This document shows positions 1 through 25,572 of a DNA stretch of 25,572 nt, in pieces. The notes under the pieces were generated by a model that saw nothing but the letters and a program-made list of their open reading frames with translations, was not told where the DNA came from and searched no databases. Positions within the stretch are counted from its first letter, which is position 1. Every line of letters begins with the position of its first letter. The DNA lies in the IMG/VR virus record IMGVR_UViG_2910903598_000005, positions 133,058 to 158,629 of that record. One strand, written 5' to 3'. This stretch comes from a virus. Lineage: Duplodnaviria > Heunggongvirae > Uroviricota > Caudoviricetes. The position numbers and the translations under genes were made by a program.

Positions 1-546
1 GGTATGGATAATGTGGTTGTAATCTCTCCTCGTAAGTCAGGTTGCATAAACTCTACAGAAGAACTTAATGTAGCAATTCAGAAAGAATTGTATAAAAATA
101 AATCCAATGCAAGGTTTGTTACATATGGCAAAACAAAGAAGTTTTATGTGGGAGATAAAGTGCTTCAAACCAGTAATGACTATGAAAGAAACACATTTAA
201 TGGAGATATTGGATACATTACTGGCATTGATTATGATAAGAAAGTTGTTCACGCCATGATGAATCCAGACATGGATAAGAAGATGATTGAATATTCTTTT
301 GCTCAGTTAGGACAACTTCAATTGGCATATGCATTAACAACGCATAAGCTTCAAGGATCGGCTGCTCAAACTGTAATTGGCATCATTGACAACACACATT
401 ACAAATTGCTTGATAACTGTATGCTATATACAATGTTAACACGAGCTAAGAAAAGATTTGCGCTCCTTGCAGAACCAGAAGCGTTCAAGAGATGTATCGT
501 AACAAATCATAATAAGAGGCGCACTTGGTTAAGCCTAAAAAATTAA
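1..546 (+). CDS. RecD2-like SF1B helicase, C-terminal part (5' truncated by the window)
   Basis: VGDKVLQTSNDYERNTFNGDIG, LAYALTTHKLQGS and LYTMLTRAK match RecD/UvrD C-terminal motifs. The frame is open from base 1. Confidence 0.85.
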   Translation, partial: GMDNVVVISPRKSGCINSTEELNVAIQKELYKNKSNARFVTYGKTKKFYVGDKVLQTSNDYERNTFNGDIGYITGIDYDKKVVHAMMNPDMDKKMIEYSFAQLGQLQLAYALTTHKLQGSAAQTVIGIIDNTHYKLLDNCMLYTMLTRAKKRFALLAEPEAFKRCIVTNHNKRRTWLSLKN

Positions 547-564
547 CTTTATTCTTTGCACCTA

Positions 565-593
565 TTGACAGGGTGCAAGAAGTATGATAAGAT
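565..593 (+). promoter_or_regulatory. sigma70/sigmaA-type promoter with an inverted repeat around the -35
   Basis: TTGACA (565-570), 17-nt spacer, TG-a-TAAGAT (588-593). TTGCACC (556-562) and GGTGCAA (572-578) flank the -35. Confidence 0.7.
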
Positions 594-615
594 ACCAATA
601 TGTTAATGAAAGGAG

Positions 616-1263
616 ATGCAAAAAATGAGAAAAAAATTTTTAATGAAAGTTATTTCGTTTAGTTTTTTAGCAATGTGTTCAGGCTTTATGACTCACACAG
701 TTAAAGCAGAGGAGCGACCCTCGGTAGAGACTTCAACCTTATCAACAGAGACAACTGTTGCAGAAAATAAGCAAGGCAATGTGATTTCAAACAATCCAAT
801 CAGCCAAAGCGTTGCATTAAAAGATGTTCATGAGCATTATCAGAAATGTAAGAAAGCTGATGAAGAGCAAGCAAGACAGATTCGATTAGAAAAACTTCGA
901 AAGAAACGATTGCGAATTAAACGACAGCGGCTGAAGCGAAAGCGAGAACTTGAAAAAAGTTCGCTTGGAACATTCTTAATCACGGCATATTGTCCATGTT
1001 ATGAGTGTTCGGAAGGATATGGATCTAAGATTTCTTGGAATCATGCAGGGCATAGATTTGCTCGACCGTATCATACGATTGCAGTTGATAAAAACATTAT
1101 CCCTTACGGAACAAGAGTTAAGATTGAGGGATATGGCGATACAATCTTTGTGGCAGAAGATTGTGGAGGCAAAGTAAAAGGAATGCATGTAGACGTGTTC
1201 AAATCAACACATTCCGAAACAGTAAATGTGCAGCAGCACAGAAAAATATATGTAGTGAAGTAA
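616..1263 (+). CDS. Secreted 3D-domain (Asp-Asp-Asp) cell-wall lytic-transglycosylase-like protein
   Basis: N-terminal signal peptide and basic coiled linker. C-terminal ITAY...IAVD...AEDCGG...HVDVF. The start may be the ATG at 625. Confidence 0.8.
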   Translation: MQKMRKKFLMKVISFSFLAMCSGFMTHTVKAEERPSVETSTLSTETTVAENKQGNVISNNPISQSVALKDVHEHYQKCKKADEEQARQIRLEKLRKKRLRIKRQRLKRKRELEKSSLGTFLITAYCPCYECSEGYGSKISWNHAGHRFARPYHTIAVDKNIIPYGTRVKIEGYGDTIFVAEDCGGKVKGMHVDVFKSTHSETVNVQQHRKIYVVK

Positions 1264-1348
1264 TTGGCAGTTACTGAAAGACATAGAAAACACAAATTAA
1301 AATAATTAACTAAACAATATAAACAAGAAAAGGAAAAATCCAAAAATT

Positions 1349-3340
1349 ATGAAAACTGAATATGTGAAAGAAATGAATTTCTTGATCGACAGAATCAATG
1401 ATGCTTCATATGCGTACTACGCAGAGGATAATCCGATCATTTCAGATAAAGAATTTGACGATTTATGCGCTGCTTTAGAACGACTTGAGAGAGATTCTGG
1501 CGTTGTTTTGAACAATTCGCCCATCCACCACGTTCAAGGATTTATAATTGATTCTCTGGCTAAAGTAAAGCACACACGCCCAATGTTATCAGCTCAGAAG
1601 ACGAAGGATGTCAATGAGGTCAAAAAATTTCTTGCGGATAAAATTGGTGTTTTATCGTGGAAGGAAGACGGTTTGACGGTGGTACTAAGGTATGAAAAAG
1701 GACGCTTAAAACAAGCAATTACAAGGGGAAATGGCGAAATTGGTGAGGATGTCACTCACACGATGAAAATGGTACGAAATGTTCCACAGTCAATCCCTGA
1801 AAAGCGTTATCTTGAAATTCGTGGTGAAGCAGTTATTGGATATGATGATTTTGCTAAGATTAATGAAAAATTACATGGCAAATACAAAAATGCAAGAAAT
1901 TTAGCAGCAGGTACTGTTAGACAGTTAGACTCCAATGTGGCAAAAGAAAGGAAGTTGGCTTACAAAGTATTTGAATTAGTCAAACTTGGAGACACACCTG
2001 AATCAGAAATGCCAAGCATTGCAGATAGCTTTAAATATCTTGCAGAACAAGGGTTTGACGTAGTAGAGCATCAGGTCGTTAACCGAGATAATGTTGAAGA
2101 GTATATGGCAACATTTCAGCCAAAAGAATACAAATATCCTGTTGATGGTTTAATTATTTCCTACAACGATTATCAATATGGTAAATCGTTAGGAATGACG
2201 GGACATCATCCATTATCGTTGATCGCCTACAAATATAAAGATGACCTCTACGAAACAACAATCAGAGATATTGAATGGAATACATCTCGCACAGGACTAA
2301 TTAATCCAGTTGCAGTATTTGATCCAGTTGATCTTGATGGTGCAGAAACTACAAGAGCCACATTACATAATGTAAGTTACATTGAGGGATTAGAACTTGG
2401 TGTAGGCGATACGATTCAGGTTTATCGTAGTAATATGGTAATTCCAAAAGTACACGATAATCTGACAAGAAGCAATACATTCAAGATTCCAGATACTTGT
2501 CCAACCTGCGGTGGCGAAGCAAAAATCATCAATGAGAATGACAGTAAGGTTCTGAAATGCATGAATCCTGACTGCAAGGCAAAACTATTAAGCAAATTTG
2601 TGAATTTTGTTTCCAGAGATGCAATGAATGTTCAAGGTTTATCTGAGGCAACACTGAAAAGATTTATTGATCTTGGATGGCTGAAAGATTATACAGATAT
2701 TTATAATTTAGCAGAGCATAAATCTGAGATGAAGAACCTTGATGGATTTGGTGCAAAAAGTGTTTCTTCCTTATTAAATAGTATCGAGGAAAGTCGCAGA
2801 TGCAAACTGGTTAATTTCGTAACAGCACTTGGCATTGAACTTGTCGGGAAGTCAACGGCAAAGGATATTTGCAAGCTTATTGATAAGATTTCTCTATCAA
2901 ATAACGAAAATCCATATGATGTGTTTATCGAAAGAATCAAAAAGAGAAAATATTTTGGACATATTGATGGTATTGGTATCAATACTTCATTGTCAATGGA
3001 TGATTATTTCAAAGAAAATCTTGAAATGGTTGAGAAATTAGCCGAAGAACTTGAATTTGAAATGCCAGAAAGCAAGAAAGAATCTGCTGTTAACCTCACA
3101 GGAATGACTTTTGTTGTAACTGGTAAGGTAAATAAGTTTGCCAATCGTAATGCTATCAAAGATGAAATTGAGTCCAGAGGTGGCAAGGTTGCAGGATCTG
3201 TATCAAAGAATACGAATTATCTTGTGAACAATGATGTGAATTCTACAAGCGGTAAGAATAAAAAGGCACAACAGTTAGGCATTCCGATCATTGATGAAGA
3301 TGAATTAATCAAGATTCTGAAGGGAGATATGAGTGAATAA
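1349..3340 (+). CDS. ligA: NAD-dependent DNA ligase
   Basis: KEDG adenylation motif, TRGNGEIGEDVT, EIRGE, OB fold (SRTGLINPVA), Cys4 Zn finger, HhH repeats and a BRCT domain (GGKVAGSVSKNT). Confidence 0.97.
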   Translation: MKTEYVKEMNFLIDRINDASYAYYAEDNPIISDKEFDDLCAALERLERDSGVVLNNSPIHHVQGFIIDSLAKVKHTRPMLSAQKTKDVNEVKKFLADKIGVLSWKEDGLTVVLRYEKGRLKQAITRGNGEIGEDVTHTMKMVRNVPQSIPEKRYLEIRGEAVIGYDDFAKINEKLHGKYKNARNLAAGTVRQLDSNVAKERKLAYKVFELVKLGDTPESEMPSIADSFKYLAEQGFDVVEHQVVNRDNVEEYMATFQPKEYKYPVDGLIISYNDYQYGKSLGMTGHHPLSLIAYKYKDDLYETTIRDIEWNTSRTGLINPVAVFDPVDLDGAETTRATLHNVSYIEGLELGVGDTIQVYRSNMVIPKVHDNLTRSNTFKIPDTCPTCGGEAKIINENDSKVLKCMNPDCKAKLLSKFVNFVSRDAMNVQGLSEATLKRFIDLGWLKDYTDIYNLAEHKSEMKNLDGFGAKSVSSLLNSIEESRRCKLVNFVTALGIELVGKSTAKDICKLIDKISLSNNENPYDVFIERIKKRKYFGHIDGIGINTSLSMDDYFKENLEMVEKLAEELEFEMPESKKESAVNLTGMTFVVTGKVNKFANRNAIKDEIESRGGKVAGSVSKNTNYLVNNDVNSTSGKNKKAQQLGIPIIDEDELIKILKGDMSE

Positions 3341-3674
3341 ATTAACCATTTATGAATGTTTGGTAAAGTGGGGAATCCCAGAAAGTCGAATTGAAAAGCT
3401 GGTTGTAAAAGACAATTATGTAGAATATCGCATCTGGGAGCCGTGTTCAATTTGCTATAACGGAGAAACATACAAATATGGTAGACGTTGTAAAGTAAAA
3501 TATCTTGCTACTCCAGACGAGATGGATCTAGTTTTTGACGAGAGTTACTTCGTTAAAGATGAAGATACAGAGTTTTGGACAGAAGATTATGAATTCTACA
3601 AACAGCAGACAGGTGTAGAACCTTCAGAAATTGATTGGTCAAAACAAAAAGAAATTAAACACCCTAAGATTTAA
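3333..3674 (+). CDS. Hypothetical protein
   Basis: 113-aa ORF overlapping the ligA end, with GGGAG SD. Confidence 0.65.
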   Translation: MNKLTIYECLVKWGIPESRIEKLVVKDNYVEYRIWEPCSICYNGETYKYGRRCKVKYLATPDEMDLVFDESYFVKDEDTEFWTEDYEFYKQQTGVEPSEIDWSKQKEIKHPKI

Positions 3675-3692
3675 AAGGAGAAAATTGAATAT

Positions 3693-4100
3693 ATGAAATT
3701 AAACATTAAAAAACGAATGGCGGTTATTGCTGCAATTGGATGTCTCAGTATTGGTGGTATTGTGACAGGATGCACTGAAGCCGATAAGGTATCAACTAAC
3801 GTATCCAAAGAAGCAGACAATTTTAATGTCTTAAGACGATTTGCTGTAATTAATACACGAACAGATAAAGTTGAGTTTGAAATTGTTGGAGCATTTTCTT
3901 TAGAAGATGAAGGTAGTAAGAAAGTAAAACTTATTGTCGAAACAGCAGATGGCTCATATAAGAAACATATTGTCCACATGAATCGAGATAGCATGTATGT
4001 AATCGAAGATTTAGGTGGGGCTAAAGTTAACAAATATAAATATGAAGTTAACTATATTCCAGAATCAATTGTTCCATTTAAAGTTACAGAGAGTAAATAA
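3693..4100 (+). CDS. Putative lipoprotein (conserved in Firmicutes phages)
   Basis: AAGGAG SD, basic N-terminus, hydrophobic stretch and lipobox-like IVTG-C. Confidence 0.75.
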   Translation: MKLNIKKRMAVIAAIGCLSIGGIVTGCTEADKVSTNVSKEADNFNVLRRFAVINTRTDKVEFEIVGAFSLEDEGSKKVKLIVETADGSYKKHIVHMNRDSMYVIEDLGGAKVNKYKYEVNYIPESIVPFKVTESK

Positions 4101-4111
4101 GGTGCCGTGGT

Positions 4112-4576
4112 ATGGTAGGTAAACTTATTGACGTTACAAATTTCAATCCGCAAGAGGCGGTTGAGTTTATAAGAATGAGATGTACAAATTGTGATATTTA
4201 CTATTTTTGCAACGGAGCAGATGCCAAAATATGCAATGACAAAGTAGATTATCTTTTAGAAAAATTCAGAAGAAATAGTAAAGGAGAGAACGAAATGATT
4301 GTTACAGGAATGGATCACTTTCAGAGTGTATGTAAACGAAAATTAGTTGATTGGTATAACAAACATTGCGAAGAAAATCATTTGGCAATGAAAATTGATC
4401 TCAGTAATGTTTTTATCGTCTGGAGTTGTAAGACTTTACAGAACTATAAATGCTTAGCATCTACGACAGTAAGCGGTGATGGTATCTATGCAGAGTATAC
4501 ATACAATGGCGATAAGCAGGAGCTGTACGAAGATGTGTATAAGAAATTAACAAATACATGTCATACGGAAGAATAA
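4112..4576 (+). CDS. Hypothetical Cys-rich N-terminal part read in frame into a DUF6275-like protein (internal start 4295)
   Basis: A strong SD AAGGAG (4281-4286) precedes the in-frame ATG at 4295. VFIVWSCKTLQNYKCL...YAEYTYNGDKQELYEDVYKK is DUF6275-like (from recall). Confidence 0.7.
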   Translation: MVGKLIDVTNFNPQEAVEFIRMRCTNCDIYYFCNGADAKICNDKVDYLLEKFRRNSKGENEMIVTGMDHFQSVCKRKLVDWYNKHCEENHLAMKIDLSNVFIVWSCKTLQNYKCLASTTVSGDGIYAEYTYNGDKQELYEDVYKKLTNTCHTEE

Positions 4577-4587
4577 AGGAGAGCTGA

Positions 4588-4728
4588 ATGGACAAAGCAC
4601 AGAAACATTGGGAGCGAATACAGCAGAAAAAGAAAAGGGAAGCTGAACAAATTTCGGCTGCAATAGTCAAAAGAGATGCATGGATTATGGATGCGGCAGA
4701 ATGTTTGGTGCGACAGTTTAGAAGATAG
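4588..4728 (+). CDS. Small hypothetical protein (46 aa, MDKAQKHW...), not in ORF track
   Basis: AAGGAG SD. The ORF fills the gap between its neighbours. Confidence 0.6.
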   Translation: MDKAQKHWERIQQKKKREAEQISAAIVKRDAWIMDAAECLVRQFRR

Positions 4729-4739
4729 GAGAATTTATT

Positions 4740-5003
4740 ATGGATTTTGGAACAGCAATTGATGCAATGAAAGATAAAAGAAAAGTAGCAAGAAAAGGTT
4801 GGAATGGGAAAGGTATGTTTTTATATTATGTTCCAGCAGGAGCTTATGCGCCATGCACAGATATTGCTAAAAGCATTGTAAACAAAGACGGATTAGTCGA
4901 ATATGGTGCTTATATTGCAATGAAAACAGCACAGGGTAACGTTGTTCCTTGGCTTGCAAGTCAGACAGATATGTTAGCTGAAGACTGGATGATCGTAGAG
5001 TAG
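4740..5003 (+). CDS. tad2: Thoeris anti-defence Tad2-family (DUF2829) sponge protein
   Basis: 87 aa with FGTAIDAMK...RKGWNGKGMFL...IAMKTAQGNVVPWLASQTDMLAEDW, matching the recalled Tad2 hallmark motifs GWNGK.MF and W..SQTD.LAEDW. Confidence 0.85.
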   Translation: MDFGTAIDAMKDKRKVARKGWNGKGMFLYYVPAGAYAPCTDIAKSIVNKDGLVEYGAYIAMKTAQGNVVPWLASQTDMLAEDWMIVE

Positions 5004-5035
5004 ATAAAATTAATCTTTGATGAAAGGGATAACAG

Positions 5036-5263
5036 ATGAAGAAATTATTAACTTCGTTATTTGTTGAAAACAAATATCATGCAGGAACGATCTTAGGTAC
5101 AATCTTAGGATTAATGGTTGTAATCGCTGTCAACTTTGCAATCGTAAATCTGTTTATTTGGTTACTACATTTTGTTGTGGTAAATCCGCTAATTGTTCCA
5201 ACGAAAACAAAATGGATTATCGCAGTAATTTTTACAATTTTAGAAAACATCTTTAACAGGTAG
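5036..5263 (+). CDS. Small membrane protein
   Basis: 75 aa with two hydrophobic segments and an AAGGGA SD. Confidence 0.7.
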   Translation: MKKLLTSLFVENKYHAGTILGTILGLMVVIAVNFAIVNLFIWLLHFVVVNPLIVPTKTKWIIAVIFTILENIFNR

Positions 5264-5271
5264 GTGATTAA

Positions 5272-6096
5272 ATGGCTTTGATTGGAGCAATTTTAGGAGA
5301 TATTTGCGGTTCTCAATATGAGTTCCGCAGACCTCACAATTTAGATTGGAAGAACTGTGAATTGTTTACAGATAAATGTAAATACACAGATGATACAGTT
5401 CTCAGTATTGCAACAGGTATGTGGTTGTTAGATGAAACCAATAAAGAACCTTGGGAGTTCTATTTAGAATATGGTAAGAAATATTCTGGCGTAGGATATG
5501 GAGAAATGTTCGAAGACTGGTTGTACGATGATGGAAACCATGTAAACGAGAGTTTTGGCAATGGATGCGCAATGAGAGTTTCACCAATTATGATGTATTT
5601 TAATGGATTTTCAGACAATCCAGATGCATTTAAATTTTATATTGATATTGCACGATATACATGTGAGAAAACCCACAGCCACTCAGAATCTTACAAAGGA
5701 GCATCGGTTGTGACAAGTTGTTCTTTTATGGCTCGTTGGGGCAGATCAAAAGAAGAAATTTACAAATATGCCTTAAGGTTTTATCCATCTAGTCAGTATA
5801 CATATGGTGTTGATCGACCACTTGAAGATTATAGAAAGAATTATGTTTGGTCTGCGACAGTTCAAGATAGTGTGCCTGTGGCAATTAGATGTTTCTTGGA
5901 AAGCGAAGATTATGAATCATTTTTAAGAAATGTATTATCTTTGCCATGTGACACAGACACGATTGCTGCTATTGGCGGTGGTATTGCAGAAGATTTCTAC
6001 AAGAAGACACTTGATAACTCAAATGAGCTTTTAGAAAGATATTTGCCAAAAGAATTATTAGATGATGTAAGTAAAATTTACAATGAAATGCCATAA
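5272..6096 (+). CDS. ADP-ribosylglycohydrolase (DraG/ARH family)
   Basis: GAILGDICGS, YTDDT, GNGCAMR, THSH and DTDTIAAIGGGIA motifs. Confidence 0.92.
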   Translation: MALIGAILGDICGSQYEFRRPHNLDWKNCELFTDKCKYTDDTVLSIATGMWLLDETNKEPWEFYLEYGKKYSGVGYGEMFEDWLYDDGNHVNESFGNGCAMRVSPIMMYFNGFSDNPDAFKFYIDIARYTCEKTHSHSESYKGASVVTSCSFMARWGRSKEEIYKYALRFYPSSQYTYGVDRPLEDYRKNYVWSATVQDSVPVAIRCFLESEDYESFLRNVLSLPCDTDTIAAIGGGIAEDFYKKTLDNSNELLERYLPKELLDDVSKIYNEMP

Positions 6097-6111
6097 GGTA
6101 GGTGATTCAAT

Positions 6112-6315
6112 ATCATAAAGAAAATCTTAAAATTTTTCTTGTCGATGATCGTACTGACCATCGTCTGGTTTCTTGCAACATTCATATCTGTTGGTGTATT
6201 TGCATTTGCGTTTTGGATAATAACAAATATTGTAATACCAATTGGAGTAGTAGTAATTGTAACAATTGTATTAATGGCGATCGCCTTCTATGTGGTGACA
6301 TCGTTCATGGATTGA
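6112..6315 (+). CDS. Small membrane protein, probably with a non-canonical ATC/ATA start
   Basis: Frame reads IIKKILKFFLSMIVLTIVWFLATFISVGVFAFAFWIITNIVIPIGVVVIVTIVLMAIAFYVVTSFMD*. SD AGGTGA at 6100-6105 with an in-frame TGA at 6103. Confidence 0.6.
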   Translation: MIKKILKFFLSMIVLTIVWFLATFISVGVFAFAFWIITNIVIPIGVVVIVTIVLMAIAFYVVTSFMD

Positions 6316-6337
6316 TAAATTAAAAGGAGAATATATT

Positions 6338-6898
6338 ATGAGAATTAAAAAATTATTAATCGCTGGAGCATTAATGTTAACAGCAGTAGGATGCGTTTCA
6401 GCATATACTATTTATGCAGATACACTAAATAATAACACTGATAAACAGGTTTCTGCAACAACAGAAGGTAAGTCAACTACAGAAACTACAAAGAACACAA
6501 CAGAGCAGAAAAATAATAAGAAAAATGCCGTCAAAGAAGATTCTAAAGATACAACAAATGATGTATCGGCAACAACAGAAGAAGAAAAAAATACTGAAAA
6601 TTCTACCGCAGACGATACAGACGATGCAGATTATACAGAACCAGAATACCCAGATGACGCAGATGAAACCTGTGATCATGTGTGGTCAGAAAAAACAATT
6701 GCATATGATGAAGAGAATGGATATCATTGGACAACTTATTGCGAAAAATGTGGAACTGTTAAAACAGAGCCAGCCACAGAAGAGGATTATGAAAGACTCG
6801 ACCCTGCAACAAAAGTAAAAGAAGAAGATATTGAATATGTAGATGATGATTCTGCTGAGGTCGTAGAGGAATCGTCAGAAACAGCAACTGAAAACTAA
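6338..6898 (+). CDS. Exported acidic low-complexity protein with a small C-x-H...CxxC metal-binding motif
   Basis: Signal peptide, T/K/D/E-rich linker and TCDHVW...TTYCEKCG. Confidence 0.75.
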   Translation: MRIKKLLIAGALMLTAVGCVSAYTIYADTLNNNTDKQVSATTEGKSTTETTKNTTEQKNNKKNAVKEDSKDTTNDVSATTEEEKNTENSTADDTDDADYTEPEYPDDADETCDHVWSEKTIAYDEENGYHWTTYCEKCGTVKTEPATEEDYERLDPATKVKEEDIEYVDDDSAEVVEESSETATEN

Positions 6899-6925
6899 AA
6901 TATAGCCTAAGGAGAAAATGATTAT

Positions 6926-7054
6926 ATGACAAAATTAGATCAGTTAAATTTATTAAAGGATAGAAAAGCCGTCTTAATCGCTAGAGGCAAAGATAACGGC
7001 AAAATCGTAACAAAAATCAATAGAAGAATCAAGAAATTAGAAAAGGACTTATAG
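6926..7054 (+). CDS. Small basic hypothetical protein (42 aa, MTKLDQLNLL...), not in ORF track
   Basis: AAGGAG upstream. The ORF fills the intergenic gap. Confidence 0.55.
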   Translation: MTKLDQLNLLKDRKAVLIARGKDNGKIVTKINRRIKKLEKDL

Positions 7055-7056
7055 AG

Positions 7057-7647
7057 ATGGCAGGAGATAAAAGTAATGTTTTAATCGCTCTGGTTGGGCG
7101 ATCTGGAGCAGGCAAAAGTGTCTCAGCAAAGTATCTGGAAGACATTTACGGTCTGAAATATCTACGATCATACACTACCAGAGAGAAGAGAGCAGATAAA
7201 CTTGATGATCATACATATGTAAACCTAGCTCAGTATTCAAGAATCACAGGCAAGGTTGCAGAGAGTCATTATACTGGCAATTGGTATTGTGCTACAGAAA
7301 GTCAGTGTGATGATGCAGATGTATATGTAGTTGATGTTCCAGGATTAAAACAGTTAAAAGAAAATTATCATAAGAAACATATCTTGGCATTATGTATTGA
7401 TACTCCAAGTGCTACACGTATTCAGAGAATGAAAGATCGTGGAGATACAAGAGATGCGATTGATGAAAGAATGGAAAAAGATGAATCTGTTTTTGAGGAA
7501 GCATATGATTTATGCGACGCGGTTATTAACAATGAAGGAAGTTTATCTATGACTTGTTTGAATATTATGGCTGAGCTAGAAAGATTTAAAAGACAGATTA
7601 GAGACACGGAAGGAGCGACAACAAAGGAAGTTGATCAGAACAATTAA
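7057..7647 (+). CDS. gmk: Guanylate-kinase-like (d)NMP kinase
   Basis: P-loop GRSGAGKS, SYTTREKR, Y-G-N-W-Y-like NMP-binding segment (HYTGNWY), RIQRMKDRGD lid. Confidence 0.8.
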   Translation: MAGDKSNVLIALVGRSGAGKSVSAKYLEDIYGLKYLRSYTTREKRADKLDDHTYVNLAQYSRITGKVAESHYTGNWYCATESQCDDADVYVVDVPGLKQLKENYHKKHILALCIDTPSATRIQRMKDRGDTRDAIDERMEKDESVFEEAYDLCDAVINNEGSLSMTCLNIMAELERFKRQIRDTEGATTKEVDQNN

Positions 7648-7831
7648 TCAGCTTAGAAATTTAGTTTCTAAACTACATATAGAAAAAGAGGTACTTGTTA
7701 AGGATGTAGAAACAGGTAAGACAATGATAATTGAAAGTGTATCAACCGAAAAGATTGATGGTGATGGTAACGATGCACGATATACGTTGAACTGCAAGAA
7801 AGCAGGAGACGGGTGCGTTACATATAGATGA
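7631..7831 (+). CDS. Hypothetical protein
   Basis: 66-aa ORF overlapping the gmk end. The start (TTG 7631 or ATC 7634) is uncertain. Confidence 0.55.
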   Translation: MIRTINQLRNLVSKLHIEKEVLVKDVETGKTMIIESVSTEKIDGDGNDARYTLNCKKAGDGCVTYR

Positions 7832-7865
7832 TGATATTATTACATAATTTATTGGAGGTCTTTTA

Positions 7866-10103
7866 TTGAAAGTAATTAAAAGAGATTGTACTGTTGTAGA
7901 TTTCGACAAGACCAAAATTTACACAGCGATTATGAAAGCAATGAAAAATGGATCTGGGTTAATTAAGGAAGATATTGCAAAACAAATTGCAAGAGAAATC
8001 GAAAATGATTGCAGTAAATTACCAGAAGAAATTGACATTTCTGCAATTGAAGCAATGGTATTTAAGAAACTTGTTGAGAAAGGGCAGGAATTAACTGCTA
8101 AAGCTTATGAAGGTTATCGCAGTGTTCGTGAGTTCCAGAGAGAGAATTATGACTCTATTGATAGCGAAGTTCTTGGACTTATCGAGGATTCCAATGAAGA
8201 AATTAAAGATGAAAATGCAAATAAAAATTCTGTACTAAATCCAACAAAAAGAGATTATATTGCTGGTATTGTTAGTGAGGATGCGACAGAACGCTATTTA
8301 CTTCCACCAGAAATTGTACAGGCACATAAGGAAGGTATTATTCATTTTCATGACAGAGATTATTTTTTACAGAAAATGCATAATTGTGGGTTGTTAAATA
8401 TTGAAGATATGCTTCAGAATGGAACTGTAATTAGCGAAGTTTTAATCGAAAAACCGCACTCATTTTCAACTGCTTGCAATATTACGACTCAAGGTATTGC
8501 ACAAGTAGCTAGTTCTCAGTATGGTGGACAGAGTATTTCTTTGGCACATTTAGCACCATTTGTAGATGTGAGTAGGAAGAAAATTAGATCTGAGGTTGAA
8601 TTAGAATGGGCGCATGTTGATATTCCATACAAAGAGCAGCATATTGAAAAAATTGTAGCGAATAGATTATATGAAGAAGTCAAAAAAGGTATACAAATTA
8701 TACAATATCAGCTGATCACGCTTATGACGACTAACGGACAATCTCCATTTATTTCCATTTTTATGTATCTGAATGAAGCCAAAACACCGCAAGAGAAAAA
8801 AGATTTGGCTTTATTGATTGAAGAGATGATTAGGCAAAGAGATGAAGGAGTTAAAAATGAAGATGGCGTATTTGTTGCACCAGCATTTCCAAAATTAATT
8901 TATGTTTTAGAAGATGATAATTGTAATGAGTCTACAGAATATTGGTATCTGACAAAATTAGCAGCCAAATGTTCTGCAAAAAGATTGGTTCCAGATTACA
9001 TCTCTGAAAAGGTTATGAAAGAGTTAAAAGGTGATGTTTATACTTGCATGGGGTGCAGGTCGTTCTTAACACCCGATCGTTTCACAGACAAAGGGATTGG
9101 CAATATTGCACACGCAAAAAATTATGATCCAAAGCAGCATAAATATTATGGTAGATTTAACCAAGGAGTCGTTACATTATCTCTTCCAGATATCGCATTG
9201 TCTTCTAAAAAGAATATGGATGAATTTTGGGCATTGTTTGATGAACGAACAGAATTATGTCATAAAGCACTTAAAGAAAGACATAAACGTCTCCTTGGAA
9301 CAAAGTCAGATGTAGCACCTGTTCTTTGGCAGTATGGGGCATATAGCAGACTGAAAAAGCACGAGGTAATTGATCCATTATTATTTGATGGATACTCAAC
9401 TATTTCATTAGGCTATGCAGGATTATATGAATGCGTCAAATATATGACTGGACATTCTCATTCAGATGGTGGAGTTGGTGAAAAATTTGGATTAGAAATC
9501 ATGAAACGAATGAATGACAAATGTGAGCAGTGGAAGAATGAAGAAAACATTGATTACAGTATTTACGGTACGCCTTTAGAGTCTACAACGTATAAATTTG
9601 CCAAGTGTTTAAAGAAACGATTTGGTAATGATGTCTTTAAAAAAATTGATGGCAAAGATAGAAATTACATTACAAACAGCTACCATATTCCTGTATTTGA
9701 AGAAATTGATGCTTTTGACAAACTGCGTATTGAAGCAAAATTCCAGAAACTCAGTCCAGGAGGGGCAATAAGTTATATTGAAACTCCTAATATGGAACAT
9801 AATGTGAGTGCTTTATTGGAAGTAATTAAATATATGTACGATCATATTATGTATGCAGAAATCAATACAAAGAGCTGCTATTGTGAAAAATGTGGATACT
9901 CTGGCGATATTCCATTAGTTGACGAAGATGGTATTTTGAAATGGAGATGTCCTCAGTGTGGAAATGAAGATGGTTCGACTATGGATATTGCATTCAGATG
10001 CTGTGGTTACATTGGGACTTCTAAGAATGGAGGCAATCAAGGAAGATATGGTGATATCCATGATCGAGTTTACCACTTAGATGATAAGGAGCTGAATAGA
10101 TGA
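7866..10103 (+). CDS. nrdD: Anaerobic (class III) ribonucleotide reductase with ATP cone
   Basis: N-terminal ATP cone (VIKRDC...FDKTKI), IHFHD, HNC, CMGCRSFL, GRFNQGVVTL, Zn site CEKC...CPQC and glycyl-radical RCCGYIG. Confidence 0.97.
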   Translation: MKVIKRDCTVVDFDKTKIYTAIMKAMKNGSGLIKEDIAKQIAREIENDCSKLPEEIDISAIEAMVFKKLVEKGQELTAKAYEGYRSVREFQRENYDSIDSEVLGLIEDSNEEIKDENANKNSVLNPTKRDYIAGIVSEDATERYLLPPEIVQAHKEGIIHFHDRDYFLQKMHNCGLLNIEDMLQNGTVISEVLIEKPHSFSTACNITTQGIAQVASSQYGGQSISLAHLAPFVDVSRKKIRSEVELEWAHVDIPYKEQHIEKIVANRLYEEVKKGIQIIQYQLITLMTTNGQSPFISIFMYLNEAKTPQEKKDLALLIEEMIRQRDEGVKNEDGVFVAPAFPKLIYVLEDDNCNESTEYWYLTKLAAKCSAKRLVPDYISEKVMKELKGDVYTCMGCRSFLTPDRFTDKGIGNIAHAKNYDPKQHKYYGRFNQGVVTLSLPDIALSSKKNMDEFWALFDERTELCHKALKERHKRLLGTKSDVAPVLWQYGAYSRLKKHEVIDPLLFDGYSTISLGYAGLYECVKYMTGHSHSDGGVGEKFGLEIMKRMNDKCEQWKNEENIDYSIYGTPLESTTYKFAKCLKKRFGNDVFKKIDGKDRNYITNSYHIPVFEEIDAFDKLRIEAKFQKLSPGGAISYIETPNMEHNVSALLEVIKYMYDHIMYAEINTKSCYCEKCGYSGDIPLVDEDGILKWRCPQCGNEDGSTMDIAFRCCGYIGTSKNGGNQGRYGDIHDRVYHLDDKELNR

Positions 10104-10693
10104 GATACGCTTCAATAAGAAAAATGGACATTAGCAACGGAGAAGGGCTTGGCGTAGCCCTCTTCGTTCAAGGATGCCACTTCCATTGTAAGAATTGTTT
10201 TAATAAAGAAACGTGGGATTTTAATGGTGGTAAAGAATTAACAACGTTGGATGTGCTGGAATTGTTACGCCCACTAACTAATCCGCAATATACAAGATTA
10301 AGTATTCTTGGTGGAGAACCGTTGGCAAAAGAGAATAGAGATGGTGTTTCTGCAATATGTAAATTTGTCAAAGAGTTTATGCCAGACAAAAAAATCTGGT
10401 TATATACAGGGAATAAAGCAGAAGATATTGGTTTGGACTTAGCTGAATATTCTCGCAGAAGTAGAACAAACCATCTTATGTACGATTGCCGACTTGAGAT
10501 TCTTCCTTATATAGATGTCCTTGTGGATGGACAGTATGTAGACGAATTGAAAGATATGTCTTACCCATGGGCTGGATCAACAAATCAAAGAGTAATTGAT
10601 GTACAAAAATCATTGGAGAAAAATGAGGTGGTCTTATGGAAAGGCACTTCGGATAATCTGTCCATGACAGAAGAACACGATGAAAATGAGTGA
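10100..10693 (+). CDS. nrdG: Anaerobic RNR activating radical-SAM enzyme
   Basis: GCHFHCKNC (CxxxCxxC), ILGGEP, DVLVDG and GSTNQRVID. Overlaps the nrdD stop. Confidence 0.95.
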   Translation: MRYASIRKMDISNGEGLGVALFVQGCHFHCKNCFNKETWDFNGGKELTTLDVLELLRPLTNPQYTRLSILGGEPLAKENRDGVSAICKFVKEFMPDKKIWLYTGNKAEDIGLDLAEYSRRSRTNHLMYDCRLEILPYIDVLVDGQYVDELKDMSYPWAGSTNQRVIDVQKSLEKNEVVLWKGTSDNLSMTEEHDENE

Positions 10694-10786
10694 AATAAAA
10701 CACTCTTGTCAAAATTATTAAAATAGACATAAGAAAATCGTTGAAATATAAGGGATTTTTCACATTAAATATAGCAATAAAATTCC

Positions 10787-10804
10787 ACTTTTATCCCACT
10801 ATAG
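10787..10804. promoter_or_regulatory. Palindromic motif A: ATAAAA-N6-TTTTAT (exact copy 1)
   Basis: ATAAAAttccacTTTTAT just upstream of the SD of the gene at 10822. Exact copies also at 15910 and 20858. Confidence 0.6.
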
Positions 10805-10821
10805 AAAGGAGTGTGCTAATT

Positions 10822-11187
10822 ATGCCAAAATCAAAAGATTGTCTACAGGATACGGACTTTCTGCAATATGTTCCTACAAAATTTCAGCAGAATCGTAAGA
10901 CAATGTTAAAGAAAAGAAATCGTAGGAAGAGTTATCATCAAAGGTTAGCGAGACTTAAAAATATCAGTGGGTATCCTGAACCTGTGCAATATGTAGACAA
11001 GTATTATTGTGAGTTCTATGAAATCCCATACAAGAAACCTTATTATAAAAGACTATATATCAGCGATTACAGTAGGAATTATAGATTTCATAAGAAACTG
11101 TCTAACAAGAAAGTTCGGAGAATATTGGACGTGCCAAGCAGAGGTGACTATAAGAAAGTACACGATCTATGGTGGGAGACAATTTAG
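10822..11187 (+). CDS. Basic (K/R/Y-rich) hypothetical phage protein
   Basis: SD AAAGGAG before ATG 10822, rather than the track start at 10741. C-terminal YKKVHDLWW. Confidence 0.7.
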   Translation: MPKSKDCLQDTDFLQYVPTKFQQNRKTMLKKRNRRKSYHQRLARLKNISGYPEPVQYVDKYYCEFYEIPYKKPYYKRLYISDYSRNYRFHKKLSNKKVRRILDVPSRGDYKKVHDLWWETI

Positions 11188-11199
11188 AAAGGAGAAGGT

Positions 11200-11529
11200 A
11201 TGACAAAAGAAGCATTAGATGATATAAGAGAAGTTATTGGTACACTAAGCGTTTGCGTGAGCTATAAAAGCATTAATAACATCACATCAATTCCAACTTA
11301 TGATTTATTACATCAAGTCAATATTTTAAAAAAAATTGTGCAGAAAAATATCGATCATGTAGTTGATGGTAGTCGATGCGTAGTTGTGGAAGAATCAAAT
11401 TCTGAAAAGTTTAAAAATTGCGTAGACAGTTACTTAAATAAAGGTTACAAAATTTCAGCATCCTCATGTAACAGCAAAACTTGGAAAGCAATTCTTGTAA
11501 AAGAAGATAAAGAACAGGAAAGTGAGTGA
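11200..11529 (+). CDS. Hypothetical protein
   Basis: AAAGGAG SD, 109 aa. Confidence 0.65.
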   Translation: MTKEALDDIREVIGTLSVCVSYKSINNITSIPTYDLLHQVNILKKIVQKNIDHVVDGSRCVVVEESNSEKFKNCVDSYLNKGYKISASSCNSKTWKAILVKEDKEQESE

Positions 11530-11537
11530 ATTGAATA

Positions 11538-11930
11538 ATGAGTAATATTCCATTAGTGTGTGACCATTGCGGTAAGGTATTTTTCGATTATCACGGTAGC
11601 AATTGGTGTGATTGTGGAGCTAAATGGTGTAGCGAAACATGTGCAGAATTAGATGGATATGAAAAAGAGAATTTTGGATCTAGCTGTAATTACTGTCGTG
11701 GTGATGATTTTGAAGACAGTGAATTGCTTGAATTTGTAGTTTCGGCACTTGGTGTTAGTAGAGAAGATCTTGTCGCTTTTTACAAAGAGTCTAAGGATCA
11801 ACTTAAAAAAGGGAATATTTGTAAATTTAACGGACGCATTAGTTTTAGTTCTTATACTCAAACAGGAGATACGGTTATTGCTGGCATCACGTTAAGACAT
11901 GCAACAAAGAAAAGAGATATTTATGAATAA
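11538..11930 (+). CDS. Cys-rich (putative Zn-binding) hypothetical protein
   Basis: CDHC...CDC...CSETC...CNYC. Confidence 0.65.
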
Positions 11931-12240
11931 CAGAGATTTACCAAAGAAAGATGATATTTACAAACACTTCAAAGGACATTTTTATAAAGTGATTGACCTT
12001 GCGACTCATACAGAAACAAATGAGAAACTGGTAATTTATCAGGCAATGTATGGAGATTTTAACATTTATGCCAGACCAGTAGAAATGTTTCTGAGTGAAG
12101 TTGATCACGAGAAATACCCTGATGTAGAACAGAAATACAGATTTAAGAGAGTAGGTGACAAGCCATGCAGAATCATTAGACCAGACGATATGGTAGTTGA
12201 CACCGAAGAACTTGGCATTCTAACATGCCATTATAAATAA
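11923..12240 (+). CDS. DUF1653 domain protein
   Basis: YKHFKG..YKV...[17 protein letters not shown]....YARP.EMF.SEVD..KYP...QKYRF. Confidence 0.85.
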
Positions 12241-12460
12241 TAATGTAACATTTCTAGTTACATTTCTGATGACTATTCGAGGAGAAATATCTATAGATTA
12301 GACATGTCTTATTTCTTCCATATGATGACTTTAAAATTTTGTTTTTATCTACGTTTCAATTTCTGTAGGTAAAACAATACAAAAACAAATACATAAGAAA
12401 GGTTTTATCAAGTAATCCTAGGTAAAACGCAGTGCGCTGCCTTGTAAATACAAGGTTCAA

Positions 12461-14005
12461 ATGACAGAAAATAAAAACAAAACTTCAAGAAATAAAACAT
12501 GGAAATTAGTAAATTTTTGCGAGTTTGATAAATTTGCTATCAAATCTTATTGTACAGTACATAACGTAGATGAATCGCTAAATCTTGGTGATATTACAAA
12601 AGTGGATGAAACAAAACTCAAACCATTTAATATGATTTGTGGAGGATCACCGTGCCAGGACTTTAGTATTGCAGGGAAAGGAAAAGGTTCGGTTTGGACT
12701 TGCAAACACTGTGGACATACTTATAACCCATTAACAGTCCATTGGTCTGAACGTGATGCGTGTCCAGAATGTGGCTCAAAAGATATTGAAAAGACAAGAT
12801 CCTCTTTATTGGTTGAATACTTAAGAGTTATTCGTGCCAATAAGCCAAACTTTGGTATTTATGAAAATGTAAAAAATATTGTAGGTAAAAAATTTAAAGA
12901 TACAACATTTAAATTATTTACACAGGAACTTGAAGAATATGGATATAACGTATATTGGCAAGTGCTTAACGCAAAACATTATGGTATTCCACAAAATAGA
13001 GAAAGAGTGTATCTAATCTTTATTAAGAATGAATTAGATAATGGAAAGTTTAAATATCCAGAACCATTTGATAATGGTGTTCGATTAAAAGATATTTTAG
13101 ATGACGAAGTGGATGAAAAATTCTATATCTCCAAAGATAAAGTGCAAAGATTTTTAACAAATCTTAATAATAAAGATGCTTTATTATATGATGCATGTCA
13201 GGTAAAAAGAGAAGGAAAATCAAGAGAATATAATAATTTTTGTCCTACGTTAACGTCCAGAGATTATAAAGATCCACGTCTTGTTAATGACAACATTGTA
13301 AAACAAATTGGCTCAATTTCAAAATGTGAAGGTAATTGGAATAACCCTCAAGTTGGGAGAATTTACAGCACAGATGGATGTAGCCCAACATTAAATACTT
13401 GTGGTGGCGGTAGCCATGAACCAAAGATTGTGCAGCTAGGAAATGTTAATCCATCTGGCAATGGTATGAATGGAAATGTATATGACAATGACGGGATTAG
13501 TCCAACGGTCACGACAAATAAAGGCGAAGGGTTAAAAGTAGCAATTAAACAGGCAACTAAGAAAGGCTATACGGAGTGTGAAGTTGGTGGCGTTGCAGAT
13601 CTTTCATATCCAAACTCCAAATCCAGAAGAGGCAGAGTTCAAGAAGATGGCAAAATTTGTCCGACTTTGACTGCAACCGAGACAGGAGTGTGCAGAATTG
13701 AATCAGATATTAGAATCCGAAAATTAACACCAAAAGAATGTTGGAGATTGATGGGATTTGATGATAAATCATTCAAGGCTGCTGAACAGGTAAATAGCAA
13801 CAGTCAGTTATATAAACAGGCAGGGAATTCAATTGTTGTAGATGTTTTATATTACATATTTGTTGAATTATACAAAGCAATGCCATATCTATTTGACAAT
13901 CTTAAGTTAAGCAGTTTCTTTTCTGGCATTGGAGCATTTGAGGTGGCATTAGATCGATTATATCAGGGAATTAATGAAGGAAATTTTATCAAAGGAGAAG
14001 AGTAG
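12461..14005 (+). CDS. DNA (cytosine-5)-methyltransferase, circularly permuted, multi-TRD
   Basis: Motif order II (CEFD, aa 20-23), III (GDI), IV (GGSPCQ, aa 61-66), VI (ENV), VIII (PQNRERVY), variable region, IX (RKLTPKECWRLMGF), X (KQAGNS), then I (FFSGIG, aa 486-491). Confidence 0.93.
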   Translation: MTENKNKTSRNKTWKLVNFCEFDKFAIKSYCTVHNVDESLNLGDITKVDETKLKPFNMICGGSPCQDFSIAGKGKGSVWTCKHCGHTYNPLTVHWSERDACPECGSKDIEKTRSSLLVEYLRVIRANKPNFGIYENVKNIVGKKFKDTTFKLFTQELEEYGYNVYWQVLNAKHYGIPQNRERVYLIFIKNELDNGKFKYPEPFDNGVRLKDILDDEVDEKFYISKDKVQRFLTNLNNKDALLYDACQVKREGKSREYNNFCPTLTSRDYKDPRLVNDNIVKQIGSISKCEGNWNNPQVGRIYSTDGCSPTLNTCGGGSHEPKIVQLGNVNPSGNGMNGNVYDNDGISPTVTTNKGEGLKVAIKQATKKGYTECEVGGVADLSYPNSKSRRGRVQEDGKICPTLTATETGVCRIESDIRIRKLTPKECWRLMGFDDKSFKAAEQVNSNSQLYKQAGNSIVVDVLYYIFVELYKAMPYLFDNLKLSSFFSGIGAFEVALDRLYQGINEGNFIKGEE

Positions 14006-14015
14006 CTTCTTCTCC
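13981..14015 (+). other. Predicted -1 programmed ribosomal frameshift signal
   Basis: In-frame slippery heptamer A_AAT_TTT (13981-13987), 6-nt spacer, hairpin GGAGAAGA-gtagct-TCTTCTCC (13994-14015), and upstream SD-like AGGGA (13965-13969). Confidence 0.7.
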
Positions 14016-14229
14016 AGAAATTAGTTTATTTCCATGCGTTTTAAAATATCAGAGAACCGAATATGCAAAAAAAATTCGAAAGAAATATGAGGCTGGATTG
14101 ATTCAAGAACGTATGTGCAATATGAGAGAATATGCGTTTAGAACAGACGGTATATCAAATACGCTAACGACGGTTTCAAAAGATAATTACATTTGTGAAT
14201 ACGAGGAGGAATATGAGCGAAAAGAATAG
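13987..14229 (+). CDS. -1 frame extension of the methyltransferase (80 aa, TRD-like module)
   Basis: YQRRRVASSPEISLFPCVLKYQRTEYAKKIRKKYEAGLIQERMCNMREYAFRTDGISNTLTTVSKDNYICEYEEEYERKE*. The frame is open from 13978 and has no SD-linked start of its own. Confidence 0.65.
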   Translation, partial: YQRRRVASSPEISLFPCVLKYQRTEYAKKIRKKYEAGLIQERMCNMREYAFRTDGISNTLTTVSKDNYICEYEEEYERKE

Positions 14230-14515
14230 ATATTTAGACAATTTATATTCACAGTGTCAAAGTTGTGCTAATAGGTATACTTCTTTTGAGTGTGCTTTAT
14301 GCGAAGACTTTGACATGTACAAAGAGGAATATAAAGAAGACAAAGAAGTAAAAGAACCAAATACAATTACGATCATTAAATTTGACGACTGGCAATCTAT
14401 TGAAGTCAATGGGACTAAAATAGAAAACCATAAATTAGATGTTGATGATTTTACAGATGTTTTAAAGGAATTAGGGTTCAAAGTCAACGTAGTATGGGAG
14501 GATTCAGATGTTTAA
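14213..14515 (+). CDS. Hypothetical protein with N-terminal CxxC...CxxC
   Basis: GAGGAGG SD before ATG 14213. CQSC...CALC. Confidence 0.7.
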   Translation: MSEKNRYLDNLYSQCQSCANRYTSFECALCEDFDMYKEEYKEDKEVKEPNTITIIKFDDWQSIEVNGTKIENHKLDVDDFTDVLKELGFKVNVVWEDSDV

Positions 14516-14708
14516 GATACAAGAAATTGGCAGGTCTCCAACACCTAAGAAACCAATCACTGTATATGCAGTTCGTGAAGATAAAGATAGTGACAGTTGT
14601 TGTGATTTTGAGACAGTTGAATTCCTCATATACAAAGACGATAACTGGGTTTGGGTAAGCGGCTTGTGTTATGAACCATATGGATTAAATGGATCATGTG
14701 AAATATAA
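14508..14708 (+). CDS. Small hypothetical protein
   Basis: GGGAGG SD, overlaps the upstream stop. Confidence 0.7.
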   Translation: MFKIQEIGRSPTPKKPITVYAVREDKDSDSCCDFETVEFLIYKDDNWVWVSGLCYEPYGLNGSCEI

Positions 14709-14720
14709 AAGGAGAGTTAA

Positions 14721-15131
14721 TTGTTTCAGAAATTAAAAGAGAAAATTAGAATATGGTTGTTAGAAATCCTGCAACCAGATATTGATGCCTTAAAAAATGA
14801 AATTAATGAAAGTAACACTACATTAAGATTTGCCACAAACAACTGCAATGAGGCGGCTCGTCAGTGTCAGATTTCAACAAAGCAGAATGAAGAAATGAAG
14901 AAGATGTACAACGAAATTACTGACGTAGCAGTTGACGTTGGGTTTCATGATTCAGAGCGTTCGTGGGCAGTCGTATGTATTGCTGGGAGACCTGAATATG
15001 TAAAATTTATTCCTTTAAGCGGTGCAGATGCTAGAACTGTTATGAATTTTTTAAGACAATTTCAGTATTCACGGACCATTGTTGATAGTCCTCTAAGATT
15101 CAAAGATGTGCTTCAGAGATATTTTATATAG
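14721..15131 (+). CDS. Hypothetical protein with coiled-coil N-half
   Basis: AAGGAG SD and TTG start. Confidence 0.7.
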   Translation: MFQKLKEKIRIWLLEILQPDIDALKNEINESNTTLRFATNNCNEAARQCQISTKQNEEMKKMYNEITDVAVDVGFHDSERSWAVVCIAGRPEYVKFIPLSGADARTVMNFLRQFQYSRTIVDSPLRFKDVLQRYFI

Positions 15132-15144
15132 AAGGAGATTAGCT

Positions 15145-15492
15145 ATGACAAATAAACAAACAACACTGATTATTAAAGATAGAGCAACAGGCAAAACTAC
15201 ACAATTACTCTATACGAGTGCTACAACACAGTATCCGATTATTGTGCAGAATCATTCACAGGTCAAGCTATTATTAGACAAAGCAAACGATCTTGACTTA
15301 ATTATTCCAGTGCCTATGACTGTAGAAGAATGTAAGAACAAGTATGGAATGAATTATGATCATGTTCTTATTGATGAAGGATACAATTTAATTGGCGAAG
15401 CTCTTGATGCTTATATGGGAACGCATGTGGTGGCAGTAACTTTGACTGATAGAGTAAAAGAATTTGCAGACAAGAAAGTGGTGAGATTGTAA
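15145..15492 (+). CDS. Minimal stand-alone P-loop NTPase-like protein (115 aa)
   Basis: Walker A-like DRATGKTT and Walker B-like HVLIDE. AAGGAG SD before ATG 15145. Confidence 0.65.
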   Translation: MTNKQTTLIIKDRATGKTTQLLYTSATTQYPIIVQNHSQVKLLLDKANDLDLIIPVPMTVEECKNKYGMNYDHVLIDEGYNLIGEALDAYMGTHVVAVTLTDRVKEFADKKVVRL

Positions 15493-15668
15493 TGGAAGAG
15501 CCAAATTATATAACAGTTGGACAGCTTAAAAAAGAGTTAGCAAAACACCCAGATCATATGCCAGTTGTTGGCATAGATAATGAATTTATTACTACGACAG
15601 AACATGACACTATTGCACTTGAGAATGGTGTAGGATTATACGAATTTGGAGTTGTGAGAATTTGTTAA
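15492..15668 (+). CDS. Small hypothetical protein (58 aa, MEEPNYITVGQLKKEL...), not in ORF track
   Basis: TA(A)TG coupling to the upstream gene. Shares TV..LK..L.K.PD.M.VV with the next gene. Confidence 0.65.
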   Translation: MEEPNYITVGQLKKELAKHPDHMPVVGIDNEFITTTEHDTIALENGVGLYEFGVVRIC

Positions 15669-15677
15669 GGAGGATTT

Positions 15678-15905
15678 ATGGCAGATAAAAAATTAACAGC
15701 TAAAGATATGAGTATGATTTTTGAGGAAACATGTTTAACTGTAAAAGATGTAAAAAAATTATTAGAAAAACTTCCAGACGATATGATTGTTGTGAATGAT
15801 GAATCAAATTATTACAGACCAATTGGAGATATCAACATTGAAACAATTGATTATTGCACCGAAGGCGGAAAGATCGTCTCAGGAAAAGTAGTTGGAATTT
15901 ACTAA
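15678..15905 (+). CDS. Small hypothetical protein
   Basis: AAGGAGG SD. LTVKDVKKLLEKLPDDMIVV. Confidence 0.7.
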   Translation: MADKKLTAKDMSMIFEETCLTVKDVKKLLEKLPDDMIVVNDESNYYRPIGDINIETIDYCTEGGKIVSGKVVGIY

Positions 15906-15909
15906 TTAC

Positions 15910-15927
15910 ATAAAAGAAATATTTTAT
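15910..15927. promoter_or_regulatory. Palindromic motif A (exact copy 2)
   Basis: ATAAAAgaaataTTTTAT, 5 nt after a stop codon. Confidence 0.6.
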
Positions 15928-15982
15928 CGCAAAATTGACCGTCAAAAAACCCTTATTTTACAAGGGTTTCGGTCGATGCGAT
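15926..15982. repeat. Long imperfect inverted repeat centred on motif B (AAACCCTT-N7-AAGGGTTT)
   Basis: ATCGCA...GACCG...AAACCCTT attttac AAGGGTTT CGGTC...TGCGAT. Confidence 0.7.
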
Positions 15983-16030
15983 TTTAGGAAATTTTAGAAC
16001 AATGAAGAAAATCAAGGGAATGAGGTCAAG

Positions 16031-16237
16031 ATGATTGAAATTTTAGAAAGAGGAACACGAAAACAATGCACTTGCGAAAATTGTGGTGCAGAGTTGAGTT
16101 ATGAGAAAGATGATATTAAAGATAAACCAAAGCGTACGATTGATTTCAGAACTCTCAAACCAGTGTACCCACCAAACTATATTATCTGCCCACAGTGCAA
16201 ACATCCAATCGAAGTCGAGGTAGAGAAAGATGATTAA
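16031..16237 (+). CDS. Zn-ribbon small protein
   Basis: CENC...CPQC. Confidence 0.7.
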   Translation: MIEILERGTRKQCTCENCGAELSYEKDDIKDKPKRTIDFRTLKPVYPPNYIICPQCKHPIEVEVEKDD

Positions 16238-16403
16238 GATTTTAAAAGGTGGAACTAAACGCAAAGTGAAGTGTAATGGATGTGGCGCCAAATTGAGATT
16301 TGATGAATCAGATATTAAATCTGAACTTGTCGGATACAGCTATTATAGTGGGTATGTGGAATTAATTCACTGTCCACAGTGTGGTCATAAAATTATATTG
16401 TAA
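16230..16403 (+). CDS. Zn-ribbon small protein (57 aa), paralog of the upstream gene, not in ORF track
   Basis: MIKILKGGTKRKVKCNGCGAKLRFDESDIK...IHCPQCGHKIIL aligns with MIEILERGTRKQCTCENCGAELSYEKDDIK...IICPQCKHPIEV. Confidence 0.75.
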   Translation: MIKILKGGTKRKVKCNGCGAKLRFDESDIKSELVGYSYYSGYVELIHCPQCGHKIIL

Positions 16404-16433
16404 AGTCAAACAACAGAAAGGTGGTGAAAAGCA

Positions 16434-16790
16434 GTGCATCCTAACCGATTTTTTGATGAATGTGCTATTAGAACAGGACTTGATACGGTTGAAATTTTTG
16501 ATGAAGAATTACGATCTAAACTACGTGATACACACCCAAAGAACTTTATTAAAACAAGAATAGAATTGCCAGTATATCAAATCAAACTAGCATATTTTAC
16601 AGCAAAGGGAAACTATAAAAATGCATACAGATATGCGGTATTCAACTCAAAAGATGATAACGAGTATTCTGATTTTTGGCTTGATATGTTTGTTAGGGAC
16701 TATAACAATGAGAATCCAGATCATCCAATGAAAGATTGCAAAATCTTAGATATGAAATATATCGGAGACGCTGTGCTGCCGATTGGTTAG
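16434..16790 (+). CDS. Hypothetical protein
   Basis: AAAGGTGGTG SD, GTG start, 118 aa. Confidence 0.7.
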   Translation: MHPNRFFDECAIRTGLDTVEIFDEELRSKLRDTHPKNFIKTRIELPVYQIKLAYFTAKGNYKNAYRYAVFNSKDDNEYSDFWLDMFVRDYNNENPDHPMKDCKILDMKYIGDAVLPIG

Positions 16791-16967
16791 GCTTCAACCA
16801 TCTGTGCTAATTACCTTTAGAACATAAAGGTTTTCACGAAGATATGATTTAACGGATCGTTGGTTAGATTGTATCGAAAAAGTAATGTGATAGTGATGTA
16901 AAAAGACACTCACCAAGTATGGCTTTACCTCACGGAAAACGAAATAAATTTTCGTGAGGAAGTACAT

Positions 16968-17981
16968 TTGGTTAAGAAACCTAAGAATATTGATGAATTA
17001 TTAGATACATGCCCTGCAAACAAGACAATTTGTGACAACATGATTCGGGCATGGTCAATTATAAACAGAACTGATTATAAAAAGATTTTATGCTCAATTT
17101 CTGGTGGAGCTGACAGTGATGTAATGTTAGACATGATCTGGAAATGTGATATACATAACAAGGTTGATTACATGTGGTTTGACACTGGTTTAGAGTATCA
17201 AGCAACTAAAGACCATCTTAAATATCTTGAAAATAAATATGATATTGAGATTATCCAACAGAAAGCAATTAAAGCAATTCCATTATCATGTAAGATTTAT
17301 GGACAACCATTCATGTCTAAGCATGTCAGCGAAATGATGTATAGATTGCAAAGCCACGGATTCCAATGGGAAGACAAACCATTTGATGATTTATATCAGA
17401 AGTATCCGAAGTGCAAATCTGCTCTTATGTGGTGGTGTGATTCACACGGTACGTTAAATAATGGCAAAAGATTGAGTAGTTTTAACATTAACTATAACAG
17501 ATTTTTAAAAGAATTTATAGTCCAGAACCCACCGCAATTTAAGATTTCTGGGAAGTGTTGCAACTATGCTAAGAAAGATGTATCTCATAAAGCAATAAAA
17601 GACAATGGATATGATCTAAGTATTATAGGTGTTCGGAAAGCCGAAGGCGGAGTAAGAGCATCAAGATATAAAAGTTGTTTTGATGAAAAGGTCGGGCAGT
17701 GTGATCAATACAGACCAATTTTTTGGTATTTGGATAGCGACAAATCAGAATATTGTGCATATTTTAAGATTAGCCATTCGGATTGTTATGAACGATATGG
17801 ATTAAAAAGGACAGGCTGTTGTGGGTGTCCTTTTGGTAAAGATTATCAAAACGAACTTGATATCGTAAAACAATTTGAACCAAGAATGTATAACGGTATC
17901 TGTAATATATTTAAAGATTCTTATGAGTATACAAAACAATATAGAGAATTTGTAAAGGAGAGAAAACTTGACGTTAGATAA
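16968..17981 (+). CDS. PAPS-reductase-family (PP-loop, Fe-S) protein
   Basis: PP-loop SISGGADS, FDTGLEY, SGKCC, IGVRKAEGGVR and RTGCCGCPF. GAGGA SD with TTG start. Confidence 0.85.
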   Translation: MVKKPKNIDELLDTCPANKTICDNMIRAWSIINRTDYKKILCSISGGADSDVMLDMIWKCDIHNKVDYMWFDTGLEYQATKDHLKYLENKYDIEIIQQKAIKAIPLSCKIYGQPFMSKHVSEMMYRLQSHGFQWEDKPFDDLYQKYPKCKSALMWWCDSHGTLNNGKRLSSFNINYNRFLKEFIVQNPPQFKISGKCCNYAKKDVSHKAIKDNGYDLSIIGVRKAEGGVRASRYKSCFDEKVGQCDQYRPIFWYLDSDKSEYCAYFKISHSDCYERYGLKRTGCCGCPFGKDYQNELDIVKQFEPRMYNGICNIFKDSYEYTKQYREFVKERKLDVR

Positions 17982-18615
17982 AGAAGATATTTATGACATT
18001 GCCAAGGCAGTCGTAAAAGTAATTGAAGATAAAGACATGATGAAGTCGGAAGAAAATGATTGTACCTCAGAAAAAGTAGAGCTTCAAACATTAAATGTTG
18101 GTGATGCCTTTAAGGTAGCAGGGTATGAATGGATCGTGTTAAATCAATTTAAATATGCTCAAACTTGTTTTTGCATTATGAAAGATTTTTTGGGTGATAC
18201 AAAGCCATTCGACACATATTGTAACAGATGGGAATCTAGTCGTCTTCGTCACGATTTAAAATATATCGGATGTGAAATTGAAGATAATTGTCATCATGAT
18301 GTGTTGCAGTATATGGAACGTGATTTAATGGCACTTGATGGAACAATGGCGAATGAAATAAGTATTGATAAAGTTTCTTTACTAACTTTAGACGAATATA
18401 GACTATACAGAGAGTATTTAGAATATCCAAAAACAAATAATAAATTAGCCGAGTGGGCATTATTAACGCCAACAACGAATTGTGAAACTGACGGCATTTG
18501 TGGCGTTCGTATTGACGGATCAATTGTTCCATCATGCACTTGTAGCGGATATTTTAATATTCGCCCAGTATGCACATTTATATCAGACGTGGTAGTAGAG
18601 AAGGTAGGATCATGA
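17968..18615 (+). CDS. DUF6273-like phage protein
   Basis: L..L.VGD.F...G.EWIVL...DKVSLLTLDEYR.Y...W.LLTP...IRPVC (from recall). Confidence 0.65.
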   Translation: MTLDKEDIYDIAKAVVKVIEDKDMMKSEENDCTSEKVELQTLNVGDAFKVAGYEWIVLNQFKYAQTCFCIMKDFLGDTKPFDTYCNRWESSRLRHDLKYIGCEIEDNCHHDVLQYMERDLMALDGTMANEISIDKVSLLTLDEYRLYREYLEYPKTNNKLAEWALLTPTTNCETDGICGVRIDGSIVPSCTCSGYFNIRPVCTFISDVVVEKVGS

Positions 18616-19013
18616 ATGCAAATGATAAGTTAAAGAAATGGATCAATCATAATTATTTGACAAAAGGAGATAGAAGAATGATTACAGATAAAACAAAATG
18701 GAATGACGAAAATTATTATAGCGAAAATTTCAAAGAAATCATGTATGACAAAATTACAGCAGGAATTGATTTAACGGAAAGCGAGCTTAAAGGATTGGCA
18801 TGTGAATTTCCATTTTATGAAATTGAAAAAGATAGAGATAGTTTTACCGTGGATACGCAGTCGATTGTTAAACTCCGTGACAAGTATTTTGCTATTAATT
18901 GGCAGCAAGGTTTAGAAGATTTTGAGGATAGTAAATTTGGCGCCCAGCCATATGAAGTGAAGAAAGTAAATCGAATGACTACTGAATGGGTTCCAGTAAA
19001 ACAGGATTCATAA
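18612..19013 (+). CDS. Hypothetical phage protein
   Basis: ATGA coupling at 18612. A second SD AAAGGAG lies before an in-frame ATG at 18678. Confidence 0.7.
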   Translation: MNANDKLKKWINHNYLTKGDRRMITDKTKWNDENYYSENFKEIMYDKITAGIDLTESELKGLACEFPFYEIEKDRDSFTVDTQSIVKLRDKYFAINWQQGLEDFEDSKFGAQPYEVKKVNRMTTEWVPVKQDS

Positions 19014-19031
19014 AATAAATGTTTTGTGTAC

Positions 19032-19067
19032 AAAAAAAGATACCACCTCAATTAAGAAGTGGTATCT
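19032..19067 (-). terminator. Intrinsic terminator on the minus strand
   Basis: Minus strand AGATACCACTTC-ttaatt-GAGGTGGTATCT followed by a T run: 12-bp stem with one G-U pair, then the U tract. Confidence 0.8.
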
Positions 19068-19112
19068 CGTATACAAAATTACACCGTTTCCAAACTAAGT
19101 TGATTTATGTGC
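19032..19112 (-). ncRNA. Predicted ~80-nt small RNA, candidate crRNA-like RNA
   Basis: Bounded by TGTG-C-TATAAT (19129-19119) and the terminator, with no internal SD-led ORF. Sequence GCACATAAATCAACTTA-GTTTGGAAACGGTGTAATTTTGTATACG-terminator. Confidence 0.6.
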
Positions 19113-19118
19113 AAATTT

Positions 19119-19129
19119 ATTATAGCACA
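19119..19129 (-). promoter_or_regulatory. Extended -10 promoter (TRTG-n-TATAAT) firing leftwards
   Basis: Perfect TGTGCTATAAT on the minus strand. Poor -35, which extended -10 promoters can tolerate. Confidence 0.7.
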
Positions 19130-19141
19130 GGAAGGAGAAAT

Positions 19142-19615
19142 ATGGAACAGGTTTTTACATCAGACTATGAGGATGTTTATAAAGTTAAAGATGGCGTAAT
19201 GTTTCACGTTAAGAAATATAGCAGGGTGCGTGATGAAAAAACTGGTAGATACCGATGTATTAAGCTTGAAGATAGAATGAAGCTTAAAAACTATATTAAA
19301 GATAAGAGCTATCAAAATTGTTGTTTAAAAATTGCAAGTGAAGATGTGCATATTGACAACGGGTTTTGGTCTGGTGAGTATACATTGATCCAGAAAGGTT
19401 CAGTGTTTGACGGTGATTTTATTATTAAACCAGTTAGTCCACATTTTTATCGGTATGAAATTAAAACATCTGGAGACGCATTTAATGGAGATATTATCCA
19501 AATGAATAAAATGGTTAAAGATATCATGGAAGTAATAAATGGCGAAGTGTATAAGGATATTTTTGAGCAGTTAAATCAAATTGGGGACCTTCGTTATAAA
19601 CCACATTATGAGTAA
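19142..19615 (+). CDS. Hypothetical protein (157 aa) divergent from the sRNA
   Basis: GAAGGAG SD before ATG 19142. The track start at 19019 lacks an SD and spans the sRNA. Confidence 0.75.
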   Translation: MEQVFTSDYEDVYKVKDGVMFHVKKYSRVRDEKTGRYRCIKLEDRMKLKNYIKDKSYQNCCLKIASEDVHIDNGFWSGEYTLIQKGSVFDGDFIIKPVSPHFYRYEIKTSGDAFNGDIIQMNKMVKDIMEVINGEVYKDIFEQLNQIGDLRYKPHYE

Positions 19616-19662
19616 GAGAAATAAAATTTGACTTTGAAATAAGAAAAGGAGAGATAAGAAAC

Positions 19663-20826
19663 TTGGCAAAAGAAAGAGCGTTAGCACATATTGAAGAAAT
19701 TGCATGGATTAAACCAATTGATGGTGCAGATAATATCGAACTAATTGGCGTTCTTGGTTGGGTATTAATCGCAAAAATTGATGAATTTAAAGTTGGGGAC
19801 AAAGCTGTATTTGTTGAAATTGACAGCAAATGCCCAGCAGATGATGAGAGATTTGCTTTTCTAGAGAAGAAGCATTATAAGGTCAAAACAATGAAACTCG
19901 GAAAATTTAAATGTTTTAGTCAAGGGTTAGCATTACCACTTACATTATTCCCAGAATTATCTGATAGAAAACTTGGTGATGATGTTACAAAGGAATTAAG
20001 AATTACATATTCTTCCGAAGAAGATCGTAAGAGAAAATCGAATAAAGTAGATACAAACGCTAAATATAAAGCTATGGCTGCAAGACATAAAGAATTTTTC
20101 TCGAAACCAATCATCAGAAAAATCATGAGGTACGACATTGGTAGAAAAATTTTATTCTTGTTCTTTGGTAAGAAAAAAGATAATCCTAAACAGTTCCCAT
20201 CATGGATTGTGAAGACAGATGAAAACCGAATTGAAAATTGCCCATTCTATCTTGAATCTAATGAGGAGTGGGTTCAAACAGAGAAAATTGATGGAACGTC
20301 TTGCACATATGCTGTTGATCGGATGAAACGTGGCAAAAACAAATTCGAGTTTGTTGTATGTAGTAGAAATGTCCGACAGGCTGACAGAGATCAGGAATGT
20401 TATCATGACTCAAATATCTACTGGGAACTTGCCGACAAATATAATATTGAAAAGGTTTTAAGTGACTATGCTATTGCAAATAATTACGATCGTGTTGTTT
20501 TACAGGGAGAAGGTACAGGTAGCGTACAAGGAAATCCTTATAAATTGAAAGACAATCGCTTATTCGTATTCAATTTGGTAGTTGAAGGAATTCGTAAAGG
20601 TACACAGGAAATGGCAAAATTCTGTGAAGAAAACAACTTAGAACATGTGCCAATTATCAACGAACACTACAAAACGCCTGACACGATGGAAGAGATTAAA
20701 CTTCAGGCTGATGGATTCAGTATTATCAATCCAAAAGTTAAAAGAGAAGGATTTGTATACAGAAGTCTTGACGGACAGCAAAGTTTCAAAAATGTCAGCA
20801 GAGAGTATCTGCTAAAACACCAGTAA
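19663..20826 (+). CDS. ATP-dependent RNA ligase, DRB0094/Rnl2-like family
   Basis: N-terminal OB-like module (IKPIDGADNIE...FKVGD..VFVEIDS), then motif I EKIDG, LQGEG, FVFNL, EGFV and FKNVS..YL. Confidence 0.9.
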   Translation: MAKERALAHIEEIAWIKPIDGADNIELIGVLGWVLIAKIDEFKVGDKAVFVEIDSKCPADDERFAFLEKKHYKVKTMKLGKFKCFSQGLALPLTLFPELSDRKLGDDVTKELRITYSSEEDRKRKSNKVDTNAKYKAMAARHKEFFSKPIIRKIMRYDIGRKILFLFFGKKKDNPKQFPSWIVKTDENRIENCPFYLESNEEWVQTEKIDGTSCTYAVDRMKRGKNKFEFVVCSRNVRQADRDQECYHDSNIYWELADKYNIEKVLSDYAIANNYDRVVLQGEGTGSVQGNPYKLKDNRLFVFNLVVEGIRKGTQEMAKFCEENNLEHVPIINEHYKTPDTMEEIKLQADGFSIINPKVKREGFVYRSLDGQQSFKNVSREYLLKHQ

Positions 20827-20857
20827 AATAAAGGGTTTTTGACGATTGGATTTTTAC

Positions 20858-20875
20858 ATAAAACTCGAATTTTAT
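20858..20875. promoter_or_regulatory. Palindromic motif A (exact copy 3)
   Basis: ATAAAActcgaaTTTTAT just before the SD of the kinase-HD gene. Confidence 0.6.
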
Positions 20876-20892
20876 AACACGAAAGGAGAATT

Positions 20893-21894
20893 ATGAGCAA
20901 AAGAAAACCAAGACTTACATTATTGTGTGGCTTATCAGCATCTGGTAAGTCACAATACATAAACACTGTTTCACAAGGCAGTGGCAATGAAGTTATCACT
21001 ATATCAACAGATGGCATTAGAGAAAATATATGTGGAAGAGTAGAAGATCAGTCAAAAAATAAAGAAGTATTTCAGACATTTCATAACCTGATTGTCAAGT
21101 ATCTTAAAAATGGTATTGACGTTGTAGCAGAAGCAACGAATATTACTATGAAATCCAGAAGAGCCATTCTCAATGTCATCAAAGGAATTGATTGCGAGAA
21201 AGTTTGCGTGGTTATCGTAAAGCCGATTAATGAGTGTAAGAAAGACAATATCGACAGAGAACATCCCGTTCCAGGATATGTAATTGACAAACAGGCAAGA
21301 AAATTCCAGATTCCATTCCTTGAAGAAGGATGGGATAAGATTGAATTTGTTGATCATATAACCGATATAAACAGATACATTTTTAAGATTGAAAACAAAT
21401 GGGTTCCAGAAGAGTATAACGACTTTGACCAAAAGAATCCGTATCATATGGAATCTCTTGGCAAACATATGACAGATGCCTATGATTTTTCAAAAAAGAT
21501 TCATAACGATTATTCAGTGTTAGTGGCTACTAAATATCACGATATGGGTAAATTATACACTCAGACATTCGATGAGAATGGTGTGGCACACTATTACGGA
21601 CATGAAAATATTGGTGCATATATGATGTTGGTCTATGAGGTTGCAAATCAGCATTGTTTATTTGTGAATCATAATATAGGAGACATTGCTTTCTATATTA
21701 ATTACCACATGCTACCGTTCCAATGGAAACCCAACGGTACTAAAACAGAAACAAAATGGGCAAAACGCTTCGGATCAAAAAAATATCACAACTTATGGGA
21801 TATGCATATTGCTGATTTAATAGCATCAAAAAGAAAAGATAAAGATGTATGCACAGAAATCCTTGAAAATCGAGGACGTGACGATGAATCCTAA
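20893..21894 (+). CDS. Polynucleotide-kinase-like P-loop domain fused to a C-terminal HD phosphoesterase
   Basis: [21 protein letters not shown] and FQIP...EEGW, then H...[20 protein letters not shown] and ADL. Confidence 0.85.
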
Positions 21895-22021
21895 GTATAA
21901 CCCACCTAACCCAGACGCTCAGTTAAACAATCCGTGTTATTACGATTCTGAGCAGTTTGAGTTAGAGGAAGAGTTTGAACTACAAAATTATCCAGATGAC
22001 GAGGAGGATACAGATGATTAA
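21884..22021 (+). CDS. Small acidic hypothetical protein (45 aa), not in ORF track
   Basis: [31 protein letters not shown]... Confidence 0.55.
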
Positions 22022-22280
22022 ATTACACTTATGGCAGTTTATGCTTTGCAATTTGGGAACTGTTGCCATTGGCGCATTTCTTGGTGCTATGGTAGCAGGC
22101 GGATTCCTTATCCGCAAACTTGACATTGCTAGACTTCAGGAATTGATTGATGACAATGAGGCAAAGATTGAATTTCTCGAACAGGAACGAGAAGAAATTG
22201 ATGATGAGATCGATGAATTAGATGATAAGTCTGATGAAGATAATGATGACATTATTACAGGCGAGGAGGACGAAGAGTAA
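22014..22280 (+). CDS. Membrane-anchored protein with acidic coiled tail
   Basis: GAGGAGG SD before ATG 22014. N-terminal TM segment and D/E-rich tail. Confidence 0.7.
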
Positions 22281-22438
22281 TGGAAGAACTTTCCAAAGCG
22301 GTTATTGAGTTGCAGCTCTCATATGGCTTGAGTCTGCGAACAATTCAGAAGATGGTGCGTGATGTATACAAAAATACAAATGATGCACCGCCAACAGGTA
22401 TTACACCTAAGACAACTAAATCAAAATCAACTAAATAA
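22280..22438 (+). CDS. Small hypothetical protein (52 aa, [11 protein letters not shown]...), not in ORF track
   Basis: TA(A)TG coupling. The ORF fills the gap. Confidence 0.6.
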   Translation: MEELSKAVIELQLSYGLSLRTIQKMVRDVYKNTNDAPPTGITPKTTKSKSTK

Positions 22439-22451
22439 GGAGTGAATTACT

Positions 22452-23147
22452 ACGGCTAATTTCTTACAGCGTAAAGAATATTTTGGAAAGTATCGTGTTG
22501 TGGCAGCATATAACATGGATACTAATGATTTTCCTAGAACTGATGCAGGATTAATAGATCCTAGCTTTGATGATTTGTACATAAAATGCTCATTTGGTAA
22601 TCAGATATATTACTACGGAAAAGGTAAGCATAGAGGTGAATATACCCTTGTAGCTTACATCCCCTCATTAATAAGAGGGCGTAATGTTATAAAGGCAATT
22701 CGAGAGATAGACAAAGATATTCCCTATTATATAGAAGAAACTGATAAAGAAGTGCTGTTTAGATTTGATGTGAAACATCTGGATACTGTTGCCGAGTTGC
22801 TGAAGGCACAGAAGAGTAGAATCCGTGACGATGGAACTTACAAATATATCTCACCTTTTTCACCAAAAAACTTGCCAAAAACACCTTATAAAATTCCAGA
22901 TGATGAATTGAGTACCTACAAGAAATTAACTGCAAATTTGAAGCGTGAGGAGATGTATAAGGTAGGGCGGATTGCAACTAGATTCTTAAAAGAAAAGATA
23001 TGCTCACGCAAGTTTACATTCCAAGACTTGAAAGCAGAACAGAAAAAGATGGGGTTGAAAGGCAAGAACTATATTCATGCCAAAGGATTATGGGACGAAT
23101 ATTGCCGATACACAGAAAACGAACTACGCAAGGAGAATTTATTATGA
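22452..23147 (+). CDS. Hypothetical phage protein, probable non-canonical ACG start
   Basis: SD AAGGAG 22437-22442, in-frame TGA 22443, ACG 22452 at 9-nt spacing. The frame continues ANFLQRKEYFGKYRV into the track GTG at 22500. Confidence 0.65.
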   Translation, partial: TANFLQRKEYFGKYRVVAAYNMDTNDFPRTDAGLIDPSFDDLYIKCSFGNQIYYYGKGKHRGEYTLVAYIPSLIRGRNVIKAIREIDKDIPYYIEETDKEVLFRFDVKHLDTVAELLKAQKSRIRDDGTYKYISPFSPKNLPKTPYKIPDDELSTYKKLTANLKREEMYKVGRIATRFLKEKICSRKFTFQDLKAEQKKMGLKGKNYIHAKGLWDEYCRYTENELRKENLL

Positions 23148-23551
23148 GTACAAATAATGTAATGATGACCGAAAACGATAAAAGAAACGTAGAAAACACA
23201 GACTTACAGAAGCAGATTAAAGAAGAAAAACATAAGCTTAATTTCATTAAAGATGTGGACAAGCTGCTCAAGAAATATAAATTGCCAAAAGATTATCTGT
23301 ATCTGGCGGCTAAAAAATCAAGTCTTAACACAGATCGCAAGTTATACATGATTGAAGTTGAAACATTTAATGACGGTGTGTATGACGGCAATGTGACCTT
23401 AATCGTACATGGCACTGAAGATGAAGTGAAAAAACAGCAGAAGTTATTGGTTGAAAAATTAAAAGAACAGTACAAAGACGAAACAGAAATGACTTTTGAG
23501 GATTCTTACTACAACGAAGTTGGATTGCCTCTGATGCTTTGTAAACGATAG
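23144..23551 (+). CDS. Hypothetical protein
   Basis: AAGGAG SD before ATG 23144 (ATGA-type overlap with the upstream stop region). Confidence 0.7.
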   Translation: MSTNNVMMTENDKRNVENTDLQKQIKEEKHKLNFIKDVDKLLKKYKLPKDYLYLAAKKSSLNTDRKLYMIEVETFNDGVYDGNVTLIVHGTEDEVKKQQKLLVEKLKEQYKDETEMTFEDSYYNEVGLPLMLCKR

Positions 23552-23623
23552 TTTACATACCATAATGACGAAATATTAAATTTTGTGAAAGTTGCACAAA
23601 GAAAATGGAAAGGAAATACATAT

Positions 23624-24145
23624 ATGGGATTATTAACAGAAAGCGGATTAATGAAAGTTGCAGAGTTTGAGAAAGTATCGTTTGACCAGTTCGTACAGGA
23701 CTGGGAAAAACAGATGGTTAGATACCCAGAAGAATCAATCTATGGTAGCTTAAAATTACCTTATCGTAAAACAATTGACTCCGCAGGGCATGACTTTATT
23801 AGTCCAGCAGATATTACAATTCGTCCAGGAGATGCACGAGTTATCCCAACAGGAATTAGATGCAAAATTGAAAAAGGATGGGTATTATTAGTATTCATTC
23901 GCAGTAGTTTGGGCATCAAAGCACAGGCTAGAATTGGTAACGGTACAGGAGTAATTGATGGTGACTACTATCACGCAGACAATGAAGGGCATATCTTTAT
24001 CAAGGTTGAGAATCATGGCAATGAACCACTGAAACTCAAGAAAGGTGATGCGTTTGCGCAGGGAGTTTTCCTACCTTATGGTGTAGCCGATAAAGAAGCT
24101 GTAACAACTAAAAGAACTGGCGGAATTGGAAGTACAGGTAAATAA
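23624..24145 (+). CDS. dut: Trimeric dUTPase
   Basis: SAGHDF, RSSLG, GVIDGDY, AQGVF and RTGGIGSTG motifs. AAAGGA SD before ATG 23624. Confidence 0.93.
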   Translation: MGLLTESGLMKVAEFEKVSFDQFVQDWEKQMVRYPEESIYGSLKLPYRKTIDSAGHDFISPADITIRPGDARVIPTGIRCKIEKGWVLLVFIRSSLGIKAQARIGNGTGVIDGDYYHADNEGHIFIKVENHGNEPLKLKKGDAFAQGVFLPYGVADKEAVTTKRTGGIGSTGK

Positions 24146-24535
24146 ATGACAAAAGAATTAATCAGTGCTGCGGATATGAAAGCGTATTCGCAGCATGGAG
24201 AAACAAAACAACTTAATGAGGTTTTTGAGGACCTATATGATGATTTAGTGAAAGAAATTTGGAGAACCGCAGAAATTAATGGCAGATTAGAATGTAGACT
24301 TTCAACTGCGTTAATGACGTGCGATGAGTGCAAATCAAGTGATAGATGTATTACAGAGTTACTACCACTGATCAATAGAGGGTATGCATATATCATAACG
24401 AGAAGATATACCACTTCTATCTCTTATTTTTATAATATCTATGTTAGTTGGTCAGGACATGCACCAAATATTAGTGGATATCCATCTCCAACGCAAGGTA
24501 AAGAAAAAGTAGTTTATTCATCTTATATTCAGTAA
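24146..24535 (+). CDS. Hypothetical protein
   Basis: 129-aa ORF abutting dut. Confidence 0.6.
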   Translation: MTKELISAADMKAYSQHGETKQLNEVFEDLYDDLVKEIWRTAEINGRLECRLSTALMTCDECKSSDRCITELLPLINRGYAYIITRRYTTSISYFYNIYVSWSGHAPNISGYPSPTQGKEKVVYSSYIQ

Positions 24536-24554
24536 ATTTTTGGAGGATTTATAT

Positions 24555-25331
24555 ATGATTAAGATTGAACACCCAGTATTCCCAAGTCCAGAGCAGTGGA
24601 TGTTTGCTATTGAAGGAGCTAGAAACGCATACGATAGTTGGCACTTAAGTGATAGCTACATTGGACATACCACAGAATATGATAAAGAAAGAAATGTAGA
24701 AATCTGGCATCCATGTTTTTGTATGGGCGAAAAAGATTTAGGTTTATTTAAAAGACTTGCAAGAGCAGGTAAGGATCATAGAAAGGCTTTACGATCACTG
24801 CCAGTTGGATTACGAATTACATCTCATCACACATGGTGGGCGCAAGCAGATACATATAAAGTTGGAACAACAAGATGTAGTTGCTCTAAAATGCACACAA
24901 TTCACAAAAAAGAATTTGACTTAGATAGTTTTTCTCATGAAGGTATTGATGTCATAATTGATAAATTTTCATTATCTGCTCACGAAGAATTTGAAAATGG
25001 ATTTGACACTTTAGGCGTTGAAAATACGCTTGGGTATAAAGTTAAACGACACACAGAAAATACTATTCAGTTACTAAATGAACTTAAAGATGAGTACAAT
25101 GCAACAAAGGATAAAAATATTTGGAATGCAATTCTTGAAATGCTACCTATGGGATATAATATCACAGCAAATCTTTCTCTTACTTATGAAGTGCTTTTAA
25201 ATATGTATTTTTCACGAAAGACACATCCAGTAAAGGATTGGAGAATCTTCTGCCAGTGGATGTTAGACAATGTGCCATATTTCAAAGAACTTGTAGAACA
25301 TATTGAAGGGCAGAATAAAAAAGTAGATTAA
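24555..25331 (+). CDS. Divergent ThyX-like (flavin-dependent thymidylate synthase fold) protein
   Basis: GARNAYDS, DHRKALR, WWAQADTYKVGTTRCSCSKMH, LLEMLP-like ILEMLPMG, YEVLLNMYFSRKTH..DWR.FC. The canonical RHR-x7-S is absent. GGAGG SD before ATG 24555. Confidence 0.65.
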   Translation: MIKIEHPVFPSPEQWMFAIEGARNAYDSWHLSDSYIGHTTEYDKERNVEIWHPCFCMGEKDLGLFKRLARAGKDHRKALRSLPVGLRITSHHTWWAQADTYKVGTTRCSCSKMHTIHKKEFDLDSFSHEGIDVIIDKFSLSAHEEFENGFDTLGVENTLGYKVKRHTENTIQLLNELKDEYNATKDKNIWNAILEMLPMGYNITANLSLTYEVLLNMYFSRKTHPVKDWRIFCQWMLDNVPYFKELVEHIEGQNKKVD

Positions 25332-25362
25332 ATCCTTATTTAATGATTGGAGATTATCGCAT

Positions 25363-25572
25363 ATGAAGAAAAAAGAAAAACCACAGATTCCAATTTGGGA
25401 GCGAGCCAACTTAACTATTGATGAGGCTTCTGTTTATTTTCACATAGGAGCTGCAAAATTACGGGAATTAGCAGATAATCCAACTGTAAATTTCGTGCTT
25501 GAAATTGGAACAAGACGTTTAATTAAACGTAAACAATTCGAACAATATCTTGAAAACAAAAGATATCTGTAA
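25363..25572 (+). CDS. xis: Excisionase / winged-HTH protein (Tn916-Xis-like)
   Basis: IPIWERANLTIDEASVYFHIG..KLREL...FVL.IG.RRLIKRKQFEQYL. Confidence 0.8.
   Translation: MKKKEKPQIPIWERANLTIDEASVYFHIGAAKLRELADNPTVNFVLEIGTRRLIKRKQFEQYLENKRYL

Follow-up and report, generated by a model that had tools for sequence, protein, structure and literature searches.

Cytosine-C5 DNA methyltransferases are a textbook case of conserved motif order. The enzymes of the Bacillus phages rho11s, H2, SPR and phi3T keep the canonical arrangement with motif I at the N-terminus, and to our knowledge none of these multispecific C5 methyltransferases has a frameshift extension. In the plant DRM enzymes the order is VI-X, then I-V.

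Natural permutation is otherwise said, in the searchable literature, to concern the variable region only. In a survey dated 2018, 20,677 REBASE entries were scanned for motif X before motif I, and the accessible part of that report gives 27 natural cases, all of them variable-region permutants (PMC5944983). This arrangement, called Type H (also class F or zeta), is that of M.BssHII, M.Alw26I, M2.Eco31I, M.Esp3I and M2.BsaI: the N-terminus lies in the variable region, IX-X come before I-VIII and both domains are left intact. A 2025 classification has only two C5 topologies, C (canonical) and F (M2.Eco31I type) (bioRxiv 10.1101/2023.12.13.571470).

Permutation has also been engineered. According to the accessible text of PMC5944983, ten active permutation types were made, amongst which cp35M.MpeI and cp33M.SssI gave full or nearly full in vivo protection of plasmid DNA after induction, cp35M.MpeI being poorly soluble. 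Judging from the residue numbers given there, both constructs appear to be broken between motifs I and II. The same text raises the speculation that SAM binding may be weaker when the chain is broken close to the SAM site, and asks why the near-SAM breaks that performed best in the laboratory (Type B, between II and III) are missing from nature. It also cites, for M.HaeIII, the permutation-by-duplication experiments of Peisajovich, Rockah and Tawfik (2006), in which duplication, fusion and truncation led to active permutants, often with redundant extra peptides. As related there, the active N-termini obtained by this directed evolution fell between II and IV or in the variable region, and not between I and II.

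The window analysed here, a 25,572-nucleotide (25.5-kb) stretch of phage DNA, holds a + strand ORF (12461..14005) with an ATG start that encodes a 514-aa protein of this family. The catalytic motifs PCQ (aa 64-66), ENV (aa 135-137) and QNRER (aa 178-182, QxRxR) are invariant among homologues; the first-pass annotation had judged the catalytic motifs intact, and they are. The FxGxG motif I, the acidic motif II and motif X are likewise found in the protein. It is a C5 methyltransferase in each sequence and fold feature except linear order: the motifs do not run from I through X, and motif I (aa 481-497) lies C-terminal to motif X (GNS, aa 455-457) (Table 1).

Table 1. Positions in the window of the features of the permuted methyltransferase gene and its 3' region.
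Feature	Position	Strand	Basis or remark
Permuted C5 DNA methyltransferase ORF	12461..14005	+	Order II-III-IV-(Zn ribbon)-VI-VIII-TRDs-IX-X-I
Strand beta2 and motif II (aa 14-24, acidic E21), first structured element	12500..12532	+	AF2 strand E14-20; P0266 alignment from residue 22
Motif IV with catalytic Cys65 (PCQ)	12641..12667	+	HhaI alignment; invariant in homologue alignment; six-frame scan
Four-cysteine zinc-ribbon insert (aa 78-106) between motifs IV and VI	12692..12778	+	
Motif VI, ENV (aa 135-137)	12863..12871	+	Invariant in alignments A1 and A4
Motif VIII, QxRxR (aa 178-182)	12992..13006	+	Invariant in alignments A1 and A4
Variable region with four tandem TRD-like modules	13166..13708	+	Module-sized indels in A1; low pLDDT
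Motif IX (aa 418-433)	13712..13759	+	HhaI and homologue alignments
Motif X helix (aa 449-463, GNS 455-457)	13805..13849	+	HhaI and homologue alignments; AF2
Conserved X-to-I linker (aa 464-480), old C-terminus to old N-terminus	13850..13900	+	46 cluster representatives; dN/dS 0.046
Relocated motif I: beta1 and FxGxG loop (aa 481-497), helix alphaA (aa 492-505)	13901..13975	+	
In-phase slippery heptamer A_AAT_TTT	13981..13987	+	Last base of the G507 codon plus the N508 and F509 codons
Stem-loop, 6 nt 3' of the heptamer, 0-frame TAG in the loop	13994..14015	+	Covariation
-1 frame extension, 80 codons plus stop, linker and fifth TRD-like module	13987..14229	+	

Three sets of alignments define this order. 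The ORF matches Pfam PF00145 with an E value of 5e-60, only from about profile position 20 on. Its alignment with M.HhaI pairs query aa 20-76 with HhaI 39-92 (motifs II-IV), aa 107-228 with HhaI 91-213, and aa 418-470 with HhaI 270-318 (motifs IX-X). Compared by BLASTP with the canonical relative P0266, window aa 11-470 align with P0266 22-482, and window aa 481-500 with P0266 2-21 at 70% identity (E 2e-5). At the sequence level, this two-piece alignment is the signature of a circular permutation, with the break in the alphaA-beta2 loop. The first-pass annotation had described a chain that starts at motif II and places motif I after motif X; the Pfam, M.HhaI and P0266 alignments and the structural model described below all start there, and a six-frame scan of the window, together with the match to P0266 residues 2-21, puts the only motif I, like the only motif IV, within this ORF.

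A motif I upstream of the ORF had been excluded by the same annotation on account of a stop codon, and we find this to be correct. An in-frame TAG (12419..12421, + strand) stands 42 nt, or 14 codons, 5' of the start and closes the frame, which precludes an in-frame motif I upstream; when motif I segments were compared with 11900-12520 by permissive tblastn, only noise was returned (at most 15 bits). Stops precede the N-terminus in the upstream translations of all of the about 85 related loci. In the loci L002-L085 the methyltransferase ORF mostly starts at a non-ATG codon, and database proteins begin at a Leu codon read as Met; in a few of them a stop lies immediately before the motif II strand.

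Several local features complete the description of the protein. The insert between motifs IV and VI gives below-cut-off Pfam matches to Zn_ribbon_8 and a HypA-like family, its cysteines are invariant in homologue alignment A1, and it is missing from P0266, where the alignment has a gap. One module of the variable region aligns weakly with HhaI TRD residues 237-258, and the relocated motif I unit is invariant in alignment A1.

The protein falls outside the known natural permuted class. Like the Type H enzymes it is a natural permutant with the same fold, in which motif X leads on to motif I. Type H enzymes begin in the variable region, however, whereas the window enzyme begins 13 residues before beta2 (motif II) and has its IX-X pair (aa 418-463) C-terminal to the TRDs; it is broken in the loop connecting alphaA and beta2, within that half of the large domain which binds SAM. 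In the first-pass annotation the M.BssHII/M.Alw26I permutants were said to carry IX-X at the N-terminus; they are indeed broken in the variable region, the sole natural type amongst the 27 REBASE cases in the accessible part of PMC5944983, and a break between I and II was called a different topology. The latter agrees with its absence from that part of the survey and from classes C and F of bioRxiv 10.1101/2023.12.13.571470. No description of a natural II..X-I order was found in the searchable full-text literature.

The closest counterparts are the laboratory constructs cp35M.MpeI and cp33M.SssI, which, as far as the accessible text of PMC5944983 describes them, share with the window enzyme a new N-terminus before the II-III site and a motif I that follows motif X. 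Unlike it, they are engineered, CG-specific, single-TRD enzymes; the window enzyme is natural, has several TRDs and a Zn-ribbon insert, and joins X to I by its own 17-residue linker. With the Bacillus phage enzymes of rho11s, H2, SPR and phi3T it has in common that it is phage-encoded and carries tandem TRDs. Identity to these multispecific enzymes is about 36% over window aa 14-470, and the match covers only these residues, so that nothing at their C-terminus corresponds to the C-terminal motif I of the window enzyme.

Structure prediction of the C-terminal strand had been proposed as a check. AlphaFold2, run with a 71-row alignment, gives a pTM of 0.77, with pLDDT above 90 in the catalytic core and low values in the variable region. 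A C-terminal strand (E481-486) and helix (H492-505) are modelled at pLDDT 95-97 (aa 470-510). The model superposes on M.HhaI (2uz4, 1fjx) with Z 30 and an rmsd of 2.0-2.1 over 291-293 residues; since model residues 12-476 correspond to HhaI 31-324, the chain starts where beta2 of HhaI starts. The structure aligners depend on sequence order; this superposition covers residues 12-476, and the position of the last strand in the sheet, probably between beta2 and beta4, is deduced from the confidence scores, from homology to the canonical N-terminal unit and from the junction in DRM. The solved plant DRM enzyme (NtDRM, 4onj) aligns continuously, if weakly (E 7e-4), over the IX-X-I junction at query aa 419-504. 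DRM is likewise a natural X-to-I junction within a normal catalytic domain fold and, unlike the window enzyme, is eukaryotic. A phmmer search of PDB with the 47-aa C-terminal piece, a query too short for this purpose, returned no match.

Amongst both the sequence and the fold matches is the hypermodifying C5-carboxymethyltransferase PDB 8yf3, and DNA hypermodification is frequent in large phages. These two points speak for an enzyme with a different transferred group or a different substrate. We consider this very unlikely, as among solved structures M.HhaI is much the nearest relative (E 3e-33, Z 30), with 8yf3 well behind (E 3e-10, Z 21), and the named phage enzymes most closely related to it are the multispecific 5mC methyltransferases of Bacillus phages rho11s and H2.

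Far from being a singular case, the gene belongs to a large family found in phages and prophages. A search over 5.8 billion proteins returned at least 8000 candidates, all significant, of which the best 120 are 81-97% identical to the window protein and mostly 511-546 aa long. All 14 aligned close homologues share the C-terminal motif I segment and, wherever the N-terminus is complete, start at motif II; whole modules have been gained or lost in their variable region. In a profile-free scan of 1.84 billion cluster representatives, we inspected the best 150 at 50% identity and found motif I about 31 aa after motif X in at least 46 of them; where the N-terminus of these permuted representatives is complete, it starts at motif II, and the tail past motif I is mostly 14-30 residues long. 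The gene is present at 80 viral loci, mostly on phage contigs of about 150 kb, and permuted relatives are also found in MAGs of Bacilli, Clostridiaceae and Lachnospiraceae and in the isolate Blautia faecis DFI.3.66. Amongst GenBank phages the locus had no megablast match, and in a phage protein search the relatives were canonical with at most 45% identity, the best 30 matches listed never covering the C-terminal motif I. Public records name family members generically, for example DAQ69003.1 as 'Cytosine specific methyltransferase'.

The C-terminal unit is under strong purifying selection: for linker, motif I and alphaA, the median dN is 0.07 and the median dS 1.3, giving a dN/dS of 0.046 over 546 sequence pairs. 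As a side observation, some permuted relatives carry inteins (Hint and Intein_splicing, about 330 aa) at the catalytic motif IV (P0121, P0135, P0140, P0207, P0144 and L165:1816-4401), including the Blautia faecis DFI.3.66 member; inteins at a catalytic motif are a hint that these genes are expressed.

Next, we investigated the region that follows the motif I unit. The locus has the features of a -1 programmed frameshift site, namely an in-phase heptamer, a spacer, an RNA structure and a selected -1 ORF that is closed upstream. A_AAT_TTT is in phase in most of the about 85 loci, and its first A persists even at loci that have E or R at this residue. The stem lies at the same distance across loci despite their differing sequences and shows covariation, with 96.4% of cells paired and compensatory changes in 7 of 11 pairs, compared to 38-50% in slid controls. 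In the window, TAA and TGA stops close the -1 frame 3-4 codons 5' of the heptamer, and past the heptamer the -1 frame of most loci is open for 51-116 codons, compared to 0-22 in the +1 frame (33 in L044). The hairpin at 13994-14015 was also considered as a terminator and rejected, as it lacks a T-run and a terminator scan finds none.

Across loci, the -1 extension consists of a conserved linker followed by one of at least seven different TRD-like modules. The module of the window is 57-64% identical to in-frame internal TRD modules of P0140, P0136 and P0207, and motif I is naturally fused in frame to TRD-like modules in several lineages, L044 being one. The extension is itself selected, with a dN/dS of 0.04-0.2 in four module groups and 0.24-0.47 in a fifth, while control frames are mostly at 1 or above. 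Based on these sequence patterns, -1 frameshifting at the heptamer probably yields an isoform of about 589 aa with one more recognition module, and the 514-aa chain is probably not the sole product. AlphaFold2 models the extension of the in-frame fusion L044 at pLDDT below 40, with its internal TRDs also poor and no confident docking.

The next gene starts at ATG 14213, and its AGGAGG site is inside the last codons of the -1 extension (window 14195-14229). As the extension overlaps this start, the supposed 190-nt gap after the methyltransferase would be fully coding. A subclade with GEF in place of GNF (L052 and L058 versus L069 and P0274-P0276) is without the A_AAT_TTT heptamer; some of its contigs have the TRD-like extension in the -1 frame, others in frame, and the two kinds differ at a C run, which could reflect slippage, phase variation or sequencing error. 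Deletion variants (L011-L013, L015, L019, L020 and L076; L029 and L040) are without stem-loop and extension, and in L029 and L040 the region just past alphaA is joined to the last residues of the extension.

Based on these data, we favour a working multispecific phage C5 methyltransferase that is naturally permuted and has a putative frameshift isoform, and we give this reading, with the catalytic activity predicted from sequence and model, a probability of about 0.8. The chain would run from beta2 and motif II through the catalytic motifs, the tandem TRDs and IX-X to the 17-residue linker and on to beta1, the FxGxG SAM loop and alphaA. This last beta-alpha unit would take the central place in the Rossmann-like sheet, its strand flanked by beta2 and beta4, and so rebuild an M.HhaI-like SAM pocket that is completed by the last 35 residues. 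The enzyme would methylate the phage's own DNA at several targets and thereby allow escape from host restriction. Multispecificity is suggested by the four TRD-like modules, the module-sized indels and the similarity to the rho11s and H2 enzymes, with the targets predicted only from the modules. In a minor product of about 589 aa, alphaA would be followed by a fifth recognition module.

A competing view of the same locus is that of an inactive relic, left by a decayed tandem pair of methyltransferases in which the first copy has no motif I and the useless motif I fragment of the second has become fused to it. The TRD-like sequence out of frame past the stop would fit such a history, and so would several relatives that are split or frameshifted in the variable region and possibly decaying, a counterpoint to the working enzyme. 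Nonetheless the C-terminal unit has the low dN/dS of 0.046 with synonymous change saturated, the order is maintained over at least 46 clusters at 50% identity, the out-of-frame part is under purifying selection behind a conserved slippery site and a covarying stem, and the motif I unit at aa 470-510 is modelled at high confidence. We therefore regard a relic as improbable, at about the same level as the transfer of another group.

Still less likely is that motif I is supplied in trans by another polypeptide, the C-terminal copy being vestigial or regulatory. Natural two-chain C5 methyltransferases are cited in the accessible part of PMC5944983, which also reports complementation between the split fragments [1-61] and [62-395] of M.MpeI, and split relatives exist within the family of the window enzyme. 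The six frames of the window hold no second motif I, however, and conservation of the C-terminal unit is strong. Within five genomes of this phage group with a completeness of 91-100%, the permuted gene is the sole PF00145 gene, with its match starting at profile position 20-23, although a fragment of about 20 aa would escape the profile. Misplacement of the motif I segment by assembly, which the first-pass annotation had named as a possible error, has a negligible chance, and nothing was found in its favour: more than 80 independent contigs of varied sample origin have the same junction with a conserved in-frame linker, as do MAGs and the genome of an isolate, and together with the dN/dS this argues strongly against both misassembly and recent pseudogenisation.

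With the working permuted methyltransferase as the preferred reading, the family of the window enzyme, abundant in gut phages, represents a selected natural enzyme with a near-SAM break, between motifs I and II. For specialists the surprise would be that nature uses such a break at large scale, engineering having already shown that it is tolerated. The family raises the questions of what the break costs in SAM affinity, of how a protein folds when its central strand is supplied last, and of how far permutation by duplication extends in nature. It also matters for annotation, as order-dependent profiles and classifiers read the family proteins as N-terminally truncated, and ready-made split or permuted scaffolds for methylation tools could come from it. 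If the coupled frameshift extension is true, it would be a new phage route to broader anti-restriction methylation. A further reading, which we hold somewhat less likely than not, is that the free C-terminus left behind the SAM unit by the relocation of beta1-alphaA serves to dock exchangeable recognition cassettes, to which -1 frameshifting gives access. A single gene would in that case provide two methyltransferases with different target sets, and the modules would function autonomously in an internal, a C-terminal or a free-standing position.

The most likely route to the permuted order is a tandem duplication followed by in-frame fusion and by truncation of the two ends. By analogy, the permutation-by-duplication model cited in the accessible text of PMC5944983 fits, since the presumed origin and the extra C-terminal module of the window enzyme would match what is described there for the M.HaeIII permutants. 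The X-to-I linker is common to permuted proteins from different parts of the core tree. In this quick tree, permuted proteins are scattered among canonical ones, and its well-supported branches require three changes or more; the intermixing points to several origins or recombination, and a single origin is not supported by the tree. A permuted intron-exon arrangement that would restore canonical order was considered and rejected, as an Rfam search of 11500-15000 with E up to 1 found nothing; Rfam likewise found no intron in six split relatives.

Relatives with other layouts were also found. For example, the 362-aa singleton P0131, which is 68% identical to the window core and rests on a single 4-kb ENA contig, has IX-X-linker-I-II..VIII in one frame; it could represent an intermediate of a tandem fusion or else a Type H member of the family, and amongst the viral contigs no identical locus was found. 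In a sister group (L090:4750-5504, also L086-L098, L137, L159 and L166) the permuted gene is split after motif VIII, and between the two parts small ATG-initiated ORFs, lying in different frames and holding one TRD-like module each, take the place of an intact variable region. From their sequence, these ORFs may represent TRD modules that act as autonomous units; if the modules are autonomous, one that is tethered past alphaA looks less odd. At L159:5318-5788, an ORF with motifs I, IV and a GNS string, the N-terminal part of another C5 methyltransferase that has the canonical order, sits between the two parts of the split permuted gene.

Follow-up and report, generated by a model that had tools for sequence, protein, structure and literature searches.

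A probable programmed −1 frameshift that would append an exchangeable recognition module to a phage C5 cytosine methyltransferase

A permuted C5 methylase gene and the open −1 frame behind it

The window, by which we mean the whole 25,572-nt stretch of Caudoviricetes DNA analysed here (positions 133,058 to 158,629 of IMG/VR record IMGVR_UViG_2910903598_000005), encodes a multispecific C5 cytosine methyltransferase of 514 aa (12461–14005, on the + strand as are all features below unless noted; ORF list; PF00145, E 5e-60). The C5 catalytic motifs (PCQ, ENV, QNRER, IX, X and FxGxG) are readable in the 514-aa translation. The protein begins at motif II, with PCQ, ENV and QNRER next, and the order runs from motifs II–VIII through four TL-type recognition modules to motifs IX and X, with motif I (FSGIGAF) placed C-terminally, after motif X. 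As judged by eye on the sequence, the modules of the variable region are of the TL/TV type and stand in tandem between VIII and IX. The canonical I to X order in a single frame was not found in the window enzyme: motif I lies behind X, and the −1 frame holds one more module. Homologs that end at the same point number in the thousands (511–515 aa), with tails that read IKGEE, TNPQAD or TK after a conserved GNF. A DNA search of phage GenBank records returned distant methylase matches only and no annotated relative; a short DNA match to the SPR methylase gene was found. The next gene (14213–14515), the product of which starts MSEKNRYL, overlaps the end of the −1 extension described below with its first codons.

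The 3′ end of the methylase gene carries the elements of a slip signal. The codons GGA AAT TTT, which lie five codons short of the TAG stop, contain the slippery heptamer A_AAT_TTT (13981–13987) in the X_XXY_YYZ phase, followed by the 6-nt spacer ATCAAA (13988–13993) and, as judged by folding, a putative stimulatory hairpin (13994–14015) with a 9-bp stem and the zero-frame TAG (14003–14005) in its 4-nt loop. In every cassette-bearing class of relatives the stem is predicted 5–6 nt past the heptamer. In the window, 13994–14002 pairs with 14007–14015 through eight Watson–Crick pairs and one G–U pair (−12.4 kcal/mol, RNAfold); the hairpin with the stop in its loop, which an earlier note on this DNA had described with eight pairs, is therefore present with a stem of nine. 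The heptamer, the spacer and the Shine–Dalgarno-like AGGGA (13965–13969, 11 nt upstream of the heptamer) all lie where that note had placed them. The AGGGA is a possible 5′ stimulator of the slip: in the alignment most relatives have AAGGA or GAGGA at this position, which overlaps conserved codons, and the element is missing from some. Stems of at least 9 bp begin at only 10 of the 25,532 window positions, and the methylase ORF contains only three in-phase XXXYYYZ heptamers; the co-occurrence of the signals at the right phase and spacing is unlikely to be due to chance. Folded whole, the 96-nt region yields a z-score of −0.24, and the local hairpin is its sole meaningful fold.

The −1 frame is shut by TAA TGA at 13972–13977 and is then open up to the TAG at 14227–14229, so that a shift is possible only within ~28 nt, the overlap of the two frames spanning 13978–14005. 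A slip at the heptamer would lead into an extension of 80 codons (13987–14229, YQRR... to TAG) that has no usable start of its own: in-frame starts occur only at codon 41 or later, inside the module. As had been claimed before, the predicted products are 514 and 589 aa long, the latter with the junction ...EGNF/YQRR. We also considered, and rejected, reassignment of the stop codon: relatives have TAA in place of the TAG, and another stop ends the zero frame 12 codons on.

Within the extension, homology and pN/pS delimit the core of a target-recognition domain (TRD; 14053–14194, RTEYAKKIRK to TDGISNTLTT and SKDNYI). The earlier description of the appended module as TRD-like is borne out by its relatives: a canonical C5 methylase from Bacteroides phage BT24 is 58% identical to the window module over its aa 356–403, a part of its variable region between VIII and IX, and a sister module aligns to residues 237–270 of M.HhaI (E 0.017), again in the variable region between VIII and IX. 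In its relatives the window module type has a pN/pS of 0.14. These homologies mark the −1 ORFs as coding for recognition domains, of which there are ten types or more; one scan alone returned 36 distinct peptides. No close copy of a −1 module was found among the internal modules of its own enzyme; this non-redundancy speaks more for an added than for a redundant specificity. From homology and non-redundancy we suggest, with moderate confidence, that the module would confer a further methylation target. The MAFFT program repeatedly put the short module rows onto internal recognition domains. The predicted structure of a natural methylase–module fusion (L070, see below), computed with a family alignment, has a mean pLDDT of 50, with all recognition-domain regions below 50.

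Exchange, fusion and stacking of cassettes

We compared about 100 phage and metagenome loci, comprising 80 viral contigs, 4 assemblies, 12 genomes and more that came from pattern scans. The viral-contig loci, which lie mostly on ~150-kb gut phage contigs, have 52–99% protein identity. Spacer, hairpin and module together form an exchangeable cassette (13989–14204, no strand assigned) with conserved flanks. The nearest relative (G001) is 98% identical to the window up to 13993 and 95% identical from 14205, and between these points it has a different cassette of 233 nt. Here, too, the heptamer and a 6-nt spacer are followed by a hairpin, different from that of the window, which has the stop in its loop; the −1 frame is open and encodes another module. 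Similarly, in a wastewater contig 13989–14204 is replaced by 237 other letters.

Some homologs carry methylase and module in one continuous ORF. In L045 the hairpin loop has lost 5 nt and the stop with them, so that the −1 frame is permanently joined on (643 aa); in L070 the ORF is continuous over 540 aa; and in-frame recognition domains behind motif I are found in many more distant relatives. The sister clade of L070 (L053/L059) requires a −1 shift and has C-runs only, with neither heptamer nor hairpin, L070 differing from it by one C. The earlier note had held that homologs with a continuous ORF would speak for a simple indel in the window. Such homologs do exist, as L045 and L070 document, but against dozens of independently assembled loci that require the frameshift they are few and derived, and they show that the fusion is viable, not that the window carries an indel. 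A methylase–module fusion is a viable architecture, and the form that requires a frameshift is the common one.

Cassettes also occur in series. Four contigs, with three module combinations between them (L069/L100, L109, L121 and L128), have two cassettes one behind the other: the first module ends in ...NF, a second A_AAT_TTT follows with its own 6-nt spacer and hairpin with the stop in the loop, and a second −1 module lies behind it. The metagenome pattern scan returned 33 loci, which were mostly chance matches and included three true double cassettes. Furthermore, the identical connector with −1 modules is found behind motif X of multispecific methylases of canonical order, i.e. with motif I at the N-terminus (L155, L165, L170, L175 and L178). 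The connector is therefore not dependent on permutation, and the idea of the earlier note that the permutation is what frees the site for the module had to be abandoned.

The precision with which cassettes are swapped at conserved flanks between near-identical phages also invites a different explanation, namely that the cassettes are silent donors and the connector a recombination site at which recognition domains are shuffled in the DNA, the modules being expressed only once the DNA has been rearranged or has undergone an indel. On and off states of such a system, differing by small indels, could be seen in L045 and the L053/L059/L070 clade. However, no recombinase is linked to the locus, the assemblies compared display no indel heterogeneity, and the modules are never close to internal recognition domains of the same family, so that nothing points to their transfer into the array that is expressed. 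Moreover, a recombination site requires neither codon phase nor a stop-bearing stem-loop at a 6-nt distance. Recombination at the flanks does happen, but it can go together with frameshifting and is no substitute for it. We consider silent donors quite improbable, and programmed frameshifting remains the reading that we prefer.

Conservation of the signal and of the −1 frame

Among distinct junctions that bear a module (−1 ORF of at least 40 codons), 39 of 42 have the in-phase A_AAT_TTT, as compared to 4 of 10 junctions without a module; the junctions within these counts are related to each other, and the counts do not represent independent events. The heptamer survives amino acid changes at its first codon, which can be GGA, GAA or AGA, and AAA at second connectors (G/E/R/K-N-F), the last A of the codon being constant. 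In these AT-rich genes GGA accounts for 43% of Gly codons, AAT for 79% of Asn and TTT for 74% of Phe, so codon bias alone does not explain the retention of the heptamer. The stem of the main class, 11 bp long, is 97.5% paired over 36 distinct sequences, with changes on both sides at 5 of the 11 pairs; none of 500 shuffles matched it in covariation score, percentage paired or number of doubly changed cells. The slid controls were 37–50% paired. The stem of the window class, which is shared with L039, is unrelated to that of the main class, has the same spacing, and comes in too few variants for a covariation test of its own. The arms of the stem also encode peptide in two frames, which could explain part of the stem conservation. 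As for the −1 ORFs, pN/pS is 0.09–0.28 in eight module groups, while the other two frames are mostly at 0.5–6; by this measure the −1 ORFs are under purifying selection. The earlier note had proposed three comparisons across homologs: whether the G-N-F codons are kept as A_AAT_TTT, whether the hairpin covaries and whether the −1 ORF is under purifying selection. All of them came out in favour of programmed −1 frameshifting, the compensatory pairs having been measured on the main-class stem.

Not every locus has retained the full arrangement. In L036 the heptamer is broken (GGA AAC TTT) and the module is intact, and modules are decayed, broken or deleted in the L012 type, L030, L035, L037, L041, L063 and L089. 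The loss of the module at several loci indicates that it is dispensable. These truncated, frame-broken and deleted modules are what one would expect if the module were an untranslated, decaying remnant of a methylase gene or recognition domain left behind by recombination, with heptamer and hairpin incidental, and the preference of these AT-rich genes for the codons AAT and TTT is also in keeping with such an origin. A decaying remnant is, however, at odds with the purifying selection on the −1 frame in eight module groups, with a stem that covaries and a heptamer that tracks the presence of the module, with at least ten module types that are all open and all in the −1 frame, and with the occurrence of serial cassettes and in-frame fusions. 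On this evidence it is very unlikely that the module is a remnant.

It is just as hard to credit that the module is a small protein in its own right, made by ribosomes that re-initiate behind the zero-frame stop or use a non-canonical start, and that it serves the methylase in trans as its specificity subunit. Split relatives do exist, for example short proteins that combine motifs IX-X-I with recognition domains, and codon 41 of the −1 ORF in the window is a TTG that comes with an SD-like sequence. Initiation at this TTG would, however, remove the conserved first half of the module. Across the relatives there is no conserved start codon in the −1 ORFs, one type of 103 codons being without any ATG, GTG or TTG, and a separate protein would explain neither the natural fusions nor why an in-phase heptamer should sit at a constant 6 nt from the stem.

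The frame break itself is real DNA. Contigs from two independent studies that cover 13700–14209 and 13700–14298 differ from the window by 9 and 33 substitutions, respectively, and by no indels, which excludes an assembly error; in one of them, from gut, the loop TAG has become TAA with the stem intact. No repeat tract lies at the frame break within 13981–14005, and the independent contigs show no indels; it is only the separate L053/L059/L070 clade that has small indels, in C-runs. An error of sequencing or assembly, or a break that transcriptional slippage puts right, has nothing specific in its favour beyond A3T4 being a short homopolymer pair. Either is vanishingly unlikely: the identical frame arrangement recurs in dozens of independent assemblies, and runs of three A and four T fall far short of the lengths known to cause polymerase slippage.

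Proposed mechanism, and comparison with known systems

We consider it very likely that the signal is functional and that a programmed −1 frameshift appends a swappable recognition module to the methylase. Most ribosomes would end at the TAG in the hairpin loop and yield the 514-aa enzyme. The hairpin, 6 nt downstream of the heptamer, would pause a fraction of the ribosomes with the Asn and Phe tRNAs on AAU UUU; these tRNAs would then re-pair one base back on AAA UUU, and a further 80 codons would be read. The product of the slip would be the 589-aa isoform, with one more target-recognition module at its C-terminus. A_AAU_UUU is one of the H_HH.U_UU.Y motifs, a group that ranks with the most efficient for −1 shifting in E. 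coli (Sharma et al., PMC4066793). We infer from the comparative evidence that slipping would take place with some efficiency, and the long isoform is probably sub-stoichiometric.

The spacer–hairpin–module unit is, in our reading, a portable cassette that recombines between phages at the conserved flanks and can be stacked. The likely purpose would be to methylate one more target and thereby shield the phage from one more restriction enzyme of the host, with translation setting the dose. A more general proposal is that the connector is a portable translational joint, working on permuted and canonical enzymes alike, across which modules are swapped or stacked to give nested isoforms dosed 1−p, p(1−p) and p squared; we see this as evenly poised between right and wrong. 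If it holds, the nested isoforms would amount to a translational grading and diversifying of anti-restriction methylation.

Apart from dnaX, transposases and tail chaperones, few gene classes of bacteria and phages are known to use programmed frameshifting. DNA methyltransferases would join this short list if our reading is correct, with a shifted frame that carries an exchangeable specificity module and with stacked sites that need two successive shifts. This bears on how phages may tune and diversify their protection against host restriction systems, and on why gene callers give 'truncated' methylases with an orphan intergenic stretch behind them. If true, it also offers natural, compact and portable −1 frameshift cassettes that are active in phages of gut Firmicutes. 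Finally, C5 methylases would appear, from the sequences compared, to tolerate recognition domains behind motif X or behind a transposed motif I, which is relevant to the engineering of specificity.

The closest parallels to the signal are E. coli dnaX (tau/gamma) and the IS3/IS911-type elements, which share with the window an in-phase X_XXY_YYZ heptamer, a stem-loop ~6 nt downstream and an SD-like element ~10–11 nt upstream, in the window a possible stimulator, as well as two isoforms from one mRNA in a ratio set by translation (the isoforms of the window being predicted). The heptamer of the window is A_AAU_UUU, not A_AAA_AAG. The shift in the window lengthens the protein, as in IS3, whereas that in dnaX shortens it. 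Unlike in either system, the shifted frame is an exchangeable DNA-recognition module, and the stacked cassettes would need two successive shifts. The tail assembly chaperone G/GT of lambda and most tailed phages has, as proposed here for the methylase, a conserved phage −1 frameshift that gives a minor, C-terminally extended isoform with an added domain. The methylase, in contrast, belongs to another protein class with another function, and its extension is modular and is swapped between close relatives.

As an enzyme, the window methylase resembles M.SPRI, M.Phi3TI, M.Rho11sI and M.H2I of Bacillus phages, which are also orphan C5 methylases with one catalytic core and tandem recognition domains, each of the domains in the Bacillus phage enzymes being thought to give one target. 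In the known multispecific enzymes all recognition domains are in one frame, whereas the window enzyme would gain an extra domain through recoding and, with its subfamily, has motif I at the C-terminus. M.phiBssHII reportedly has recognition domains at separated locations. Type III mod repeats and Type I hsdS inversion have in common with our proposal that the methylated sites are varied by switching the recognition part; these switches, however, are heritable DNA changes (repeat slippage and inversion) that give mixed populations, while the window has neither a repeat tract nor an invertase, and both isoforms would come from unchanged DNA in one cell. In the parts of the literature available to our search, including those of the Antonov 2013 survey and the Atkins 2016 review, we found no frameshift in a C5 methylase and no recognition modules linked to recoding. 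As judged from the sequence, the signal is of the dnaX/IS3 kind, and the enzyme would work like the multispecific methylases of the Bacillus phages but with a distinct architecture.

Proposed recoding connectors beyond the permuted methylase

The connector that we propose to direct –1 frameshifting (the A_AAT_TTT heptamer, a 6-nt spacer and a hairpin with the stop codon in its loop) is not confined to circularly permuted enzymes: five related loci (L155, L165, at L165:9563-11182, L170, L175 and L178) encode multispecific C5 methylases of canonical order, with an N-terminal motif I, in which a C-terminal tail ...DERLQGNF precedes the identical connector and –1 frame modules. In three further loci, L197, L211 and L193, the –1 ORF spans up to ~200 codons and fuses three or four recognition modules in frame; therefore, recognition modules are joined both with and without recoding connectors.

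Frame variation in and around the modules

In a clade at 57–63% identity, L070 (L070:1486-3105) has the module in frame, whereas in L053 (L053:3015-3191) and L059 (L059:2964-3143) the module's frame is off by one base. What sets them apart is a short C-run, and both the heptamer and the hairpin are absent from this clade; the frame difference may represent either an indel on/off switch or a tetramer-type slip. The window’s own module contains a run of eight A’s (14067-14074), read in the module frame as GCA AAA AAA ATT, i.e. a slippery A_AAA_AAA. At the equivalent, shorter A-run, the related loci L035 and L089 lack 2 nt, which breaks the module frame. The eight-A run may be a hotspot for indels or serve as a second site of recoding.

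Genomic neighbourhood

In relatives (L003-L006 flanks), the methylase neighbours SIR2, a PARG-like macro domain, NAPRTase, isochorismatase and a CCA-adding enzyme: an anti-defence-looking set, consistent with a counter-defence island. The observation covers both these flanks and the window’s neighbourhood, with the genes named in the relatives. In one relative, an IS605 OrfB/TnpB-type gene (L005:5355-6584) is inserted immediately 3' of the cassette.

Architecture of the methylase

The related protein P0191 runs from motif X through motif I to motif II onward in a single chain, and may represent an intermediate, formed by tandem duplication, on the way to the circular permutation. Numerous short proteins carry motifs IX-X-I and recognition domains but nothing else of the enzyme, which suggests that it also exists in split two-gene forms; P0237, P0223 and P0244, as well as loci L092 and L094, were grouped with P0191 under these observations. 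Within the window’s methylase, a zinc-ribbon-like CxxC...CxxC insertion of ~35 aa (12695-12799), weakly matching Pfam Zn_ribbon_8 and HypA, separates motif IV (PCQ) from motif VI (ENV). It is kept across the methylase family and, to our knowledge, an insertion of this kind is unusual among C5 methylases.

Follow-up and report, generated by a model that had tools for sequence, protein, structure and literature searches.

A putative minus-strand RNA of a large gut phage with likeness to a type II-A CRISPR repeat, a candidate decoy for tracrRNA and Cas9

Does a short minus-strand transcription unit in a phage genome encode an RNA that imitates a type II-A CRISPR RNA, and could such an RNA act on Cas9? 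The window analyzed here is a stretch of 25,572 nucleotides, a portion of a phage genome of ~160 kb, and all genes are on the plus strand. These include genes for an NAD ligase, NrdD, a DNA methyltransferase, a PAPS-reductase-like protein, an RNA ligase, and a polynucleotide kinase (PNK). The unit is placed in a gap of 128 nt between two plus-strand genes, which encode proteins of 147 and 157 amino acids (Table 1). An earlier note on this DNA had described it as self-contained, and the promoter, predicted start, and terminator are all as described there. The extended -10 promoter, TGTGCTATAAT, is the sole occurrence of TRTGnTATAAT in the window, where 0.33 would be expected by chance. Its -35 region is poor, and for this reason the promoter scan has no entry for it. 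The region upstream of the promoter overlaps the ribosome-binding site (RBS) and start of the 157-aa gene. Two terminator-like sites are present in 12000-25572, and the hairpin of the unit is one of them. On the plus strand no T-run follows this hairpin, and the terminator is thus one-directional.

Table 1. Features of the minus-strand unit and of its surroundings, in positions of the window.
Feature	Position	Strand	Basis or remark
Extended -10 promoter TGTGCTATAAT, TRTGnTATAAT type	19129-19119	-	Read directly in the sequence
Predicted transcription start (G), 7 nt past the -10	19112	-	Inferred from promoter geometry
5' guide-like segment, 17 nt (17-21 nt in relatives)	19112-19096	-	Sequence and alignment of relatives
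Repeat-like segment, corresponds to first 24 nt of type II-A CRISPR repeat	19095-19072	-	Repeat comparison
Intrinsic terminator, 13-bp stem, 6-nt loop, then T7	19068-19032	-	Hairpin 19068-19037, T7 19038-19032
Conserved arm, inverted repeat with 19070-19080	19021-19031		Outside the predicted RNA; overlaps palindrome 19010-19027
Upstream flanking gene, 147 aa, no known family	18570-19013	+	Family searches
Downstream flanking gene, 157 aa, orphan (phrog_21582), RBS 19131-19138	19142-19615	+	Back to back with the RNA promoter
RNA ligase	19663-20826	+	Downstream of the 157-aa gene
Polynucleotide kinase (PNK)	20893-21894	+	After the RNA ligase

The predicted minus-strand RNA is ~81 nt long (19112 to 19032), and its fold consists of the terminator and a weak 5' hairpin. 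No match to it was found in Rfam at gathering or permissive thresholds, with the CRISPR-DR families included. Two RNA-library contigs of read length (155 and 151 nt) cover the locus. Each crosses the promoter or the terminator, so that both predicted ends are crossed, and they are therefore uninformative on the sRNA. These contigs probably end where strains diverge. Some other identities were considered for the unit. An antisense RNA of a type I toxin-antitoxin pair was rejected, as no small hydrophobic toxin ORF lies opposite and the opposite strand is a non-coding gap. The unit is also not a viral single guide RNA (vsgRNA) or tracr-L, since it folds without an internal anti-repeat, nexus, or hairpins and has only the weak 5' hairpin and the terminator.

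The surroundings contain genes of the counter-defense type, namely those for the DNA methyltransferase, the RNA ligase, and PNK. The last two (19663-21894) form an RNA-repair pair of the type that phages deploy against anticodon nucleases. Neither Pfam nor PADLOC has a family for the flanking 147-aa and 157-aa proteins, and neither protein was recognized as a known Acr or Aca. The fold model of the 157-aa protein has a pLDDT of 40.8, too poor for a structure search. In some sister phages (L024:3578-3943 and its relatives), the RNA unit and the homolog of the 157-aa gene are separated by an inserted 121-aa protein that has two CxxC pairs; the junction is at the RBS.

The likeness to a CRISPR repeat was proposed from the GTTTG-N6-GTGTAATTT spacing, which is present in the repeat-like segment; this segment continues to 19059. 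The repeat class with such spacing, which the earlier note had named, does exist. When 185,579 species genomes were scanned for two copies of the GTTT(G/T)-N7-TGTAATTT layout, at least 120 arrays were found. Clostridia MAGs from gut, rumen, and digesters contribute most of these, and the class is also present in Peptoniphilus, Anaerococcus, Helcococcus, Staphylococcus, Veillonella, and Treponema. Two of the loci, L131 and L128, encode Cas9, Cas1, and Csn2, and the class is therefore type II-A. Mature II-A crRNA ends at repeat nucleotide 24, as established in S. pyogenes. The likeness stops at this same nucleotide, and past it the identity is at a random level (4/12). It therefore covers the portion kept in mature crRNA, as had been suggested. 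The match is in sense orientation, within the promoter-terminator unit, and starts 17-21 nt after the start site.

How strong the match is depends on the copy. The copy in the window agrees with class repeats, which are not the host's own, at 20-21 of 24 positions (21/24 to the L188 type). Elsewhere in the window the best chance site reaches 19/24, against 20/24 for this copy. With a profile built from 63 class repeats, the copy scores 7.6 bits (E about 1). Thus, the match claimed in the earlier note is weak for the very sequence from which it was drawn, and it is borne out by two sister variants, B and C, which match real repeats at 22-23/24. Variant C agrees at 22/24 with the L103 and L131 repeats and at 23/24 with repeats of the metagenomic arrays L188, L194, and L200. 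Its profile score is 17.9 bits (E 6e-4) and that of variant B is 15-16 bits, and the next site has 7 bits. In the whole G002 genome (160,660 bp, both strands), the next best class match is 19/24. By a rough estimate, a genome-wide match as strong as those of variants C and B would be unexpected even allowing for many comparable repeat families. It is from the scores of these sister-phage orthologs that the repeat match is significant.

The element also has some of the properties by which related elements have been classified. Like viral scaRNAs, it has at least 20 nt of repeat at >80% identity with repeat nucleotide 1 included. Like solitary repeat units, it is intergenic, with no second repeat within 100 bp and no cas genes. 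In all, 24-25 of the 36 repeat nucleotides are alike, with ~67% coverage, which makes it a partial match by coverage alone (50-90%, with full matches starting at 90%), apart from the BLAST score cut-off. Repeat positions 6-7 are an invariant AG in real repeats and are drifting in the phage variants. In JGI metagenomes, a scan for arrays whose repeats are identical to the phage version found none. Repeat-like sequence is absent from the flanks of the unit, and the idea of a mini-array was dropped because a second repeat downstream is absent by eye. A similarity of the plus strand to array leaders was also discarded, being in the wrong orientation and of low complexity. Taken on sequence comparison, the repeat-like segment quite probably derives from a II-A repeat, and the window copy has drifted.

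Searches of GenBank phages with the DNA and the flanking proteins found no relatives except for one protein match of 30%. IMG/VR contains 40 related contigs of ~160-kb phages, of which 39 are readable. A block from ~18998 to the downstream start codon (18998-19141) is near-invariant in 38 of these 39, despite a drop of the upstream protein to 47% identity. The downstream gene in the relatives encodes either a diverged 157-aa homolog or a different protein with CxxC pairs, 121 aa in length. The contig L031 (IMGVR_UViG_3300045988_133024) does not have the block and retains the 147-aa gene at 91% identity, and the unit is therefore dispensable. The block is single-copy in both complete genomes checked (G002 and G003). 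Promoter/stem-loop (PeSL) cassettes of the T4 type, which stand at module junctions beside variable genes, are present in many copies per genome. A cassette of this kind was ruled out on the single copy.

The -10 promoter is present in all 38 contigs, with single-base variants in three. There are 16 RNA variants, which fall into a few types; B and C together account for 23 of the 38 contigs, and decay has gone furthest in the window copy. Variation is almost absent from the promoter, the terminator, and the stretch between 19084 and the terminator. In the guide-like segment the first 13 nt are conserved and the 3' end varies by substitutions and by indels of 1-4 nt. The repeat-like part varies at positions 1, 6, 7, 11, and 12, and all of these changes are purine transitions. 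It is free of indels across the homologs, which thus keep the repeat part while the guide 3' end changes, a pattern that the earlier note had put forward as a check. The 5' hairpin is compatible with all variants and is not distinguishable from shuffles. No compensatory change was found among the variants, and the shuffle control attains the observed value in 500 of 500 cases.

The conserved block is longer than the predicted RNA. The palindrome at 19010-19027 and the 11-nt arm that overlaps it are conserved in all relatives although they are outside this RNA. The palindrome is a near-copy of a recurrent intergenic palindrome, ATAAAA-N6-TTTTAT. The arm would lengthen the hairpin in a read-through or plus-strand RNA, and the inverted repeat with 19070-19080 is in agreement with the hairpin extension that had been pointed out beforehand. 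The invariance of 19070-19080 may be due to this inverted repeat rather than to pairing with tracrRNA.

Pairing with a tracrRNA was explored with L131, a complete locus that is a stand-in and not the host. Its tracrRNA is antisense, is located just upstream of cas9, and has its own terminator, and the anti-repeat is near L131 584-630. With this anti-repeat, the predicted duplex energy (in kcal/mol) is -23 to -29 for the phage RNA, -23.3 for the first 24 nt of the native repeat, and -9 +/- 3 for shuffled phage RNA. The suggested fold with tracrRNA is thus, in silico and with L131 in place of the host, as strong as that of the native repeat. This strength follows from the resemblance of the sequence to the repeat and hence does not count as separate evidence. 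At positions 1, 6, and 7, the bases substituted in the phage all lie opposite U in the L131 tracrRNA, so that pairing with it would be retained; they suit the internal 5' hairpin as well. A tracrRNA survey of other loci was not robust, as most matches were unmasked repeats. At L131:600-665, the tracrRNA promoter TGTGCTATGAT is back to back with the cas9 RBS. This arrangement and its sequence resemble those of the phage RNA promoter and the RBS of the 157-aa gene, which could reflect a shared consensus or a shared origin.

The guide-like segment had been called short, which does not hold well, as 17-21 nt is not clearly short. Nor was the idea of a target at the cas9 promoter borne out. In 80 class loci (L062-L141), no match of 11/12 or better to the 12-mers at the guide 3' end is located near the promoter of cas9 or of tracrRNA. 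No guide match was seen by eye in the cas9-upstream region of L131. Viral scaRNA guides are recognized by 3' 10-11 nt that are identical to the guide of a host scaRNA or tracr-L and that match the cas9 promoter next to a PAM, and no such match is present in L062-L141, the complete locus L131 included. The phage genome itself contains no guide target. Full-guide matches in IMG/VR are few, at chance level, and have no common flank, and nothing convincing was found elsewhere. The conservation of the guide 5' 13 nt while the seed end varies argues against a simple seed-driven guide.

One partial match was seen. For variants B and C, the guide has a 13/13-nt match at its 3' end to the 5' UTR of an ORF for a hydrophobic peptide of 33 aa, ~600 nt past the II-A array of L130. 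This match is near chance (one in 1.1 Mb), and L130 is from a digester and not the gut. The ORF may be a CRISPR-linked small toxin, or the match may be chance. In L130:3560-3810 (minus strand), a solitary degenerate repeat is located ~450 nt past the II-A array and is followed by a strong promoter and the RBS of the 33-aa ORF. In L103 (reverse complement, ~3727-3910), a full solitary repeat is located 148 nt after the last array repeat, and a hydrophobic ORF of 34 aa runs into it.

The host was sought through spacers and through relatives. From 94 class arrays, 1095 spacers were taken and searched for in the window, in 61 related loci, in G001 (82 kb), and throughout G002. Agreement reached 22-24/30 at best, which is not convincing, and these spacers therefore provide no host link. 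The 147-aa protein and its homologs occur in metagenome assemblies only. No match was found in seven genomes of the family of G004, and no relative was found among 399 sampled genomes of one class. A match in G069 (E 8.5e-6) was rejected as a relative, since it covers 57 nt at 81% identity within the RNA ligase gene, well away from the element. Among five array-bearing genomes, a homolog is present in G008 alone (38% identity), and RNA ligase matches are uninformative on the host.

The most likely reading is that the phage RNA is a decoy for type II tracrRNA and Cas9, of the Racr or viral scaRNA kind, and we consider the chances of this to be about even. An RNA of ~81 nt would be transcribed leftward from the extended -10 promoter and would end at its own terminator. 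Nucleotides 18-41 of this RNA would be derived from the first 24 nt of a type II-A repeat. The repeat segment would pair with the anti-repeat of the host tracrRNA, and the hybrid would be loaded into Cas9. Both tracrRNA and Cas9 would then be tied up with a 5' segment of 17-21 nt chosen by the phage in place of a phage-targeting spacer, and CRISPR interference would be weakened by sequestration. That the RNA is transcribed, that the host has a Cas9 system to match, and that the RNA binds and inhibits it are steps that we infer.

Other explanations need to be weighed against a decoy. The RNA could be a phage sRNA of an ordinary kind, cis-antisense or trans-acting, that resembles a CRISPR repeat by chance; we regard this as unlikely, if the least so of the alternatives. 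It would act on the plus-strand polycistronic mRNA across the gap, by control of processing or of translation of the 157-aa protein, or on another mRNA. There is no terminator on the plus strand here, so that any minus-strand RNA would be fully complementary to read-through mRNA, and the RNA-library contigs span the whole gap. The repeat score of the window copy alone is not significant, and the 5' hairpin suits every variant. However, this hairpin has no covariation support (shuffles 500/500). Chance would also have to produce the agreement of variants B and C, found in 23/38 contigs, which at 22-23/24 is far beyond the genome-wide background, and to place it in sense orientation, 17-21 nt past the start site, with its stop at the mature crRNA end. 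A quite different proposal is that there is no RNA gene and that the block acts at the DNA level or on the plus strand, as a recombination junction of swappable modules, a protein-binding site, or a hairpin that processes or stabilizes plus-strand mRNA. The block (18998-19141) does exceed the RNA and takes in the palindrome and the extended inverted repeat. A G/A polymorphism at 19027 preserves pairing on plus-strand RNA only, the flanking genes are mosaic, and L031 is without the block. This proposal is nevertheless very improbable, as a perfect extended -10 and a one-directional T7 terminator are on the same strand with the spacing of an sRNA and are both conserved. The single-copy block is also unlike repeated regulatory cassettes, and the repeat likeness would be left unexplained.

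As a narrower form of the decoy reading, the 5' segment could also be a working guide, so that the RNA would be a true viral scaRNA that brings Cas9 to a DNA site for repression or cutting. Candidate targets would be the cas9 promoter, a CRISPR-linked toxin gene, or a rival phage. Its polarity and length are those of a crRNA, with a guide of 17-21 nt and then the start of a repeat, and the guide 3' end differs between variants as if there were different targets. The 13/13 match of variants B and C in the L130 5' UTR and precedents (bioRxiv 10.64898/2026.06.01.729453; 10.1101/2024.10.29.618823) also point this way. Against this are the near-chance level of the L130 13-mer, the lack of matches of 11/12 or better near the cas9 and tracrRNA promoters in the 80 class loci (L062-L141), the lack of a target in the phage genome, and IMG/VR matches without a common flank. 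The guide is moreover conserved in its 5' 13 nt and variable in its seed, and such a scaRNA therefore seems improbable, though slightly less so than a block with no RNA gene. It is only faintly probable that the RNA does both, as a ready-made and self-terminating crRNA, independent of trimming by RNase III, that sequesters tracrRNA and Cas9 and also steers Cas9 by variant-specific guides. We would give equally little weight to the idea that the site steered to is one protecting CRISPR immunity, such as the cas9 promoter or a small CRISPR-linked toxin like the candidate beside the L130 array.

The layout of the candidate decoy can be compared with units found elsewhere. The array L072 ends in a degenerate repeat that is fused to a terminator. 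Its terminal repeat and terminator are like the phage unit in having 25-30 nt of repeat and then a hairpin; unlike it, they belong to a host array. The capture of a last spacer, terminal repeat, and terminator from an array end with a layout of the L072 type is a plausible origin of the phage unit. When IMG/VR was scanned for the class, solitary copies turned up in viral contigs that are unrelated, for example L231 and L251. In L231:2343-2401, the first 30 nt of the repeat are immediately followed by a terminator. This unit is in a siphophage tail module, between the tail chaperone genes and the tape measure gene. In L251:8715-8790, 25 nt of the repeat are followed by a hairpin. By eye, both L231 and L251 have a -10-like box directly before the repeat, and the promoter scan listed none. 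As the box abuts the repeat, there would be little or no guide. These two are therefore like the phage unit in the repeat start and terminator and unlike it in the guide. From these sequences, the layout of a repeat start plus a terminator recurs in phages. Full-length class repeats are also present in the viral contigs at L236:6909-6944 and L221:10305-10340, where they are flanked by direct repeats of 11-21 nt as if inserted.

RNA-based inhibitors of CRISPR systems have been described previously. Racr RNAs have been demonstrated for type I and V-A systems and bind Cas proteins directly (Camara-Wilpert et al., 2023; PMC10651486). The same work lists solitary repeats in viruses for all CRISPR types other than VI; those of type II were only catalogued (PMC10651486). 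Viral crRNA-like regulators have been described for types I and V (10.1101/2024.10.29.618823). Against Cas9, phage single guide RNAs (vsgRNAs) and 29 viral scaRNAs (vscaRNAs) have been reported (Feussner et al., bioRxiv 10.64898/2026.06.01.729453, June 2026). The 29 vscaRNAs belong to three guide-RNA groups, and the examples shown are from Lactobacillus and Ligilactobacillus. Each of the 29 has an Acr or Aca nearby, and a guide of 11 nt is common to them and to a host scaRNA that targets the cas9 promoter. Both sequestration and redirection of Cas9 have been proposed as their effects (10.64898/2026.06.01.729453). Contigs of the ~160-kb family were not found among the vsgRNA rows listed, and the phage element is also absent from the vscaRNA rows listed (10.64898/2026.06.01.729453). 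The view that a type II version encoded by a phage would be new has thus been overtaken by these studies of 2023 (PMC10651486) and June 2026 (bioRxiv 10.64898/2026.06.01.729453).

The phage RNA is like the vscaRNAs in having a guide and then a repeat-like element that is able to pair with tracrRNA. It differs in the Cas9 clade, that of the GTTTGAGA...TGTAATTT repeats. Its guide is 17-21 nt with no target found, and no Acr or Aca was recognized. A terminator of its own follows the repeat, which is cut short at nucleotide 24, and the RNA is carried by a family of ~160-kb phages. Like a Racr, it is a solitary repeat unit directly downstream of its own strong promoter, without cas genes, and it is proposed to compete with crRNA. 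Unlike a Racr, a type II mimic must work through tracrRNA, and about two thirds of the repeat are present here. The scaRNA of Francisella and tracr-L are also natural RNAs that program Cas9 with a non-canonical guide; as the preprints describe them, these are encoded by the host within the CRISPR locus, unlike the phage RNA (Workman et al., 2021, via the preprints). In the same descriptions, tracr-L and the vsgRNAs contain an internal anti-repeat, a nexus, and hairpins, which the phage RNA does not have. Thus, the phage RNA probably adds to the known RNA decoys another Cas9 clade, a family of large gut phages as a carrier, and a terminator that replaces the 3' third of the repeat.

If a decoy function is not confirmed, the block would be a strongly conserved regulatory cassette at a recombination junction. 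If the guided reading were true, an abundant family of ~160-kb gut phages would silence Cas9 together with its back-up. If the decoy is confirmed, its compact design of promoter, guide, 24 nt of repeat, and terminator would be one that recurs in unrelated phages and is easily searched for. Host prediction could then use the RNA as a marker, and the design of minimal crRNAs could take it as a natural template. It would cover another Cas9 clade, with Treponema denticola-like repeats that are common in Clostridia. RNA-based inhibition of Cas9 would then reach beyond the prophages of Streptococcus and Lactobacillus to widespread large phages of uncultivated gut bacteria.
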